Position numbers and translations under genes: made by a program
Source of the DNA: a virus
IMG/VR virus record: IMGVR_UViG_3300049846_001717
Location: 1 to 64,000 of that record
Reading direction: 5' to 3' (one strand)
DNA length: 64,000 bases
Notes under the pieces: model-generated
What the model was told of the DNA's origin: nothing
The model's database searches: none
Seen by the model: only the letters and a program-made list of their open reading frames with translations
Part shown: positions 1 through 64,000 of the stretch, in pieces
Layout of the letters: each line of letters starts with the position of its first letter
Numbering within the stretch: the first letter of the stretch is position 1

Positions 1-590
1 TTCCAGTTGATGTGAAATTCGAACGCCACCACGTTTTTGCTAGCCGTGGGATTCTTGTATTTCATGGTACTGGCTTCGTAGTACGACCGGGCAACAAAGT
101 AATTGAGTTTACCCGATTCATCATAAGACGGAATGATGATACGATTTTTGTAAGCACCATCAGTACAATAGCCAATCTGATACCGGAGAATATCGGCCGC
201 GGTCAATCCACGGTCGAGTGTATACCGCATAGCCGTTCGATATCCGAAATCCATGTTCGTCGGCGGCACGTATAACGGTTTGTACTCCGGCGGCAACGTC
301 AATATCGTAGTGGATGGCGTATATTCGGTGACGTTCGATGTGTCATCATTCAACAATCGATACAACTCCGACATTTCTTCCTTCGTACAATTCAATTTGT
401 GAAACAATGATACGAGTTTGCCGCCACGTTCATTACAATGCCAGCAATGCCACGCACCCCGTTTATCGAGGTTAATGGCTAATTTAGGACTGGAATGATG
501 ACAGAACGGACACGAATAGTAGAATTCGCCTTTGGGGTGCCGTTTGTGAGTACCGAGAATGCTATCAATTAGATTGAGTAGTTCTTGCAT
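1..590 (-). CDS. DNA primase, T4 gp61-like (runs off left edge)
   Basis: Hand translation from ATG 590: MQELLNLIDSILG...YSCPFCHHSSPKLAINL...WHCWHCNERGG (Zn ribbon)...YKNRIIIPSYDESGKLNYFVARSY...KYKNP; absent from ORF track because truncated. Confidence 0.85.
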   Translation of the reverse strand, partial: MQELLNLIDSILGTHKRHPKGEFYYSCPFCHHSSPKLAINLDKRGAWHCWHCNERGGKLVSLFHKLNCTKEEMSELYRLLNDDTSNVTEYTPSTTILTLPPEYKPLYVPPTNMDFGYRTAMRYTLDRGLTAADILRYQIGYCTDGAYKNRIIIPSYDESGKLNYFVARSYYEASTMKYKNPTASKNVVAFEFHINW

Positions 591-617
591 AGTTCGCGGA
601 GGAAGTTATGCTGAAAT

Positions 618-986
618 CTACTGTTCATCTACGGATTCGTCAAGTACCTTGGGTTGGATCAGATCCATAAAATGAGTCAATTCTATGGTGACATACGTCT
701 TACTTTTATTGCGCTTGAACACCAATAGCGGTTCGGTACCGGGTTTGGTATTGGCTTCGGCTTGTTCAAGGCACGACCAGATTGAAATTGATTCTTGATT
801 TTTGCATTCCACGGAATAGGGAAACTTTTTCCGTGCGGCGGGACTCAGTTTAATGTCGGTACCAGACGCACCCATCGATGTCGAAACCACATCATCGGGT
901 TCGAGTTCTGAAAATCGTTCAAGAATCAAATCACGTACTTCTTGTTGTAATCGACGACCTTTTGCTTTAGCTGAACTGGGACGCAT
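618..986 (-). CDS. PD-(D/E)XK nuclease, Holliday-junction-resolvase-like
   Basis: KAKGRRLQ...GTDI...SVECKNQE motif. Confidence 0.75.
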   Translation of the reverse strand: MRPSSAKAKGRRLQQEVRDLILERFSELEPDDVVSTSMGASGTDIKLSPAARKKFPYSVECKNQESISIWSCLEQAEANTKPGTEPLLVFKRNKSKTYVTIELTHFMDLIQPKVLDESVDEQ

Positions 987-1012
987 AAAACCTCACGGGT
1001 TGTTATCTATAA

Positions 1013-1765
1013 CTATCGTGGTCGAAGTTTGATGTTGTGCTTTTGTGCATAGGATGTAACCACTTTCATCGCAGATTTATATGCGGGGTGTGTTGCATCA
1101 TATCGAAGTGCGGTTTTAATGAGAATGTCATTACCCGTATCAGGATTCTTTACGGTTTGTGACAACACCGATTTGAGAGAACCACGTACGGAAGTATGTG
1201 AATCGGTTTTCGGCGGATAGCCCAGTTCCGTAATGAACATATTCACTTGTTCTTGAGACATCTCACCTAAATCTTTGAATCCCTCGGGTGGCACATAGGC
1301 TTCGTCCGTGAGATTGCCTAACTTCTTACCAGCAGCATCGTTGTCTGTGATGGCCACGGTTTTTTTATTGAGGATCTTGAACCACGGCAATAATGCCTTA
1401 GGATTGTTCGTTAGAACAGCAATGGCGGCGTGACCGGCGTTACGAAGTTTAACGGCATCGAACACACCCTCAACTACGAATAGAGTATCGGCATCTTTGG
1501 TGATGGATTCAGTGCCCCACACGGCCAATCGACTGGTGTTGTCACTTTCCTTGGCCACATACGAATAATACCGACCAAGCGTCGGATTATTGAATGCTGC
1601 TTTGTCGCCGTTTGGATTGTATTTCTGATATCCCACCATTTGGCCGGACAGGTTATACAACAAAAACGTAGCCTGATTGGTTTCTTTATCCATGATGACC
1701 TGTGTTCGGTCCGGATCCAATCCTCGACTGCGTAAATGTTGTTCGATATCTTCGATCGTTGCCAT
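1013..1765 (-). CDS. Toprim-domain (primase-like) protein lacking Zn ribbon, with C-terminal KNPDTGNDIL module
   Basis: VVEGVFDA, TDNDAAG, KDLGE Toprim motifs. Confidence 0.75.
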   Translation of the reverse strand: MATIEDIEQHLRSRGLDPDRTQVIMDKETNQATFLLYNLSGQMVGYQKYNPNGDKAAFNNPTLGRYYSYVAKESDNTSRLAVWGTESITKDADTLFVVEGVFDAVKLRNAGHAAIAVLTNNPKALLPWFKILNKKTVAITDNDAAGKKLGNLTDEAYVPPEGFKDLGEMSQEQVNMFITELGYPPKTDSHTSVRGSLKSVLSQTVKNPDTGNDILIKTALRYDATHPAYKSAMKVVTSYAQKHNIKLRPR

Positions 1766-1766
1766 A

Positions 1767-3365
1767 TTACTGGCTCTGTTGAATCAATTTCATTGCGGCT
1801 TGGTGCGCGGCATGATCAGCCGGATATTTCAGTGCCGACTTGACGAGAATGTCATTGCCCGTGTCAGGGTTTTTGACTTTCTGGTTCATTACGTCCGTGT
1901 CGGAGGTAATGCTACCTGTTTGTTTCTCGTATTCCTTCTGAACAATGACCAACGCTTCATCAGGAGTCAATCCTGGATTTGCATACCACGCGTCTTCCAC
2001 AGCACTCAATAGATTCTTGATGATTGGACCCGGTTTGATACCCAAGGTTCGCATGATATCATTGCCATTGATAGGCAATGTGGGCTTATTGGCGGACAAG
2101 GCCATACTGGACCGTAGAGTGTCCATGCGGTGCTTGATGAATTCGATTTGGTTGGGCATGGAAGCATGTGCTGAATGCGATACATTGTCCGCTTGCATGG
2201 TTTTCAGCGCCGCATCCAAATCATCACCGAGGTCGGCCATGAACTTTCGGATGGCCTTGTCACTGATACCCGTGCCATCGGGACCGGCGGGCTTGAGTCG
2301 CATGTGTTCTTTGACAATTTTCGCCACCGAATTGATTTGATCCAACGGATATTTCAATCGGCGCATAGCCTCATTAGCAATTTCCGATCCCACATCCTCG
2401 TGTCGATAGAAATGAACACCGGTTTCATCCTCACTTTTCGTTTGAGGTTTGCCAATGTCATGAAATAACGACGCCAATCGGGCAGTGATGTCCGGTTCTG
2501 TGTTCTTCAACACTTTCATGATGTGATTGAACACATCGTCATCATGATACGCATTTTGGGACACACCCACGCACGCGTTCAATTCAGGTAGAACGTGTTT
2601 GTTCAATCCGGTAAAGACCAGCAACTTGATGGCCTTATCCGGTGCATCCGTCATCAACATCTTGTCCAATTCTTCTCGTACACGTTCTTTTGAAATGGTC
2701 TGTAACATGTCAGCATTCTTTCGTAACGCCTTGACCATGGAAATGGGCATCTTCCAATTGTATTTTACAGCAAATCGAATGGCCCGCAACATACGAAGCG
2801 GGTCATCTTTGAACGTAGAATCAGGATCCATCGGTGTTCGAACGATACCATCACGAATGTCGCTCAATCCCATACCCGTGAGATCCAAAACTTCGCCAGT
2901 GGACAGATTTTTGAAGAGTGAATTGACCGTCAAATCTCGACGAAAGGCATCTTCTTTCAGATCGGCGAATATTACTTCAGGCTTTCGGGAATTCTTTTCG
3001 TATGTCTCACCACGCGTCATAACCGATTCGATATCCACGTTGGATAGGTCTACCCCATTGTGTGTGACACCCCGAAGATTGAATTTTGCCGTGCCAAATC
3101 GCGGAAATACGACCGGATTGGCACCTTCGCGGAACGCCCCCACACGGCGGGTGATCCAATTCGCAAATGCAATACCACCGTCGGGCATAGGAATAACGAC
3201 ATCGATATCCTTAACGGGTTTGCCGAGAATTTGGTCGCGCACGGCACCACCGGCCAGCATGACCTTTCCTTCGTACGGAGTACCTTTCAATATCTTTGAA
3301 AAATAGTCCAACGCGGCGTCTTCTTTAGACGCATAATTCTCCAGCAACAATCGAAATCGGATCAT
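1767..3365 (-). CDS. cca: CCA tRNA nucleotidyltransferase with HD domain
   Basis: GGAVRD..KDIDV, EDAFRRDLTVNSL, DDPLRMLRAIRF, SKERVREEL, LFHDIGKP. Confidence 0.92.
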   Translation of the reverse strand: MIRFRLLLENYASKEDAALDYFSKILKGTPYEGKVMLAGGAVRDQILGKPVKDIDVVIPMPDGGIAFANWITRRVGAFREGANPVVFPRFGTAKFNLRGVTHNGVDLSNVDIESVMTRGETYEKNSRKPEVIFADLKEDAFRRDLTVNSLFKNLSTGEVLDLTGMGLSDIRDGIVRTPMDPDSTFKDDPLRMLRAIRFAVKYNWKMPISMVKALRKNADMLQTISKERVREELDKMLMTDAPDKAIKLLVFTGLNKHVLPELNACVGVSQNAYHDDDVFNHIMKVLKNTEPDITARLASLFHDIGKPQTKSEDETGVHFYRHEDVGSEIANEAMRRLKYPLDQINSVAKIVKEHMRLKPAGPDGTGISDKAIRKFMADLGDDLDAALKTMQADNVSHSAHASMPNQIEFIKHRMDTLRSSMALSANKPTLPINGNDIMRTLGIKPGPIIKNLLSAVEDAWYANPGLTPDEALVIVQKEYEKQTGSITSDTDVMNQKVKNPDTGNDILVKSALKYPADHAAHQAAMKLIQQSQ

Positions 3366-3371
3366 ACTGAA

Positions 3372-3680
3372 TTAGTTGGATCCGCGACCTGGGGTGTAGA
3401 ATGGCGTATCCGGTGAATATCGATTGAGTGGAATTGGGGATGTTGCGTCGCCCTGTGGTACGAAGCTCTGTGGTACCACCATCGTCTTCAACTCTTCGTT
3501 GAAATGTTGTACCGCTTTTTCGGTATAGTTACTTGGGTCGCCGGGCTTACGGGCCGTTGCATATTCATCTTGCCATTCGTTGTTTTGATCGACAAAATTG
3601 ACTTTGGCCTGTGGAATGGTGCGAGCTTCGGCCACTCGAGCCTTTTGGGAGTTATTGTACAGCTCTACAAGGTCACTCAT
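3372..3680 (-). CDS. hypothetical protein
   Basis: ORF in tight operon with AGGAG SD. Confidence 0.6.
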   Translation of the reverse strand: MSDLVELYNNSQKARVAEARTIPQAKVNFVDQNNEWQDEYATARKPGDPSNYTEKAVQHFNEELKTMVVPQSFVPQGDATSPIPLNRYSPDTPFYTPGRGSN

Positions 3681-3689
3681 GGTGTCTCC

Positions 3690-4544
3690 TTACGCATCAA
3701 AACGAATGATGATGCTTTGTTGGGTGGTGGCTACTCGACTAATCGGAGATGGAACCTTTGCAATAGCCACTAATTCATACATATCGTTGTACAACCCCAC
3801 GGTAGTGAAATACGGAGTCAAAGTTCCACTGGCAATAAGGTCTTGTGCAGTGGATCCAGAACCTAATACGCTGCCACTGACCGTACGGTTTCGAGCCGAC
3901 GGATTCGAGGTGTAATTGAATTCGCCCGGATCCATCGTGCAAATCACCTGATGTTCGTAAATCGTATGAATGCCAGAGAATTGTACATTGATGGTCGATC
4001 CAGTGGTCATGAACAGACCACGGCTTGTAACCAGTGACCCACTGAATGAGCCCGTATCTTGTTGTATTACTGCCACGCCCACGCCGTAGAAAATGTTACC
4101 GATGACCGTGGTTGGTGCGGTACTCGATACCAATCGACCGTGCCCGTCATCATAAATACTTGCGGTACTGGCGGCCGACGTCAATCGGAATGTGCCCTCA
4201 CGAACCCCTTCTCCAAATTTTTGCTGTGCAATGTTCACAACATAGAAAGCCGACCCGGTCGGATAGAATCGGCGGGCATCGCCCGCGGGTACATAAACAC
4301 TTTCCGAGGTTCCGGTACTACCCGTATAGAACAAATGTTGTGCCGATCGATACAACAGTTGCTTATGTATCCCACTCGTGTTGACGTTGGTCCCGGATAC
4401 GAATGTATTCCAATTGGACGGGGGTGCCAACGCTAAATCGATGAACACTCCATCATTTACCGCTCCATACGTGTGACTGAACGTCCACGATTTATTGACG
4501 CGGAACGGTCGAATGGTGTAATTTTCAGGAGTAATGGATTTCAT
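3690..4544 (-). CDS. virion structural protein (tail/baseplate associated)
   Basis: S/G/T-rich; C-terminal YFTTVGLYND..ELVAIAK motif shared with next gene. Confidence 0.6.
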   Translation of the reverse strand: MKSITPENYTIRPFRVNKSWTFSHTYGAVNDGVFIDLALAPPSNWNTFVSGTNVNTSGIHKQLLYRSAQHLFYTGSTGTSESVYVPAGDARRFYPTGSAFYVVNIAQQKFGEGVREGTFRLTSAASTASIYDDGHGRLVSSTAPTTVIGNIFYGVGVAVIQQDTGSFSGSLVTSRGLFMTTGSTINVQFSGIHTIYEHQVICTMDPGEFNYTSNPSARNRTVSGSVLGSGSTAQDLIASGTLTPYFTTVGLYNDMYELVAIAKVPSPISRVATTQQSIIIRFDA

Positions 4545-4652
4545 GAACGTAGTGTGTCAGGTAAATCGAACGGCCCACTTAAAGTATAGTATTTTGATAT
4601 ACTACCAGTAGTGGGCCGGCCGATGATCAAAACCAACGCTAGCTAAGAATGC

Positions 4653-5726
4653 TTACCAATCGAGACGAACTCTCACAAGCAATTCACGATCGAAACTCTT
4701 CAACGTTGGACGACTCAACTTACCAACGGCCAACAGTTCGTTATCATCGTTGTACATACCGATGGTAGTGACATATACCTTCGGATCCTTGATGAACGAA
4801 TTGTAAATCAATGTACCGTTTGTGGCGTCATAGAACGTCGGATTGTTGGAGTAATTGAACTCCTTGTTACGAATACGAACGAAGTAGTTGGTGCTGGAGA
4901 TGGTTTCCGCGGATCGTGCCTGGAAATCGCCACCCAACTTGATCGAATTGTACAATCCGGCGTGGTTGTATTGATGTACGGCAGAGGAGGCCGTGTTCGG
5001 TGCGAACGGACGACTGCCCGAAGTGCTTGCAAATGCGCCAGAAATCAAACCGACGGACTCACTAATAGCATTTGGGTTGAGAATGATGATGCCGACCGAT
5101 GGATAGAACAATCCATATCCACCGTGGTTCACTGACCGCGATTGAGCAATGGTCGAACCTGACGCACCAGTCAAGCTACCCGATACTACATTGAATACCG
5201 TACCGGCAGTGCCCACAGTTGGGTCCAATGTCTGGCCCGAATCGTCAATGAAGGTACGAAGACCGTTCGATCCCGACAGACGAAGTACCCAATTGCCCGG
5301 ATCCAACGATTCGCGAACACGAGCACGAGCGATATTGATCGCGTAGATGTGATCGTGGCTCTTGTTGCCATCGAAAGTGAACTGTGTGTCTTCCGGCTCC
5401 AACAACAGATTACGATATTGTGAATATACCGCAGTGGTAGACAACGTAGCGGTATCACTATCGGTCAATGTCGGTGCGCCGCCACCATTACGGTTACCGT
5501 AGGCAACGGAGAATTGAACTTCAGGGATCGGAACGCTGCTGGCAACGTTCGGATCGGTCTGATAAACGTCCCAGTAATACTGGCCGGACGTTGAAGATGA
5601 TGCCTGAGCCGACGATGAGTAGAATGCTACGAGGCTACCGGTATCACCAGTCCACAGACCCGTAGTCACTTCACTGGCATTACCAGGAACTATATCGTCT
5701 TCAGAAAAACGTGCAAAAGTACCCAT
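4653..5726 (-). CDS. virion structural protein (tail/baseplate associated)
   Basis: C-terminal YVTTIGMYNDDNELLAVGKLSRP, paralogous to 3690-4544. Confidence 0.6.
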   Translation of the reverse strand: MGTFARFSEDDIVPGNASEVTTGLWTGDTGSLVAFYSSSAQASSSTSGQYYWDVYQTDPNVASSVPIPEVQFSVAYGNRNGGGAPTLTDSDTATLSTTAVYSQYRNLLLEPEDTQFTFDGNKSHDHIYAINIARARVRESLDPGNWVLRLSGSNGLRTFIDDSGQTLDPTVGTAGTVFNVVSGSLTGASGSTIAQSRSVNHGGYGLFYPSVGIIILNPNAISESVGLISGAFASTSGSRPFAPNTASSAVHQYNHAGLYNSIKLGGDFQARSAETISSTNYFVRIRNKEFNYSNNPTFYDATNGTLIYNSFIKDPKVYVTTIGMYNDDNELLAVGKLSRPTLKSFDRELLVRVRLDW

Positions 5727-5740
5727 CGGTCAATCTCCTA

Positions 5741-6376
5741 TTAGGTTGTTGGCTCAGGTCGAATAGTGACCGGAATTGTAATCGTAGCTCCGGTTTCGTT
5801 GCCGATCAAAGTCAATTGCGTCGTAAGAGTCGTATCGACATCCTTTGGCGTCAATGTGAACTCAAGACCTCGTGCGACAACCGCATTTGCGCTACCGACA
5901 TCACCAAGGAACGTCGGAGACGTTGCGCCGGCGCTCGTCGAAAGACCCGTGCCCACCAACACCGCAGCATCCGAATCATACAAAATGGCGGTGTAACCAA
6001 ATCCAGGACCATTCAATCCCTGGGTCGTGGTCGGACGGATTGGCAATGCGTTGGACTGACCCGAAGTTAGGACAATCGTTGTAAATCCTACCGTGATGAT
6101 AGGCATTTGCTTGGTGCCCCGCGGCAACGTGACCAGTTTGTACTTCATTACCTGGGTTTCGTCCGGGGAAGCTTCGATCAGCGGCATATTTTCAATGATG
6201 CTGCCGTAGAAATTGGAGCCCAGTGGATGACTGGTCGTGTATAGACCATAATCTACTTCGTCATCGGCAAGGGCAAACTGACTGATTTTGAATCCAGTAC
6301 CCCGTGCTAGCAATTCTCGACCTTTGGTGGTCAAAATTGCATCGACGGTGGTTTCCGTATTATCAAGGTAGGCCAT
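5741..6376 (-). CDS. virion structural protein (tail-collar/baseplate-like)
   Basis: AILTTKGRELLA..ISQFALADDEVDY N-terminus typical of phage tail-collar-like proteins. Confidence 0.55.
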   Translation of the reverse strand: MAYLDNTETTVDAILTTKGRELLARGTGFKISQFALADDEVDYGLYTTSHPLGSNFYGSIIENMPLIEASPDETQVMKYKLVTLPRGTKQMPIITVGFTTIVLTSGQSNALPIRPTTTQGLNGPGFGYTAILYDSDAAVLVGTGLSTSAGATSPTFLGDVGSANAVVARGLEFTLTPKDVDTTLTTQLTLIGNETGATITIPVTIRPEPTT

Positions 6377-6412
6377 GGTGTTACTCTCCTGTTATACTAC
6401 AAAATTCATACC

Positions 6413-6420
6413 TATAAATA
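6413..6420 (-). promoter_or_regulatory. putative late promoter TATTTATA
   Basis: Exact copies in intergenic positions at 6413, 18647, 27335, 56851. Confidence 0.55.
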
Positions 6421-6435
6421 GTAGGTCTGTGGTCA

Positions 6436-9400
6436 TTATCGAACGGTTAAAACGGGTCCTGATGCATTATTGTTGCGTTGGATAGGTTCGGCACCCGTGG
6501 AAACCACCAGTACATCGCCTGCCGATGGGATAATTTCGATAGCCGGACCACCATCGAAGGTGTCAATGTCCGTGGATTTGCACCCCAATCGCTTTCTACG
6601 CAACGTACCCAATCGACGATCCTCAAAAAACTTGTAATGTTTGGTATCATATCCGACGAACGGTGTATATCCGGCGCTCGCGGCGGTCAGTTCGACCCGT
6701 CCATTGACCTCGGATGCAACTCGAACGTCCCATCGGAACTCCGATACATACGTCATTTTGCGCCAGTTGTCCGTATCTAATGCCGGCGGGTTGTTACTTA
6801 CGAATGCCGTAGGAGATGGCGCGACGGTGCAGACGTACTCTATAGAATTTCCGAACTCAGCAGACCCCGTTTGTCCGGTTTGTACCACAAATTGACCAGC
6901 TCGATAGGTGGTTCCACGGGTCCATGTACCAGCATCCGTGAGTGCAGACTGATTTCGACGCACCACTGCAGACGATGGCACTCGGATCTTACCGGCAATT
7001 TGAGTAAAGTACGTTGTAGACCCCACATATTCAAAATCTACCGTCGGGTAAATGACATTGACCAATACATTTTCATCAAGATAATCATTTAGTCCCGTAT
7101 TGACCAACACGGTTGAACCAGGACGTAACGTTGACAATAATTGTACGAAATATGGCTGATATTGTGGTGGAATTTGTGGAATGCTGGTCGCGCCAAACCG
7201 ACGTAACAAGAAGTTGATGTACGCGCGACGAGATGAATCTTCGTCGATAGTGAGATTTTCGGCTTGTACCAAGTCATCTTGATTCAAATCGATGGTATCG
7301 TCCAAATTCAAGAAATATCCATCGATTATATCGGTCGGTGTAACAATAGGCGACGCTTCTAACGTATCATACGATCCTTCAACATTCATTGTATCGGCCG
7401 TAGTATCCAACACCGTATTCAATGTATCATACGTAGACGATACCGTGGTTGGTTGTGTGGTGACCGGCGTCGCTTCCCACATCGGAGTATCCAACTCTGG
7501 CAATGTATATTGAATCTTGTTACGTTCCAATATCGGAGATTCGAGTACGATACCCGTCAATAGGCGTGTTCGAGCTGGTACCAATTTCTTGGCTTGAAGG
7601 AATAACGATTCCAACAACGTGTCCACAAACCGAATGAACGTGTTGAAGTTGTAGCTGTATGCGTAATTGTTCCAATACAACGTATTCAGTGCCTTAAGGT
7701 CTGGATACGATGTGTCGTACAGATTTGATGGGTCGCCGATGTAATCCTGAATATCGATGTTGCCGATGGATCGAATGATACTATCGTTGATGGCGTCCGT
7801 GGTGGACAAGTAGAATCCAACTGTCGTGTCCGACTGAATTGCATCAAACTTATCGTCCAACACCACCATGCTCTTATTGTGGGACAAGACCGGACTACTA
7901 CCACTTGTGTTGAGGTATCGATATTGTGCTGGATCGGCGATGGAGATCTTGTTGCTTACAAATTGTGTACCGCCCACGTTTGGCGCGTAACGCAATACCG
8001 TACGCGTCTCCGTGTTCATACTATATGGATAGGTGGCTTCGTTTGTAAAGCCCGACGCGCTGAATTGCAACAGAGCGGCTGACGCGGTGTGGTATGCCAC
8101 GTATGGTGATTCATTGACCACAAATGGCGTGGTCCCGAGATTTCGTGGTTTGTTGAAACTCAAACGAACCAACAATTCATCTCGAGCCGAAGTAGTGGCA
8201 TTACCATTGTACAAGGCAGGATACTGTGTATGTAACGATAGTACCGAACTGGATAATGGTGTGGACCACATTCTAAACTCATCAACCGTGCCAATGAATG
8301 GCGCGGATGATCCGCTGGAACCGAGATATAGAGTTGTTCCGGCGGTCCAGAAACCTGGATCTGCGAAGGATGTGTACGCCTGTTCTACGATATCTCCATC
8401 ATCGTCTGCTCGCATGAGTGACATGCTGACCGTGGAGCCGTATCGAGTAAGGGCAAGATGGAAATATTCACCGGAGAACAGTTCTAATGCATCAGTTGAT
8501 TGTACTACACTTGCGCCATCGGTGAACGCCACACGGCCATATGTACCAGCGGTGGGTTGTACGTCAACATACCAGTTGTTGCCTACATTGAACAACGATG
8601 CACTACGTGCAGTTGATGTAGCAAACCGCAGCTGAATCGTGTTTGGTGTACTGAATGTACCACTGAACGGAATTCGAACATACGATCCACTCAATTCCAA
8701 CACGTTTGTCTGTTCTTCAAACACTTCGTATGACGCAGTCGTGTAGAACGACGGCGTAGCTGCTTCACGAATCTGTACGGTGGTTGGCAATACGCCATAC
8801 ACGTTCAACAACCCTCGTAGAGCAGTCGCGGTACCCTTGGTCTTCAACAAGTACATCTGATTGTGAAGGAATCGTTTCCACGTTTCCGCCACAGATGTAC
8901 GATAGACAGCCGGATCCACTTCGCTTTGTGCGCCGATGGTGTAATCGACTAGATTTTCGATCGCGTATTGATTTGGCAAATCGATGCCGAACGAATCGGC
9001 GATCGTCCATACCATGTCCGAAGACAAACCTTCCGTTGGATCACTATTACGATCATAAATTGATGACATGTTATCGGCATACAATTTGACCGTATCAAAA
9101 TGATGACCGACCATATCCACAAACGTGAGGAATGATTCCGATCGCTCATCTGACTGTAGGTATTCAGGAAGATTATTAGCCAGTCGATTGACATTCTGTA
9201 TGTCATACGCCATTGCGATGGCTTCAATGTTACTGATCCAGCCCGATGCACTGGCCGATGCGACCGTTACCACCGATCCACTGATCTTAGGCCACGTTGC
9301 GTCCGCAAGATAATACAATTCATCAACGGCACCACCATCACCAGAAAATGAGGATGAATACGGCACGTTCGATTCATAGTATAAGAATCGTTCGTATCCA

Positions 9401-10479
9401 TCAAATGATTGAATCAAATCGTTACGCTGTGTAACAATCGACTGAATTGCTGGATATACCGCTGATCCGGTGAAACCCGCGAGTCCACTGGATGATACAG
9501 CCGCAGCGACCGACGCCGATTGTTCGTTGATGATTCGGTTGAAATCCTCGATCGACAACAGTTTGTTTTTGAACGCGGCCAATCGATTGAGCGCAGAACT
9601 ATAGAATACGAACTGTGCAAAGTCCGCATAATCTACGTTCAACTCCGCACCCTCAAACGAACTTACAAACCATTGATCTCGAATTGGATCCGATGTGTTG
9701 ATTTTATCGAACGATCCGGTGGTGAACAACGTTTGTTTGGTGGCGTTTTCAATTTCCGCACCAGACCGACCCGCTACATATACGTTTCGATTTGGCGGTC
9801 GAAGATACGTGCGTGGTACGTCAACCTGTGTGTAGAATACGAAGATCTGATCCAACAGTGGTGTTGCCAATTCTCGAACAATCCAACCTGTCGAACGGAG
9901 GTTGACATCAACCGGCAGTGGTTGATACAGTTTGACAATTGCCGATGTTTGTGTGGTATCACCCGGTGCAGGTGCCCAATTCACCAACGTGGCTTGATAA
10001 TCTTGTCCGAAGTTCAGTAATGTCTTACCCCGACGCGATTGATCGAAGTAACGTTCAATACTCTGTGAGGTAAGTTTGTTGACGGCTGCTACTACCGCAT
10101 CAACCAACGGAATCTGAATCGGGTTGATCTGTAATGTGATAGGATACGTGGTTTGTATTGGCTTGTATGCCGGTACCGCCGCGCCTACTTGAATCTTTAC
10201 CGTTATGGTTTTATGTCCAGCTTTGACTTCCGGCCCCGGTATATCGATGGCCTGTGCAGCAGGCGGGAACGCCCGAACAACACCTAGAATTTTGTTGAGC
10301 TTTTCGACCGTGACCTGTGTATCAGGAATGGCATTTACTTGAGCACGTACCTGATTGCCCAAGAAATCCCAACCAACCACGAACACCAGAAAATCACCCC
10401 GTGTGTAAAAGTACGGAGTGTTGGTACGAATTCCATTATCGCGTCGAAGAACGGCAATCTGACTGGTAGTATACCGCAT
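6436..10479 (-). CDS. large baseplate/tail structural protein with probable LamG-like domain
   Basis: 1347 aa; LLKTKGTATALRGLL wedge-like motif; FHLALT..FIGTVDEFRMW LamG-like. Confidence 0.6.
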   Translation of the reverse strand: MRYTTSQIAVLRRDNGIRTNTPYFYTRGDFLVFVVGWDFLGNQVRAQVNAIPDTQVTVEKLNKILGVVRAFPPAAQAIDIPGPEVKAGHKTITVKIQVGAAVPAYKPIQTTYPITLQINPIQIPLVDAVVAAVNKLTSQSIERYFDQSRRGKTLLNFGQDYQATLVNWAPAPGDTTQTSAIVKLYQPLPVDVNLRSTGWIVRELATPLLDQIFVFYTQVDVPRTYLRPPNRNVYVAGRSGAEIENATKQTLFTTGSFDKINTSDPIRDQWFVSSFEGAELNVDYADFAQFVFYSSALNRLAAFKNKLLSIEDFNRIINEQSASVAAAVSSSGLAGFTGSAVYPAIQSIVTQRNDLIQSFDGYERFLYYESNVPYSSSFSGDGGAVDELYYLADATWPKISGSVVTVASASASGWISNIEAIAMAYDIQNVNRLANNLPEYLQSDERSESFLTFVDMVGHHFDTVKLYADNMSSIYDRNSDPTEGLSSDMVWTIADSFGIDLPNQYAIENLVDYTIGAQSEVDPAVYRTSVAETWKRFLHNQMYLLKTKGTATALRGLLNVYGVLPTTVQIREAATPSFYTTASYEVFEEQTNVLELSGSYVRIPFSGTFSTPNTIQLRFATSTARSASLFNVGNNWYVDVQPTAGTYGRVAFTDGASVVQSTDALELFSGEYFHLALTRYGSTVSMSLMRADDDGDIVEQAYTSFADPGFWTAGTTLYLGSSGSSAPFIGTVDEFRMWSTPLSSSVLSLHTQYPALYNGNATTSARDELLVRLSFNKPRNLGTTPFVVNESPYVAYHTASAALLQFSASGFTNEATYPYSMNTETRTVLRYAPNVGGTQFVSNKISIADPAQYRYLNTSGSSPVLSHNKSMVVLDDKFDAIQSDTTVGFYLSTTDAINDSIIRSIGNIDIQDYIGDPSNLYDTSYPDLKALNTLYWNNYAYSYNFNTFIRFVDTLLESLFLQAKKLVPARTRLLTGIVLESPILERNKIQYTLPELDTPMWEATPVTTQPTTVSSTYDTLNTVLDTTADTMNVEGSYDTLEASPIVTPTDIIDGYFLNLDDTIDLNQDDLVQAENLTIDEDSSRRAYINFLLRRFGATSIPQIPPQYQPYFVQLLSTLRPGSTVLVNTGLNDYLDENVLVNVIYPTVDFEYVGSTTYFTQIAGKIRVPSSAVVRRNQSALTDAGTWTRGTTYRAGQFVVQTGQTGSAEFGNSIEYVCTVAPSPTAFVSNNPPALDTDNWRKMTYVSEFRWDVRVASEVNGRVELTAASAGYTPFVGYDTKHYKFFEDRRLGTLRRKRLGCKSTDIDTFDGGPAIEIIPSAGDVLVVSTGAEPIQRNNNASGPVLTVR

Positions 10480-10935
10480 TTAGGTCACGGTCGAGGTAAT
10501 CTGTGGTATGTAAATAGGATTTACGTCAGCCGGAGGAGTTACCGTGAAGTAAATCTTGCTGGTTAGGCTTTGTTGTGACTGTGTGGACCGTTCCTTGGCC
10601 TCAACGGCATCGGGCACAAAGGTAATGTACACATCACGCAATGCGTCAACGGTGATGGTTGATTGTATCTGCGTGTCCGATATCTTGGTACGTGGATATC
10701 CAATATTCAAATAAGATGGATAATCCACCACAACCGTCAATGGTGCATTCGTGGTTTTGTTTTTGAAATAGTATCGTTTGAAGCTGGTTTGTGTTGATTC
10801 ACCCACATTGTACACCACCGGCATAGGATCCACCATATTCAAATCGTACATTTGTGCAGTTTGCATTGCACGAGTCGTTGATTCCGGATCGACGGCCGGA
10901 ATGGTTGTTATGGTTGACGTTGGTGCGAAACTCAT
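10480..10935 (-). CDS. hypothetical (probable structural) protein
   Basis: ORF in structural operon. Confidence 0.55.
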   Translation of the reverse strand: MSFAPTSTITTIPAVDPESTTRAMQTAQMYDLNMVDPMPVVYNVGESTQTSFKRYYFKNKTTNAPLTVVVDYPSYLNIGYPRTKISDTQIQSTITVDALRDVYITFVPDAVEAKERSTQSQQSLTSKIYFTVTPPADVNPIYIPQITSTVT

Positions 10936-11783
10936 GTCATCTGCTTCGTTGGGGTACTAGGTGAAGTAGTCACTTCATCAATTATTGTTGGAGATTCAAC
11001 AGTGGTGGTATCTTCTGGTCGTTTTGGACTCGATGGTAATTCTGGTTTTGGCGGTGATGGCACCGGCGTTGGAACTGGCGCCGGTGTTGGCACGGTAGGT
11101 GATTCCGGTGTAGAATTTTCAGCAGTCAAGTTAACAACAGTCGTGATAGTGGTGACTCCTTCGGGCAGTGCATCGATCATATTGATGTCAAACGTCAATT
11201 GCATCGTTGCAGTGGCACCGGGGAACAATGTTACATCCGATGGTACATAGTTGACACCCGGAATTTTGTTCACCGATGCCAACACCGTTATGGTATCTGA
11301 TGTATTGGTCAATTCAATCGTTGCCGGCAATACAGCGGTTTTTGATCCTTTGGTATATTGACGAACGATGGTGGAATTATTCACCGACACAAGGGAATCA
11401 AGATAGATCGTCGTGTCCGCCTCTGGCTCATTGACAATGTCAGTTGCCGATTGTGAATCGATAGCGTCCGTGATCGACTGTACCGACACGTATTGGAACG
11501 GTACGCCATCAACTCCCAACAACAATACGTTACCTGGCTCGCTCACTTTCTCAGGATCAGTACCAGCGGCCAGCGCGGTTTCAATTTCCAACGCTCGGTC
11601 TGCCGGAATGGTCAGATATTCCTTATTGTTGGTTAGTGTACCATCGGGTAGAATAAGCCACCCACTATACTTGGGCACAGCTTTATTCGCATTCTTTGCA
11701 AGAATGAATTGAATCGCTTCGTTTTGTTCTACCGTTCGTGCATCGGGTGCATCAGATGCTGGCGTGCCTGGTGGGAGAATCAT
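10932..11783 (-). CDS. hypothetical protein with Pro/Thr-rich C-terminus
   Basis: PTVPTPAPVPTPVPSPP linker. Confidence 0.55.
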   Translation of the reverse strand: MILPPGTPASDAPDARTVEQNEAIQFILAKNANKAVPKYSGWLILPDGTLTNNKEYLTIPADRALEIETALAAGTDPEKVSEPGNVLLLGVDGVPFQYVSVQSITDAIDSQSATDIVNEPEADTTIYLDSLVSVNNSTIVRQYTKGSKTAVLPATIELTNTSDTITVLASVNKIPGVNYVPSDVTLFPGATATMQLTFDINMIDALPEGVTTITTVVNLTAENSTPESPTVPTPAPVPTPVPSPPKPELPSSPKRPEDTTTVESPTIIDEVTTSPSTPTKQMT

Positions 11784-11794
11784 AATGAATTCAC

Positions 11795-12598
11795 TTAGTA
11801 TACGTTAAGTCGTGCATCAATCATGTTTGATGCTTGGTATTGCGTTAAAACTTCAACTACGGAGTCTCGAACATATTGGTCAAAATCCGCATCTTGAATT
11901 GACGGATTGGTGGTATCCAATGCCATATGATTGAGAATGCGAGGATACACATCTTGTATCAATTTATCAATCAACATTTGATACTGTGTGGTTACGTCAG
12001 CATAACTTACTTGTGTTCCCACCGACGATCGAAGTTCCTGCACTGCCGATTCCACCAATCCACGAGTTATCCCAGGTACGTCCAGCTTTCCAAACGTTCG
12101 GTCTACTAGTCCTTTTGCTTCCAATTTTGGCACGGATGGTACCACCCATTCTTGCAGTTCGGCACTCTTGGTGGTGTCCAACAACCGAAGACGTAGTTCG
12201 GTTCGGTCCGGACTAATAGCATCCACATACAATACTCGTTGGTCTGGCGAACCTACTTCGGTTCTGAAGAAATTCACCACAATTGAATATCGACCCTGTT
12301 CCAGTACCATATCTCGTACATACTGACCCATATCCAAGTTCACATATTCATACGTGCCCGTTATATCCACCACCGTGGTTAATGTGAGAGCGTTGCTGGT
12401 GGCCGGTATGTTAAGACTCGTTACAATATTACCATTGGAATCATATACCCACAGTTCGATCATGTCTCGTGGATCTGTGCCGAACCACACCGGCTTTACT
12501 CCCAATTGGAATAAATCGGTGTCCCGCGACGACAGTCGTGCCGGTCGGGTATTCAGTGTACTTGCAACGGAATCTGCAAAATTACGTTGATTGGCCAT
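11795..12598 (-). CDS. hypothetical (probable structural) protein
   Basis: ORF in structural operon. Confidence 0.55.
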   Translation of the reverse strand: MANQRNFADSVASTLNTRPARLSSRDTDLFQLGVKPVWFGTDPRDMIELWVYDSNGNIVTSLNIPATSNALTLTTVVDITGTYEYVNLDMGQYVRDMVLEQGRYSIVVNFFRTEVGSPDQRVLYVDAISPDRTELRLRLLDTTKSAELQEWVVPSVPKLEAKGLVDRTFGKLDVPGITRGLVESAVQELRSSVGTQVSYADVTTQYQMLIDKLIQDVYPRILNHMALDTTNPSIQDADFDQYVRDSVVEVLTQYQASNMIDARLNVY

Positions 12599-12876
12599 TA
12601 GACAAAGTATTGAAATGTGGTACGTGATGCATCCATGACAATGTCATACTGTACTCGACTCCACACAGGAGTGGTCATGAGTATAGACATGTGTTGTTGT
12701 CGTGGATCGGCGCCATTGATCTGTATGAACGATGCCACATCTCGTGGCGCGGCCATTGATCCTGATGCCTGTGCTGTGACGGTGTCGGGCACAAATCGAC
12801 TATCCGTGGAATATTGAAGTTCGCCCTCGGCATAGCCATCGGTGTATACAATTTCCGGATTACGAATATTGGTCAT
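12598..12876 (-). CDS. hypothetical protein
   Basis: Start/stop overlaps with both neighbours. Confidence 0.55.
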   Translation of the reverse strand: MTNIRNPEIVYTDGYAEGELQYSTDSRFVPDTVTAQASGSMAAPRDVASFIQINGADPRQQHMSILMTTPVWSRVQYDIVMDASRTTFQYFV

Positions 12877-13940
12877 CGATTCATGCTCACACGGAAGGTA
12901 TGTGCTAGATCAAATATCTGTTCATAATCTTGATCTACCACCTTGACCAACATCTTATAGTATCGACCTGGATACATTCCATGAATTGTGAACTTTGCAA
13001 AGCTTCCCGTTCCGTCCGATGAAATACGAGAGTAATCATCGAATGGAATGATAATGGTATTACTTTGTTGATCCACGATGCTGTAGTATGAGGTTACCGG
13101 CAGACGTTGTGTACCATCATAGTTGCTGAATTGTGTATCGAAGGTTCGAACTGGATATGTGTCCCGTACGGAGAAATCCACACGTACAACATCGTTCACA
13201 CGATATTCCGGTCGAAGATTTCGAGGCAACACGGACAATTGTGATGGAATGGACGATGCAGAAATAGAACCCGTGATGTACTGTTGGTCGTTCCATTTTG
13301 CAATCAGCTGTGGCGAATACACCGTGTGCGTGTTACGAGAGAAGAATCGAATATTGCCCCGATTGGTAATGTCCGCTTCACTTGATGATGGGAATCGTAG
13401 GCACAATCCATAGTTGTCCACGGTTCCCGAGATATGGGATCGAACGAAGGACGTAATATCAACGGTGATATCTTCTACTGGTTGTGCAATAGTGACCGAT
13501 TGTGTGGTAGCATAGGTTTCGCCGCCTGGTGTTGACCAGGTTGACCCCGATTGTCGAGATATCCACGTTACTCCATCGTTTTCAAAGTATCCACCTGCCG
13601 GCGCACGGCTGGAAGTGAATGGCGTGTTGGTATTTTGATAGTAATATCCCGTACCTTCTACCCAACTACGACTTACTTGTGCCAGTTCGAACGTCTGACC
13701 ATATCGAAGATCGTCCGCACGAGCAACAAATAGCTTTAGGTCAAATGATGCACTGGCAGGAATGGTACCGGCAGCAACACTGGCCGATAACGTGGGAATA
13801 TCAAATTGTATCAGTGATCGAATGATCTTTGCACCGGTGGCACTTTTACCGATCTCTAGAATTTCATCCAAACCGGTATTTCGCCAGTTGAACTCTTCAT
13901 AGAGTGACGCATCTTTCACGGGAACGTAGATTTTTCTCAT
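12873..13940 (-). CDS. structural protein, DNRLRE-like domain
   Basis: KDASLYE..NTGLDEILEI..RSLIQFD..WVEGTG..DIT..NYGL..PQL pattern. Confidence 0.6.
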   Translation of the reverse strand: MRKIYVPVKDASLYEEFNWRNTGLDEILEIGKSATGAKIIRSLIQFDIPTLSASVAAGTIPASASFDLKLFVARADDLRYGQTFELAQVSRSWVEGTGYYYQNTNTPFTSSRAPAGGYFENDGVTWISRQSGSTWSTPGGETYATTQSVTIAQPVEDITVDITSFVRSHISGTVDNYGLCLRFPSSSEADITNRGNIRFFSRNTHTVYSPQLIAKWNDQQYITGSISASSIPSQLSVLPRNLRPEYRVNDVVRVDFSVRDTYPVRTFDTQFSNYDGTQRLPVTSYYSIVDQQSNTIIIPFDDYSRISSDGTGSFAKFTIHGMYPGRYYKMLVKVVDQDYEQIFDLAHTFRVSMNR

Positions 13941-13976
13941 ACCAAATGTATCCGAGTTTTATTATGGATGAACATG

Positions 13977-15911
13977 TTACTGTGACGCCGATCCAATAAT
14001 ATCACGTTCTGGATATCGGATTTCGAAAATCGTGGGATCCAACGACGGCCATATGATACCATTGTTCGTGGCCGACGGAATGTCATAAATGAAATCCTGA
14101 TAGTCGGAACCGTCTTTGTATTGATATCGATTGAAAATCTCAACGTTCACTACCGTTTGTACGCCCTCAACATTTCCCAATTCCAACCATACATCATTCA
14201 AAATGATTGGTTGGTTGATTTGCCAATTCTTTACATTGAAGAATTCCTGCATGGCATCGATACATCGTGCAATGACTTCATTCATGTTGTAGTTTTTGTA
14301 CACCACCACCTTGAATTTTACACCAATGTTGACCACGAACGCATCCAGAATACGGACGTTATCCGTTAGCATGCGATATTGATCAAGATATGACTTGAGA
14401 TTCTGTTTGGATTGTGAATTCAACGTGGTCAATGATCCGCGTGAATTGTATCCCAACACGTACAAGTTGATGATGCCCGGACCAGGTTGGTTCGAGACAT
14501 ACACACCTGAATTTGGTGCTTGTTGTTGTGAGGTTCGAAGAATTTCGTTGATCTGGTCATCTTTGGTAACGAATACCTTGGCCACCGATCCATATCGTGC
14601 AGGCATGGCATGTGTACGTGCGATGTAATCCTCGGCCGTAACCAATCGGTTCTGTGCGTTGAAGAAACCTAACGCACCCTGTCGAATTTCTTCGATGGTA
14701 TCACGACCCTTACCACCCGTAGCGGGTTCAGGATTATTGACCGCCAACGATTGAACTACATTACCCCACAATGCGCGTTCTTGTGGTGTAAATGCTGAAG
14801 TCGAGTTGGTTGGCGTGACCGTAATGACTTTGGTGATGGTATTTGACGCGGCATTGGATTCCACGCCACCACCCACGACATAACTGAACGTCAACGTGGT
14901 GTTGTTTGGTACCGAACCATACGAATTGGAGGATAGAAAATCCGATGGATCCAGTGAAGTGGAACCCAAGTTGGTTTGGTATTCACTGTTTGCCAACTTT
15001 CGTGGTTCTAGGTTAATGGTGGCATCCGAATCTTCAAGAATGCCTGATCCAAACTGTACTTCCAGCTGGAAGTCTTCGGTGTATCGTGTGACAAAACGGC
15101 GTGGCGTACGACGTAGCTTTAACACATATGACGGTGGTGTACTGAAATTGACATCATCATCCGATGCACTGGTGTTAACCGTGTCATCGAACACGAGATC
15201 TTGTGCTAGATAGTCCACTTGATGCCACGCGTTGTTGTCGCCGTCCACTACCGAGATGATATCAAGTACGTTAGTATCCGGTAATCGAATCGTGAGGAAT
15301 CGTTCTGGTGCACCAATTGTGACCGTGTGGGTCTTTATGGTACCCGCGACCACTCGTGCCTTTTTCTTGACCAAATACGTCAACGGACGATTGTTGATGT
15401 CCGTGGCATATACGGTAATTTCTCGATCGGCCGGATCGGCAAAGTTGACTTCTTCGATGGTTCGGAAATTCACCACAGGAGAGTCAACTGATGCAAAAAT
15501 TGCAGGCGGAGCCAATCGAACATAGTATTGTTCGTCGGGGACATAATCATCGGCCGCGCCCTTGGCCGGGCACAACTGGAACACATCCACATCGCATGTT
15601 GCGGCCGTGCCAGGATGTGGTTTGTAGCCCATCGATTGGGCAATAGCGATGACATTGTTTTCCTGTTGTGCATAGGACAACAGGTTTTCTCTGAAATTCG
15701 TGTCGATGTAGTAGCCTAACACATCACCGATATAGGCCGCCATATCCATAAACATCATGCCGGGACTTGCTTCGTTGAAATCGGCATTGGTGTTTGGGAA
15801 ATATACCTTTGCGTAATCGATCAGGTTTTGACGATGTTCAGCAAAAGTCTTGGCTAGATAACGTATATCACGCGACCGAGGTGCGAAGGACTTGTTAATT
15901 TTGACGGCCAC
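13977..15911 (-). CDS. baseplate wedge subunit, T4 gp6-like
   Basis: DFNEASPGMMFMDMAAYIGDVL, GGGVESN, ATGGKGRDTIEEIR, AQNRLVTAEDY. Confidence 0.85.
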   Translation of the reverse strand: MAVKINKSFAPRSRDIRYLAKTFAEHRQNLIDYAKVYFPNTNADFNEASPGMMFMDMAAYIGDVLGYYIDTNFRENLLSYAQQENNVIAIAQSMGYKPHPGTAATCDVDVFQLCPAKGAADDYVPDEQYYVRLAPPAIFASVDSPVVNFRTIEEVNFADPADREITVYATDINNRPLTYLVKKKARVVAGTIKTHTVTIGAPERFLTIRLPDTNVLDIISVVDGDNNAWHQVDYLAQDLVFDDTVNTSASDDDVNFSTPPSYVLKLRRTPRRFVTRYTEDFQLEVQFGSGILEDSDATINLEPRKLANSEYQTNLGSTSLDPSDFLSSNSYGSVPNNTTLTFSYVVGGGVESNAASNTITKVITVTPTNSTSAFTPQERALWGNVVQSLAVNNPEPATGGKGRDTIEEIRQGALGFFNAQNRLVTAEDYIARTHAMPARYGSVAKVFVTKDDQINEILRTSQQQAPNSGVYVSNQPGPGIINLYVLGYNSRGSLTTLNSQSKQNLKSYLDQYRMLTDNVRILDAFVVNIGVKFKVVVYKNYNMNEVIARCIDAMQEFFNVKNWQINQPIILNDVWLELGNVEGVQTVVNVEIFNRYQYKDGSDYQDFIYDIPSATNNGIIWPSLDPTIFEIRYPERDIIGSASQ

Positions 15912-15921
15912 GATAAATCTC

Positions 15922-16299
15922 CTAGAATGACAACGTTATGACGTCGGTGATTCTAACATTACTGAGTATAGAATACGCGATGGTGACACGTAGCCGATTG
16001 TATTCGGTGTTGGTGATAACCTGTACGTCGTCGATGGTGATGTAAGGCATCCAGGCACTGGCCGCCTCTTCAACGGATGCACGAACCTCCGATTGTATGT
16101 CATCGTCCATAGGTTGAAATATCACTTGATGGATATTGCAACCAAATTCCGGGAGCATCGGCCGTTCGCCCTTTCTTGTAAGTATCAAATTCGTGAGATT
16201 ACTCCGAACTTGTGTACGGACGTCGAATGCCTGTTCAAAATACCCGTTGTTGCCTCGCTGAATCGGAAGGCTCAGACCAATTGCGGCGGTATTAGCCAC
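15922..16299 (-). CDS. baseplate wedge subunit, gp25-like
   Basis: NLILTRKGERPMLPEFGC, WMPYI. Confidence 0.88.
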   Translation of the reverse strand: MANTAAIGLSLPIQRGNNGYFEQAFDVRTQVRSNLTNLILTRKGERPMLPEFGCNIHQVIFQPMDDDIQSEVRASVEEAASAWMPYITIDDVQVITNTEYNRLRVTIAYSILSNVRITDVITLSF

Positions 16300-16825
16300 G
16301 TAACTTTCCCTTCTGCTTCATACGAGACATGAGTTCGGAATAATCTCTGGTGATGGCTTCCACTACATCCGGTGTTGCCATGGAATCTACTTGATCAATG
16401 GCGTCCAGTACGGAGGGCGTATCGTACATTGATGCATCGCCCATGCTGGCGGCGGTTTCTGCGAGAATGCCAGAGACACCAGAGAAGTTCGTTTCTGTCG
16501 ATTCTCCGATGCGGTCAATGGAGCCATATCCCAACTTCGACGCCATCGAGCGTCGGGCCGAGTCAGGCAGACCGCTTTTGAGGACGGCGGGTTGAATCGG
16601 TCGTGCCGGAGGGGTGCCAGAAGCGGCCGGGCGGGTGCCTGGCTGCGTCGGACGGCTCGGGCGAGGGGTTGGAGGGTTGACGATTCCTTCTGCCAGGAGG
16701 TTCGCCAGGGCGCCAGCCACAGCCTCTTGAACCAACGGTTTTACCAGTTTTGGTACAATTGACTTGACCTGTTTTTGTACCTCTTCGGCAATCATCTGTT
16801 GTAATTCTTGTTTCGTCATGGTCAA
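16292..16825 (-). CDS. hypothetical protein
   Basis: ORF overlapping neighbours. Confidence 0.6.
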   Translation of the reverse strand: MTMTKQELQQMIAEEVQKQVKSIVPKLVKPLVQEAVAGALANLLAEGIVNPPTPRPSRPTQPGTRPAASGTPPARPIQPAVLKSGLPDSARRSMASKLGYGSIDRIGESTETNFSGVSGILAETAASMGDASMYDTPSVLDAIDQVDSMATPDVVEAITRDYSELMSRMKQKGKLRG

Positions 16826-18249
16826 CTCTCTCTATATGAACTGATGGATCGAACGTCGCGGCCGGCATCATTCGATTTCACGGTGAAATTATCGTTGCTG
16901 AGGATCGATTCCAGTTGTGTACGAAGTCTCGAAAACTTAGCAGTATATGCAGCGCTAACCGCCGATGGTCCGCCGGTGGTGTTGGTGGCGTCCACGATGA
17001 TTCCTGGCGATCCCAATGCGTCCAACAGATCAGTCAATAGACGTTTCAACGCATCACCCAACACCAAAGGTTCGGCGGTTCCTGATTCAGAACCAATTAC
17101 TACACGGTTACTTACAATACTTATCTGGCCTTTTGCGGAAATCGTTTGATTTTGACCAGATGCCATCAGAATGTTCGATGTGGACGAGATATCCAAATCG
17201 CCGGTGGTCAATGTCCATTTATTCACCACACGATCCGTTCGGTTTCCGTTGGTCCAGGTGATGTGATCACCCGTGGCATCCATTGTAATATTTCCCATCG
17301 TGGTCCAGTGGATACCCGTTTTGCTGAATCCCATCAGTTTGCTGGCTTTTGCGTTGAGAATCAGTTGGCCACTGTTTTGAATCAGTTGCGATCCCTTGAA
17401 TTCCGTTGGAATGTCGGGTACACTGATGCCGTGAATTTTATCGTTTAAGGTGGCCGGCGTCAACGGTACTAGTTGATCGGATACCATCCACAGTGACGTA
17501 CTATCTCGATCGATGTCTTCGATCGTCGTGGCGAAAGTCGAATTGACGGATGTTGCACCGTTCACCGGTGGTCCGACTCGAATCAACATATTTGGAGATT
17601 GATCTACGGATGACGGAAACGGAATACCGGTCAAAGAATTGACTTTTCCGGATTTCCATGCACTACCGAATCGAATGGACTGGCCAGATCGACCTTCGTA
17701 GATGATATCACCTTCGATGTGTTTCAATCGATACACATTGGCGAGGTCCTGGAAATATGAACCCACAACATTAGTGGTAGGCGGCACCGATACGGTATAT
17801 GGTGCGGCCTGACCACTTCGAATGGTGTCCGTTCGAGCCGGCCCGGTATCAGGGGTCTTAGTTTCGGTTAATAACTCTTTCAGGTCCTGTGCCGTGACTC
17901 GGTTCGATACGTTGAATGTTGCAATGTACCAGAACCGGGTCATCGATTGAAAAACGTATACGATTTCACCTACCAATGGATACTGTGTTTGGTTGGGGTG
18001 CAACGGATACGCCCAACTCAGTACCGATTCATCCTTAAAATTACCATCGGTGAGTGGGCGAAATCGTACGGCGCCGACATTGTATCCGTCGGGGGAGTAT
18101 AGTTCGTGATCGTTGTTGATGATCGAATCCACGACAATCGCTTCTTGGAATTGATCATATTGGGTTTCCGTGCCAAGGCCTACCGGTGATAACGCTTGGA
18201 ATGGGTTGTATGATGCCCCGGCACGAATGTTACGATATCTTGGCTTCAT
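16822..18249 (-). CDS. baseplate hub/spike protein, gp5-like
   Basis: WAYPL..YPLVGEIV OB-fold-like, EGRSGQSIRF, beta-helix-like C-terminus, PLVLGD. Confidence 0.65.
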   Translation of the reverse strand: MKPRYRNIRAGASYNPFQALSPVGLGTETQYDQFQEAIVVDSIINNDHELYSPDGYNVGAVRFRPLTDGNFKDESVLSWAYPLHPNQTQYPLVGEIVYVFQSMTRFWYIATFNVSNRVTAQDLKELLTETKTPDTGPARTDTIRSGQAAPYTVSVPPTTNVVGSYFQDLANVYRLKHIEGDIIYEGRSGQSIRFGSAWKSGKVNSLTGIPFPSSVDQSPNMLIRVGPPVNGATSVNSTFATTIEDIDRDSTSLWMVSDQLVPLTPATLNDKIHGISVPDIPTEFKGSQLIQNSGQLILNAKASKLMGFSKTGIHWTTMGNITMDATGDHITWTNGNRTDRVVNKWTLTTGDLDISSTSNILMASGQNQTISAKGQISIVSNRVVIGSESGTAEPLVLGDALKRLLTDLLDALGSPGIIVDATNTTGGPSAVSAAYTAKFSRLRTQLESILSNDNFTVKSNDAGRDVRSISSYRES

Positions 18250-18631
18250 TTGGAATCTTGGTTACGGCCGACGACAGTTCGGTGGTTAGGGCCGTATCTT
18301 CGGCACGAGCATTAGCGATCAATCGAGCTTTTTCTTCTTCCGACATGAATCCTTCCGGATCCTCTTCAGTGTTTCGTTGGTATGCATCGGCAGAAATGAT
18401 ACGCTGGACGATGGTGGCGATTTTGACCAGTTGTTCATCACTTTTGACACCAACATCGATAAATTCACGAATCACGGGCGCAAGCATAACGGCATCACCG
18501 GGAGATTTGACCAGATCGGTCATCTTCTCGATTATGCCGTTAATTACTGCGCGTTTGGAGAGCGCATTGTTGTATATGTCTCTAAGTACGTCCGTCAGTT
18601 GGACTTGGTCAAAAATTACTGTGTCTTTCAT
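18230..18631 (-). CDS. hypothetical protein
   Basis: GGAGG SD, TATTTATA upstream. Confidence 0.6.
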   Translation of the reverse strand: MKDTVIFDQVQLTDVLRDIYNNALSKRAVINGIIEKMTDLVKSPGDAVMLAPVIREFIDVGVKSDEQLVKIATIVQRIISADAYQRNTEEDPEGFMSEEEKARLIANARAEDTALTTELSSAVTKIPNEAKIS

Positions 18632-18670
18632 ATAGCCTCCGTATACTATAAATAGGAGACTGATATGGTT

Positions 18671-19456
18671 TTATTGACGTTTGGAGTACGTGAAGAACTT
18701 GTTTTCTCGATGCGTTATTCGACCTTCCGCTCGAAACTGTTCAAGGTGAATGATAACATGATCTCGCATCTTGTTGACCACTTTGGTAATACATGAGGTC
18801 TTACAATCGGTCATTTCCCGAATCATCAAGTACAACGCTTTCTTGTTGTAGTTTTCGATCTTGTCGGCCCGTTTGAACAGTTCAATGACGGCGATAGCAA
18901 TGTCAATGTCTCGTTTCTTCTTGAACACACGAGCGATGTTAGCCTCCCAGTAGTCAATCATCAACTTGACGAATTCACGAAAGTCATCTGAGGTTTCTGA
19001 AGACTCCGTCTGCAAGTCCGTCATCTCTTCCAGTGACACGTAATTTTCGTTGACAATGTCCGATAGATACACCGATCGTTTCTCTTGCTTGTATCCCTTA
19101 TCGTTGTGGAGAATCAGATAGTTCTTTGCAATGACCGAGAAGTATGAAAACGATTTGTTTCGTTCTCCATCTTCACGAATCGGCTTGTATTTCGACAGGT
19201 TCATTACCAAAAATCCAATGACCTGTTTTTTGGTTTCGTCGAAACTATCGTTGATGTATGGAAATTTGAACCGATTGATGATACTTTCGGACATCTTGTC
19301 CAGTGGATAGTATAGATGTTCTCGAAAAATTCGTTCTCGGAACTCCATATCTTCACTTTCGTTGTATTGCACGATGTAGTCGTCCAGTTCCGATGGCCAA
19401 TAAACCCCGGTATTACGAACGGGTTCAAGTTCGTCGGCAGTGGACTTATTTTTCAT
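18671..19456 (-). CDS. late-transcription sigma factor, T4 gp55-like
   Basis: KSFSYFSVIAKNYLI resembles gp55 region 2; start moved to MKNKST. Confidence 0.6.
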   Translation of the reverse strand: MKNKSTADELEPVRNTGVYWPSELDDYIVQYNESEDMEFRERIFREHLYYPLDKMSESIINRFKFPYINDSFDETKKQVIGFLVMNLSKYKPIREDGERNKSFSYFSVIAKNYLILHNDKGYKQEKRSVYLSDIVNENYVSLEEMTDLQTESSETSDDFREFVKLMIDYWEANIARVFKKKRDIDIAIAVIELFKRADKIENYNKKALYLMIREMTDCKTSCITKVVNKMRDHVIIHLEQFRAEGRITHRENKFFTYSKRQ

Positions 19457-19718
19457 CAGTGCCACTACGTGATAGAATAAACACATCTAATGCGTCTACC
19501 ATTCCCTTCAACTGCTTGAAGGTGTCACCAACTTCATCATCGGCCTGGAAGGATCCTCTGATGTCGATCTTGGTCATTCCCTCTATCGTTGATTTCAGCG
19601 TGGTTTGCATCTGTTCGAAGAAACTATCATACGTTTCCAACTGCCGTAGCGCAAGCATGATACCAAATATCGCAACGCCGTTGATTATGATCGACAGTAT
19701 CAATAGAAAAAGTAACAT
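19446..19718 (-). CDS. membrane-anchored hypothetical protein
   Basis: N-terminal hydrophobic helix. Confidence 0.6.
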   Translation of the reverse strand: MLLFLLILSIIINGVAIFGIMLALRQLETYDSFFEQMQTTLKSTIEGMTKIDIRGSFQADDEVGDTFKQLKGMVDALDVFILSRSGTDEK

Positions 19719-19725
19719 ACCTACC

Positions 19726-20301
19726 TCACAAATGTGTTAAATCGTAATCGGCAAATTTTTTCATGTACACCGAAACATGTACTCCATTTCCATCGGACAC
19801 CGGGTATGAATATCGTTCCGGTTCAAAATACGCACGAATGCCGCCGGCGCCAATAAGATGTGCCCCGGCCAAGATGCCCGATTTGGTGATACGAACTCCC
19901 TGATATACCGTGCCTTCAAATTTGGCGATGATCGTACGAAGACTTCTCGCATTGTCTCGCAAGTAGATGATCATCACACTATCTTGCAACGTAGAATCTT
20001 TCAGAAATTCATCGGGACTTACATCAACGCCCATCGCCTTGATGGTCTTCAAACTGAACTGATACTTACCTAGATACTTTTTGTTGTATCCACCAACTAT
20101 ATCATACTGTCCACCGGATTCCGCGTTGCCCATCTTATCAAGAAAGGCGTACAAGTCACCACGGCCAGGAACCAATCCTCGATTGTTTCGATACACCGGT
20201 GTGACCGGTGGGTCCTGTTGGATTTGTGGGGAGGGGGTCGAACTCATTACCGCTACGGCCAGACATAATGCGAGGCCTTTTGTTACGGCATTTGATTTCA
20301 T
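19726..20301 (-). CDS. signal-peptide lysozyme-like/lytic transglycosylase (putative endolysin)
   Basis: AESGGQY..LGKYQF..AGAHLIG motifs; N-terminal signal. Confidence 0.7.
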   Translation of the reverse strand: MKSNAVTKGLALCLAVAVMSSTPSPQIQQDPPVTPVYRNNRGLVPGRGDLYAFLDKMGNAESGGQYDIVGGYNKKYLGKYQFSLKTIKAMGVDVSPDEFLKDSTLQDSVMIIYLRDNARSLRTIIAKFEGTVYQGVRITKSGILAGAHLIGAGGIRAYFEPERYSYPVSDGNGVHVSVYMKKFADYDLTHL

Positions 20302-20309
20302 ACTTGCTC

Positions 20310-21092
20310 CTATCGCTGTAATGTTGCGTAGTACGCGTTCTGTTTCTCTTGTCGTTTGATTTCCTTGTGATGCAAAATCGCCAAACTGGTTTCACCCGGT
20401 GGAATCATACCGAACGTCGTATGGCCCGTCAATCGTTCATGTACTTTGTTGATCCATCGAATTTCTGGCTTGTTTCTGAATAATCTGAACTGATAATCGG
20501 GGTACATGATGATCGGCTCATAGTACGTAACGTGTGCTTCCGTTACATTTGGGATCACCGAAGCAAATGTCGGACCGGTGTTTATCACGTATCCATAACC
20601 CATTAACATTTCATATTCGGGTCCATTCACATTCAATTCTCGAACCTTGATAAATTCGTCCATCTTTGTGATGACCCATCCATACTCTTGGATATGTCTC
20701 AACGTCAGCCCTTCAACGGTATTGATACGAGGCAGACCCACGGCTTCAAGTTGGGGATTGGTATCAATGAATAACGGCAAAAATCCCAACAAATCATCCG
20801 TGACCATTTCATCCGCGTCCAAATTCAGAATCCAATCGCCGGTACAGTGACGAATGAGTTCATTCTTATGTTCTGCATAGTCACCATTCAACCTGTGGGA
20901 GTACAGATGAATTTTTGGATTAAATTCTTCGAGAATCTTGATGGTTTCTGGATCGGTGGAGAAGTCATCCAACACCACAATTTCCCACTCCACCTTAGAT
21001 CTATCCGTTGCAATAAACGTGGTCAAATGTGTCAATAATTGACGAATGTAATACCCTTCGTTGTGAGTACAGATAGCCAGAGATATTTTCAT
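20310..21092 (-). CDS. glycosyltransferase family 2
   Basis: ISLAICTHNE, VLDDFSTD, WILNLDADE, KVHE. Confidence 0.88.
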   Translation of the reverse strand: MKISLAICTHNEGYYIRQLLTHLTTFIATDRSKVEWEIVVLDDFSTDPETIKILEEFNPKIHLYSHRLNGDYAEHKNELIRHCTGDWILNLDADEMVTDDLLGFLPLFIDTNPQLEAVGLPRINTVEGLTLRHIQEYGWVITKMDEFIKVRELNVNGPEYEMLMGYGYVINTGPTFASVIPNVTEAHVTYYEPIIMYPDYQFRLFRNKPEIRWINKVHERLTGHTTFGMIPPGETSLAILHHKEIKRQEKQNAYYATLQR

Positions 21093-21134
21093 AGAAATCC
21101 TTGGTGGATATACTGAATGATACTACGTGTTCGT

Positions 21135-22082
21135 TTAATTGTCAAGTGGTGACATGCCCAATCGAGCAAGATAGTGTCTTGCGTCTTCGTCAGTTTTCCA
21201 TCGGTCATCAGTCTTCCAATTAAAATCCGAGCGCATGTAATACGGCATGTCGTCGAGTGGCTGTGATGAACTAGATTCCGGCTCGATTATCGATTCGTGC
21301 GAAATCGCTTTCGGCGACAAAACAGGAGCGAGATCGCTCGCCAATTCTTTATTTCGAATTATGTTATAACCAAAAAACAAACAAATGCTAACCGGATCGA
21401 ACACTAACACAATAATTAGAATAAACCACTTAACCACCGTGTCCAATGGAATACCAAACGATTCGGCGACATAATAAAACGAACCAATCTTGCCGGCGGT
21501 ACTGATGCTGTTTCGAACGGTCAATGTGGCCAATGCCAACGAATCACGAGTCGCTGATAAGGTTGATAGCTGTTTTTGTATGTTGATCAGTTCTGCATCT
21601 TGTTCACGAATGATACGTTGTTGCGTAGTAATGCTACGACCATTCGCCAGCAACGAGTCCAGCCGATTTTCTTGCTGACCACGGGTGGTTTGTAGTTGTT
21701 GTGAACGAGACGATAGTCGTGCCATGGACTCTTCTATGCCGGTTCGTTGTGTCTCGTGCATGAGAATCGTGTTCTGTTTAGTTTGAATGTCTGCGGCGCC
21801 GGTGGCGTACGCACTGGACAGATACCCATAAATACCGACAGAGGTAATCCCCGTCAGAATCACCAGTCCCGCGACTAGGTAGTATCGAATCAATCGTGGA
21901 ATGTCCGACCAATATCGATAGAGCAAACTCACCGATATGATCTTACCCAATTCCAGTGACGTTGCCATGATGCCGGTAAGCAATACCGCACCAGTGAACA
22001 ATTGTGCAATGCCCGTGACCGAGAACGTAGCGGCGCATATGGCAATGAATACTGCGGTGAACAACACGACATATTTGAACAT
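21135..22082 (-). CDS. multi-TM coiled-coil membrane protein
   Basis: 3 N-terminal TMs, coiled coil, VLVFDP TM. Confidence 0.65.
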   Translation of the reverse strand: MFKYVVLFTAVFIAICAATFSVTGIAQLFTGAVLLTGIMATSLELGKIISVSLLYRYWSDIPRLIRYYLVAGLVILTGITSVGIYGYLSSAYATGAADIQTKQNTILMHETQRTGIEESMARLSSRSQQLQTTRGQQENRLDSLLANGRSITTQQRIIREQDAELINIQKQLSTLSATRDSLALATLTVRNSISTAGKIGSFYYVAESFGIPLDTVVKWFILIIVLVFDPVSICLFFGYNIIRNKELASDLAPVLSPKAISHESIIEPESSSSQPLDDMPYYMRSDFNWKTDDRWKTDEDARHYLARLGMSPLDN

Positions 22083-22161
22083 AAGTTCCCCATAAAGTCG
22101 AGGAGCCTAGCGATGCCAGGCTCCCCGGTACTATGATATAACCAGAATGATCACCTCCTGG

Positions 22162-22209
22162 TTAATATCTGTGCTTCACTATTCCTGAATCCGAAAAGAA
22201 CACGAACAT
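22162..22209 (-). other. putative 15-aa peptide MFVFFSDSGIVKHRY followed by AGGAGGTGATC
   Basis: GAGGT SD, ATG 22209, TAA 22162. Confidence 0.35.
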
Positions 22210-22315
22210 ACGTTACCTCATTGAATGTGTACATACTACACTGAGAACGTAGGCTCCTATGGTGAAAAGGTGAAACGACAATAGGAGTGCCGGTGATGGC
22301 ACTCCTATATACGTA

Positions 22316-22594
22316 TCATTTACTATTGTTTATCCGACTGATTATTTCTTTGAATTTCGTAAATTCTTCATCGGTCAGTGACGGCAGTTTCATCTTGACC
22401 GTCAACTTGATCTCACGATCAGATTTGGTGGGCGGCATTGGTTCTGGCGTAGCCGATCCCTCTCGACGTTGTTCTTTCGGTGGAAACGGCGTCTTCTGCG
22501 GCATCTCAACGGCTTCGATATTGTCGAATGAACTCAGGACTGTATCCCACAAACTATCAATCACTTCGCCAAGGTCACGGCGTTTATTCGTCAT
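22316..22594 (-). CDS. hypothetical protein
   Basis: ORF track. Confidence 0.55.
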   Translation of the reverse strand: MTNKRRDLGEVIDSLWDTVLSSFDNIEAVEMPQKTPFPPKEQRREGSATPEPMPPTKSDREIKLTVKMKLPSLTDEEFTKFKEIISRINNSK

Positions 22595-23291
22595 CGGTAG
22601 TGTTCTCCACAGTCAATGACTCCACGAATTCCTGCTTCATCGGGTCGCGTTCGATGGTGGCGCTCAAGTGGTCCGCCCAATGAATGACGTACGGCAGATT
22701 CGTGTGCATCGGAAACTTACCGTGATTCATCAGGTACGCCTTGTTGGCGTCATCATACAAGCCGTCTGAAAGCTTGATGGCGAGAGTTTCCTTGTGTGTT
22801 AAGGTGATGCCGTACTGTTGGAGAATGAACAGCGCGCCATCGGTCACCTTCATGAACGGCAGGCGTTCATTGTGTTTGTACATCGATCCCTGATTCTTTC
22901 GATGCCAGTCCGATTCTTCAATCAGATAGTAGGGTTCGCCGTTAGGCATCCCGAGCTTCCACAGGTCGTGATGTAATGCGGCCATGACCAATTCGGCCAT
23001 TGTATAGTCCAACCACCCACCCATCTTCCGCAGGGTCTTGGTATGTTCCAAGGCGGCGTCATGTACGTGCAAAACGTGCTCCAAATAGCCGCCGGGGAAC
23101 GCGTTGTGATAATGGGATCGACTGGAGGCCGGAGCCGTCAACAGACGATCGCCATAGTCTTCATACATCTTTGTAAGCTTGGCCAGTCGATCGGCGTCCT
23201 TTGCGAACGCATCGGCCATCAATTTGAAAAACCGTTCCTTTTGTTCTGCTATGAGTTCGGCTTCGGTTTTTTGCACTGTCTCGGTCATCAT
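22584..23291 (-). CDS. HD-domain phosphohydrolase (YhaM/Cbf1-like)
   Basis: APAS..HNAFPGGYLEHVL, LHHDLWK, HWADH. Confidence 0.82.
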   Translation of the reverse strand: MMTETVQKTEAELIAEQKERFFKLMADAFAKDADRLAKLTKMYEDYGDRLLTAPASSRSHYHNAFPGGYLEHVLHVHDAALEHTKTLRKMGGWLDYTMAELVMAALHHDLWKLGMPNGEPYYLIEESDWHRKNQGSMYKHNERLPFMKVTDGALFILQQYGITLTHKETLAIKLSDGLYDDANKAYLMNHGKFPMHTNLPYVIHWADHLSATIERDPMKQEFVESLTVENTTDDE

Positions 23292-23321
23292 ATCCTCAAT
23301 GTGAAAAATGCCTATAGATGA

Positions 23322-23350
23322 AAGCTATCTCATCTATAGGCATTTGGCAA
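23322..23350 (-). promoter_or_regulatory. sigma70-type promoter overlapped by 16-bp inverted repeat
   Basis: TTGCCA-17-TAGCTT. Confidence 0.55.
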
Positions 23351-23354
23351 GGGG

Positions 23355-23882
23355 TTAGAACTTCTCGTTTTTTCCGCGCTTGCTACCGGCACGGGACCAC
23401 AATTCGAAGATCGTCGGCACCAACGGCTTCTTTTTCAACGTCATGCCCGTTTCCTCCAGGAGCATGTCTGCCTTGAAATTGTTACACTTGGAGCACGCCG
23501 TGGTGACGTTTTCCCATACGTCCTTACCGTTCTTGGACTGTGGGATGATGTGGTCACGAGTGAGGAATTCACTGCTCTTCAATTGTGAACGGTGACGTCC
23601 ACAGTATTGACAGGTGTAGCCGTCACGAAGGAACAGGTTTCGCTGTGTCAGAATCGCCTTGATACGGTGTGTGGAACGACTCTTGACGAATTCCTTCAAC
23701 ACGATTTGTGTCGGAATCGGCCAAATGTCCTTAGCCGAGTGAATCACATGTTGTGGGTGTTCTTCGGTGATCGTCGCCTTACCTTCAAACACGAGAATCA
23801 ATCCACGCTTTGCCGAAACGACCGCTAACGGCTCGTAACTGGCATTCAGTACAGTACAACGAGTCGTGTCAAGAACAGACAT
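23355..23882 (-). CDS. HNH endonuclease (McrA-like)
   Basis: LNASYEPL, RDGYTCQYCG, DHIIP, CSKCN. Confidence 0.88.
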   Translation of the reverse strand: MSVLDTTRCTVLNASYEPLAVVSAKRGLILVFEGKATITEEHPQHVIHSAKDIWPIPTQIVLKEFVKSRSTHRIKAILTQRNLFLRDGYTCQYCGRHRSQLKSSEFLTRDHIIPQSKNGKDVWENVTTACSKCNNFKADMLLEETGMTLKKKPLVPTIFELWSRAGSKRGKNEKF

Positions 23883-23895
23883 ACATACCTCGAAC

Positions 23896-24333
23896 CTACA
23901 CAGTGTTATGAAGTTGCTGAATCAGGTCGCGACAGACGGTCGCGGATTCATAGTCTTCGATTTTGACGAAATATTCCATCATCAACTTCAAGTGATGTTC
24001 ATATCCCGGCTTAGTGAGTTGTGCAACTTTATCCGTGTTTCCGAACTGGAACAGTGGCAACGTCTCCATCTTGTTACGAATGGCACGTTTCATTTTCTTC
24101 AACACGTAATGATACACTAAATGCTTATTGTTTTCCGTGAAGGATGGCATCAACTGCGGATTGTCGAACGGCAATACAATGATGTGATGTCCACCGAGCA
24201 TTCGAGTCGTCGCTGATGCTCGCTTCGGCACGGACACTTTGGTACGTTGGATGTCAACCGTTGTTGCTTTGGGGGTGACCGGAACGGCACGACCAAAAAT
24301 CAAATCATGAATGAGCGTCCATAGATATTTCAT
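23896..24333 (-). CDS. hypothetical protein with C-terminal UVR-like motif
   Basis: EDYESATVCRDLI. Confidence 0.55.
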   Translation of the reverse strand: MKYLWTLIHDLIFGRAVPVTPKATTVDIQRTKVSVPKRASATTRMLGGHHIIVLPFDNPQLMPSFTENNKHLVYHYVLKKMKRAIRNKMETLPLFQFGNTDKVAQLTKPGYEHHLKLMMEYFVKIEDYESATVCRDLIQQLHNTV

Positions 24334-24553
24334 TTGTCATTCTCCCGCGATGACTTTGGATCGCCAACGCTTGATATTCGATAAGTCGAGCTAAATCATC
24401 GTGGAGAATAGGCACTACTTCGGCAGGCAACTGTTGTTCGTACAATGCAACATATTGTCGAGCCGTCTCTAATTGATCCACGGTAGTACAACTACGAATA
24501 ACCTTACATACATCCGGGTATGAACCGATTAAATCCGTTTCTGGATTTGTCAT
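24305..24553 (-). CDS. hypothetical protein
   Basis: AGGAG SD before MTNPET. Confidence 0.5.
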   Translation of the reverse strand: MTNPETDLIGSYPDVCKVIRSCTTVDQLETARQYVALYEQQLPAEVVPILHDDLARLIEYQALAIQSHRGRMTNEISMDAHS

Positions 24554-24564
24554 ACGGTCTCCTG

Positions 24565-24816
24565 TTATACGATCTCCACCGACGCCCAATTCGTGGACGG
24601 GGGTACACGGAGTTCGTGTTTTTGACACAACCGATCGATCTGGTCAATGACTTTTTTGTAATCTGCGGGGTCGTATTGATACTTCTCAGGATGTTCAATA
24701 ACAGCCTGTACTGCACGAATCAACATTACCAGAGTTTGATAGTCTACGAGTTCATCGTTCGCGTCTTTAATTGCGGTTTGGCATTCTGTCACTCGGTCTG
24801 ATATTTTGAGTTCCAT
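24565..24816 (-). CDS. hypothetical protein
   Basis: ORF track. Confidence 0.55.
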   Translation of the reverse strand: MELKISDRVTECQTAIKDANDELVDYQTLVMLIRAVQAVIEHPEKYQYDPADYKKVIDQIDRLCQKHELRVPPSTNWASVEIV

Positions 24817-24841
24817 GCGTATCTACCTGTGTCAAAGTGAA

Positions 24842-25194
24842 TGGATCCGGGCGGAATCGAACCGCCGTCCGAAATACCGTACTAACAGTATCTTCTCCGT
24901 GCGCAGATGGGTGTCTTATTTCGGTGTACGATGTCACACTCATCGAAGCCATCGTACACCTAGTTCATAAGGCATTCATACGATATGAACGTCTCGTATG
25001 AATTTACTCATCTATCGGTTTCCCGTTCCGTCAATTCAGTACGATGAGAGAACTGAACGAGGATTCGCATACTCTTAAGCAGCGAGAGGAAGTGCTGTGT
25101 TTGCACTTGAATTTTTGACGACAGTTACGGATGTACGTCCTTTCCGGCACGCTTCATTCTGTGTTCGTGTTTCCGTCGAAACCAGGTCGGACCC
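24842..25194 (-). ncRNA. ssrA: tmRNA, tag (A)ANTALPLAA*
   Basis: 5' GGGTCCG..GGTTTCGAC, 3' GGCGGTTCGATTCCGCC-CGGATCC-A, G3:U pair, tag ending LAA-TAA; no encoded CCA. Confidence 0.93.
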
Positions 25195-25505
25195 TAACGT
25201 TTTACTGCAAAACTTCGATCTACCAATGCATCCAATGCGGCTACAATTGATGGTTTGGATCGATTGCTGGGATGCAACATCTTGCGTTCGTACCGCCACA
25301 CCAGTTCACAGATTTCATCCACCGTCATCCATTTACGAGAGTTGAGTGCACGGAGAATGTCACCATGTTGTTTTGCTACTTCTAGATAAATAGCGGGCTT
25401 GATGTTCGGGCGGATGGTGCCGCTCGCAGTATACACATTGAGTCTATACTGCGAGTCGGCCACTGACCTCTGTACATCGATTGTGATGTTGATTTCTGTT
25501 GTCAT
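25194..25505 (-). CDS. hypothetical protein
   Basis: ORF with GGAG SD. Confidence 0.55.
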   Translation of the reverse strand: MTTEINITIDVQRSVADSQYRLNVYTASGTIRPNIKPAIYLEVAKQHGDILRALNSRKWMTVDEICELVWRYERKMLHPSNRSKPSIVAALDALVDRSFAVKR

Positions 25506-25529
25506 ATCTGCTCCGACTATACATAGTCA

Positions 25530-26210
25530 TTACACGTACCGTACTTGGTAAATGTCAAGAATGTATGCATTTTCGGCGAACTGAATGTCCCGGTGCATAT
25601 GACCGCAGATCATCGCGGGTTTGTCCAAACGATTCCACACATCTTCCACGATGACACCGTTTGGATCCGTCCAATCAACCGGCACACCAAAATCCAACTT
25701 GGTCATGGGGTCAAAATACTTACGAATGACCCAATTCGGTGGAATGTGCGTCACCAACAAATCAACCTTGGGATTGCCCATCTTGTTCAAATTCTCGAAC
25801 AGTCGGTCCCGTTCTTCCGGTTGAATATCTTCCCGCGCGTCCCAGTGCCAGCCGTTCTTGAGTCGGTCGGCCTTATCAATAGACGAGGCGCCTCCGAGGA
25901 ACGCAACCACACGACCATCCAATTCCATCACCGTGCCACGAGGCACGTAGAACAAGTTGGGTGCGATTTCCGATACTTCTTGTAGATGATAGAAGTTTTG
26001 AAAATACTCATGATTGCCATCTACGAAATACACACGCTTCTTGAGCGGATTCTTTTGCAGAAAGACAAGATCTGATAATTTAAATCCCAAATCGCCTACT
26101 TGGATACAACTGAGATCGTTGTTTCCACCATTTACGTCGTTGACCGCGTCCACGATACCAGACAACACCCGTACATTACCGTGAATATCACCGATACCAA
26201 CCAATGCCAT
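25530..26210 (-). CDS. calcineurin-like metallophosphoesterase
   Basis: GDIHG, GDLG, DGNHE, THIPP, GHMH. Confidence 0.88.
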   Translation of the reverse strand: MALVGIGDIHGNVRVLSGIVDAVNDVNGGNNDLSCIQVGDLGFKLSDLVFLQKNPLKKRVYFVDGNHEYFQNFYHLQEVSEIAPNLFYVPRGTVMELDGRVVAFLGGASSIDKADRLKNGWHWDAREDIQPEERDRLFENLNKMGNPKVDLLVTHIPPNWVIRKYFDPMTKLDFGVPVDWTDPNGVIVEDVWNRLDKPAMICGHMHRDIQFAENAYILDIYQVRYV

Positions 26211-26220
26211 ATAACCTCCA

Positions 26221-26255
26221 AAAAATAAACCCATCGACGGGAGTGCCAATGGGTT
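26221..26255 (-). terminator. intrinsic terminator at end of tRNA region
   Basis: AACCCATTGGC-loop-GTCGATGGGTT + TATTTTT. Confidence 0.6.
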
Positions 26256-26263
26256 ACGAGTAA

Positions 26264-26350
26264 CGGAAAGTAAGAGATTCGAACTCTTGATCCCTTTAGA
26301 GGGGACACACCGTTTTCAAGACGGGCTCCTAGACCAACCGGACACTTTCC
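26264..26350 (-). tRNA. tRNA-Ser(TGA)
   Basis: Cloverleaf, long V arm, G73. Confidence 0.9.
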
Positions 26351-26431
26351 AAGTATATGTAACCTTCATTCTACTTTGTCATTCTACATGCAAGATTGCT
26401 CCATTTGGGTAATCACCGTAATCTACTCTAT

Positions 26432-27124
26432 TCAACCTTTGTTGGCAAGTAGCTTGTCCAACCGCCACCAGTACGTTTGATATTCGCCCTTAATTTGCAA
26501 CTTCTGCTTGAACAACGGATAGTCGGCGGCGTACTTATCGTTCTTTTCGCCTTCCGTTGCGTTGGCCAATCGATCACAGAGCTTTACGAATACAGCTTCA
26601 CGATCGGTATTAATTCGATCATAATAGCTGGTATTGGATTCCTTCGGTCGTTTGGTTACAAGGTCAACGATGTGTGCCACTTTTGGACCAAATTGTTTTT
26701 CCAATTGTTCCTTAGTGATGGATGTATCTTCCAACACATCATGCAACAATGCGGCCTGTCGTGACGCTGTTGTGCCGCCCTGTGCTAGTTGAAATACTTT
26801 GAGCAAATGATATTTGTATGGCTTATTTCCATACATCTGATCGCCATGGGCTCTGAGCGCAAAGTTGAGAGCCGACCCATAGTTTTGCTGTAGGTGACTG
26901 TCCGGAGCTTTCCCGGCTCGTCCTGATCTACCCGATGATCTATGTTGTGGATGATCGGGGTCCGTTTCTTTATCAAAGATATACTCTAACTTCCCATCCA
27001 CCGTTCGGGCCACGATCTCACCAGATGAATTGGCCCAATAACCCCACCCCTTACTGATCAAGCCACGCTTTTTAGCCTCGTCGCTGGCAGTAGATTCATT
27101 GAATATTTCAAGTAGTAGGATCAT
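26432..27124 (-). CDS. RelA/SpoT-type HD hydrolase (small alarmone hydrolase/Mesh1-like) with N-terminal extension
   Basis: AHGDQ..PYKYHL, LLHDVLEDT, VKLCDRLAN. Confidence 0.8.
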   Translation of the reverse strand: MILLLEIFNESTASDEAKKRGLISKGWGYWANSSGEIVARTVDGKLEYIFDKETDPDHPQHRSSGRSGRAGKAPDSHLQQNYGSALNFALRAHGDQMYGNKPYKYHLLKVFQLAQGGTTASRQAALLHDVLEDTSITKEQLEKQFGPKVAHIVDLVTKRPKESNTSYYDRINTDREAVFVKLCDRLANATEGEKNDKYAADYPLFKQKLQIKGEYQTYWWRLDKLLANKG

Positions 27125-27145
27125 GCGATTCTCTATTCGATTAAA

Positions 27146-27228
27146 CGGAATGCCAGGGAATCGAACCCTGTTGTCCTTGCGGACGTACCTCGGTTCCAGC
27201 GAGGCTCCTAGCCAATCGGTTACATTCC
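27146..27228 (-). tRNA. tRNA-Ser(GGA)
   Basis: Cloverleaf, long V arm. Confidence 0.9.
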
Positions 27229-27344
27229 AACGCGTTCACCTTTACCCATGACCATCGAGGTCATTTCACCCCATTCTATTCATGCACGCCCAACTAACGG
27301 TCCTAAGTTCGAATGGTATGGAACGCAAGGTATCTATAAATAGG

Positions 27345-27632
27345 TTACTTGGATGCTTTCGCCGCTCGCAAATCCATATCCTTCTGGATCATGGAGGCAA
27401 GGGCGAAAATACAGCCAACCGCAACGTCCATCAGTTCGTTGCCTGTTTCGATGGGGTCGTTCTGCTTGACAGCATCCATCAGTTCGAAATATTCTTCGGT
27501 GATGATGCCAAGTGATTCGTGGCTACTGATATACGCGCCGGTGCCATGCTTTTCGATCTTCTGGCCTAGTGCAACGGTCGCGGCTTCAATCGCCTTGAGT
27601 AGAGCGTCATCAGATACTTTCGGTCGTTCCAT
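27345..27632 (-). CDS. MazG-like NTP pyrophosphohydrolase
   Basis: EEYFEL...ELMDVA acidic motif; start MERPK. Confidence 0.55.
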   Translation of the reverse strand: MERPKVSDDALLKAIEAATVALGQKIEKHGTGAYISSHESLGIITEEYFELMDAVKQNDPIETGNELMDVAVGCIFALASMIQKDMDLRAAKASK

Positions 27633-28062
27633 GTGTAACCTCGGGTGTGGGCCAGACATACGGGAGGTCGTCTGGCATGTTTTTGAAATACTTGGAGTAG
27701 TGCTTGAAATCCTTTCGGAGCAGATTGGACTTGTGTGAACGATGTAGCGGCTTTCGGGGGCCGATCCACGGCGGGAAGCCAGTGAAATTCCGAGACACTC
27801 GAGCTTGGAAATACGGCAACAGGCTGTCGTTGTAGCCGCGGCGCCGCCATTCCAAACAGATATACATGCCGTACAGTGCCAACGCACCTTCGTAACCGGT
27901 CCACATCTTGACGGCAGGGTGGTTGCGCCAGCCCTTGGTCTGCGTCTCGTTCAGTAGGATTTGTAGGATCTGCTTGGCTTCAACACGTTGCTTGCCAAGC
28001 CGGCGGTAGTCGAGGACACGGGCCGTGCGCTCGAAATCGGGATATGGAAGGAATGTCTGCAT
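27610..28062 (-). CDS. pyrimidine-dimer DNA glycosylase/EndoV-like protein
   Basis: MQTFLPY..LDYRRLGKQRVEAKQI..HPAVKMW. Confidence 0.85.
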   Translation of the reverse strand: MQTFLPYPDFERTARVLDYRRLGKQRVEAKQILQILLNETQTKGWRNHPAVKMWTGYEGALALYGMYICLEWRRRGYNDSLLPYFQARVSRNFTGFPPWIGPRKPLHRSHKSNLLRKDFKHYSKYFKNMPDDLPYVWPTPEVTHGTTESI

Positions 28063-28068
28063 ACCCGT

Positions 28069-28097
28069 AAACTAACCTTTCGGCACGCGCCTGGCAA
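28069..28097 (-). promoter_or_regulatory. sigma70-type promoter
   Basis: TTGCCA-17-TAGTTT. Confidence 0.45.
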
Positions 28098-28136
28098 CCC
28101 TCCGGCACGCGCCAGGCTTGCGTCTGGCCGTCTAAA

Positions 28137-28210
28137 AACCCCCGGTGGGACTCGAACCCACATCTCCTGTTACGGTGGCCCGTTTAGGAAACGGGACCGA
28201 TACGGGGGGC
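28137..28210 (-). tRNA. non-canonical tRNA-Arg(CCT), no 5' D arm
   Basis: Acceptor, CCCGT-TTCCTAA-ACGGG, GTGGG-TTCGAGT-CCCAC; 7-nt linker replaces D arm. Confidence 0.7.
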
Positions 28211-28216
28211 AACTGT

Positions 28217-28429
28217 TTATCGAGGGTCGGTGTTGTTTTTGAACGCGTGGATTGCGATCTCGGCCTCCCACAACTTGTTTTCTACGTGTTCATCGTATGG
28301 ATATCCGTTTTGCTTCTTCGATTCATCCAACCAATATCGATACGAGTCGATTAGAACTCGTAGGATAGCTTTGGACTGAGGCGATTTAACCGACGCCTCT
28401 ATTGCGTCCAGTTCGTCATAACTGATCAT
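28217..28429 (-). CDS. hypothetical protein
   Basis: ORF track. Confidence 0.5.
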   Translation of the reverse strand: MISYDELDAIEASVKSPQSKAILRVLIDSYRYWLDESKKQNGYPYDEHVENKLWEAEIAIHAFKNNTDPR

Positions 28430-28659
28430 GTGATACGTGCCTCAGACTTGCCGTTGACGGTGATGATTTCGAGCGTGCCCTTGAACTTGATACTACCCTT
28501 CGTGTGAGGGTTATCCGGCGTTTCCTTCGTAGAAAACCCGACCTGTGAATCTACATGCCACACGTAATGAGTTTGGCCCTTGTGTTTGATGACCCACGGA
28601 GGAATGCCCTACGGATCAGTGATATGAGCCTTGTTGAAATGAAAGACGATGGTATCCAT
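28426..28659 (-). CDS. 77-codon phage protein with in-frame TAG (28609-28611)
   Basis: MDTIVFHFNKAHITDP*GIPPWVIKHKGQTHYVWHVDSQVGFSTKETPDNPHTKGSIKFKG...; fills gap exactly, ATGA overlap downstream. Confidence 0.65.
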
Positions 28660-28660
28660 G

Positions 28661-28840
28661 TTACTTAGTGTCCAATTTATTAGCCAATGTTTTTAACTTT
28701 CTAAGAGCAGATTTATACTTCGTCACAGCAAGTTTCCATTCAGGGGATGAATATGTTCCACGTCGATAGGCATTTCCCCATTCATCAAGAATATTTTCCA
28801 TTTCATTCATTATAACATCATTTTTGTTAAGATTTTTCAT
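28661..28840 (-). CDS. hypothetical protein
   Basis: ORF, AT-rich segment. Confidence 0.5.
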   Translation of the reverse strand: MKNLNKNDVIMNEMENILDEWGNAYRRGTYSSPEWKLAVTKYKSALRKLKTLANKLDTK

Positions 28841-29061
28841 TACCACTCCTCGTATGAGGTAACATCCAATGTTTCATTGGTTAATGCATCATGAATTTTA
28901 ACAATGGTTCCCAAGCCAGTAGGCGTAAAACTATAAGTAAATCTACCACCAGCGGCACCGGTGCGGCGCGATATCTTCTTTTCTTTAATTATCGTATCCA
29001 AAAATTCTACCCACTTTTCAATTTTTGGAGCGGCATCAAGTGGTATATTAAATAGAGTCAT
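28840..29061 (-). CDS. hypothetical protein
   Basis: GGRFTYSFTPTGLG..LDVTSYEEW. Confidence 0.6.
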   Translation of the reverse strand: MTLFNIPLDAAPKIEKWVEFLDTIIKEKKISRRTGAAGGRFTYSFTPTGLGTIVKIHDALTNETLDVTSYEEW

Positions 29062-29417
29062 TTCACAAGTGATAGATGTTTAAGTGCTTTTGCCTCTTCT
29101 CGGGTCAATGGACCGATACCAAGTGCAGTCATAATAGGGTTGCCATCAAAGTGAGGAGGCATAACATGGCCAGAATCAATGATGAGACTGTGTGGCCACC
29201 CATTGGCCTTCGCCAGTTTGACCAAGGCACGTATATCGGTGACAGAGCCTTCTAGAGTGACCTTCGTACCCAATCCACCCTTCTGATAGAGCCTGGCACG
29301 CCTGGGATTGAGTTGAACACACTCCAAATACGAATTAAGGAAAGCGTGACCCGCTTGAGCGGCCAGCTTTCCTGTCGGCATGTGTAAATCTTTACGAACT
29401 ATGGCATAGAGCTTCAT
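29058..29417 (-). CDS. peptidyl-tRNA hydrolase, Pth2 family
   Basis: VRKDLHM..GKLAAQAGHA, KVTL, IIDSG, TALGIGP. Confidence 0.88.
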   Translation of the reverse strand: MKLYAIVRKDLHMPTGKLAAQAGHAFLNSYLECVQLNPRRARLYQKGGLGTKVTLEGSVTDIRALVKLAKANGWPHSLIIDSGHVMPPHFDGNPIMTALGIGPLTREEAKALKHLSLVK

Positions 29418-29530
29418 GTTGACTTCATCTTCCTAGAACATATTATTTGGTCTTTTTGTTATGGGTTTTAGCGTGTTTTAACGCTTGTTTCATGGACTTC
29501 ATGAGTTCTTTAAATAGTTTCTTTTTCATA

Positions 29531-29602
29531 AGCTCGTGGCGAGGCTTGAACTCGCTTCTTTCGTTTTAGAGACGAAGGCACCGGCCGATATACCACACGA
29601 GC
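29531..29602 (-). tRNA. amber suppressor tRNA (CTA)
   Basis: Full cloverleaf, TTCGT-CTCTAAA-ACGAA, U73. Confidence 0.85.
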
Positions 29603-29618
29603 GTTTTCAAAATAATAG

Positions 29619-29691
29619 TGCTCACGGAAAGGATCGAACTTTCTGTCTCTACTATGTCAAAGTAGCGTGTTAGCCGGTACACCACGCGAGC
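29619..29691 (-). tRNA. tRNA-Val(GAC)
   Basis: Cloverleaf. Confidence 0.88.
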
Positions 29692-29771
29692 GATCGAGAG
29701 TTCACGAAATTTAACGTTCTTGGTACTCACAACTTTCTTTACGAACGTATAATCTGTGCACAGATTATAAG

Positions 29772-29858
29772 AGGATCGGACAGGATTCGAACCTGTGATT
29801 AAGTCTTTCGACTATATGGTTTTGCAGACCATTGCGTTGGCCACTTCGCTACCGATCC
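29772..29858 (-). tRNA. tRNA-Cys(GCA) with long variable arm
   Basis: U73; V arm AGTC-GAAA-GACT. Confidence 0.85.
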
Positions 29859-29863
29859 AAAAG

Positions 29864-29956
29864 AGCGATTTCCTGAGTCGAACAGGTCTTCGTACCTGGA
29901 GGGGTACGCGTGCTGATGGATCATCTTGCGACAACCCGCCGTTACACTAAAACCGC
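29864..29956 (-). tRNA. atypical tRNA-Gly-like (8-nt anticodon loop, hairpin in D loop)
   Basis: GCG/CGC acceptor, U73; loop CCCTCCAG. Confidence 0.6.
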
Positions 29957-29960
29957 AAAT

Positions 29961-30010
29961 TGGCGCAAAGGGTGGAATTGTACATCCACTACAGAATTGA
30001 ATCCCCTTGC
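29961..30010 (-). ncRNA. tRNA minihelix-like RNA with encoded CCA
   Basis: GCAAGGG/CCTTTGC + GTGGA/TCCAC + G-CCA. Confidence 0.55.
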
Positions 30011-30017
30011 ATATTAC

Positions 30018-30069
30018 TGGCGGCAGGCGAAGGATCTACCCCTTCATACATAGTCAATGCTAGCCCGCC
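30018..30069 (-). ncRNA. tRNA minihelix-like RNA with encoded CCA
   Basis: GGCGGGC/GCCTGCC + GAAGG-7nt-CCTTC + G-CCA. Confidence 0.6.
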
Positions 30070-30096
30070 AAACTGATTTTCACGAGGTTGTTACAA

Positions 30097-30170
30097 TAGC
30101 GGAGGTTGGATTTGAACCAACGTCCTTCCGGTTATGAGCCGGACGCGCTGCCGGGCTGCGCCACTCCGCG
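30097..30170 (-). tRNA. initiator tRNA-fMet(CAT)
   Basis: C1:U72 mismatch, CGCGG 5' end. Confidence 0.88.
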
Positions 30171-30219
30171 TCAATGTTACTTTAACTGTCGAACTTTGAT
30201 CTCATACGTCCCTGTGGGG

Positions 30220-30555
30220 GTTGGATGCCAATAGCCAGGATTCTGTATAATGACAATCATTTGACTCAGTCCTCTTGCGAGGACCGCCCCACGTTTATAG
30301 TGAGGTGCTCTCAACCCGATACCTTTGGTCAGACGGACCCGTATCTGCTCGAGATTGCAGCGCCTATCCTGTCGCCCGTTTCATCCACCGCGTTATCGTG
30401 GCTCGTTTCTGTTGCCGTGACTCCATTTCGGAAAATACGAATTTCTCCATAAGATTCCTTATAGGGGAGCAGCTTCCACTCTAGGCTGTCTTGTGCTGTC
30501 CTGAACTTCCTCAACGTACAATCTAGTGTACGCCGCGATTGTCTAGGCATCCAAC
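30220..30555 (-). ncRNA. rnpB: RNase P RNA
   Basis: P1 GTTGGATGCC/GGCATCCAAC, P2 GACAATC/GATTGTC, CR-I GAGGAAGTTCAGGA pairs with CR-V ACAGAATCCTGGCT (P4), CAACAGAAA, TGAAAC. Confidence 0.88.
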
Positions 30556-30648
30556 TGTTTTACGATGTCCCGCAATTCCTTCCATTCGTCCTTCGTGAAT
30601 TCCGAACCATCCTTGTACATCGGACCGACAAACGTGTCACCCGAATGT

Positions 30649-30677
30649 AGTCTAACATGTTCGATGAACTTTGTCAA
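30649..30677 (-). promoter_or_regulatory. sigma70-type promoter upstream of RNase P RNA
   Basis: TTGACA-17-TAGACT. Confidence 0.65.
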
Positions 30678-30834
30678 GAGCGATTTGTAGTTCATTGTAA
30701 TCCTTACTTCTTGGGAACTTATACTGCATGGAGAGGTCAGGTGCTAGCCATGTCTGGCAGAAGGTGTCTTAGTAGTCTTGCAGGCATCCCTGTAGTGTCT
30801 ATAAGCATAATCTTCTTTTGCATACCTGACCAAG

Positions 30835-30907
30835 TCGGAAAGACAGGACTTGAACCTGCAACCCCCTGGTCCCAAACCAGGTGATCTGCCAATTGATCTA
30901 CTTTCCG
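30835..30907 (-). tRNA. tRNA-Pro(TGG)
   Basis: Cloverleaf. Confidence 0.92.
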
Positions 30908-30916
30908 AGTAGAGGG

Positions 30917-31791
30917 GAACGGGCTGAGAATACACCCGTTCTAGTCATCCTTTTGAACCATTATCCATCCCACATCCCTGTGAGACGTTCGATTCGTTTC
31001 CACGGTGACTCTCACCGTCGATGACCACAGCGACCTTTTTTAAAGTGTGGCGTTTCACTTGTCGTCTAGCACTTCTCGACACTTCTCCTACCGTCTGCCT
31101 TGCGAGCAGTACACAGTCGCTAAACCGTTACGTGCGGGTCTATATCGAAGACTCTCTGGCTTGGGGCCATCGAATCCGCCGTCTTCCTTGCGGGACGGCA
31201 TTACGCTGTTTATCATGCTTAGACCGAGGAAGTCTTTCCGTTTTTGGATTCGTATGATGGATTTGAACCACCATTAAATTGTTAATAGCAATGTGCCTTA
31301 CCGTTAGGCAAATACGACTTTGAACGAAGTGCTTCCTCAGTTGTTCCAATGACTTTTGATCATCAGAATGCAACACTCCGCGGCTACCGTTCCCCCTGAA
31401 CAGGGTACTACGTCATACGTCACGAACTCGGGCTGGCCTCTTAATAGCGGACAGCTCAGTTCATTAGTATTCCTGTGAAGCTCTTGGTTTCAAGGCCTCG
31501 AACCTCACAAGTATCTGTTACCTATCTGTTCTCGCGTGTGGGTTGAAATGGAGCCCGGCACCACCCGTCAGACTTCATGAACTTGCTTTCCTTCCCGAAG
31601 GAAGGGGCGTCAGCCCACGTTTTTCCCATTTCCACGCTTCGAACCTATCACCGAACCTTCGCCCGATGCTACTGGCTTCGAACCAGTAAAGGCCAGACTT
31701 GTTTGGATGAACCGTCTTGCGACGGCCCGGGTTACAAAGATAGCCCGGTTTATAGGCCTTACGACCTACTGTTCTTACGGAGTCCAAACAC
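30917..31791 (-). ncRNA. GOLLD-like large structured RNA (~875 nt)
   Basis: No credible ORF, many GNRA/UUCG hairpins, GTGTTGCATTC..TCAAAAG..GAACAAC, 3' hairpin GAACGGG-TGTATTCTCAG-CCCGTTC, embedded tRNA; family recalled from memory. Confidence 0.7.
31245..31318 (-). tRNA. degenerate tRNA-Asn(ATT) embedded in GOLLD-like RNA
   Basis: TCGTAT/ATACGA, D arm, ATTG-CTATTAA-CAAT, TTCAAAT loop, CCA. Confidence 0.6.
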
Positions 31792-31933
31792 CCCGTTGTT
31801 TCGATTATCAAACAACACTACAATATGGCGGTGTAAAATCAAACTCGATTGTTACAACCCAATCAAGAATTGCCCTGATCGTAAATCCCGTAGTTGCGTT
31901 AGAGTTTCACGACCCTATTGATTTCACACCATA

Positions 31934-32005
31934 TAGCTCTTACGGGTATCGATCCCGTTTTCACAGCTTGAAAGGCTGTTGTCCTAGCCAGTAGACGAAA
32001 GAGCC
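31934..32005 (-). tRNA. tRNA-Glu(TTC)
   Basis: Cloverleaf, T loop ATCGATA. Confidence 0.88.
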
Positions 32006-32023
32006 ATCGTTTCCTACTCATGT

Positions 32024-32052
32024 AACCTAATATATCGAACCCCATTTGGCAA
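32024..32052 (-). promoter_or_regulatory. sigma70-type promoter
   Basis: TTGCCA-17-TAGGTT. Confidence 0.55.
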
Positions 32053-32182
32053 GGGGTGAAACAACAGTAAGAAAACGGCACCGTTTATCTCGTGCGATAC
32101 GGCCTAGGCAATTCACACGCCGCAGAATCCTGACTGGACTTACCCGATCCGGTGCGTGCCGAATCGTTGTTGTTTCAAAAAC

Positions 32183-32289
32183 GAAACTATAGGCGGGATT
32201 CGAACCCAGCTCTCCGGCATTTGCGTGCCTACTCCACCGCGTGGGTGTCTCGGACTTCCGATGTGCTTCCAGTTACACTACTATGTTTC
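32183..32289 (-). ncRNA. tRNA-like RNA with expanded anticodon domain
   Basis: D arm GTGT-AACTGGAA-GCAC, T loop GGGTTCGAATCCC, ~50-nt multi-hairpin in place of anticodon arm. Confidence 0.55.
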
Positions 32290-32292
32290 AAG

Positions 32293-32365
32293 AGCGAATG
32301 AAGGGACTCGAACCCTCAACAACCACCTTGGCAAGGTGGTACTCTGCCAATTGAGTTACATTCGC
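32293..32365 (-). tRNA. tRNA-Gly(GCC)
   Basis: Cloverleaf. Confidence 0.92.
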
Positions 32366-32373
32366 AACTTCTG

Positions 32374-32661
32374 TTACTTCACTGCCAATACGTTGGATTC
32401 CGGCAATACGTAGAACTTCTCGCCGTTGTCTTCCACTTCGAACGCATTGAACTTCTGGAACCAGATCGTGTCACCGACCTTCAAATCCACGGGCGTTCGT
32501 TCGCCGGTTGACGACCACTTGCCTCTGCCCACAGCAACCACTTCGCCGGTGATGACTTGGCCCGTATTCGCCGACGTTTCGGGAATATACAAACCAGCAG
32601 CGGTAGTCTGTGATCCAGCGGTACGTACTCGTACCATCACATTATCGTTCAGAACTCGCAT
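32374..32661 (-). CDS. groS: co-chaperonin GroES
   Basis: LNDNVMV, TTAAGLYIPE, GEVVAVGRG, VKVGD-like LKVGD, ESNVLA. Confidence 0.9.
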   Translation of the reverse strand: MRVLNDNVMVRVRTAGSQTTAAGLYIPETSANTGQVITGEVVAVGRGKWSSTGERTPVDLKVGDTIWFQKFNAFEVEDNGEKFYVLPESNVLAVK

Positions 32662-32683
32662 GAAACCTCTTGGTTGTCGTACA

Positions 32684-32754
32684 TAGCCCCTGGGGGAATC
32701 GAACCCGCATTCGCTGATCCAAAGTCAGCTGTCCTACCATTGAACGAAGGGGCA
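32684..32754 (-). tRNA. tRNA-Gln(TTG)
   Basis: Cloverleaf. Confidence 0.88.
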
Positions 32755-32759
32755 ATAAT

Positions 32760-33017
32760 TCAAACTTTTCGCAACTTGAACATCGTATCGATGCCGTTGG
32801 CATCCGTACCGTGTCGTAAGAATACGATAGGTGTATCCACTCCGTCAAACTTGACACCAACCGCTTCGAACGATAACTGTGGTTGATCCGTGGCTTTGAT
32901 CACAAGACCGCGGGTTCCTGTGAGGAGGAACGTTGGTGCGGCCGATGCACCGTCCAGATGATAGACTGTATCTTCCGTTATTTCCACAACATCGTTTACT
33001 TGTAACTGTGTATTCAT
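32760..33017 (-). CDS. hypothetical protein
   Basis: ORF between tRNAs. Confidence 0.55.
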   Translation of the reverse strand: MNTQLQVNDVVEITEDTVYHLDGASAAPTFLLTGTRGLVIKATDQPQLSFEAVGVKFDGVDTPIVFLRHGTDANGIDTMFKLRKV

Positions 33018-33020
33018 AAG

Positions 33021-33093
33021 AGCAAGTAGCGGGATTCGAACCCGCGACGTCCTGCTTGGAAGGCAGGCATTCTAGCCACTGAATTATACTTGC
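33021..33093 (-). tRNA. tRNA-Gly(TCC)
   Basis: Cloverleaf. Confidence 0.92.
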
Positions 33094-33224
33094 ATTGACC
33101 CTATCTTGAATGCCGTTTTTTAGCGAGGACTTCCAAAACCTCGTACTATCTCTCGACTCAAATCATTAATAGGGTCAACCCGCATTAAATCTCAGAGGAT
33201 TTGGTAATGGGGCAAGTTATGATT

Positions 33225-33400
33225 CTATCGAGAATTTCGTGATTTAATATGTCTGGAGTAAGTTTCTGTTTGCGAATGGCAATTGGGACAGAGTAATCTT
33301 AGATTCGATGACAAATTATTCTTGTTATCGCCGTCGATGTGATCTAATTGAAGAACCAATCTCTTACCTCTAAAGATCGAACAGTGACTAACAATTCGAA
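33225..33400 (-). pseudogene. truncated HNH endonuclease
   Basis: LQLDHIDGDNKNNLSSNLRLLCPNCHSQT, no credible N-terminus; 5' boundary approximate. Confidence 0.65.
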
Positions 33401-33427
33401 ACGGAGCAATATCAATCCTATCGGAAG

Positions 33428-33502
33428 TGGTCAGGGTGGGATTCGAACCCACGGGATGCCGCGGTGTAGGCGCGGTGCACTAGGCCTCTATGCGACCCGA
33501 CC
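33428..33502 (-). tRNA. tRNA-Val(TAC)
   Basis: Cloverleaf. Confidence 0.85.
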
Positions 33503-33648
33503 ATTATGTTGTGTGGACTGCTGTAGACTGTAGTAAGGAAGCTCTACGTCGCCGTGAACTCATTAAGTGGCTACAGATTTGGAATTCATTGAAGTTGTCT
33601 TTTGACGGGTGGATTACCCACTTCGTTAAATTCCTACCACACAACAAG

Positions 33649-33732
33649 TACCGGAGAAGGGAGTCGAACCCTTAGAGCCGAAGCCCACTCGATCTTAAGC
33701 CGAGCGTGTACTGCCAATCCCACCACACCGGT
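33649..33732 (-). tRNA. tRNA-Leu(TAA)
   Basis: Cloverleaf, long V arm. Confidence 0.88.
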
Positions 33733-33739
33733 ATATCAG

Positions 33740-33813
33740 TGCCGGCCACGAGACTCGAACTCGTAAGATCCTGTTTTTGAGACAGGAATGTCTGCCAATT
33801 GCATCAGACCGGC
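33740..33813 (-). tRNA. tRNA-Leu(CAA), short V arm
   Basis: Cloverleaf. Confidence 0.85.
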
Positions 33814-33896
33814 ATATTGAATCTAGAGCTTCCCGCCCGAATACCAGGGACACGGTTATCTCAGCGTAGAGTGGCCACTCTCGCTTTTCGACTCAG

Positions 33897-33978
33897 TGCT
33901 CCAGAAGGGACTCGAACCCTTAAGCCGTTGGGGCAGAAGTTTTTGAGACTTCCGTGTATACCATTCCACCACCGGAGC
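33897..33978 (-). tRNA. tRNA-Leu(CAA)
   Basis: Cloverleaf, long V arm. Confidence 0.9.
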
Positions 33979-34040
33979 ATTGTGTAATCGTTGATCACGG
34001 AGCATTACGACTCCGGCCTTTCGGCTATGGTCCAACAAAA

Positions 34041-34148
34041 TACCGGTGGATGGATTTGAACCATCACTTATCGAAAGGTAATGAGCCTCTCAGTTGACAT
34101 GTTCACCAGCTGTGTGAACACCGCTTCTTCCAATTGAGCGACACCGGC
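34041..34148 (-). tRNA. tRNA-Met(CAT)-like with ~30-nt hairpin between D and anticodon arms
   Basis: GCCGGTG/CACCGGT, TGTTCAC/GTGAACA insert, AGAGG-CTCATTA-CCTTT. Confidence 0.6.
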
Positions 34149-34303
34149 ATTTCTATTTCTTCTTTGCGACGTACTTGTGATTTGGATGAAACCACGTGCA
34201 GGCACACGGTTTACCAATCGTGCTATGACACTGACCTTCACTTAAGTGGTGATATTTGGCCGTATGACCACAATCACACTTCACGTTCTTTGGAATCGTC
34301 ATA

Positions 34304-34386
34304 TGCGGATGAAGGGAGTCGAACCCTTAACCTATTCAGTACTAGATCCTAAGTCTAGCGCGTACTGCCAATCCCGCCACACCCGC
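34304..34386 (-). tRNA. tRNA-Leu(TAG)
   Basis: Cloverleaf. Confidence 0.9.
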
Positions 34387-34601
34387 GTATCGTACGTTTT
34401 TGGTAGAACGTACAAACTATCCGAGAGATGCCCCTCCGGCCAATCCATTTTGACGGAATGGATAAACCGTGTTGTTTCCCCGCTACCAAATGATGGTCCT
34501 GTCTATCGGATGCCTTGTCAGTGCGCCGTCATTACGGCGTGCGTCAGAATCGATGAACGTTTCCTAGGACATTCATAAACCCCTCGGCCCTTACTCCTAT
34601 A

Positions 34602-34630
34602 AGTATACTACATCACCGCGTTTTTGGCAA
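34602..34630 (-). promoter_or_regulatory. sigma70-type promoter
   Basis: TTGCCA-17-TATACT. Confidence 0.6.
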
Positions 34631-35990
34631 GCCCCGGTCGATTTTTCAGTTTATTCCGAAATCGAAATATTGGAGTTTGCTGTTCCACCGGGGTCGGTTC
34701 AACCGTGGTCGGTGGGGTTGCCACGAACTCGACGGGTTGAAGGGCTTCCGTTACCGTATCTCGCATCATTATGAACAGTTCACCCTGTGCGGCCGCCATG
34801 CTGATCTCTCGTTCCTTGTACTTCTGGCTGAACCGTTCTGCGCCGTCGGTATCACCAGGAAAGAACTTCAAATAGAGCTTGACGAGTTGTTGCCGTGATG
34901 CGTTGTCCACCAGAATCCGTCGGTCAATGCGACCAGGTCGAATCAACGCCGGATCCAAATGTTCGATATGGTTGGTGGTCATGATGATGATACGGGGCGA
35001 ATCGGACACCATAACACCATCGATGGAATTCAAGACTTCACTGAACGAGGCCGTGCGCTTCTTTGGCGCGTCCTCTTTCTTATCACCAGAAGAGGGTTCG
35101 GGCTCTTCGTTCATCAAAATCGTTGACGACCGCGAACTCATACCCAACAACGTGGCGTCTACATCTTCAATCAAGAGGATGCTATTACCCGGCAAACTAC
35201 TCAACGACACATCCATTTTCATCATCTGTTCCGACGTATATCGGCAGATGGTCATATTGAGTTCAGATGCCAACGTTCGAACCAACGTGGTTTTACCGTT
35301 GCCCGGCGGGCCATATAGGATGTAGCCGCGGCGAAATGGCACACCCAATCCCAAATACCAATCTTTCTTTGCAAGAAACTGACGAATGTCTGTGGCCAAC
35401 ATGTCGATGGTATTGTTGTCATCGATGACCGTTTCCTTGCTTCGTTTTGCGGTATACCCGACGACCACCCATCCGTTTTGTGACGTCCATTGCATGACCG
35501 GAACCGTGTCCGTTCGCAACGATGCATTGTATGCATCCGTCATGTGTTTGAGAAACGATTCCACAATCTTTCGACTGTTGCGACCCGTTCGGGCCAGATG
35601 GATCTTTCGAACTTCCATTGTCGATTCTTTATTGGCTTTTTCCGAGGAGAACGACACGAAGATTCGTTTTCCTTCATGAAGAATCTTGAACGAACCGGTT
35701 TTTGGACGAAGACGGGGCGTATAGACGTAGGTACCGTTTTTCTGTCGTGTGTAATCCCATGTGGTGTTCATCACGTTGATCCGTCGATCCGTGTGATGAT
35801 TATCGAAATACCAATTGACGACTACGCTGACTTCCAGTTCGGTCGAAAATCGAAAGTACGAGAATGCTCTAGACCAATATTTGCTAAACGTCGATTTTGC
35901 CAGTGTAACGGCCGTACCCATCAATCCAAGAACAAAGCCACCTTGGAACAGTGGATTCTGCGTCAATCCTTCAAATAACGGTAACGTCAT
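34608..35990 (-). CDS. BCS1-like membrane AAA+ ATPase
   Basis: N-terminal TM, GVPFRRGYILYGPPGNGKT, IEDVD, TTNH..LDPALIRPGRID. Confidence 0.88.
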   Translation of the reverse strand: MTLPLFEGLTQNPLFQGGFVLGLMGTAVTLAKSTFSKYWSRAFSYFRFSTELEVSVVVNWYFDNHHTDRRINVMNTTWDYTRQKNGTYVYTPRLRPKTGSFKILHEGKRIFVSFSSEKANKESTMEVRKIHLARTGRNSRKIVESFLKHMTDAYNASLRTDTVPVMQWTSQNGWVVVGYTAKRSKETVIDDNNTIDMLATDIRQFLAKKDWYLGLGVPFRRGYILYGPPGNGKTTLVRTLASELNMTICRYTSEQMMKMDVSLSSLPGNSILLIEDVDATLLGMSSRSSTILMNEEPEPSSGDKKEDAPKKRTASFSEVLNSIDGVMVSDSPRIIIMTTNHIEHLDPALIRPGRIDRRILVDNASRQQLVKLYLKFFPGDTDGAERFSQKYKEREISMAAAQGELFIMMRDTVTEALQPVEFVATPPTTVEPTPVEQQTPIFRFRNKLKNRPGLAKNAVM

Positions 35991-36154
35991 TGGTCCGTGT
36001 GTGTAGGGTTTTCAAATTCAGGAGCACCAAGCTCTGCCGCGAATTCCGGATCCACCGCGGCTAATTGTCGATGGGCCGACACTTGTAGGAATATTGACTC
36101 TCGTTCTTTTTCAGTCATATCGTCTACATCGATATATTTGATCATATCGAACAT
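35987..36154 (-). CDS. hypothetical protein
   Basis: Overlapping small ORF. Confidence 0.45.
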   Translation of the reverse strand: MFDMIKYIDVDDMTEKERESIFLQVSAHRQLAAVDPEFAAELGAPEFENPTHTDQ

Positions 36155-36300
36155 TAGTAACAGCCACCACACCAACTTTGATGATAACTATGACGGTCTT
36201 CCCATTCAACCGGCCGTGGTGCCGGACGTCGTTCTCGGTATTCTGCAACCCGTCCACACCCGGGACATTCGTATACCGTGATGAAGTACCAGCATTTCAC
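36154..36300 (-). CDS. small Zn-finger-like protein
   Basis: CPGCG...CGGC. Confidence 0.5.
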   Translation of the reverse strand: MKCWYFITVYECPGCGRVAEYRERRPAPRPVEWEDRHSYHQSWCGGCY

Positions 36301-36452
36301 GGCTTTTGATGTTTGTTTTTGGGTCGATGATGACAGCTTGAACACTTTTCCCCCGGCCGTACTTTGGCCATATCACATGAACACCACTGACTTCGAGCAC
36401 CTTTCGGGGTGGTTTTCTTCACCCGATTTTCTTTTTTGAGCGGATATTTCAT
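36297..36452 (-). CDS. small Cys-rich protein (51 aa)
   Basis: Hand translation MKYPLKKENRVKK...WCSCD...KCSSC. Confidence 0.45.
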   Translation of the reverse strand: MKYPLKKENRVKKTTPKGARSQWCSCDMAKVRPGEKCSSCHHRPKNKHQKP

Positions 36453-36453
36453 A

Positions 36454-36527
36454 CGCCCCCGGCAGGATTCGAACCTGCACTAATGGAGATTAGAAGTCTC
36501 CCTGACTGTCCTGTTGCCGACGGGGGC
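36454..36527 (-). tRNA. tRNA-Arg(TCT)
   Basis: Cloverleaf. Confidence 0.85.
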
Positions 36528-37200
36528 TTATTGTAATAGTTCGAGTTGACCTCGGAGTACGTCTTTCAACCGGACTTTCTTATCCGATCGATGATCGGTG
36601 ACGATACCGTCCTGTTCCCGATACGTTCGAATCTTATCGCCTCGCATTCCCGAACCTACAAGCTGTTTGCGGTCACCATCGGCTTGCCGTTTCGATTGTT
36701 CGGCCATATACGTGGCTACTCGATGTTCCAACAGTTCACGAGCAGTACGACGATTCTGATGTTGACTCTTCTCTGCGGCTTTCGCTTCGATCTTTGTTGG
36801 TTCGTGCCGCATGATGACACATGATTCAGTCTTGTTACGATGTTGACCGCCGGGGCCGGAATCCTTAGTGGTAAACGTCGTAATGTCTGATTCCTTCAAT
36901 CGCCATGACGCAGGTTCTTTGATCTCAAAGACGGCTACGGTGACGGTTGATGTGTGAACCCGACCACGACGTTCGGTGGGCGGAATACGTTGCCATCGAT
37001 GACCACCTGATTCATTCATCAATAATCGGAGCTTTGAATCGGTGCCTTCGATGATCAGGTCAAAGACTACCTCGGTTCTCCGAAATCACGGACGCGCCGA
37101 GACGAGAGGCAAACGACAGATAGATGTTGGCTTGGTTGGACACGAGCAGTTTTGCATCAGTGCCACCTTCACCAGGTCGGATTTCTACGAGGTATTTCAT
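36528..37200 (-). CDS. minimal class-1 peptide release factor (PxT, GGQ), expressed by +1 frameshift at CTT-TGA-C (~223 aa)
   Basis: Frame 0 MKYLVEIRPGEGGTDAKL...GSL*; +1 frame DLIIEG..ESGGHRWQRIPPTERRGRVHTS..GPGGQHRNKTES. Confidence 0.88.
37059..37073 (-). promoter_or_regulatory. RF2-type programmed +1 frameshift site
   Basis: GAGGT-AGT-CTT-TGA-C (internal SD, 3-nt spacer, shifty stop). Confidence 0.85.
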
Positions 37201-37222
37201 CGAAATTCTCATTAAAGGAAAG

Positions 37223-37299
37223 TGCTCCTAGTGGGACTCGAACCCACACTTGACGGCTTCTCGAACCGTTGACTCTGCCTGAGATTGGTCTACAGGAGC
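37223..37299 (-). tRNA. tRNA-Leu(GAG), short V arm
   Basis: Cloverleaf. Confidence 0.82.
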
Positions 37300-37343
37300 A
37301 TTAATGTCGGTTTTGAGAGAACCGACAAACTCGTATGACTCGC

Positions 37344-37613
37344 TTAGGCGATCGTCCATTCGGAAATGGAGCGGCCCTTTGCAGCGGGACGGCTCGAGTA
37401 CGTATACCCGACCTGTTCGAAGCCATTGCTGAATGCAGCATTGATGAAGCTCAAACGAGTACGGACCTTCATTTCATCGATGCCGTTCTTGCCGAGGTAG
37501 TTGTGCGCGTCATCGGCCGTTACAACGCCCGACGAACGACGATTTGCGAGGCTACGTAGATAGCCACGGAGGCCCGATACCATCTTTTCACGCTTCTGAT
37601 TTGACATAGACAT
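37344..37613 (-). CDS. hypothetical protein
   Basis: AAGGAG SD, promoter upstream. Confidence 0.65.
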   Translation of the reverse strand: MSMSNQKREKMVSGLRGYLRSLANRRSSGVVTADDAHNYLGKNGIDEMKVRTRLSFINAAFSNGFEQVGYTYSSRPAAKGRSISEWTIA

Positions 37614-37662
37614 TAGTGTCTCCTTGATTACAATGTGAAGGTGATTCTCCACATCATACCGA

Positions 37663-37691
37663 AAGATAGTTCACATGTCGTCTTCTGTCAA
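37663..37691 (-). promoter_or_regulatory. sigma70-type promoter
   Basis: TTGACA-17-TATCTT. Confidence 0.6.
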
Positions 37692-37720
37692 GTCGTTGAT
37701 ATTACCTAGATTGTAGACAA

Positions 37721-37794
37721 TGCACTCGGTGGGACTCGAACCCACAAGATTTCGCTTCTGAGACGAAAATGTCTGCCAATTGCATCACGAGTGC
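37721..37794 (-). tRNA. tRNA-Leu(CAG), short V arm
   Basis: Cloverleaf. Confidence 0.85.
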
Positions 37795-37797
37795 GTA

Positions 37798-37871
37798 TAG
37801 CGCTTATGGGAATCGAACCCATCATCAACTGATTGAAAGTCAGTGGTCCAGAACCGATAGACGGAAGCGCC
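37798..37871 (-). tRNA. tRNA-Glu(TTC)
   Basis: Cloverleaf. Confidence 0.87.
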
Positions 37872-37942
37872 GTGCAGGGTTGTTGTTCGCTAGTCATCGG
37901 CCGATGGCATCGCTCCCGCCAGTAACTCCCCAAACTGGCTCA

Positions 37943-38014
37943 TAGCTCTAACGGGAATCGAACCCGTCTTTGCGCCTTGAGAGGGCGCCGTCCTCGCCGA
38001 TAGACGATAGAGCC
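37943..38014 (-). tRNA. tRNA-Glu(CTC)
   Basis: Cloverleaf. Confidence 0.9.
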
Positions 38015-38030
38015 ATACATTAATACATAG

Positions 38031-38105
38031 TCGAAGTGGCGAGATTTGAACTCGCATGATGTCCTGTATCCGAAACAGGCGACTTGCCAATTAGTCCACA
38101 CTTCG
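38031..38105 (-). tRNA. tRNA-Pro(CGG)
   Basis: Cloverleaf. Confidence 0.87.
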
Positions 38106-38401
38106 ATTTGGTGTAATAAACCATCCGGCGGCGAATTCTGCCCCACAACCACCGACGCTAGACCGAGAGGAGTTGCCATGCCGTAGGTAAAGAATCTCGG
38201 ATCTCCCACGAGTTTAGCTGAGCACCCGGCATTGGGAGTGGACTAAGTTGCCCGTATCGAAGGCGAGAAACTGGATTCGACCGACACGACCTCGGTATAC
38301 AGTGACTAACGCGTGCTAAACTCGTATCCATTGCATGTTTCTGCGGTCTTCATATCTACTACACCAATTACTTGGAAACTTCAAACGTTATTCCAAATAA
38401 G

Positions 38402-38476
38402 TCGGAGTGGTGAGAATCGAACTCACTCGAATACCCTGATTCCAAGTCAGGGAGGCTCCCGGCGCCTTTCACTCCG
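38402..38476 (-). tRNA. tRNA-Pro(TGG)
   Basis: Cloverleaf. Confidence 0.82.
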
Positions 38477-38553
38477 ATACTACTCTAGATAGATCTTCAC
38501 TACTTCTCCGATATTCCGCCTCGGGCAATGTCGCCTCGGTACCGTGCGTTCCG

Positions 38554-39240
38554 CTATGCCGCATCCTCGTGAAGATCAAAATCGGACTCCAACATCGCTG
38601 CGCCGTACTTATTCTGCATTTTCGGATTTCGGGAGTTGTCCTTGTTGTGCTGACTCCATCCCATCGACTTGCTGACCTTCCCGTACAGACCACCCTTGAA
38701 AATCTTGTTGTGCAACTCCTGGTGCCGGCTATCGTAGGTCGTGTCCGGAATCCAATGATGGGTGATGATGTTCGGCGTGATCGCCAACACGAACCAATAG
38801 TCATGTTTGACGAAGTAGCCTTTCTTGTCGATCTTTTTCTTGTACGGAAATCCGACGTAGTCGGACCACTCACGATATTGAAAATACGACTTCAACTTCT
38901 CGCTCAGCGATTCGTATTTCTCGACTGTGATCCATCCCAACTTCTGGTTCCGAGGTTCCAACTGGCCGGTACGCCAGTTCATCCACAGAAAATCCTCACG
39001 ACGCGAGAACTGATCGCTGTTGACCAAATCCAACGCCTGCCGAATGTCTCGAGCATCCGTGCGATTGCGGATGTCTTCCCGCAACACGAATCGCCGTGTC
39101 CATCCGTTCTGATAATGCTCCACCGGTTCCCAGTGTCCTGCGCTTTCGTCACGCGCCCATCGGTTTCGGCGCGTCTTTTCGTACTCCGCCCACAACTTCC
39201 GCAACTTCTTTTCTTCTTCGTCCTTATGTGTACGTTTCAT
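38554..39240 (-). CDS. hypothetical protein
   Basis: GAGG SD before MKRTHK. Confidence 0.7.
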   Translation of the reverse strand: MKRTHKDEEEKKLRKLWAEYEKTRRNRWARDESAGHWEPVEHYQNGWTRRFVLREDIRNRTDARDIRQALDLVNSDQFSRREDFLWMNWRTGQLEPRNQKLGWITVEKYESLSEKLKSYFQYREWSDYVGFPYKKKIDKKGYFVKHDYWFVLAITPNIITHHWIPDTTYDSRHQELHNKIFKGGLYGKVSKSMGWSQHNKDNSRNPKMQNKYGAAMLESDFDLHEDAA

Positions 39241-39258
39241 AGAACCTCGTAAAGAAAG

Positions 39259-39332
39259 TGCCAACTCTCGGAATCGAACCGAGCCATGCGGCTCTTCAGA
39301 CCGCCGTTCCGCACCACGTAAACTTAGTTGGC
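39259..39332 (-). tRNA. tRNA-Phe(GAA)
   Basis: Cloverleaf. Confidence 0.82.
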
Positions 39333-39548
39333 TTGGAGCGGGACCGGCTTTTCATTCCGTCAAGGGCTCCCGCTGGACCTGTATATGTGAATGATGGGCG
39401 GTCTTTTGACGGGCCGTTCACAAGAGGCGCCCTGAATCTCGTTACTGAGCCGATTTCACCCATCAAAATGGTGTTCGTATGGTAGTCGGGACCACGCATA
39501 GTGGGCATCGGTCATCCTCCCACAGCTAATCACTACCATACGAACAAG

Positions 39549-39625
39549 TCCGCCCAGTAGGAGTTGAACCTACGTGCAACCAACTAGCCTTTCTACCGTG
39601 TATCAGACGGAGGGCATATGGGCGG
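39549..39625 (-). tRNA. non-canonical tRNA-Ile(GAT), no 5' D arm
   Basis: CCGCCCA/TGGGCGG, CCGT-CTGATAC-ACGG, GTAGG-TTCAACT-CCTAC, A73. Confidence 0.72.
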
Positions 39626-39653
39626 TTATCTGAGTTACATGCGGATATACTTC

Positions 39654-39682
39654 AATCTACTACGATCCATCTTGTGTGGCAA
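39654..39682 (-). promoter_or_regulatory. sigma70-type promoter
   Basis: TTGCCA-17-TAGATT. Confidence 0.55.
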
Positions 39683-39754
39683 GCTCCCACCCGGTTCTGA
39701 CCCGGGCTCTCTGCTTTACCAAAGCAGAATGTCAACCACGATCACTATAGGAGC
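39682..39754 (-). tRNA. tRNA-Thr(GGT)
   Basis: Cloverleaf, atypical T loop. Confidence 0.8.
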
Positions 39755-39773
39755 GTTCGTGAAACCATTGTAA

Positions 39774-39845
39774 AGCTCCATATGGGAGTTGAACCCATTT
39801 ATCCCGCTTACGAGGCGGGTACATCACCCTTTATGCTTATGGAGC
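39774..39845 (-). tRNA. tRNA-Thr(CGT)
   Basis: Cloverleaf. Confidence 0.87.
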
Positions 39846-39915
39846 ATGTGGCTGTGAGATTTTGCACGTTCCCACATTTACTCTCCTCGACTGCTTCTTC
39901 GGAGTACCATCGAAC

Positions 39916-40056
39916 CGCGGGCGTGTTCTGCCATTGAACTATATGTGTACGAGAAGCTGGGCACGGACTGGCACTAAGTATTCCATATTATTCCACACCG
40001 CGTGGCACCGTCTTCAAACTACTCATACGAGGAATTGAACCTCGATCTCACCCTCA
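39916..40056 (-). ncRNA. circularly permuted tRNA-like RNA (T arm before D arm)
   Basis: GGGTG-AGAT-CGAGGTTCAATTCCTCG-TATGAGT...ACACATA-TA-GTTCAATGGCAGAAC-A-CGCCC. Confidence 0.65.
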
Positions 40057-40129
40057 CGCTAACGGTCAGATTCGAACTGACGGCATCCTCATTACAAGTG
40101 AGGTGCATTGGCCTCTATGCTACGTTAGC
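40057..40129 (-). tRNA. tRNA-Thr(TGT)
   Basis: Cloverleaf. Confidence 0.9.
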
Positions 40130-40132
40130 AAG

Positions 40133-40208
40133 TCGGCCCGACTGGAGTTGAACCAGTGTGCACCGTCTAACCTTTCAACCGCTTATCAGGCGGAGGGTAT
40201 ACGGGCCG
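40133..40208 (-). tRNA. non-canonical tRNA-Ile(GAT), no 5' D arm
   Basis: CGGCCCG/CGGGCCG, CCGC-CTGATAA-GCGG, ACTGG-TTCAACT-CCAGT, A73. Confidence 0.72.
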
Positions 40209-40355
40209 GTAGCCGCCTTTTACTGTGGGCCTTCCCACACCGGCTCATGGCCGGAGGTACTCTACGGTTGCCTAATTGGTTGAATGTGGCCAGGTCACTG
40301 ATACGTAGGCACAGCCCTTTCGGGCATCAATACGCACTTCCTCACTGCACATTCA

Positions 40356-40429
40356 TGGACACCACGGGAATCGAACCCGTCACATCGTCATTGCGAATGA
40401 CAATCGCCACCCTTGGTACATTGGCGCCC
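40356..40429 (-). tRNA. tRNA-Ala(CGC)
   Basis: G3:U70. Confidence 0.82.
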
Positions 40430-40499
40430 GAGCCCGCAACCGGCGATGTCCCGGCGAGTTGACCTCCCTTCAACTCTTTCATGCGGCGGATTATTTCAA

Positions 40500-40621
40500 C
40501 GGCGATGGCAGGATTCAAACCTGCATTCGTGTAACTCAAAGCGCTTTGAGAAAGACCATACGGCCACCATGCATAGCAACCGAACGTTCGAACCACGTCT
40601 TATCAGTTAGATGACACCGCC
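40500..40621 (-). ncRNA. tRNA-like RNA with expanded anticodon domain
   Basis: GGCGGTG/CATCGCC, D arm, GCAGG-TTTGAAT-CCTGC, ~65-nt insert. Confidence 0.55.
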
Positions 40622-40624
40622 AAA

Positions 40625-40695
40625 TGGACCGAGTGGGAATCGAACCCACGAGTGCGCCATGCCATGGCGCCAGTTTCCCGTTAGCTTACCGGCCC
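40625..40695 (-). tRNA. tRNA-Ala(GGC)
   Basis: G3:U70. Confidence 0.87.
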
Positions 40696-40715
40696 GAACA
40701 ATGCTTCTAATTTCA

Positions 40716-40786
40716 TGGACCCGGGGAGAATCGAACTCCCATTATCTCGGTGCAAGCGAGATGTCCTCCCATTAAACGACGGGCCC
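40716..40786 (-). tRNA. tRNA-Ala(TGC)
   Basis: G3:U70. Confidence 0.88.
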
Positions 40787-40893
40787 AAATATCTAAACAA
40801 ACTGGACTGCCTTGTGGAACACCAGTCCGCCCTCCATGTTATTTTTCTCGACTTTCATCGGCCACCTATTGATGGGGCAATCCATTTAGACAA

Positions 40894-40968
40894 CGCACCG
40901 TAGAGGAATCGAACCTCTCTATCACTGTTTAACAGACAGTCGTAATCTACCAGACATACCAACGGTGC
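40894..40968 (-). tRNA. tRNA-Asn(GTT)
   Basis: Cloverleaf. Confidence 0.8.
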
Positions 40969-40995
40969 ATAATTCATTACATTTTCTACGGTTAA

Positions 40996-41076
40996 ATCAC
41001 CGGGTGGGAATTGAACCCACGTAGGCTTGCGCCACTGATTAACAGTCAGTTGCCTGAACCATTAGGCTACCGGTGA
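40996..41076 (-). tRNA. tRNA-Asn(GTT) with long variable arm
   Basis: V arm GGC-GCAA-GCC. Confidence 0.85.
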
Positions 41077-41165
41077 GTAACTACCTCTTGACCCCATTAA
41101 ACGATTCGGTTCTAAACCGAGGGAACTCTTGCGAGAAGAAGTACAGATCGTGTGTCGTGTGTAAA

Positions 41166-41375
41166 TGGTGGACCCTGGGATTTCTCAATCCCACAAGTAA
41201 CGTAACCTCGGGACACGACTCCCATTACGGTGCTTGACATGAAACATTCTTGGAGCCCTTAATTCATGTGTCGTGCGACAGTGGAGGCCCGTGTTCAACC
41301 TACTTCAAGGCACGACCCTTGATACAGTGATTGACTCGGTCTTGTAAAATCTTCTTAGGACTCTACACACAGGCC
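41166..41375 (-). ncRNA. unknown ~210-nt RNA with tRNA-like 3' end
   Basis: Ends GGGAT-TGAGAA-ATCCC-AGGGTCC-ACCA. Confidence 0.4.
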
Positions 41376-41378
41376 ATA

Positions 41379-41451
41379 TAACCGCACTCGGATTCGAACC
41401 GAGATTCAGAGGGTCAAAGCCTCTTGTCCTAAACCGTTGGACGATGCGGCA
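41379..41451 (-). tRNA. tRNA-Gln(TTG)
   Basis: Cloverleaf. Confidence 0.87.
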
Positions 41452-41452
41452 G

Positions 41453-41525
41453 TTGCTCTTCTAGGGATCGAACCTAGAGTTTCCTGGGTCAGAGCCAGGC
41501 GTGTTGCCAGTTACACTAAAGAGCA
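41453..41525 (-). tRNA. tRNA-Gln(CTG)
   Basis: Cloverleaf. Confidence 0.9.
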
Positions 41526-41848
41526 AAATGTTCTTTTCTATGACAGTTGGAACATAGTACAATACATTTTTCAACTTCTTGTAAAATTCTTGTCTTACCC
41601 CACGATCCCGCAGAAACCATTGATCCGATGTTACCGTGTTTAATGTTTGGATCTGTATGATGAAAATCTAGACATGCCGGATGTGATTCGGGGCATCGTT
41701 CACATTTCAATGTAGACTTGAATTGTTTCCACCATTCTTGCATTTCCTTACGACGGGTCTGTTTTCTTTGCAAGTACGAATCTTTATTGTTCAGATAATG
41801 TTGTTTGTTATACTGATCTTTCTGTTTTTTGGACCACTTATTTGACAT
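41516..41848 (-). CDS. HNH endonuclease-like protein
   Basis: CERC..CLDFHH..KCIVLCSNCHR; stop lies inside tRNA-Gln. Confidence 0.8.
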   Translation of the reverse strand: MSNKWSKKQKDQYNKQHYLNNKDSYLQRKQTRRKEMQEWWKQFKSTLKCERCPESHPACLDFHHTDPNIKHGNIGSMVSAGSWGKTRILQEVEKCIVLCSNCHRKEHFAL

Positions 41849-41915
41849 AATACTCTCCAATTTTGAGAGGTTGTTATGTATAAGTAGTCTGACCCAAACA
41901 GTTTCAGTCAGATAA

Positions 41916-42101
41916 TTACAACTCACTACATGGGATACAGAATGGTGCTGCGACCTGACGTTTCTTTTCTTCATCGAATCCAACGTCAATGAATTCGATT
42001 TTGTCTTCCGGGATGAAATCCGAACAGTTGACGCAAATCCACGAAATCTGTGATTTACCGTTTTCGATGACCTGCTTCACATTGCGTTTACGAACCAACA
42101 T
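41916..42101 (-). CDS. small Zn-finger-like protein
   Basis: CVNC...CIPC. Confidence 0.55.
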   Translation of the reverse strand: MLVRKRNVKQVIENGKSQISWICVNCSDFIPEDKIEFIDVGFDEEKKRQVAAPFCIPCSEL

Positions 42102-42125
42102 ACGACCTTTCTACGTTAAAGTTGA

Positions 42126-42201
42126 TACCAGTGATGGGTGCCGACCCCATTTCAATTCCGCTTATGAGGCGGACGCCGATGCCGACCGGCTTCCCACTGG
42201 C
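42126..42201 (-). tRNA. tRNA-Met(CAT), atypical T loop
   Basis: TCCGC-CTCATAA-GCGGA. Confidence 0.75.
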
Positions 42202-42238
42202 GTAATGCTATTCCACCCAGGGTATTGCAGAGTAACAG

Positions 42239-42318
42239 TGGTGTGGGAGGGATTCGAACCCACAGGCCGAAGCGCCGGTTTTACAGACCGGTGTTAATTC
42301 CAACATAACTTCCACACC
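42239..42318 (-). tRNA. tRNA-Tyr(GTA)
   Basis: Cloverleaf, V arm. Confidence 0.87.
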
Positions 42319-42519
42319 ATAGATATGTGAGTGCAGTCTCGTTCACCAGTTCCCTGCACTTTCGTTTCACACGTTACGTCACTACAAAGAGTGATGGATT
42401 TTGTTTTCTCACGTTCTCAGAGGAGTATCAGTCCTCTGAGTGCTAAGACATATGACACAACCTACTCTCTAGAATTCCTTTGTGCCACTTCCGGTTCCAT
42501 CAACCGGTCGTCTTGTGTG

Positions 42520-42747
42520 TTGAATTACGTGGTGATGATCCCTCGTTACGAATCGCACGTAACATTGCAATTTAGATGAGTCGCCACCGTCAATCAACTA
42601 GTATGTACGCTGAAAGTGGCCAGCATTTATTTGGTCTGCACATTTAAGACTCTCGCCCAAACTACTTCCCGGCCTTTGCCGCCTTACGGGTATCTCCGGT
42701 TTTCGCCTCATCACCTAGTCATTGCCCAGGTATACTACGTAATTCAA
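42520..42747 (-). ncRNA. unknown structured RNA (~228 nt)
   Basis: Closing helix TTGAATTACGT/ACGTAATTCAA, inner GGTGATGA/TCATCACC. Confidence 0.5.
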
Positions 42748-42748
42748 G

Positions 42749-42821
42749 GGTGATATACCGGTATCGATCCGGTACTCGCGGAGTCACAGTCCACTGTGCA
42801 GGCCACTACACTAATATCACC
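42749..42821 (-). tRNA. tRNA-His(GTG)
   Basis: G-1:C73. Confidence 0.88.
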
Positions 42822-42932
42822 ATAGGTGCAACCCCTAGGCCATCAGTTATTCACCGGCTGGGATGACTCCGCGCAGTGCCGGTCCAGATGCTCTCGTTGT
42901 CAGGGTTGCTGGAGAGCCCACGCTATGCTACA

Positions 42933-43006
42933 TGCTTCGGCTGAGATTCGAACTCAGAAGACTTCCGATTAAGAGTCGGATGCTTTACCTGATAAGCTTA
43001 CGAAGC
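42933..43006 (-). tRNA. tRNA-Lys(CTT)
   Basis: Cloverleaf. Confidence 0.87.
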
Positions 43007-43045
43007 GTAGGAAGGTTGTTTACGGTCTAACCTACAAAGACCACA

Positions 43046-43119
43046 TGCCTCGGGTGGGACTCGAACCCACAACTTACCGCTTAAAAGGCGGCTACTCTGC
43101 GCTATTGAGTTACCAAGGC
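43046..43119 (-). tRNA. tRNA-Lys(TTT)
   Basis: Cloverleaf. Confidence 0.9.
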
Positions 43120-43123
43120 GTTA

Positions 43124-43195
43124 TGCTTCCGGCCGATCCTGACACGGCAACGTGCTGTTTAAAAGACAGCTGTGATTCCTTTTCACCACGGAAGC
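43124..43195 (-). tRNA. tRNA-Lys(TTT), atypical T loop
   Basis: GCTGT-CTTTTAA-ACAGC. Confidence 0.72.
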
Positions 43196-43401
43196 GCTGG
43201 TGCCTCAATGTCGCGGTCACGTTGAGGCGCCGTGAGTGTGCAATATTGCATTTCTGGGACCGCTCACACACGGTCGTGCAATACTGTCCGCTGCTTCTTC
43301 GATTAACCAGTTTTGATGCCCGAAATAAATCCGACGTTCGTTATAGGAACGTTCGGGAAGCAGACTATCGACCTGAACAGAAGTCGGCTCGTACTGCCTA
43401 A

Positions 43402-43473
43402 TGCCCACGGAAAGATTCGAACTTTCTCGGAGAGTTTCGTAGACTCTAATGCTATCCGTTACATCACGAGGGC
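43402..43473 (-). tRNA. tRNA-Arg(ACG)
   Basis: Cloverleaf. Confidence 0.88.
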
Positions 43474-43509
43474 GTTGACGGTGTTTAGTGTGGTTCGCCG
43501 TCACCACTC

Positions 43510-43538
43510 AATATACAACATCTGTCTTCAGTTGTCAA
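43510..43538 (-). promoter_or_regulatory. sigma70-type promoter inside tRNA array
   Basis: TTGACA-17-TATATT. Confidence 0.65.
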
Positions 43539-43555
43539 GTAGCAAACTTCAAAAG

Positions 43556-43641
43556 CGGAAACGATAGGAATTGAACCTACAAGTGCTTATTAGGCACCGA
43601 CTGTTTTCGAGACAGCTTATCGCACCAATGATCGCGTTTCC
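43556..43641 (-). tRNA. tRNA-Ser(CGA)
   Basis: Cloverleaf, long V arm. Confidence 0.87.
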
Positions 43642-43755
43642 AGATTGCAGCAACAAGCACCAACTTTGTATGCATCCGGTGTGCATACCCTTTAATTCGG
43701 CTCCCGTCAGGGGTTGGTTAAAGCTCGACGCCCTCCCCATTCTTGTTACTACAAA

Positions 43756-43842
43756 CGGAAAGTAAGGGATTCGAACCCTTTCCCCGAATTAACGGGGCTG
43801 GTTTAGCAAACCAGTGTAGCGCACCGACTCTACCGACTTTCC
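43756..43842 (-). tRNA. tRNA-Ser(GCT)
   Basis: Cloverleaf, long V arm. Confidence 0.9.
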
Positions 43843-43844
43843 TT

Positions 43845-43884
43845 CGCCCGAAGAGGGACTTTCACCCTCTCTTTCCGTTCGGGC
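43845..43884 (-). ncRNA. tRNA minihelix-like RNA
   Basis: GCCCGAA/TTCGGGC + GAGGG-TGAAAGT-CCCTC + G73. Confidence 0.45.
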
Positions 43885-43894
43885 AGGACGGAAG

Positions 43895-44059
43895 TTACTT
43901 TGTAGCTACCCGTTCTGCGTGCTGACACGCTTTACGATATGCCTCTACGGCTCGTTTGATTCGTTTTACATCTTCCGGCTTTGCAAACTCGTCGATCATC
44001 GTATAGATTTTCTTACGCGCCACAACTGCCTTATGTACTGCCTGCTCTCCGGCGGTCAT
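43895..44059 (-). CDS. hypothetical protein (54 aa)
   Basis: Hand translation MTAGEQAVHKAVVARKKIY...; GAGG SD. Confidence 0.55.
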   Translation of the reverse strand: MTAGEQAVHKAVVARKKIYTMIDEFAKPEDVKRIKRAVEAYRKACQHAERVATK

Positions 44060-44158
44060 ACAACCTCATTAAGTTGGAGTCCAGAACGAGTTGCGGTCAT
44101 GAGCCTTCTCGTATCTCCGCTCGATGGAGCGGTATTCTTCATTTAAACTATCCGGACA

Positions 44159-44230
44159 TACCCTCGGAGGGAATTGAACCCCCTATACTTGGTTCGAAGC
44201 CAAGCGTGATATCCGGTCCACTGCGAGGGC
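44159..44230 (-). tRNA. tRNA-Arg(TCG)
   Basis: Cloverleaf. Confidence 0.87.
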
Positions 44231-44268
44231 GTAGTTTGTTACACTTTGATCAAAACGTTCACCTACAA

Positions 44269-44343
44269 CATGTCCGACAGGATTCGAACCTGCAACAACT
44301 CGTTTTGGAGGCGAGCACCATTAGCCAGTTTGGTTCCGGACAT
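44269..44343 (-). tRNA. tRNA-Trp(CCA)
   Basis: Cloverleaf, G73. Confidence 0.87.
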
Positions 44344-44579
44344 ATACTACGATGGGAGGCGGGCTGGGCACGGGCCGTCAATCGATGCGTCCATCGACGG
44401 TGAGCATTCGCGAAAATACTCACTTCCCGATATTAGTTTGTAACGTACAACACCGTCCCGACACTCCACTAACTTTGAGACGCGTCCACACTCGGACCAC
44501 AAGGCATAGCTGGGGTCGCATCGCCTTGACGGGGAGTAGGCACCCCGTTCTCGTCTCCACTGCGGATCTTACGATCCAG

Positions 44580-44655
44580 AGCCGCTAACCGGATTCGAAC
44601 CGGTACTTCTACATTGGCAATGTAGCGTGCTCAATCCGTTGAACACTATAACGAC
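44580..44655 (-). tRNA. tRNA-Gly(GCC)
   Basis: Cloverleaf, U73. Confidence 0.82.
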
Positions 44656-44662
44656 TTACTTA

Positions 44663-44734
44663 CGGTGTATGCGGGTATCGATCCCGCTTCCTTCCCGTGA
44701 CAGGGGAAGATCCTAGCCAGTAGACGAATACACC
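44663..44734 (-). tRNA. tRNA-Asp(GTC)
   Basis: Cloverleaf, G73. Confidence 0.88.
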
Positions 44735-44742
44735 AACGTATC

Positions 44743-44793
44743 AAAAAACAAGAAACCCCATTCACGGTTTTCAAGGCCGGTGAAGGGGGTTTC
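44743..44793 (-). terminator. intrinsic terminator/attenuator hairpin just before tRNA-Asp
   Basis: GAAACCCC-C-TTCAC..GTGAA-T-GGGGTTTC + TTGTTTTTT. Confidence 0.8.
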
Positions 44794-44817
44794 GGGAAAA
44801 CTTCGGGCGGTTACTGC

Positions 44818-44940
44818 TTAGTTTGCGCCGCCACCCATCCCATCCCCTTCGATTGTATCTTCAATACTGCGCGTACCGAAGGCTTGCTTCGATGCGGGCA
44901 TTGTATTGACTTTATACTGCCAAGTGGTATGGGTAAACAT
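44818..44940 (-). CDS. putative attenuation leader peptide (40 aa)
   Basis: MFTHTTWQYKVNTMPASKQAFGTRSIEDTIEGDGMGGGAN*; 3' codons complementary to terminator 5' arm. Confidence 0.7.
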   Translation of the reverse strand: MFTHTTWQYKVNTMPASKQAFGTRSIEDTIEGDGMGGGAN

Positions 44941-45021
44941 AGGGAAATCCTAGGAGTTGGGTGATTCTGGACTATACATAGTGAGCACGTTCAGAAAACG
45001 GTCACTTTCTTCATATGGTGA

Positions 45022-45050
45022 AGTCTAACACATCGGCCGCCGTTTGGCAA
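45022..45050 (-). promoter_or_regulatory. sigma70-type promoter for leader/tRNA array
   Basis: TTGCCA-17-TAGACT. Confidence 0.65.
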
Positions 45051-45067
45051 GCGTCAGTTTTAACTAG

Positions 45068-45140
45068 TTGGCCCGGAGGGATTTGAACCCCCGCACTTTC
45101 CATTATGAGTGGACCGCTCTGACCGCTGAGCTACGGGCCA
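45068..45140 (-). tRNA. tRNA(CAT), probably Ile2 (lysidine type)
   Basis: Cloverleaf, Ile-like acceptor. Confidence 0.82.
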
Positions 45141-45143
45141 ATA

Positions 45144-45506
45144 TCACCCGATTGGAATATTCGGGGATTTGGATTTGAGTACGTCAATGACACGATCAAA
45201 GCCCCATCGACCGAACATGATGCCACAACATAGGAACAACAACCAGAACATCGGCCAGGTCCAGACCTCATCCATATTACGAACAGACCGAACGATGCCG
45301 GTAAACAACACCGTACATGAAATGCCAAATGCCATCATTTTCGTCGCACTGGGCCGCCCATCAGTTCCGAGCAGGTCCGCGAGGGCCAAGATTTGACGCC
45401 ATCGGGCGTAGATCCATCGAAACACCGGACCGCCACGACTATATGGTCGTTGTACGGAAGGTACTTCAATGGTCTGTTGTCCAACTGGTCGATAGGTCAC
45501 GTTCAA
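45144..45506 (-). CDS. two-TM membrane protein (holin-like?)
   Basis: Two hydrophobic helices. Confidence 0.5.
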   Translation of the reverse strand: MNVTYRPVGQQTIEVPSVQRPYSRGGPVFRWIYARWRQILALADLLGTDGRPSATKMMAFGISCTVLFTGIVRSVRNMDEVWTWPMFWLLFLCCGIMFGRWGFDRVIDVLKSKSPNIPIG

Positions 45507-45544
45507 CTCCCGTGTGGGGAATGTAACCGACTATGACCGTTTTA

Positions 45545-45635
45545 TACTCCCGGTGGGACTCGAACCCACATATTGCGTATCTCAGACGCTGACCGTATCA
45601 TAAGTACGGGGGCTTAACCATTAACCGACAGGAGC
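45545..45635 (-). tRNA. tRNA-Ile(TAT) with long variable arm
   Basis: CCGTA-CTTATGA-TACGG, V arm GCGT..ACGC. Confidence 0.82.
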
Positions 45636-45646
45636 GTACATCCATA

Positions 45647-45675
45647 AGTATACCCTATGGATGATTATTTGGCAA
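45647..45675 (-). promoter_or_regulatory. sigma70-type promoter
   Basis: TTGCCA-17-TATACT. Confidence 0.6.
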
Positions 45676-45707
45676 GCGTGGATTTTCTAGCCATGTCCAG
45701 CTTGTCA

Positions 45708-47330
<1,623 letters not shown>

Positions 47331-47359
47331 TTAGAAACCTTTGAGGGAAGTAATACTGA

Positions 47360-47388
47360 AATCTATATTACCAGTTGTTATCTGGCAA
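47360..47388 (-). promoter_or_regulatory. sigma70-type promoter for groL
   Basis: TTGCCA-17-TAGATT. Confidence 0.55.
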
Positions 47389-47743
47389 GAGCAGTGATGT
47401 ATTCGAACTGTGCTTTGTTTTCGATAATCACCGTTCGCTGCTTTACATCGAACTTCATCGGAAACAATTCACCTGACGGCACAACGATGGTAGTTCGGGC
47501 TTTCGTTGGTCGAGATACCTTGTTATTTCGTCGATATTTGTAGTAACTACTCTTCATCGTTGCAATTCGCTTCGTCTTGTTGTCTTCCGAAACGTTATAG
47601 AGACCTGACTTGACTGGATTGTTGAGAATGCCGGTGACGAATTTATCGACTACGTCTTCGACTGATTGATTATCAGCCCGCGCATCCACCAACTTGTAAA
47701 TCACATCCATATCTTCGTGAGCAACTCTTGGCTTCTTTTTCAT
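47378..47743 (-). CDS. hypothetical protein
   Basis: ORF track. Confidence 0.55.
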   Translation of the reverse strand: MKKKPRVAHEDMDVIYKLVDARADNQSVEDVVDKFVTGILNNPVKSGLYNVSEDNKTKRIATMKSSYYKYRRNNKVSRPTKARTTIVVPSGELFPMKFDVKQRTVIIENKAQFEYITALAR

Positions 47744-47756
47744 TGAAATGATTGGA

Positions 47757-48092
47757 TTAAGGGAATTCTAGCAGATAGTGACGCAGTCGATGGCACGTTG
47801 CACATCGTAGTTCACACTTGTCGAGTTCTTTCTTGAGTTCTTCCCATCGGAAGATGTACTTACCACTGATCTTGAATTCTTTTACCGTGGGATCCATATG
47901 GTCAAAATCGTAACAGACCGGATGGAAGGTTTTCTTGCAGTCCACGCAGATGCCGCCGAGATAAGCAACGGCTTTGATTTTGACCTCGGCGGACCTTGTA
48001 GCTTTGATACAGGTCGAACATTTGACACGAGTGTCGTGGTACTTGGGCTTAGGAATGTATTCCTTGCCACAATCACATCGATATAGTTTCAT
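47757..48092 (-). CDS. HNH endonuclease-like protein
   Basis: CVDC..YDFDH..KCELRCATCHR. Confidence 0.78.
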   Translation of the reverse strand: MKLYRCDCGKEYIPKPKYHDTRVKCSTCIKATRSAEVKIKAVAYLGGICVDCKKTFHPVCYDFDHMDPTVKEFKISGKYIFRWEELKKELDKCELRCATCHRLRHYLLEFP

Positions 48093-48136
48093 GCGACTCC
48101 ATATAGAGAATCCAACCTCTATACGTATCGCCGAAA

Positions 48137-48388
48137 TTACGCGGAAATGACCATTGTTTGATCACCACAAGTCAAATTGATTGACTGAGTGATTTCCTTG
48201 GCAACTTCGTGGAGCGTGGCGAAATCCGTCATGTCAAGATCGCCATACCAGAAATCACCTGACTCGGTAGTTGAGAGCACCGAATTCGGGTAAACCGTCT
48301 CGGTGAGTGGATGAATGATGCGTCCCTGGGTCAGCCCCTTGGACTTCATGGAACGGCTGGCCTGGTCCTGCACGTGTTCGTCGTACAA
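48137..48388 (-). CDS. hypothetical protein
   Basis: GAGGTG SD before TTG at 48388. Confidence 0.45.
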   Translation of the reverse strand: MYDEHVQDQASRSMKSKGLTQGRIIHPLTETVYPNSVLSTTESGDFWYGDLDMTDFATLHEVAKEITQSINLTCGDQTMVISA

Positions 48389-48389
48389 T

Positions 48390-48719
48390 TTACACCTCGT
48401 TAATGAATGTTGCGTAGTGAGTGATGCAGAGCGGCGGTTTGCCGTCATGTTCTTTGCGTCGGATGCCGAATTTTCCACAGACCATACAGGTACGAGCGGT
48501 TTCTTGAAGAATCGATTTAGCAAACCGTTTGAAGATTTCTGAATGGGGTGATGTACCATCATCTTCCAGATACAACACCCCGTCCTTGATTTCCACCCGC
48601 GTCAATCGTACTTGTAACGTCTGTACTGCATCACGAATGACGTCAACGGTATGGGCCCATCCCGGTGGCAACGTACCGAGTGTGTGATGGGTTTGAAGAT
48701 AGCTCTTGATAGTAGACAT
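48390..48719 (-). CDS. hypothetical protein with CxxCG motif
   Basis: TCMVCGKFG..LCITH. Confidence 0.6.
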   Translation of the reverse strand: MSTIKSYLQTHHTLGTLPPGWAHTVDVIRDAVQTLQVRLTRVEIKDGVLYLEDDGTSPHSEIFKRFAKSILQETARTCMVCGKFGIRRKEHDGKPPLCITHYATFINEV

Positions 48720-49549
48720 TACGCCAACGTCTTGAATCGAGTTTTGATCTCACGAACCGTGTCAGCGAAATTCGGCTGTTTGTCCGGTTCGGGATGCCAA
48801 CAAATGTTACGTTCGATCAGATTGTATTCTTCCACGATTCGAGCACCGGGAATCGATGATCCATCGGGATTGTGATCTCGACCCAACAACCAGATATGAT
48901 CGGCAACTGACACGGCGGCCGTAACGTCGTGGGTGACCACAACAATCGTGTTGAAATCCGCAACGTTACCTAGTGCATGGATCATATCCATAACCTGTCG
49001 TTGAACAATCAAGTCCAGTCCAGAAAACGGTTCGTCCATGGACAAGAAATGTTCGGAACACATCATCTGCTGGGCGATGGACACTCGTTGGCGCTGACCA
49101 CCCGACAACTGTGCCGGATATACGTCTCGCTTATCGGTCAGTCCAAATCGTTCAAGGAACGATTGAATTTTGTCTCGAAGCGCCGCGCCCTTCAATCCTG
49201 CTTGTGCACCAGCAATAGCAAGATTGTCATAGACTGTACGCCAATCGAACAACAGATAATTCTGTGGCACCTTGCCAACGAGGCCTGCTCGTACCGGCAC
49301 GCCGTCCGGTCCCAACAAGACTTCACCCGATGTGGGCGCCCGAAGACCCGTGAGTACCTGTAATAGCTGGGTTTTGCCGATGCCACTGGGTCCGAGCAAT
49401 CCAATGATCTGTCCTTGTGCCATGTCCGGCCGTTTGATATCCCGAACGGTTAGATTGACATCACGAAGGATCGGATTACCACCCAACGTCAAATTGACAT
49501 TGCGGACTTGGAGAATGGTGGCGTCATATTTGTATGCAAAGTCACTCAT
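48719..49549 (-). CDS. ABC transporter ATP-binding protein (NitT/TauT-like)
   Basis: GPSGIGKT, YPAQLSGGQRQR, MDEPFSGLD, VTHD. Confidence 0.92.
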   Translation of the reverse strand: MSDFAYKYDATILQVRNVNLTLGGNPILRDVNLTVRDIKRPDMAQGQIIGLLGPSGIGKTQLLQVLTGLRAPTSGEVLLGPDGVPVRAGLVGKVPQNYLLFDWRTVYDNLAIAGAQAGLKGAALRDKIQSFLERFGLTDKRDVYPAQLSGGQRQRVSIAQQMMCSEHFLSMDEPFSGLDLIVQRQVMDMIHALGNVADFNTIVVVTHDVTAAVSVADHIWLLGRDHNPDGSSIPGARIVEEYNLIERNICWHPEPDKQPNFADTVREIKTRFKTLA

Positions 49550-49550
49550 A

Positions 49551-50342
49551 TTACTTACGTCCTGCTGTAGTTAGTGACGCGTGTGGACAGAGTTGCCGTT
49601 TGAGATAGACGAAGAATCCATCCTGCAACAAGCCGAACAATAGAAACATGAGTTGAATGGCGAAGATGATTTCGAGATTCAAATGTCGTTCTTGATTTGC
49701 AAGAACCACACCTACACCACCCTCGTATCGAACCAATACCTCAACACTGGTCAACATCATCCAGACCATTGCGGCATTGCCTCGAATCAAGTCAAGCATT
49801 TTGTCCAGTGTGCCTAGTACGAGAACTTCCCACACAATATGCCACTCCGACATGCGAAGGGTTCGGGCGTGTTCGAATCGTTCAGTCGGCACATTTTGAA
49901 GTACATCATCCACCGACGGCAACAGGAATACGACACCGAAGAAGGTCAGAAGGAAGATTTTCAACTCATGTCCGTCGGCCGCGAGGAAATTAAAGAGCAA
50001 TCCAAGGCCTGCCATTGCGAGAAATCGACCCAGCGAAATGGCTTTGACAATCGGACGAAACACTGGCAGTGCCGTAAGATACCCGAGCGCCAGTGAAATA
50101 CCAACGACAAGGCCCACCGCTTCGAAATTTGTCCATAGACTACTGAGCATGGACGCGGCGAAGCTCGTGTTATCCAGTTCAAGACTCCATAACTGAGTCC
50201 ATGTAACGAGAATGGCCCACGGAGACGGAAAAATCGCCGGGAGCAACGTCCAGGCCAGCAGAAATGCGGCCAGCTCGACCATGGCGATCTTAGTGAATGT
50301 TACTTTGTTGATGCTTTGATTTGGAACAAACCATCCACGCAT
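49551..50342 (-). CDS. ABC transporter permease (NitT/TauT-like)
   Basis: ~6 TMs, FEHARTL EAA-like loop. Confidence 0.82.
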   Translation of the reverse strand: MRGWFVPNQSINKVTFTKIAMVELAAFLLAWTLLPAIFPSPWAILVTWTQLWSLELDNTSFAASMLSSLWTNFEAVGLVVGISLALGYLTALPVFRPIVKAISLGRFLAMAGLGLLFNFLAADGHELKIFLLTFFGVVFLLPSVDDVLQNVPTERFEHARTLRMSEWHIVWEVLVLGTLDKMLDLIRGNAAMVWMMLTSVEVLVRYEGGVGVVLANQERHLNLEIIFAIQLMFLLFGLLQDGFFVYLKRQLCPHASLTTAGRK

Positions 50343-50405
50343 TATGAAACTCGGAATGAGGCGGTGTAGTGGGGCCGTGGAATACGACCCCACTCACCAA
50401 CCAGT

Positions 50406-52223
50406 TTACTTGCCTTCGCCGATGACGATTTCGACACGGCGATTGAGAGCACGACCCTCGCTGGTGTTGTTGTCAGCACGCGGCGCACGTGATCCCATAC
50501 CAAGAGCACGGAGTCGGCCCGGCGGGAAGTCCGACGGCGACTTCTGTTCCAACCACTCCTGTACCGCATTGGCACGAAGCTGTGACAACGCCTCGTTCGT
50601 CGCATCACTGCCCACATTATCCGTGTGTCCGTTGATCTGGACATAGGAACCACGTGCGATAACCAAATGATTGTACAGTTCATTCAATACACGGATCGAC
50701 TGCGGCGTGAATTCTGCCGATCCGGTTCGGAACGTGATGGTATACGAACCACGAGCGAACACATTGGTCATCTGTGCGGCGCCTGAGTACGTAACCTGTT
50801 CGGCCGAGGCGGTAACCGTCGGCGTCATGGCACGCGCCGCATTCACCGCGCCGAGATAGACCACCGATTCCAACGGTGGATAACTCGGATACAAATTCGG
50901 ATACTGCTGAACTACGATATCACCGAACGTAATGTAGGTCGCGGCGAACGAACCATTACGAAGACCCGTCTCCAGGCCGAAGGCATCGATGTTGTCCGCG
51001 AGATTGGCAACACGACTTCCGCCGAGTTCCACCATCAATCCCTGTACGTCCTTCTCTACGACGCCCTTGAAATACTTCTCCCAATACTTGTAATCATTTT
51101 CGGCGTAAAGGGCGGCCGACGCCTTCATTGCGGCCGTGAGAGCGGACGGATAGGCATTGATCTGATCCGCGGCTTCCCACGTTGCGGCCAACATTTCGGC
51201 CACCGCCTGAGTATTCTCCACCGCCACCTTACGGATCATAATGACCGTAGTCGGCATCTGCAACGTCCACTGACGGGTAGACGCGATATTCACCAGTCCA
51301 CCCTTTTGACGGGCCACATTCACATCGCCCGGCGTCCACGTTACCGTGCCGTCAACACAAACACGCTTCCGTTCACCGGTACGCTTACCTTCCCGTACCA
51401 CAGGACGTTCTTCGCAGTAGCCAGCAATGTACTTGGCCGGCGCATCAAGGAAGTCCTTCGCGTTGACCCAGTTCACAGCGTCCGGATCATAGGTGGTCAT
51501 GTCCGGGTTGTTTCGAAGGTCATTTGCCTGACTATATCGCATTGCGATATTCCAGTCACCATCGGGTACATAACCCGAAATCAATGCACCACGCATCGAC
51601 TGTGGATTATCACGCCAAATCTGCGGTCCCATCAACTTGTCTTCACCGTGTGAGTAGCCGATGATACCAACAACATTGGCTACGTATTCCGGTCCAATCT
51701 TCTCCAACTGTGGATTGATGCCAGCAAGAAAAGCGCCGGCACCGTCACCCATGATGGTGACAAACGCCACACCATCCGACTGCGCGGCCCGACCTGCTTC
51801 GAGATCGGTCGCGTACTTCAATAGATCCTGCTGCATCTTCGCGACGTCATCCTGTCGGCGGAGAGACACGTTGACTCCTCGACGTTCGGCGATACTACCC
51901 TTCATCGGCACCGCGCCACCAAGGGCACCGATGAGTGCAGCGTTGCCGTTCCACGCCCAGATTTCACCAGGAATACGAGGCGTGGATAGAGCCGCCGGCA
52001 CCGAGCTTGGGAGCGGGAGCTGTGCGACCTGTGGTCGGACTCGACGAGTCGTGCCTGAATCGGTCAACGCCTCGGCCGCGATACGGTTCGGCACCAGCGA
52101 TGCCATGGTCTGTCCAAGGTATCCGCGTTCCGCGCCGAACTTGATACCGGCGCCGATGAGGGCGAGGACGGCGATGAGCCCAAGATTCTTGAGCAACTTG
52201 TGAGCCTTCGGAGTTAATGCCAT
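50406..52223 (-). CDS. ABC substrate-binding protein fused to C-terminal OmpA-like peptidoglycan-binding domain
   Basis: N-terminal TM; GHTDNVGS..LSQLRANAV..NRRVEI. Confidence 0.82.
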   Translation of the reverse strand: MALTPKAHKLLKNLGLIAVLALIGAGIKFGAERGYLGQTMASLVPNRIAAEALTDSGTTRRVRPQVAQLPLPSSVPAALSTPRIPGEIWAWNGNAALIGALGGAVPMKGSIAERRGVNVSLRRQDDVAKMQQDLLKYATDLEAGRAAQSDGVAFVTIMGDGAGAFLAGINPQLEKIGPEYVANVVGIIGYSHGEDKLMGPQIWRDNPQSMRGALISGYVPDGDWNIAMRYSQANDLRNNPDMTTYDPDAVNWVNAKDFLDAPAKYIAGYCEERPVVREGKRTGERKRVCVDGTVTWTPGDVNVARQKGGLVNIASTRQWTLQMPTTVIMIRKVAVENTQAVAEMLAATWEAADQINAYPSALTAAMKASAALYAENDYKYWEKYFKGVVEKDVQGLMVELGGSRVANLADNIDAFGLETGLRNGSFAATYITFGDIVVQQYPNLYPSYPPLESVVYLGAVNAARAMTPTVTASAEQVTYSGAAQMTNVFARGSYTITFRTGSAEFTPQSIRVLNELYNHLVIARGSYVQINGHTDNVGSDATNEALSQLRANAVQEWLEQKSPSDFPPGRLRALGMGSRAPRADNNTSEGRALNRRVEIVIGEGK

Positions 52224-52253
52224 TTGAAACTGTTCTCCTATTGGAGTGAAAGA

Positions 52254-53252
52254 TTACTTCTTGACGGAAAGGAAATCGGAAAGTGCTGCGTCCGGAGTTG
52301 ATACAACCAACTGGGCAGGAACATTCGACGGGGTTCCGGCAGTCAGGAGACCCTGACTTCCCATCGTACCCAACTGCTTCTTAAGGTCGGCAAGACCTTC
52401 GTTACGAAGGGCTCGCTTGTTCAGGTCAATAGACCCAGCGGCCGTTCGTGACGTTTCTACGAGGATTTCGAGCTTCGCACGCTTCTCATTGTACTGCGTA
52501 CGGATTCGATCGGTCGCGGCGTCATACATTTCACGCTTGGCACCACCCGCAAGAACGGCCGAGATCTTGTTGTTCGCGGAACCCATCGCCTGGGCCGCCG
52601 CATGTCGCTGCGTCTCCAGCTGAACCTGTGTCTTGGTCGTGCTGATTTCGTAGTCCACACGCTTCAGCGCTTCGATGAGGTCTGCAATACCACTGTCCAG
52701 ATCGACGCTCATTTCGGCCAGTTCATCACTGGCTCGCTTGATGGCCGCGGCGTTTTCCAACGCGGCGTTCACCGAGAGGTCTTCTTCCACCGATGTACCA
52801 GCAGCGGCGTGATCGCGAATGCCGGCTTCGGCCTGACTCTGATATTCCTTGATATTCTTCCGATACGCGGCGACCTGCATATCCAACGTACGCTTGGCGC
52901 CCTGTACTTCGGAAATCGCTTCCACCAACTTCGCCCGCTGGTCGATGGCGAACGCAAGGAAGGACTGCATGATGGACACCGGGTCCAAATCAATGACGAG
53001 ACTCGTCATCCATCGGCTGATCATCTGAAAGAGATACCAGGCCGTGTCACTTGTCACGATCTTGTAAATCAGACCCAGTCCCGCCAACAGACCACCCAAC
53101 ATATAGATGTTGGTGGCGGCGGTGATGAGAATCGGAAATACGAGATTGATCAATAGTGCGGCCGGTACGGCTAACACAGCGAGTAGAATGTAACCCGCTT
53201 TACCTTCCGGACGCTTCCAAAAGGACGTAGTGTTCGTATCAGAAGTGTTCAT
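52254..53252 (-). CDS. membrane-anchored coiled-coil protein (PspA-like)
   Basis: 2 TMs then long coiled coil after DPVSIM. Confidence 0.6.
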   Translation of the reverse strand: MNTSDTNTTSFWKRPEGKAGYILLAVLAVPAALLINLVFPILITAATNIYMLGGLLAGLGLIYKIVTSDTAWYLFQMISRWMTSLVIDLDPVSIMQSFLAFAIDQRAKLVEAISEVQGAKRTLDMQVAAYRKNIKEYQSQAEAGIRDHAAAGTSVEEDLSVNAALENAAAIKRASDELAEMSVDLDSGIADLIEALKRVDYEISTTKTQVQLETQRHAAAQAMGSANNKISAVLAGGAKREMYDAATDRIRTQYNEKRAKLEILVETSRTAAGSIDLNKRALRNEGLADLKKQLGTMGSQGLLTAGTPSNVPAQLVVSTPDAALSDFLSVKK

Positions 53253-53872
53253 GAAATGAGATTGGCTGAAATGAGGTCGCGGTCGTGTTCAAGTTGAGAC
53301 GCCACTACATTCGCCGCCATCTGTAGTTGCGCTTGTTTCGTACGAAGTTCAGCATCGATCGATTGACGCTGGGATTCTGCCGTAGCCACCTTCACTCGAA
53401 GTTCGGTGATGGCCACTTCCAACTTTGCCCGTTCTGCGTTCAACGTATTGATTTCGGTGGTCTTCGCCGTAATCTGGTCGGTCAGTAGATTGGACAAACT
53501 GGACTGTAGATGTTCCGTTGCTGACTTCAGCAACCGGATTCGATCGGTGACCGAATCGAGAATCTGTTGTGCCGTGAGCGATCGGAGGCGCATCACGCTC
53601 TTCATCGCGGTTCGTGCTCGGACATTTGGATCGGCGATGTCCTGTGCCAGATCACCATTCATCGTGACGAAATCGGTATATCCGGGAACCGAAGACTGAT
53701 TGATCTTGTCTTGGATGATTCGTAGCGCCCGGTCATCCATTGGAACACTAGACGTCGTTGCGGCCGTTACCGTTGGCGGTAACGTCGAGGAAGGAATAGA
53801 CGAAACAGGCTTCGGAGCCGGCACATCATCCGTCACTAATCCCTGATCACGAAGAAAATCTCTGATACCCAT
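53249..53872 (-). CDS. coiled-coil hypothetical protein
   Basis: First gene of ABC operon. Confidence 0.6.
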   Translation of the reverse strand: MGIRDFLRDQGLVTDDVPAPKPVSSIPSSTLPPTVTAATTSSVPMDDRALRIIQDKINQSSVPGYTDFVTMNGDLAQDIADPNVRARTAMKSVMRLRSLTAQQILDSVTDRIRLLKSATEHLQSSLSNLLTDQITAKTTEINTLNAERAKLEVAITELRVKVATAESQRQSIDAELRTKQAQLQMAANVVASQLEHDRDLISANLIS

Positions 53873-53893
53873 ATAACTCGTTGTTGAAGTGAA

Positions 53894-54119
53894 TCATGTA
53901 AAACTGAGTGATCCGACTATACTGTAGTGTTGTGAGCAAGCGACGGTTCAAAAATCAACAGTCAACATGCAAATGACAATGTCAGTATACGGAAAAACCC
54001 CGTGTCAATCAAAATCTGAGTGATGGGATACTCGTAGGTCAACGACATTCCGCCTCGAATATTTAAGAGCCGTTGCTCTCCAAGACTGCAATACACCCGA
54101 ATCACTCAGTTTTACATGA
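53894..54119 (-). repeat. 19-bp perfect inverted repeat enclosing TTGA-rich structured RNA
   Basis: TCATGTAAAACTGAGTGAT (53894-53912) / ATCACTCAGTTTTACATGA (54101-54119). Confidence 0.75.
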
Positions 54120-54121
54120 CG

Positions 54122-54703
54122 TTAGATCATGCGTTCGGCTTGAAGTACCGCCAATTCCGCATCGGATAGCAGAATGGTTGTAGTCGCGTTGAGAGACTCC
54201 AACGCATCCTGCAACAGATCAATGTTCTTTTGTAGAGTGTGTGCCATTTCCGCCGCAGCGTTGATGGTGTCCTGTGACAGGACCGAATACGACGCAATTT
54301 CCGGCGATGCGCCGTAGGATAGGGACTGGGCATTTCGGGCAGCTTCAACGCGAGCGCGGAGCTGTTCTTCGGTCGGCACCACTGATGCCATAGCGAGGGA
54401 CCGATACGTGGCCAGGCGACCCGCAAGAGCGGCCTGACGCGTGAGAAGGTCCGTAATGCCTGAGGTGGCATTGGCCTGACCAATTTTGATACGAACGATT
54501 TCCAACGTGGAACTGAGCGTCTCGTACTGCGCGATCGCCGCACGATGCTTTTCTTCGGCCTCACGAACCTGTGTTAGAAAATCAGGATCGTGGATATTGA
54601 ACCGGACCATCGACGACTGCGACTCACGTTGCAGTTCCTGCAGACGAGCGGCAATACGGTTACGAATCTTGGCGGCGCGGCGGAGCGAAACGGTCTGTGT
54701 CAT
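54122..54703 (-). CDS. helical coiled-coil protein (DIP1984-like?)
   Basis: SLRRAAKIRNRI..KIGQANA..LQDALESLNATT pattern. Confidence 0.55.
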   Translation of the reverse strand: MTQTVSLRRAAKIRNRIAARLQELQRESQSSMVRFNIHDPDFLTQVREAEEKHRAAIAQYETLSSTLEIVRIKIGQANATSGITDLLTRQAALAGRLATYRSLAMASVVPTEEQLRARVEAARNAQSLSYGASPEIASYSVLSQDTINAAAEMAHTLQKNIDLLQDALESLNATTTILLSDAELAVLQAERMI

Positions 54704-54969
54704 GAAACCTGTTGGGTTGATGTTGCGGATTGTGGTTCGAATGATTGAAGTCTAGTACCGAACGTCTAGAAAATCAAGTCCCTTCTAACTGTACACATTG
54801 TGTCTATTTGAGCTGTTTTAACCATTTCAGTACAATAGCCCGAGCTACTTCTCTGGTCAAATCATATTTGGCCTGTAACGCACACCGGAGCGTGCCTACG
54901 GTAAGCTTTTCAGATGCGTGCAAGTTATCCAAAAACTCGAAGTATTGTGTATCGGTGTTCATACAAGAC

Positions 54970-55284
54970 TCAGTTGGAAATATTGTCAGCCAATCTGCAC
55001 AGAATGTTTCGAACCTGTCGTGGGGTCAACTTGGCAACGATTTTGCTTTCCATACGAAGGATCCACGCTTCCGATGCCTCAGGATAGAAATAGTGCAGCG
55101 TTTCATGTACTAGGGTAGAAATAATCTCATCCCGTGGATCAAGCCAGATTTCCGTTGGGAAAATATTCGTATAAACGTGGCCCCGAGAATTTCGCATCTT
55201 TCGGAACGATATTTTATGACCGTCGGCCAGAAATCTATACAGCCGTTGTGTATATCGATCGACATAAGGCTTGGTTACCGTCAT
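54970..55284 (-). CDS. small HExxH metallopeptidase-like protein
   Basis: TLVHETLH. Confidence 0.55.
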   Translation of the reverse strand: MTVTKPYVDRYTQRLYRFLADGHKISFRKMRNSRGHVYTNIFPTEIWLDPRDEIISTLVHETLHYFYPEASEAWILRMESKIVAKLTPRQVRNILCRLADNISN

Positions 55285-55595
55285 GGACGAATCTCCGGAA
55301 GAAGAACAGCCCATAGATATCAGTGGTCCAGCCTTACCACCCAAAGTAGTAAAATCTACTATCAGATTGTACAAATTCTAGAGAATTGTGCCTCACAGAG
55401 GTTTTAACTCTTTATCGGTGGTCTTTAATGTATGGAGAGTTGTTGGAATGTTAGCACATTCTTTCTTTGGCCGCACCTTTCTTTCTTGGAGCCGGGAAAG
55501 ACGCGCAGGCGGGAGTCGAGAATGTAAGAACTCAATATTACATACTCGGAACCGGCCACAAACAAAGCGTCTAGAACGTAAGTTGTGGTTATGTT

Positions 55596-55880
55596 TTAGT
55601 GCAACTGGCTAACTTCGGACCGCATCCACAATGACCATCCAGCGTCGGGAATCTTCACCGACCATAAGGTATCATCGTGTGTGGACCGGGACCAGCCATC
55701 CAGCGCCGGTAGAATCGTGGCGACCTCATCGGTCCACGCGTGTTCCACCAGCCATTCGTTCATATGGTGTACCAACTTACTACGGGTCGGGGCCACAAAT
55801 GTTTCCGTGGTGCCGTCCTGATGTACAGCGCCGCCGACATAGATACGTTGGGTTTCAGTCATATCAGTTACTTCTGCCAA
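55596..55880 (-). CDS. hypothetical protein
   Basis: ORF track. Confidence 0.5.
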   Translation of the reverse strand: MAEVTDMTETQRIYVGGAVHQDGTTETFVAPTRSKLVHHMNEWLVEHAWTDEVATILPALDGWSRSTHDDTLWSVKIPDAGWSLWMRSEVSQLH

Positions 55881-56245
55881 TTTTCGGTGGGTTCATCATC
55901 GTCCTCATCCGGCATTTGCATGATTTTGTCGAACACAGATTGAATCGTTTCGATCTCATCTTTACTGAGCGGACCATCCGGATCGGCAGACATTTGTTGT
56001 AACAGCTCGTCAAAGCTGTTCGCTTGGTATTTGCCGTCAGCACTACGCCAGATTTTGGTATTTGCGCCATTCAGCTCCATACCAACGTCCGCAACCAATT
56101 GTTGGGTCAGCATCTCCACGTTCAACAATCGGGAGATGATTTCTGGCGTCTTGGATGTTTCCTTGGACAACAACAGGATAGCGATGAACAACACGCCGAA
56201 TCCAAACAACATCACCATCAGCAATGCTAATGTATCTGTAGACAT
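55868..56245 (-). CDS. membrane-anchored hypothetical protein
   Basis: N-terminal TM, GAGG SD. Confidence 0.6.
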   Translation of the reverse strand: MSTDTLALLMVMLFGFGVLFIAILLLSKETSKTPEIISRLLNVEMLTQQLVADVGMELNGANTKIWRSADGKYQANSFDELLQQMSADPDGPLSKDEIETIQSVFDKIMQMPDEDDDEPTENWQK

Positions 56246-56447
56246 ATGTCAACCTCGTTGAATTGATGCATATAACTATCAGTTACGCTGGGTCAAATAT
56301 GCTGTATAGAATGCGTGTGGCGTAATACGAAATGATGGGTAATACATCTTGCGATGCAAAAACCAGTGGAATGATGATGATCGCGGTTCCCATCCACCAC
56401 AAATTTCGTTGGATAAACGGGCGAGCGGTGGATATAGATACCATAGG

Positions 56448-56819
56448 TTACTCCTTGTCGAGAGATTCGTTTGCGATCAACGTTTCAATCTTGGTTTGTA
56501 GGGTTCGCACGGTATCCGTCAACTCGACGATTTTGTGTTCATCCGAGTCGGAGATCGCGTACGCTTCCCAATACTTCTTCTGCCATTTGGCGGCCGCACG
56601 ACGAGCTGCATCAAGTTCATCACGTAATGCATCGACTTCCAATTGATGGGTTTTATCGATTTCTTGACGTAGTGCCGTGATTTCTGACTTATGTTCTTCC
56701 GTTTCTTTCGTCGGTCGTGAGGCGATCCATTTTTCAAAACCTTTGACGATTACTGCGCCAACGGCGGCCGCGATGGCCGCTAACACTTCCGGTGATGCAG
56801 ATTGAAGACTTGACATCAA
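56448..56819 (-). CDS. membrane-anchored coiled-coil protein
   Basis: TM then coiled coil; TATTTATA upstream. Confidence 0.6.
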   Translation of the reverse strand: MMSSLQSASPEVLAAIAAAVGAVIVKGFEKWIASRPTKETEEHKSEITALRQEIDKTHQLEVDALRDELDAARRAAAKWQKKYWEAYAISDSDEHKIVELTDTVRTLQTKIETLIANESLDKE

Positions 56820-56898
56820 TGGCTCCCATCCATCTGATGAACATAACGTCTATAAATATCAAAACGTGATAGGAACCCGTAATAACTACTATGAACTA

Positions 56899-57171
56899 CT
56901 ATTCAATAAAATCCGTCACCACACGTGCCGCGGCTTTGCCCACCGTTTTGAATGTGGCGAGTGGTGTTAGTGTGTCGTTGACTTTGCGTCGTGCTTCATA
57001 TTGTCGCTTGCCCACCACTTCAATCGTACCAATTTCCTTGCCATTCAAGAACACCACTCCGGTATTCGGAATGTCCGGTGCGACTTCAATACTCACATGT
57101 AGATGTTCGTAAATGCCATGATCCTTGACCACGCCATATTGAATGTAATGATCTCCAAATTTCTTTAACAT
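56899..57171 (-). CDS. hypothetical protein
   Basis: ORF track. Confidence 0.55.
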   Translation of the reverse strand: MLKKFGDHYIQYGVVKDHGIYEHLHVSIEVAPDIPNTGVVFLNGKEIGTIEVVGKRQYEARRKVNDTLTPLATFKTVGKAAARVVTDFIE

Positions 57172-57500
57172 TATGATTTATCCGGAAGAGGAAATAGCCA
57201 CCACATAGTGCCTGCCTTATCAGCGTATGCCCACAGAATCGTGCCGGGCAATTCATATTGAAACACAGGAATTACCTCGGTTGGAATAGAGGGTCTATAG
57301 ATCATACGATTCGATGTATTCAATGGAATGAACCGAGCGAGTTCACCGACATACCATTTACTATGGAGACTTATACGTATGTCTTTTTGTATGCGAACGA
57401 TGGCTGGCAACGGTACTTCGAGGGGAACATCACTGTGGATCATGCTATTGACCAATACATTGATTATATGTTTGGATGAGATCGTATCGAAGGTTGACAT
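57171..57500 (-). CDS. hypothetical protein
   Basis: ORF track, start adjusted. Confidence 0.5.
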   Translation of the reverse strand: MSTFDTISSKHIINVLVNSMIHSDVPLEVPLPAIVRIQKDIRISLHSKWYVGELARFIPLNTSNRMIYRPSIPTEVIPVFQYELPGTILWAYADKAGTMWWLFPLPDKS

Positions 57501-57501
57501 A

Positions 57502-58047
57502 TCAAATCGCCCCGTCGGTGTCTTCACCCGGCCCGTCCGTCAGATATAGGTCTTCTGGTAACAGGGTACCATCAAGGGCGGATCGCAATGGATTCTGTCG
57601 AGCATCAGTTCGCGTGTTCGTTTGTTTATGTAAGATGTCGAGTGTCGCGGCAGCAATGGAAATCGGATTATCCGACAGCGTCTCCCGGCCGGCGGCCGTA
57701 CGAATCGATTCCACTTCTGCCGCATGTTGAGTTTGTAGTTGATCTAACATCGACTTGGTTATTTTTGAAATATTCGCGCGCAGTTTCTGCTCATGAATTT
57801 TACGAATTGTGTGCATGATGTTCACGGCCACCAAATCAATGGTGAACAATGTCATCAACATAACCATAACAATGGATAACACCGACCGTGGAATGACCGA
57901 CCATGCATAATATATTATATACACTGGCGGCAGAACATACCAAATGGATTGTATGATCAGTTTGGCCCACAACGTGAGATTTTCTTTCCGGGTTTCATGC
58001 GGCCATAGCATAACACGAAGTTCGGGCCACGAGATTCGCAGGTTCAT
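57502..58047 (-). CDS. two-TM membrane protein
   Basis: Hydrophobic helices. Confidence 0.55.
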   Translation of the reverse strand: MNLRISWPELRVMLWPHETRKENLTLWAKLIIQSIWYVLPPVYIIYYAWSVIPRSVLSIVMVMLMTLFTIDLVAVNIMHTIRKIHEQKLRANISKITKSMLDQLQTQHAAEVESIRTAAGRETLSDNPISIAAATLDILHKQTNTRTDARQNPLRSALDGTLLPEDLYLTDGPGEDTDGAI

Positions 58048-58286
58048 ACCAACCCCAAGAGTTTACGTTCAAGCATCGTATATTTCTGTACCACGGTGCC
58101 GGAACCGTCTCGAACGAATTCTCGAAGTTCGGCCAACAGTTTGGCGTTCTGTTCATCTGCCGTGGTAGATGTGCCGACGGAAGTATACGACGAATTCGTC
58201 GAATCCATCGTATAGTAGGTGATTTTATAATCGGTCATTAATACTCTCCTCGAAAGAACATCACTACGTAGGGAATCCAGTTCCAT
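58044..58286 (-). CDS. hypothetical protein
   Basis: ORF track. Confidence 0.5.
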   Translation of the reverse strand: MELDSLRSDVLSRRVLMTDYKITYYTMDSTNSSYTSVGTSTTADEQNAKLLAELREFVRDGSGTVVQKYTMLERKLLGLV

Positions 58287-58389
58287 GCCACCGGATGCAG
58301 GTCTGCACGTGGGATATGGTCACAATACACCAACCCCCATGCTATACAATATCCCGTGGTTATATACCAGCCTATCAGAAATATGAATG

Positions 58390-58821
58390 TCATCCAAAAT
58401 ATTCAGTGTCGAAAAAGACGAATCGATTGTTGTGAAATCCTACATTTCCTGGCCCAATGTCGAACAGAGACAACTTATCCGACAACCGGTGAATCGCAGA
58501 CGCATGACGAAGATATTGACTATCCGTCAACACCGTCACACGTTGTTGTACCAATACGCCGTCAATCAACGTCGTATAGGGCACATGATCTCGATATTTG
58601 GACCGTCGGACGGATTGAATGAAGTACAGTTCATCCTCTAATGGTTGATGTGCACCATCCCATCGGGTCTTCAATACCCAGTGGTCATTCATTACACAAT
58701 ACCGACTGACCCCAGCTGCAAATTCGGTGAATCCTAATCGTTGTAATGTTGGATCGGCCACCGGATCCGACGACTGTCGAACATGGGGCGCAGCCGAACG
58801 AACGTGAACAGGTAAGTACAT
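58390..58821 (-). CDS. minimal protein-kinase-like fold protein
   Basis: GVSR..VLK..E..DIGPGNVG..FFD. Confidence 0.5.
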   Translation of the reverse strand: MYLPVHVRSAAPHVRQSSDPVADPTLQRLGFTEFAAGVSRYCVMNDHWVLKTRWDGAHQPLEDELYFIQSVRRSKYRDHVPYTTLIDGVLVQQRVTVLTDSQYLRHASAIHRLSDKLSLFDIGPGNVGFHNNRFVFFDTEYFG

Positions 58822-58880
58822 GAAGGAAAGATAGTGGAAGGAACGAACGAAATCAAGAGCAGTTTAACTGTGTCAAATGC

Positions 58881-59135
58881 TTAGATCACACATTTGAACT
58901 GATCGGCTATAATATTTTTCCGTACTGGAAAGGACGCACGATGTATAAGTCGATTACCATCCCGGCTCTGCACAGAATCCTCCACAATATAGTTTGGAAT
59001 CTTATTGGTGAACACGTTCGCCACATAGTTGATCGTGCCGCTACCCAGGTAAAACTCCACGTAACACCGGCCATCCGTCACATACAGATCGTACGGTAAC
59101 ACACCGGCGCTACAAGCAATGATGTATTCAGTCAT
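58881..59135 (-). CDS. tandem paralogue family member 1
   Basis: Y-I-C..VANV..IP..FPVR..F. Confidence 0.7.
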   Translation of the reverse strand: MTEYIIACSAGVLPYDLYVTDGRCYVEFYLGSGTINYVANVFTNKIPNYIVEDSVQSRDGNRLIHRASFPVRKNIIADQFKCVI

Positions 59136-59386
59136 GGTAATATGATTTCAAAGTCTGCCGCCGTGATACCAGGTCTGACCGGAAAACTCACGACATATCG
59201 TCGTAGACCGGCGATCGGGCTAACCTCATATAGTTGCATCTCAAGATCCGGGATTTCACCAAAGTCCACGTTCGCAACGGACCAGATGGTACCCGTATCG
59301 ATTTCAAATTCCAAATAGCACCGATTGTTGTAAACTTCTATATCCGATGGCGGATTGTCGGTACATGCAATGGGATAGGGTTTCAT
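59132..59386 (-). CDS. tandem paralogue family member 2
   Basis: YPIAC..SVANV..IP..FPVRPGITAADF. Confidence 0.72.
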   Translation of the reverse strand: MKPYPIACTDNPPSDIEVYNNRCYLEFEIDTGTIWSVANVDFGEIPDLEMQLYEVSPIAGLRRYVVSFPVRPGITAADFEIILP

Positions 59387-59628
59387 TGGAGCACAATGTA
59401 AAAGTCCGCCGACGTCACTTCGGGACGAAGACTAATCGTCACAATGACGTCACTTGGTGAACGCGTGATCGTTTTGACTTGGTCCGGGATATCAACCCAA
59501 TCAATCCCCGCGATCGAATATAAACACGGATTCCCCGTCAGCGGTTTGGTCCATCGCAGATATAACGTGTGAGTACCCACGGACATATAGTCAGGACGAA
59601 TGCCGCATACAATTTTGTATTTGCTCAT
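59383..59628 (-). CDS. tandem paralogue family member 3
   Basis: YKIVC..SIAGI..DIP..LRPEVTSADF. Confidence 0.72.
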   Translation of the reverse strand: MSKYKIVCGIRPDYMSVGTHTLYLRWTKPLTGNPCLYSIAGIDWVDIPDQVKTITRSPSDVIVTISLRPEVTSADFYIVLQ

Positions 59629-59885
59629 ATGATATGATATGTAAAATCATCCAATGTAATACCGGGACGAAGTCGTAAGATTGCGGTCATGTCGATGCCA
59701 CGCGACTTGGATACATACGTCATTCCAAACGAGTTGGAGGGAATATCACGCCAATGAACACCCGCGATCGACGCCAATGGATCCACGCCAGGGGCTAGAT
59801 GCAGCCATTCAATAATCAGTAGATTCTCTTCGGTTCTGATACTGATCGGATACCGGGTCATGAGAATTTCGTAACGACCGTTCAT
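59625..59885 (-). CDS. tandem paralogue family member 4
   Basis: YEI..SIAGV..DIP..LRPGITLDDF. Confidence 0.72.
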   Translation of the reverse strand: MNGRYEILMTRYPISIRTEENLLIIEWLHLAPGVDPLASIAGVHWRDIPSNSFGMTYVSKSRGIDMTAILRLRPGITLDDFTYHII

Positions 59886-60142
59886 TAGTATAACCGAAAT
59901 TGAAAATCGGATAGTGTCACGCCAGTACGAAGATGCAGCATCATCTGCAAATGTCCCGTGTCATCGTACTGTTGTTGTCGTATCAATCGGGACTCCGGAA
60001 TTCGATGTATCGGCACTTCGGCAATCGACAGTAATGGTTCTATCTTTGATGATATGTTGAACCATGACAAGATCAAGTATCCATTTGTCACCTGACAATG
60101 ATCCGGCATGTGTTTGACGACAATCGTGTATTTGCCGATCAT
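59885..60142 (-). CDS. tandem paralogue family member 5
   Basis: MIGKYTI..SIAEV..IP..LRTGVTLSDF. Confidence 0.72.
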   Translation of the reverse strand: MIGKYTIVVKHMPDHCQVTNGYLILSWFNISSKIEPLLSIAEVPIHRIPESRLIRQQQYDDTGHLQMMLHLRTGVTLSDFQFRLY

Positions 60143-60402
60143 ACGACCACCATTGTGAAATCGTACTGGGTCACAGTTTCTCGAAGGTATACGAACATTG
60201 TAATTTGTACACTCCCGTCGGCAAATGCCACACGACGGACGAATCGACAATGTCGAGGAATATGCGTGAACGGCACTCCAGCGATCGTCACGGCCGGAAA
60301 TGTACGATCCGGTAATCGTTCCCAATTCAAAATTAATTGATGTTGCCACACCGCCCATCGATCGATGGCGTGTGACGTGCGAATTTCATACGGACCATTC
60401 AT
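60139..60402 (-). CDS. tandem paralogue family member 6
   Basis: MNGPYEI..TIAGV..IP..LRETVTQYDF. Confidence 0.72.
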   Translation of the reverse strand: MNGPYEIRTSHAIDRWAVWQHQLILNWERLPDRTFPAVTIAGVPFTHIPRHCRFVRRVAFADGSVQITMFVYLRETVTQYDFTMVVV

Positions 60403-60659
60403 ACAATTTTCACGATGAAATCGTCGTTGGTCAATCCCACACGGAGGTTCAGAATCATGACAGAATTCACCAGACCGTCCGAACGGAGGGCCGTGTGTGT
60501 TCGATACACGGAGAACGGAATGTCCATGACAGACACACCGGCAATGGAAAGCACCGGTACGGTAGGATCGGATAATGCGAACCACATCAACTTCAATTGC
60601 TGCTGATCTACCCAACCTTGTGTCGGCGATATCGTACATCGAATCTCATAAGGCTTCAT
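60399..60659 (-). CDS. tandem paralogue family member 7
   Basis: MKPYEIRC..SIAGV..DIP..LRVGLTNDDF. Confidence 0.72.
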   Translation of the reverse strand: MKPYEIRCTISPTQGWVDQQQLKLMWFALSDPTVPVLSIAGVSVMDIPFSVYRTHTALRSDGLVNSVMILNLRVGLTNDDFIVKIV

Positions 60660-60938
60660 ACCAGCTCCATAATGAAATCCGCCGTCCGGATTCCCGGTCG
60701 CACCGGAAAGGCAACCAGCCATCGATAGTGATAGGGGGAGCCGTTCGAGCAGACGACCCCGTCGCGGAACGGCGATTCGATCCACACCACATCCGGAATA
60801 TCCGTAATTGGAATACCACACACTGTGCGCCGGACACGGGCCAGACCGTGTGGACCACCATGTGAGATACATCACGCCGCTGATAATACTGGTGGCATGG
60901 GGTGACCGGGTACACCGGACCGGATATCGTGCGGTCAT
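60656..60938 (-). pseudogene. tandem paralogue family member 8, frameshifted near 60827
   Basis: MTARYPVRC..PCPA / TVCGIPITDIP..FPVRPGIRTADFIMELV in another frame (2-nt deletion relative to member 10). Confidence 0.65.
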
Positions 60939-61198
60939 ACCACCACCAATTCGAAATCCTTCGACAGAACTCCCGATCGCACCGGAAAGCCGAGAGTCCA
61001 TCGATATCGATTGGGTACGCCAAGGATCAGAGTCTCATCACACTGTACACCCGGGATATCTTCGATCGGGATCCCACAGACCGAGATCGCCGGACACCTT
61101 ACTTGGCCCGTGAAATACCAAATGAAATAGACATTGTCGTTGAGCTTATATCGGGAGTCCGGCAGTCGGATACACCGGACCGGATATCGTGCGGTCAT
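60935..61198 (-). CDS. tandem paralogue family member 9
   Basis: MTARYPVRC..SVCGIPIEDIP..FPVRSGVLSKDF. Confidence 0.72.
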   Translation of the reverse strand: MTARYPVRCIRLPDSRYKLNDNVYFIWYFTGQVRCPAISVCGIPIEDIPGVQCDETLILGVPNRYRWTLGFPVRSGVLSKDFELVVV

Positions 61199-61452
61199 AC
61201 AATCCTCACTTCGAAATCCTCTGGCATCACGCCGGCCCGGACTGGAAAACCCACCGTCCACCGATGTGAGTCCGTGATCACGCTGGATTGCGGATCTTCA
61301 TGGCACCACACCCGTGGAATATTTGCAATCGGAACATCACAAACCGTGAGTGCCGGACACGGGCTGCGAAATTTAGTCCACCACACGAAATAGATACAGT
61401 CTTCGAGCTTATATCGAGTATAGGGGACTTGGGTACAATGGAGAGGGTACAT
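61195..61452 (-). CDS. tandem paralogue family member 10
   Basis: YPLHC..TVCDVPIANIP..FPVRAGVMPEDF. Confidence 0.72.
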   Translation of the reverse strand: MYPLHCTQVPYTRYKLEDCIYFVWWTKFRSPCPALTVCDVPIANIPRVWCHEDPQSSVITDSHRWTVGFPVRAGVMPEDFEVRIV

Positions 61453-61555
61453 ATTTACCTAAATGTGTATAACAGTTCTGGCTGATTTTACCTATCGCCT
61501 ACAGGAAAACGGACTAGGTCGGGGTATTCGCAATGCGATCCTGTTTGGGCCCTAT

Positions 61556-61840
61556 TTATTCAACACCGAAATCCTGGATGGTCAAGCCCTCACGGATCGG
61601 AAATCTGATTTTGATGCCGATCCGATCCTGAACGGCCCGATCCTGAACGGCGAACTCCGGCAGGCCGTCAATGTAGTATGTGATCTCACATCGGGGGATC
61701 TGATCCACAATCCGGCCACAGACCGTCACGATCCATGCGTCGTTTGGCTTCATACCCAACACGATCTCGGCCCATCCCTCACAAAATGTGCATCGCCACA
61801 GGCTCGTGCCGATGATGCGTACTGGATATTTGACTACCAT
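61556..61840 (-). CDS. tandem paralogue family member 11
   Basis: KYPV..TVCG..IP..FPIREGLTIQDF. Confidence 0.72.
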   Translation of the reverse strand: MVVKYPVRIIGTSLWRCTFCEGWAEIVLGMKPNDAWIVTVCGRIVDQIPRCEITYYIDGLPEFAVQDRAVQDRIGIKIRFPIREGLTIQDFGVE

Positions 61841-62073
61841 GAGAAATCCTTAAATTGAACGCCGGGCCTCACATTGAAGAAGAAAATATAGCCGGAGTGA
61901 TCGGTCGAGGGCCGCCAGGTGCCGCGTGGGATCAGGTTGGCATCGACATCACAGACGGTCAGGATGATCTCATGTGGATCGCCGATATGTTCGATCAGGA
62001 TGGCGGCGACGCCGTTAAAGACGTCCATTTCAAGGATCCGCTTATTGCAGACGACCGGATATTTGGCTACCAT
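61834..62073 (-). CDS. tandem paralogue family member 12
   Basis: KYPVVC..TVCDV..IP..VRPGVQFKDF. Confidence 0.72.
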   Translation of the reverse strand: MVAKYPVVCNKRILEMDVFNGVAAILIEHIGDPHEIILTVCDVDANLIPRGTWRPSTDHSGYIFFFNVRPGVQFKDFSW

Positions 62074-62321
62074 GTGAAATCATCCGCGCCGACGCCGGAT
62101 CGGACCGGAAATGCGATGGTGACCGTATTGGTGCCGTAGATATTCCAATTCGGGATATCAACGAATGACACGCCACACACGGTCAATTCGATCTTATTCA
62201 TGAGCCGTGCGGCCAAATGCACCATGATGTGCGTGCGTTCGACGCCGCGACTGAATGAGGTCTTGACCGTTTGTGAGACGCCCAGAATGGGGTGATTGGC
62301 AACGATCGTGTACTGTTTCAT
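62067..62321 (-). CDS. tandem paralogue family member 13
   Basis: YTIVA..TVCGV..DIP..FPVRSGVGADDF. Confidence 0.72.
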   Translation of the reverse strand: MKQYTIVANHPILGVSQTVKTSFSRGVERTHIMVHLAARLMNKIELTVCGVSFVDIPNWNIYGTNTVTIAFPVRSGVGADDFTW

Positions 62322-62668
62322 TACATGTCCAGTGCTTCCCGATCCGGGTAGCGGGCCTCGCTCGAGATATGGGAGAACATCGGCAGGTCGATGGCCTCGG
62401 CCAACTGGCCTCGCAGGGCGATCAGGTCCGCCAGATGTTTGTCGAACTTGACCAGATGCGCTCGTGCCTTCGCCGAATCACTGGCGGATGCGGACAGGTT
62501 GGCATCAAAGGTATTTTCGTCGCCGCGCCGAGCTGACTCGGATGCCATCTGATCCGTTTCGATAGACCAGGTCAGGCAGGCATCCAGCTTCCCTGCGGCT
62601 TCGTGGAGATAAGAGGCCTTCGAGGTCATGGCCGAGATCAGTTTCAGGTCCGGATAGGATCGGGGCAT
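62321..62668 (-). CDS. hypothetical protein (not a family member)
   Basis: Helical ORF. Confidence 0.55.
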   Translation of the reverse strand: MPRSYPDLKLISAMTSKASYLHEAAGKLDACLTWSIETDQMASESARRGDENTFDANLSASASDSAKARAHLVKFDKHLADLIALRGQLAEAIDLPMFSHISSEARYPDREALDM

Positions 62669-62916
62669 TAGTACACTTCCTCGTATTCGACGTTGGTGAA
62701 GCCCAGATCCGTGAAGACCTGCTTCAACAGTTCGTGTGACTCTTCCTGATCGATGGAATATCGCTTGTTGTTGACCATGATGGCAACGCGGCCGGCCTCA
62801 TCCTCGATCCGGATGGGGGTTGTCATTCGTGCCCGCAACGCGATCAATTCGGCTCGATCATCGTTCTGGGCTTTGATGTTGGCGGCGTTGATCGCCGTAC
62901 GCTTGGGATTGGACAT
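62668..62916 (-). CDS. hypothetical protein (not a family member)
   Basis: ORF track. Confidence 0.55.
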   Translation of the reverse strand: MSNPKRTAINAANIKAQNDDRAELIALRARMTTPIRIEDEAGRVAIMVNNKRYSIDQEESHELLKQVFTDLGFTNVEYEEVY

Positions 62917-62918
62917 GG

Positions 62919-63173
62919 TTACACGATCTCCACTTCGAAGTCATCCTCAGTGAGGGATGGACGGACGGCAACGCTATGTTGGGGGCCTTCCATATAACGG
63001 CCGAGTGCGTCCGGGTTGATCACACTCGACATCACGGGAATGTCATCATACGCCACCCCGGCAATGGAAATGATCCGATGTCGGCGTTCGGCGATCGAAA
63101 TCCAGAACCGTCGCATTGATGCCGAGCGCTCGAACAACACTCGGCCCGTTGCTACGATCTTGTACTTAGGCAT
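62919..63173 (-). CDS. tandem paralogue family member 14
   Basis: MPKYKIVATG..SIAGV..DIP..VRPSLTEDDFEVEIV. Confidence 0.75.
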   Translation of the reverse strand: MPKYKIVATGRVLFERSASMRRFWISIAERRHRIISIAGVAYDDIPVMSSVINPDALGRYMEGPQHSVAVRPSLTEDDFEVEIV

Positions 63174-63435
63174 TGACGATCTCCACTTCGAAGTCCTCGA
63201 GCGTGAGGGATGACCGGATGGCCAACGCCGGCTCGCCGTTGAAGGTAACGGTCCTGCCGAACATGCCACGCCTTCGGAAGGAGAAATCCCCTACTTTGGG
63301 AATGTCCTCCCACAGAACACCAGCCACCGAAATGATTTTGTCGTGGTGAACGGCCGGCGCGACCCATACCCGTTCACTTCTGACGGATGGTTCGATCTTG
63401 ATAGGGCCAGTGGCGACGATCTTGTATCTAGGCAT
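63166..63435 (-). CDS. tandem paralogue family member 15
   Basis: YKIVATG..SVAGVLWEDIP..IRSSLTLEDFEVEIV. Confidence 0.75.
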   Translation of the reverse strand: MPRYKIVATGPIKIEPSVRSERVWVAPAVHHDKIISVAGVLWEDIPKVGDFSFRRRGMFGRTVTFNGEPALAIRSSLTLEDFEVEIVNA

Positions 63436-63700
63436 TCACGATCTCCACTTCAAAGTCATCGGCCGTGAGCGACCAGCGAACGGCGACGTATTGCCACGGA
63501 CGGCCCACCCGATCTTCATCACGCCGACCCAACCACGGCGGCGACTCCAATGACAGAAGTTCGGGAATATCTTCCCACATCACGCCCGCCACCGAAATGA
63601 TCCGGTAATCTACCCTGTCCGGGTAGATCCACAGTCGGTTCACATTGTCGGAATATGCAAAGGACACCGGGCCAGTGGCCACGATCTTGTACTTAGCCAT
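63428..63700 (-). CDS. tandem paralogue family member 16
   Basis: YKIVATG..SVAGVMWEDIP..VRWSLTADDFEVEIV. Confidence 0.75.
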   Translation of the reverse strand: MAKYKIVATGPVSFAYSDNVNRLWIYPDRVDYRIISVAGVMWEDIPELLSLESPPWLGRRDEDRVGRPWQYVAVRWSLTADDFEVEIVNA

Positions 63701-63959
63701 TGACGATCTCGATCTCGAAGTTCTGCTGCGACAACATGGGTCGGACTGCCACGCCCTGCCGGTCTACGTAGCCTGTGACATCGCGGCCATAGACCCTTTC
63801 ATGGCCGTTCAACGTGGGGATCTTATCCCACGGCACTCCAGCGATCGACAGAATACGAACGTCGGCCGATTCCGCCTCGATCCACGTGCGTTCTGATGTG
63901 CTCGTGAATCGGAGCTCACCGGTGGCGACGATCTTGTACTTACGCGTCCGGATCGTCAT
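63693..63959 (-). CDS. tandem paralogue family member 17
   Basis: YKIVATG..SIAGVPWDKIP..VRPMLSQQNFEIEIV. Confidence 0.75.
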   Translation of the reverse strand: MTIRTRKYKIVATGELRFTSTSERTWIEAESADVRILSIAGVPWDKIPTLNGHERVYGRDVTGYVDRQGVAVRPMLSQQNFEIEIVNG

Positions 63960-64000
63960 CGTCCATCCCCTCGAAGTCCTGCTCATCGAACGGGACGAAC

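Follow-up and report, generated by a model that had tools for sequence, protein, structure and literature searches.

A candidate leader-peptide attenuator with block-matched codons ahead of a run of tRNA genes in a phage tRNA array

Within a large phage tRNA array, a short open reading frame (ORF) followed by an intrinsic terminator may constitute a ribosome-mediated leader-peptide attenuator that gates read-through from the promoter at 45050 into the block of tRNA genes headed by tRNA-Asp. This is the most likely single reading of the locus; it is drawn only from statistics and RNA folding, and we put its chances at about even. The locus looks like a block-matched sampler, not like the pan-tRNA sensor proposed in an earlier note on this DNA, because the leader codons match the tRNA block that adjoins it and include none for Leu or Cys, whose tRNAs lie further downstream. 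A stable hairpin across the ORF body (H1) and the match between leader codons and the adjacent block, neither of which is described in that note, favor the attenuator.

The window, i.e., the whole stretch of DNA analyzed here, corresponds to the first 64 kb of a virus contig (98,055 nt) that encodes a myovirus-type baseplate wedge protein and a CCA-adding enzyme. Its array comprises about 50 tRNA genes (seven for Leu and one for Cys among them), a tmRNA, and a GOLLD RNA, all on the minus strand between 26263 and 45635. The cassette occupies the spacer between tRNA-Met and tRNA-Asp (Table 1). tRNA-Asp had been described as the first gene of the long tRNA run, but the array does not begin with it, since tRNA-Ile(tat) and tRNA-Met lie upstream of it and flank a gene for a conserved small membrane protein of 120 aa with 13 homologues. 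Besides its tRNA genes, which decode 17 amino acids, the candidate regulated block holds one odd tRNA-like gene and a 54-aa ORF.

Table 1. Features of the leader locus and its surroundings, and the phiCbK cassette used for comparison. Positions refer to the window unless an accession is given.
Feature	Position	Strand	Details
GroEL gene	47327-45708		
tRNA-Ile(tat)	45635-45545	-	Array member 5′ of the leader cassette
tRNA-Met	45140-45067	-	Array member 5′ of the leader cassette
Sigma-70-type promoter (predicted)	45022-45050	-	-35 TTGCCA, 45050-45045; 17-nt spacer; -10 TAGACT, 45027-45022
Shine-Dalgarno-like AGGA	44948-44951	-	7 nt 5′ of the ATG, read from the sequence
Leader ORF, 40 codons (MFTHTTWQYKVNTMPASKQAFGTRSIEDTIEGDGMGGGAN)	44818-44940, including the stop codon	-	Called by three gene-calling pipelines
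Hairpin H1 (candidate 1:2 / pause hairpin)	44839-44933	-	Codons 3-34; -34.7 kcal/mol, z -3.86
Alternative three-helix hairpin (candidate antiterminator, 2:3)	44782-44850	-	-30.3 kcal/mol before the terminator 3′ arm exists
Intrinsic terminator	44743-44793	-	15-bp stem, 44793-44752, -19.3 kcal/mol, plus UUGUUUUUU to 44743
tRNA-Asp(gtc)	44735-44662	-	Starts 8 nt past the terminator end
Candidate regulated block	37798-44735	-	28 tRNA genes, Asp(gtc) to Glu(ttc)
Internal promoter-like site, TTGACA-17-TATATT	43510-43538	-	11/12 consensus matches
Internal promoter, TTGCCA family	39654-39682	-	Sequence motif
phiCbK gp083 cassette	CDS 49540-49677, terminator 49745-49769 (JX100813)		Followed by tRNA-Pro

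The basic architecture listed in the earlier note, i.e., promoter, 40-codon ORF, and strong intrinsic terminator directly ahead of tRNA-Asp, was recovered in full on the minus strand. The predicted promoter would start transcription near 45015. We take it as real because the family to which it belongs, TTGCCA-N16/17-TAnAyT, is found at six sites in the window against 0.12 expected (12 in the 98-kb contig), all of them on the minus strand, and because the other copies directly precede GroEL or tRNAs. The ORF begins with a start codon behind a putative ribosome-binding site (RBS), and GGAG at a similar distance is the RBS of other genes of the same phage; a short translatable ORF close to a promoter, as expected of an attenuator, is therefore present at the locus. 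Its 5′ untranslated region of ∼75 nt is longer than is usual for leader-peptide attenuators. Equally in keeping with an attenuator, the terminator lies between the leader ORF and the genes to be regulated. It is one of about four clean minus-strand terminators in the 98-kb contig and, except for one at 26255, the only one within the array; an automated scan missed it because of its 9-nt loop.

No promoter fits between the terminator and tRNA-Asp, and the next promoter-like site is that at 43538. Hence, tRNA-Asp, Gly(gcc), Trp, Arg(tcg), Ser(gct), and Ser(cga), together with the 54-aa ORF, would depend on read-through. The two internal promoter-like sites that had been named as possible limits on the reach of the switch do exist. 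The first one would allow tRNA-Arg(acg) and the genes after it to be transcribed without passing the terminator and, being near consensus, both would bypass the switch for most of the array, so that its exclusive reach is probably limited to six tRNAs. When a second cassette was sought behind a promoter at 34630, we found a 10-codon mini-ORF and no terminator.

Codon diversity had been offered as the defining signal of the leader. The counts themselves are correct: codons 2 to 30 include 27 different codons, with all four Thr and both Lys, Gln, and Phe codons in use, and the peptide contains 18 amino acids, Leu and Cys being absent. As a signal, however, this diversity does not rise above chance in random open frames of spacer composition, in which at least 27 distinct codons out of 29 occur with a P of 0.024 when the window is fixed and 0.087 when it may be chosen; for the whole ORF (30 different codons out of 40) P is 0.49, and for the 18 amino acids it is 0.25. 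Codon diversity as high as that of the leader is reached by 2.2% of the 136 short ATG ORFs in this genome. With diversity at chance level, no Leu or Cys codons despite seven Leu tRNAs and one Cys tRNA, and a location away from the head of the array, the proposed pan-tRNA sensor is not supported in the form described.

More telling may be the correspondence of the leader codons with the tRNAs that follow. The block runs from Asp(gtc) at 44735 to Glu(ttc) at 37798, and under standard wobble rules its 28 tRNAs can decode 39 of the 61 sense codons and 35 of the 39 non-start codons of the leader. The exceptions are GTC, CCC, and two GGG codons, both of the latter located in the structural tail. The strength of this match varies with the null. 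P is 2.7e-4 in a binomial test with uniform codons and below 1 in 4,000 against 4,000 random open frames, and the leader comes first in a ranking with 300 short ATG ORFs of the same genome. When the ORF itself is shuffled with its dinucleotides preserved and only shuffles without a stop codon are kept, P is 0.003, which rises to 0.012 upon adjustment for scanning all block ends and to 0.057 if two weakly supported tRNAs are also dropped. Windows of 39 codons from real genes set P at 0.017-0.033, and the uniform binomial test restricted to tRNAs found with ARAGORN default settings gives 0.089. The match was robust to the use of strict, standard, or superwobble rules.

When a window of 28 tRNAs was slid along the array, the best of 24 placements started exactly at tRNA-Asp, and the match decayed within two steps. 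Isoacceptor pairs of the block have their counterpart in codon pairs of the leader (Lys AAA/AAG, Gln CAA/CAG, and Ala GCA/GCC), the Ser(gct/cga) tRNAs in AGT/TCG, and the three Thr tRNAs in ACA/ACG/ACC. Overall, the leader samples 22 of the 27 distinct anticodons of the block (null, 17.5 ± 2.4; P 0.044), missing cag, cgg, ctc, tcg, and tgg. Most of the sensed codons are single copy, used once or twice each, and tandem runs of regulatory codons do not occur. Of the seven Leu tRNAs, five are far downstream of the block, as is the Cys tRNA; tRNA-Leu(cag), however, abuts it, although Leu codons are absent from the leader. To a large extent, the codon signal comes down to missing Leu, Val, and Cys codons, and a hydrophilic peptide would be expected to lack these as well. 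We read the high codon diversity as a by-product of the large size of the block, not as a design to sense all tRNAs.

The encoded peptide shows little sign of being a stand-alone small protein, which would be expected to be conserved beyond near-identical strains. Searches matched only its own 90%-identity cluster among 5.8 billion proteins and found no true homologue among 1.84 billion representative proteins. A repetitive 1114-aa protein (P0019) was disregarded as a homologue. In two near-identical strains, residues 1 to 33 are identical and the C-terminal tails differ, the tails recorded across such strains being GMGGGAN, GMGGGYA, and VGTQGGSF; this variable part overlaps the G-rich strand of the proposed switch. 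The codon usage of the leader is gene-like, with a score of 0.193 per codon (phage genes, 0.28 ± 0.11) that is reached by 3.5% of spurious ORFs.

RNA folding predictions revealed structure in the body of the ORF. None of 200 shuffles matched the folding of H1, whose base pairs codons 3 to 7 with codons 30 to 34. The G-rich strand in this base is the one that is able to pair with the terminator arm. The spacer ranks with the most structured of the 24 in the array (z -3.9); those with likely protein genes range from -0.7 to -1.4. The 5′ untranslated region is unstructured (z -0.85), the structure signal residing in the ORF body. In the alternative hairpin, the outer helix is formed by GAAGGGG (44850-44844) and CCCCUUC (44788-44782) of the terminator 5′ arm, a complementarity noted earlier that we also found, and the stop codon lies in the apical loop. 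Upon stepwise folding of the growing transcript, 1:2 persisted until the free 3′ end reached 44788, 2:3 was the minimum-energy fold for 3′ ends from 44782 to 44758, and 1:2 plus the terminator prevailed from 44752 onward. In this folding model, the succession of 1:2, 2:3, and 1:2 with terminator corresponds to a trp-type topology.

The energetics are less favorable to a switch. The complementarity to the terminator arm had been put forward as a signal in itself, but it is at chance level: the duplex has -15.8 kcal/mol versus -12.6 ± 2.6 kcal/mol in shuffles (P 0.11), and the arm finds upstream pairing in 78% of shuffles. Of the 17 nt in the terminator 5′ arm, the antiterminator helix engages 7, and on the full transcript the terminator state is favored over the antiterminator state by 6.3 kcal/mol. 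Thus, the suggested check of alternative structures had a mixed outcome, in that mutually exclusive 2:3 and terminator pairings do alternate in stepwise folding, whereas the antiterminator is weak and its complementarity unexceptional. Similarly, of the idea that a ribosome finishing the leader masks the antiterminator, one part stands, since the inner helices would melt; the competing helix itself, however, is 24-30 nt 5′ of the stop codon, a distance that the footprint of a terminating ribosome does not span. When a 30-nt ribosome mask was placed at successive positions in an equilibrium model, the terminator formed at each of them. Because the terminator always wins, this model cannot discriminate between the two outcomes, and only kinetics could decide. 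Given the weak antiterminator, the invariable success of the terminator at equilibrium, and the position of the competing helix relative to the ribosome, a switch could, according to the folding models, operate only kinetically, as classical attenuators do.

Such a switch could work as follows. RNA polymerase would start near 45015 and transcribe the leader, whose body would fold as H1 (1:2). Smooth translation to the stop codon at 44820 would melt the inner helices of the alternative hairpin, upon which the terminator (3:4) would form and transcription would stop 8 nt before tRNA-Asp. A ribosome stalled within about codons 2 to 27 would instead keep H1 open, leaving G-rich codons 31 to 37 available to pair with the C-rich stretch at 44812-44782 (2:3), CCCCUUC of the terminator arm included. 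This pairing would delay the terminator, so that the polymerase could run into the tRNA genes. The leader would then report the shortage of any sampled block tRNA and thereby place the phage's own supply of tRNAs under feedback control. The attenuation logic of the earlier note is to this extent retained, as its architecture holds in silico and is strengthened by H1 and the block-matched codons, whereas the claims that defined the leader as a "codon sampler" are not.

Comparative evidence is scarce, as this phage is without a close relative in IMG/VR, the GenBank phages, and the GTDB genomes. Among viral contigs, GroEL detected 80 loci, all with ≤64% identity, and none of the 36 that were checked has a tRNA array; in the same set, we found no relative of the neighboring 120-aa protein, the 54-aa ORF, a 460-aa ATPase, or the exact terminator 19-mer. 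A scan of GTDB genomes gave no match. In GenBank phages, DNA similarity was confined to tRNA-Met and the 120-aa protein had no match, and the baseplate protein retrieved only distant phages, the best one being Microcystis phage Mel-JY01, which has a single tRNA. Twelve further relatives of the 120-aa protein, known as protein sequences, share 47-69% identity with it. A metagenome scan yielded one locus, L082, with a 60% identical 120-aa gene. Conservation of the cassette was compared in L082, a distant relative, which has neither leader nor terminator; the corresponding position holds a truncated tRNA-like piece and an HNH-type ORF.

A spot check of Caulobacter phage phiCbK (JX100813) uncovered a comparable arrangement. 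In its GenBank record, three tRNA blocks are each preceded, at a distance of 12-130 nt, by an annotated rho-independent terminator. The one behind the 45-aa gp083 lies 22 nt before tRNAs Pro, Pro, Lys, Lys, Leu, Leu, Leu, Ser, and Ser, and 21 of the 44 gp083 codons are readable by these nine tRNAs, which read 12 codons (composition-matched P 0.0007). In a second cassette, 11 of 31 codons of a 32-aa ORF are readable by the Phe/Val/Ile/Gln block that follows (P 0.027). gp083 thus resembles the present leader in being a small ORF enriched in codons of the block, with a terminator ∼20 nt before the tRNAs; it differs in that it has no sequence similarity to it and precedes a small block (9 tRNAs, 4 amino acids). 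Because its block is small, the phiCbK leader is repetitive rather than codon-diverse. Judged from its sequence, phiCbK supports the existence of the design in another phage; it provides no evidence on the present locus itself. We found no publication describing the gp083 cassette as an attenuator.

Other explanations of the locus have to be weighed against these data. The cassette could be an independent small transcription unit, producing an RNA of ∼270 nt that serves as a small-protein mRNA or a structured sRNA and ends at a constitutive, leaky terminator. The downstream tRNAs would then derive from unregulated read-through and internal promoters, and the codon match would be a coincidence or reflect a hydrophilic peptide written in the usual codons of the phage. 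The spacing of ∼270 nt between promoter and terminator is indeed classic for an sRNA or a small gene, and the gene-like codon usage of an ORF called by three pipelines fits this explanation, as do the many small ORFs with gene-like scores in the array, several other spacers that are equally structured, the modest significance of the codon match against windows of real genes (P 0.017-0.033), and the constitutive termination predicted by the equilibrium model. Against it, no other small ORF in the array has a terminator of its own, and a true transcript end 8 nt before tRNA-Asp would leave six tRNAs and the 54-aa gene without a dedicated promoter. Moreover, the peptide has no homologue among 1.8 billion representatives and a tail that differs between near-identical strains, a long hairpin with a z of -3.86 across the coding body is unusual for one, and the best-matching tRNA window begins exactly at the terminator. 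We regard a small independent unit as rather unlikely.

Control of the terminator by a factor other than the ribosome, the ORF being incidental, is a good deal less probable. A phage or host antitermination protein could act as a temporal switch, or the H1/H2 structure could sense a signal directly. The RNA structure is strong and well defined, the terminator stands directly before genes that have no promoter of their own, and neither the complementarity of the antiterminator nor the codon diversity requires translation. This explanation, however, leaves unaccounted for the RBS, the gene-like codons, and the block-matched codon set; besides, no Rfam family, T-box included, matches at E ≤ 10, and no further copy of the leader was noticed in the rest of the contig. 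We consider it improbable to a slightly greater degree that the cassette has no dedicated function and merely combines a chance internal promoter, an open frame, and a hairpin with a T-run in a spacer. Codon diversity and arm complementarity at chance level would agree with this, as would the lack of the arrangement in its single distant relative, L082. Strongly non-random distribution of the promoter family, the rarity of canonical terminators in the 98 kb, of which this is one of few, the structure z-score of -3.9, and the codon match (P about 0.003-0.06) all speak against chance.

A leader-peptide attenuator would have implications beyond this locus. We think it possible, though with somewhat less than an even chance, that leader mini-genes in large-array phages sample the anticodons of the block that follows, such that slow decoding, brought about by host tRNA shortage or cleavage by defense nucleases, would open the terminator and restored decoding would shut it. 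The present locus would be an extreme case, with ∼22 anticodons and 28 tRNAs. If this holds, attenuation would extend beyond the supply of amino acids to that of tRNAs, and would cover many codons simultaneously instead of a single amino acid, and the leader would be a compact natural sensor of tRNA depletion. Our literature searches found no description of leader-peptide control of tRNA genes. Phage tRNAs have been linked to escape from tRNA-cleaving host defenses (PMC10264068, PMC11464382, PMC11555353).

The closest parallels to the predicted architecture are found in amino-acid operons. Enterobacterial leader-peptide attenuators include trpL, hisL, and the multivalent leaders of thrL and ilvGMEDA. 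The present locus shares with these a promoter-proximal short ORF with a putative RBS, predicted overlapping 1:2, 2:3, and 3:4 pairings, and an intrinsic terminator directly before the candidate regulated genes, and the sensed quantity would likewise be the decoding speed of particular codons. In contrast, the regulated genes would be tRNAs rather than biosynthetic enzymes, and ∼22 anticodons are sampled once or twice, whereas classical leaders rely on tandem runs dedicated to one to three amino acids. At 40 codons, the present leader is also longer, and a terminating ribosome would not cover the competing helix.

Riboswitches that read tRNAs directly offer a second comparison. T-boxes regulate synthetase and transporter genes, not tRNA genes. 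They resemble the proposed switch in that a choice between terminator and antiterminator reports the state of a tRNA, and the G-rich GGGUGG is reminiscent of the T-box core; sensing here would proceed via a translating ribosome instead. A T-box was considered and rejected, as the region has no specifier-loop architecture and no covariance-model match at E ≤ 10; the Rfam search of 44600-45200 at this threshold returned no T-box (RF00230), and its matches around the spacer were tRNAs only.

Control of a large accessory tRNA array by translational stress is found in Anabaena, where, as far as the cited accounts go, a long cyanobacterial tRNA array, the trn operon, is induced under such stress (PMC8421152, PMC10272220) and is controlled by the transcriptional repressor TrcR (PMC10272220). 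According to these accounts, that array is similarly silent by default and on when translation is impaired, and it differs in relying on TrcR rather than on a leader peptide and in residing on a bacterial megaplasmid rather than in a phage. General sensing of translation stress by an upstream ORF (uORF) is exemplified by toiL, a multipurpose uORF that responds to many such stresses and works by RBS occlusion and Rho-dependent termination on a toxin-antitoxin operon (PMC12121999). As would be the case here, stalls at different positions of the uORF remodel the downstream RNA in toiL and in antibiotic-responsive ribosome-mediated attenuators, so that such systems sense translation stress in general, not one amino acid. 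Unlike toiL, the present locus has an intrinsic terminator before tRNA genes and a codon set that is matched to them.

The leader peptide encoded by the 40-codon ORF upstream of tRNA-Asp shares residues 1-33 across near-identical strains (peptides P0014 and P0016), whereas the tails differ. The stretch encoding this variable tail coincides with a G-rich repeat, GGGAT GGGAT GGGTGG (44818-44850, minus strand), which forms the candidate switch strand. A 10-codon mini-ORF deeper in the tRNA array, MNVLGNVHRF, contains codons (Leu CTA, Gly GGA, Val, and Asn) that match the downstream tRNAs Leu(tag), Val, Gly(tcc), and Asn(att); no terminator lies between this mini-ORF and tRNA-Leu(tag) at 34386. 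The promoters fall into two sub-families, with every site on the minus strand. Those of the 73-95 kb region of the contig (the whole record) are followed by a conserved leader, cacccc..ac(G)GAG, and then by start codons.

Besides the leader spacer, four inter-tRNA spacers are much more stable than their shuffled counterparts (z -5.4 to -3.35). None of them matches an Rfam family, and they are likely structured RNAs not yet described. The array also harbors a full-length GOLLD RNA, which encloses tRNA-Asn(att) (31245-31318).

Features of the tRNA array and promoter regions
Feature	Positions	Strand	Remarks
Promoter and mini-ORF	34545-34630	-	promoter 34630-34602; ATG near 34575
GOLLD RNA	30921-31383	-	Rfam RF02032; 172 bits vs gathering score 150
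Folded spacer	33503-33647	-	z -5.4; no Rfam match
Folded spacer	43642-43755	-	z -4.0; no Rfam match
Folded spacer	40788-40892	-	z -3.7; no Rfam match
Folded spacer	42319-42747	-	z -3.35; no Rfam match
Amber-suppressor-type tRNA	29531-29602	-	anticodon cta
Release-factor-like ORF	36528-37022	-	in tRNA array
tRNA-like gene	40356-40451	-	4-nt anticodon (acca), as read by ARAGORN
120-aa ORF	45144-45506	-	conserved small membrane protein; between tRNA-Ile and tRNA-Met
TTGCCA-N17-TA(G/T)A(C/T)T	window 26420-47388	-	promoters, tRNA/GroEL region
cgctgTTGCCA-N16-TATATT	contig 73644-95118	-	promoters, 73-95 kb region

The cta tRNA, the release-factor-like ORF, and the acca tRNA-like gene all belong to the same array, and their combination hints that this phage may recode stop codons or reading frames. 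The 120-aa ORF has no family in Pfam or PHROG, and its 13 homologues keep the motifs DLLG.D.RPS.TK and FW.LFLC invariant. Its counterpart in the one relative locus retrieved (L082, 1064-1315) is likewise surrounded by tRNA genes.

In Caulobacter phage phiCbK (JX100813, 47200-52700), each of three tRNA blocks is preceded, 12-130 nt upstream, by a GenBank-annotated terminator. Two of these three terminators have a small ORF before them (gp083 in one case, an ORF of 32 aa in the other), and in both ORFs codons read by the downstream tRNAs are enriched.

Follow-up and report, generated by a model that had tools for sequence, protein, structure and literature searches.

We found that a large uncultured freshwater T4-like myovirus (genome of ~218 kb) carries a tandem array of 17 small paralogous genes on the minus strand between positions 58881 and 63959, of which 16 are intact (79-94 aa) and one is frameshifted. 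Coordinates are those of a 98-kb record that represents only about 45% of the genome and whose first 64,000 nt form the window, i.e. the whole stretch of DNA that the first-pass annotation covered. That these genes constitute a real coding family arranged in tandem is close to certain. Our best reading of the sequence, put forward tentatively, is that they belong to an old, early-expressed accessory multigene family that probably encodes host-interaction binders.

The first-pass annotation had described 17 small tandem paralogues, and profile analysis bore this out. A profile built from the 16 intact copies matched each of them in the record, the E-values ranging from 2.7e-29 to 6e-18; of the broken copy (c08), both halves were matched, in different frames, at 2e-10 and 2e-6. 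These E-values place membership of the array far beyond chance. The whole record contains 20 family members, the 17 in the array and three further, diverged and dispersed paralogues (93013-93276, 93276-93554 and 95134-95382) about 30 kb upstream of it; family profile A1 gave 19 matches in the record.

The array copies, all on the minus strand, fall into three blocks. By increasing coordinate they begin with c01 (58881-59135, 84 aa, profile E-value 2.4e-22), c02 (59132-59386, 84 aa, 37% identical to c01), c03 (59383-59628, 81 aa), c04 (59625-59885, 86 aa), c05 (59885-60142, 85 aa), whose start is an internal ATG inside a longer open frame, c06 (60139-60402, 87 aa) and c07 (60399-60659, 86 aa). 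The frameshifted c08 (60656-60938) consists of an N-terminal part at 60819-60938 and a C-terminal part at 60656-60826, and is followed by c09 (60935-61198, 87 aa), the best profile match, and c10 (61195-61452, 85 aa, 48% identical to c09). A 103-nt non-coding stretch (61453-61555), the sole sizeable gap within a block, separates c10 from c11 (61556-61840, 94 aa), c12 (61834-62073, 79 aa) and c13 (62067-62321, 84 aa). Two unrelated genes then interrupt the array, one at 62321-62668 (115 aa), which has no Pfam or PHROG match and is not matched by the family profile, and one at 62668-62916 (82 aa), an open reading frame that was also searched against Pfam and PHROGs. The remaining copies are c14 (62919-63173, 84 aa), c15 (63166-63435, 89 aa), c16 (63428-63700, 90 aa) and c17 (63693-63959, 88 aa). 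Calls for c01, c06, c07 and c11 rest on open reading frame and profile, to which junction analysis was added for c03 and c04. The first copy to be transcribed, c17, overlaps the 3' end of an unrelated gene (63940-64185) encoding an acidic CxxC...CxxC protein. Thus, contrary to what had been suggested, the array ends within the window.

Adjacent genes overlap by 1-8 nt at 14 of the 16 junctions, in keeping with the annotated translational coupling of most copies. From c01 to c10 the overlap is 4 nt (ATGA, as between c01 and c02) with one exception of 1 nt; it is 7 nt at both junctions in c11-c13 and 8 nt throughout c14-c17. A Shine-Dalgarno-like tetramer is encoded in the tail of the upstream gene for only 6 of the 17 array starts, so a Shine-Dalgarno site in the conserved tail was rejected as a general feature. 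Because overlapping stop and start codons chain the genes, we would expect joint synthesis of all the products at an early stage of infection.

The early timing is suggested by the promoters upstream. The early promoter unit comprises an 18-nt box, TTGACT or TTGCCA, a 16-17-nt spacer and TATATT, and about 26 occurrences of this sigma70-type unit lie on the array's strand between record positions 66176 and 95728. The last such promoter (66193-66137) is 2.2 kb upstream of c17. No further box or promoter cassette was found between 66175 and 58881, a consensus terminator scan revealed no terminator-like site between the last promoter and the array, and the 103-nt gap contains no convincing promoter or terminator. 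The 17 genes would constitute the distal part of the final early transcription unit and would be transcribed by read-through from this promoter. The dispersed pair d2-d1 (93013-93554) lies directly behind an early promoter. Among the listed sequencing runs that contain the stretch there was no RNA run. We consider it likely that the family is accessory and expressed early.

T4-type phages are known to carry small, non-essential early genes in their variable regions, along with defence and anti-defence genes (PMC2839356; PMC12028318), and promoter-early stem-loop (PeSL) cassettes occur in their hyperplastic regions (Arbiol et al. 2010; PMC2839356). Like the array, these regions are plastic islands between conserved genes, with small ORFans behind strong sigma70-like early promoters. 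The d2-d1 pair is a textbook PeSL cassette, in which a stem-loop, a box and TTGACT-16-TATATT precede two genes and the next box. In contrast, the array has no promoter/stem-loop cassette between its 17 genes, and it is one long chain of paralogues linked through stop-start overlaps, whereas PeSL regions consist mostly of unrelated single ORFans. Among large eukaryotic DNA viruses, the MGF110, MGF360 and MGF505 families of ASFV and the host-range families of poxviruses, with the K3L accordion, are likewise tandem, diverged paralogues in variable regions, and are thought to act on the host. The array resembles them in being tandem, diverged, lineage-specific and situated in a variable region; it differs in its single ~85-aa domains, its bacterial host and the lack of homology, and it shows no sign of a recent shift in copy number.

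Comparison with relatives confirmed that the array sits in an island of variable gene content. Relative G001, whose baseplate protein is 66% identical, is syntenic on both sides of the island (record 56899-57171 and 66422-66727 correspond to G001 64113-64364 and 67922-68215), and in place of the 9.2-kb island of our record it carries 3.5 kb of genes unrelated to it. No family member was found in G001 or in the 100%-complete relatives G006, G007 and G009 (163-218 kb). As judged from these genomes, the family is accessory and lineage-specific and lies in a plastic island.

The scaffold motif noted at first was correct in outline. Y4, I46, P47, R72 and F80 are invariant in the family alignment, and the fixed core comprises strand 1 (Y-x-[IV]), strand 4 with the following turn ([ST][IV][AC]G[VI]...IP) and the C-terminal [VL]R-x-x-[LIV]T-x-x-DF-x-V-x-I. 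Almost nothing is shared among the copies in two segments, namely the hairpin of strands 2-3 and the residues that follow the IP motif. The inserts described as hypervariable are so between paralogues but not between populations, as contigs from three other freshwater samples were at least 99% identical over the parts that they covered. The sub-families proposed earlier are real, with 39-55% identity among c14-c17 (YKIVATG) and about 48% among c08-c10 (YPVRC-like).

AlphaFold models of c01 (md6919fb5174c, pLDDT 91.5) and c16 (m43a6874adf19, pLDDT 91.8) gave the same seven-strand all-beta protein with the same strand order, and the array protein is predicted to be an all-beta domain of ~85 residues. 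Foldseek searches of the PDB and BFVD with both models returned nothing at E ≤ 0.001. When the models were compared with 48,161 chains by VIA-align, the best Z scores were 4.4 for c01 and 3.6 for c16, the latter to kinase N-lobes and GyrA, with none at Z ≥ 5; the ESM Atlas provided no usable feature match, and its model of c16 was poor. The CS/p23/HSP20 alpha-crystallin and Ig C-type sandwiches are alike in size (~85 aa) and in their seven-strand all-beta make-up, and these folds recur among the weak top matches of the c01 model but are absent from those of the second model. Even for c01, these matches (Z 4.1-4.4, rmsd 3.1-3.5 Å, <10% identity) are tied with unrelated folds, and membership of a CS/HSP20 or Ig-like family cannot be claimed. 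The array proteins have neither a signal peptide nor a membrane segment and look soluble. Their pI ranges from 4.1 to 9.9, a spread that fits neither a uniform set of DNA mimics nor a uniform set of nucleic-acid-binding proteins.

No Pfam or NCBIfam family reached its cut-off for the 33 members scanned, nor did any PHROG for the 16 array copies. The best sub-threshold matches were single and at chance level (HalOD1, E 0.034; ectB, E 6e-4, well short of its cut-off), PDB sequences searched with a profile yielded nothing better than chance matches (caspase-1 at E about 1), and there was no similarity in sequence or fold to known anti-defence proteins. By these searches, the family lies outside known domains and is previously undescribed. 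Foreign homologues amounted to only about 17 clusters among 1.8 billion representatives, and every one of these lies on a short metagenome contig (0.5-5 kb). Searches of 50,697 phage records by megablast and tblastn identified no homologue, and IMG/VR scans with P0017, P0020 and a back-translation of KYKIVATG identified no relative. The same back-translation hit 35 loci in JGI metagenome contigs, none of which matched the family profile. The sizes of the longest contigs coincide for P0027, P0032 and P0033 (4149), for P0019 and P0030 (758) and for P0024 and P0035 (777), a hint, and only that, that foreign homologues are tandem too. The long proteins P0021 and P0023, considered as fused forms, proved to be repeat or antisense artefacts. 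Kinship with the FxLRW-tail family was also rejected, as the FxLRW-type protein beside the cREC gene (locus L090) gave an hhalign probability of 0.2%; blastp detected no paralogue array beside the cREC gene at eight relatives' loci.

What the proteins do can be approached through position and evolutionary pattern, from which an anti-defence or host-range role is plausible. We propose that they would act in the host cytoplasm as binders or inhibitors of varied host or competitor targets, in host takeover or counter-defence, with the variable hairpins giving specificity. A function specifically as host-interaction or anti-defence binders is possible, and we hold it with some reserve. A stronger form is that the members are germline-fixed scaffold binders with an invariant core and two hypervariable hairpins, each of the 20 neutralising a different host defence or takeover target; this we regard as rather doubtful. 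The same doubt attaches to describing the 20 paralogues as somewhat resembling an antibody or monobody library on a beta fold that has no solved relative, all made in the first minutes of infection. Should the copies prove to bind different host targets, they would provide a new small binding scaffold and an example of phages using a germline-fixed repertoire; otherwise they add another ORFan family to those of hyperplastic regions. Large phages spend kilobases on chains of small, fast-evolving early genes that databases leave unnamed, and it is in such chains that new host-takeover and counter-defence proteins most likely lie hidden. This family is useful in that respect, with 20 members in one record, a fold that is predicted with confidence and has no solved neighbour, a clear scaffold-versus-variable anatomy, a defined plastic locus and relatives without the family as natural controls.

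Two other functions were weighed against host-directed binding. The proteins could be virion-associated, serving as small decoration or fibre-accessory proteins or being packaged and injected, with diversification that matches them to different host surfaces or to ejection into the cell. Phage structural decoration often involves small beta-sandwich-like domains, the c01 model (and only that model) weakly resembles Ig, CS and HSP20 sandwiches with Z up to 4.1, and baseplate genes of this myovirus lie in the same window. However, about 40 kb separate the array from the baseplate module, the array lies behind early promoters rather than among structural genes, complete relatives share the structural genes without the family, and no PHROG structural family was matched, making a virion role quite improbable. 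T4 internal proteins with a capsid-targeting leader were set aside as a parallel, as the N-terminal part that is conserved here forms strand 1 in the predicted fold. It is also unlikely that the proteins are directed at the phage's own machinery or at competing phages rather than at host defence, for example in superinfection exclusion or as adaptors or regulators of its large translation, chaperone or AAA-ATPase gene set. The early and accessory setting would be the same, and the phage encodes GroEL, about 50 tRNAs and MoxR-like ATPases, which could have client or adaptor proteins; yet relatives keep those machineries without the family, and 20 highly diverged paralogues better fit many targets than one phage partner.

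The age of the copies bears on how the array arose. The first-pass annotation had proposed a gene accordion, and a single gene for host range or anti-defence, amplified in a recent and reversible way under strong selection and with copies now diversifying under positive selection as for poxvirus K3L, would account for the head-to-tail arrangement, for the conservation of the junction DNA, where unequal recombination could take place, and for one copy being off by a dinucleotide-repeat slip. However, array copies share only 13-55% identity, unlike the near-identical copies of a poxvirus-type accordion, their synonymous sites are saturated (dS 0.66 to above 2), and foreign homologues nest among the array's own copies in the tree (P0020 with c01, 96/83), from which we conclude that the duplications are ancient. 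The suggested copy-number comparison was carried out, but the lack of joints in four other metagenome runs is a weak test, with short contigs and patchy cover. The divergence of the copies already contradicts a recent accordion, which we regard as highly improbable. Older growth by unit-length tandem duplication of gene plus junction would fit our preferred reading of an old multigene family, the copies then diverging until synonymous saturation. Adjacent copies cluster as (1,2), (4-7), (8,(9,10)) and (14-17), the last by pairwise identity only; DNA conservation is highest in the 80-nt gene junction (73-80%), and the only repeats within the array are the paralogue units themselves. That neighbours are mutually closest and junction types are block-specific supports tandem duplication that included the junction.

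Differences between copies are commonest at third codon positions, and pN was below pS in every pair. For the scaffold columns, pN/pS was 0.14-0.43 in all but one of the eight pairs; the youngest pair gave 0.75. The diversifying selection originally proposed was not seen in variable columns, where pN/pS was 0.41-0.93 and never above 1, although saturation leaves this test without power; divergence of the variable hairpins could reflect relaxed constraint on loops. There was no match to RVT_1, the reverse transcriptase family expected of a diversity-generating retroelement, in the 98-kb record, which covers about 45% of the genome. The upper values for variable columns, together with the frameshift, are what decaying duplicates or non-coding DNA might show. 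That possibility is negligible in our view, given the constrained scaffold, the confident fold predictions, the retention of the family in other phage populations and the 16 of 17 frames that are open despite saturation. The frameshift reported in one copy holds for this record but not for another population. The break in c08 falls in a CACACAC run (60817-60823), and in an independent freshwater metagenome run (X4) a CA inserted behind 60816 restores an intact c08 of 94 aa.

The minus strand at 58881-63959 encodes 17 members of one small-protein family, designated c01 to c17 by rising coordinate, with c17 the first to be transcribed. Sixteen of these genes are intact and encode proteins of 79-94 aa, and c08 (60656-60938) is split across two frames. 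A profile built from the 16 intact copies recovered each of them at E values of 2.7e-29 to 6e-18 and matched the two halves of c08 at 2e-10 and 2e-6. The open reading frames and profile matches bear out the array of 17 paralogues, one of them frameshifted, that a first-pass annotation had described, and the motif that it had proposed was essentially right, with Y4, I46, P47, R72 and F80 invariant in the array copies. Its suggestion that the array might run past the window did not hold, as the next gene upstream (record 63940-64185, minus strand) encodes an unrelated, very acidic 81-aa protein with a zinc-ribbon-like CPECG...CVEC pattern. The 3′ end of this gene overlaps the start of c17, and the tail of its product, ...EQDFEGM, merely resembles the family motif.

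The array is arranged in three blocks. A gap of 103 nt separates c01-c10 from c11-c13, and two unrelated genes (62321-62916) separate c13 from c14-c17. Neighboring genes overlap at 14 of the 16 junctions, and the type of overlap is specific to the block: a 4-nt ATGA in c01-c10 (1 nt in one case), 7 nt in c11-c13 and 8 nt in c14-c17. The frameshift in c08 lies inside a repeat, CACACAC, that spans 60817-60823. X4, an independent freshwater metagenome run (depth 6.5), yielded a contig with one extra CA in this repeat, with which c08 becomes an intact 94-aa family member. The difference may be an error of assembly or a genuine slippage polymorphism, X4 being the only other run that covers the site.

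Three more-diverged paralogues were found elsewhere in the record, in its early region upstream of the array. Two of them, d1 and d2 (93013-93276 and 93276-93554, minus strand), lack the IP motif, are joined to each other by an ATGA overlap and aligned with the family in hhalign at a probability of 96.7-96.8% (E about 3e-10). The third (95134-95382) was detected by hmmsearch at E 3e-7. Together with the 17 array members, these genes bring the family to 20 members in this record.

The source phage is a large T4-like myovirus whose IMG/VR record of 98,055 bp, of which the window forms the first 64 kb, is about 45% complete according to CheckV. It encodes a baseplate wedge protein, GroEL and a tRNA nucleotidyltransferase, and its nearest cultured relatives, judged by the baseplate protein (about 40% identity), are a Microcystis phage and Flavobacterium phages. 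GC content is sharply split between the early region (55-64%) and the remainder of the record (45-50%; window 58000-64000 and record 64000-98055). The array straddles this transition, and its GC3 declines smoothly from 0.74 in c17 to about 0.5 in c01-c06, in parallel with the genome-wide step.

Predicted early promoters are marked by an 18-nt box, CCGTCGATTGTAACGAAA and variants, which occurs 26 times on the minus strand of record 66176-95728. Downstream of nearly every box come TTGACT or TTGCCA, a spacer of 16-17 nt and TATATT. A stem-loop precedes many of these promoters, just as a stem-loop stands ahead of the early promoter in the PeSL cassettes of T4-type phages (PMC2839356). The last box promoter before the array is at 66193-66137. 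From there to the array all genes run in the same direction, and no terminator-like site or further box was found in this interval. The d2-d1 pair lies directly behind a box promoter, in a cassette consisting of a stem-loop, the 18-nt box, TTGACT-16-TATATT and an ATG (record 93540-93650, locus L012 13540-13650, minus strand). This ATG is 6 nt past the -10 hexamer, such that the d2 mRNA would be leaderless or nearly so, unlike the transcripts of other cassettes, which have a normal GGAG leader. Because box promoters lie upstream, the intervening genes are co-directional and free of terminator-like sites, and d2-d1 directly follow a promoter, we infer that the family consists of early genes and that the array would form the tail of the last early unit. 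Exact copies of the T4 late-promoter octamer, TATAAATA, occur four times in the record, all on the plus strand (6413, 18647, 27335 and 56851). At least the first two are intergenic. The genes around these sites run along the minus strand, on which the octamer is read as TATTTATA.

Identity between copies ranges from 13 to 55%, and the closest pairs are neighbors. A maximum-likelihood tree grouped (c01,c02), (c04-c07) and (c08,(c09,c10)), and placed c14-c17 in an unresolved polytomy with foreign sequences, so that their kinship is taken from pairwise identity. The copies of this record are not monophyletic, as a foreign homologue, P0020, nests with c01 (support 96/83). Almost every pair is saturated at synonymous sites (dS 0.66 to above 2), third codon positions differ most often, and pN is lower than pS throughout. 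For scaffold columns, pN/pS was 0.14-0.43 in all but one of eight pairs, the exception being the youngest, c08-c09, at 0.75; variable columns gave 0.41-0.93, never exceeding 1, at a divergence too deep to demonstrate positive selection. From pN < pS and the constraint on the scaffold we conclude that the genes are coding and constrained, and the possibility that the array is junk is barely credible. The best-conserved DNA of the array is the 80-nt gene junction (73-80%). This conservation and the block-specific junction types suggest that the array grew by unit-length unequal recombination long ago. The gene-accordion label of the first-pass annotation is contradicted by the divergence of the copies and their saturated dS, and we consider a recent accordion very improbable. 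No copy-number joints were seen in near-identical metagenome contigs, which are short.

The family profile, searched exhaustively against 1.84 billion representative proteins, returned the 16 own copies and about 17 clusters of foreign proteins, 76-104 aa long. Fused and long forms were absent; two long matches proved to be repeat artefacts. The foreign members are all singletons, found on contigs of 0.5-5 kb from ENA, Logan or JGI. Several share the same value for their longest contig (4149 three times, 758 twice and 777 twice), which hints that some adjoin one another on the same contigs. Scans of IMG/VR and JGI yielded no further copies, and near-identical DNA is present in freshwater and freshwater-sediment metagenomes of several studies. 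A 105-kb relative, G001, whose baseplate protein is 66% identical, is collinear with the record on both sides of the locus, where an island of 9.2 kb in our phage corresponds to 3.5 kb of unrelated genes. Three relatives with complete genomes (163 kb, 216 kb and, with terminal repeats, 217.7 kb) lack family members as well.

No family member scanned matched Pfam, PHROG, NCBIfam or PDB sequences, and the proteins contain no signal peptide or membrane segment. AlphaFold2, run with the paralogues as alignment, gave confident models of c01 (pLDDT 91.5, pTM 0.79) and c16 (pLDDT 91.8, pTM 0.82) with seven strands in the same order and a single short turn of helix at the x-D-I-P motif. Conserved columns fall in three places: strand 1; strand 4, together with the AG turn and IP motif; and a segment that starts at the end of strand 6, includes strand 7 and carries V-R-x-x-L-T-x-x-D-F-x-V-x-I. 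Copies differ in sequence as well as in length at the strand 2-3 hairpin and along the region that follows IP, across strands 5 and 6. Foldseek searches with both models against PDB and BFVD returned nothing at E <= 0.001. Exhaustive alignment to 48,161 PDB representatives produced no convincing neighbor, with best Z scores of 4.4 and 3.6 for the two models, lower than the 7-8 that, according to the documentation of the aligner, is usual when Foldseek finds no clear match to a model. The weak matches of c01 repeatedly include CS/HSP20 and Ig sandwiches and those of c16 do not; we therefore do not claim membership in these folds. The fold is possibly new.

These findings support a real and ancient multigene family, lineage-specific, accessory and early, that occupies a hyperplastic island. 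Loci of this kind are already known, since large phages contain chains of small early paralogues and T4-type phages have hyperplastic regions; the family itself is new. Tentatively, we favor a repertoire of binders that would be made together early in infection and directed at host targets, either in takeover or in counter-defence. This role fits the inferred early co-expression, the dispensability of the family in relatives, the combination of a fixed core and variable hairpins, and the wide spread of surface charge (pI 4.1 to 9.9). The proteins could instead modulate functions of the phage itself or of competitors, which we think unlikely, and an association with the virion seems slightly less probable still.

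The early region next to the array encodes a stand-alone cREC_REC (cyclic-phosphate processing receiver) domain protein (record 66422-66727, locus L011 2923-3228, minus strand; Pfam E 2.9e-26), and the position of this gene beside the plastic island is kept in 22 phage contigs of IMG/VR, some of them complete genomes of 163-218 kb. In another phage, four small genes with one unrelated 85-aa ORF among them occupy about 1.1 kb just downstream of the cREC gene (locus L090 8003-9134, plus strand; also L091). The four belong to the FxLRW-type family, with tails resembling F-x-[LFIT]-[RKT]-x-W, and hhalign showed no relation to the array family. Among the early cassettes of our phage are also genes for an AAA ATPase of the MoxR/CbbQ type and for a STAND/AAA-like NTPase (minus strand, record 81048-82244 and 93647-94582), both of which are kept in G001.
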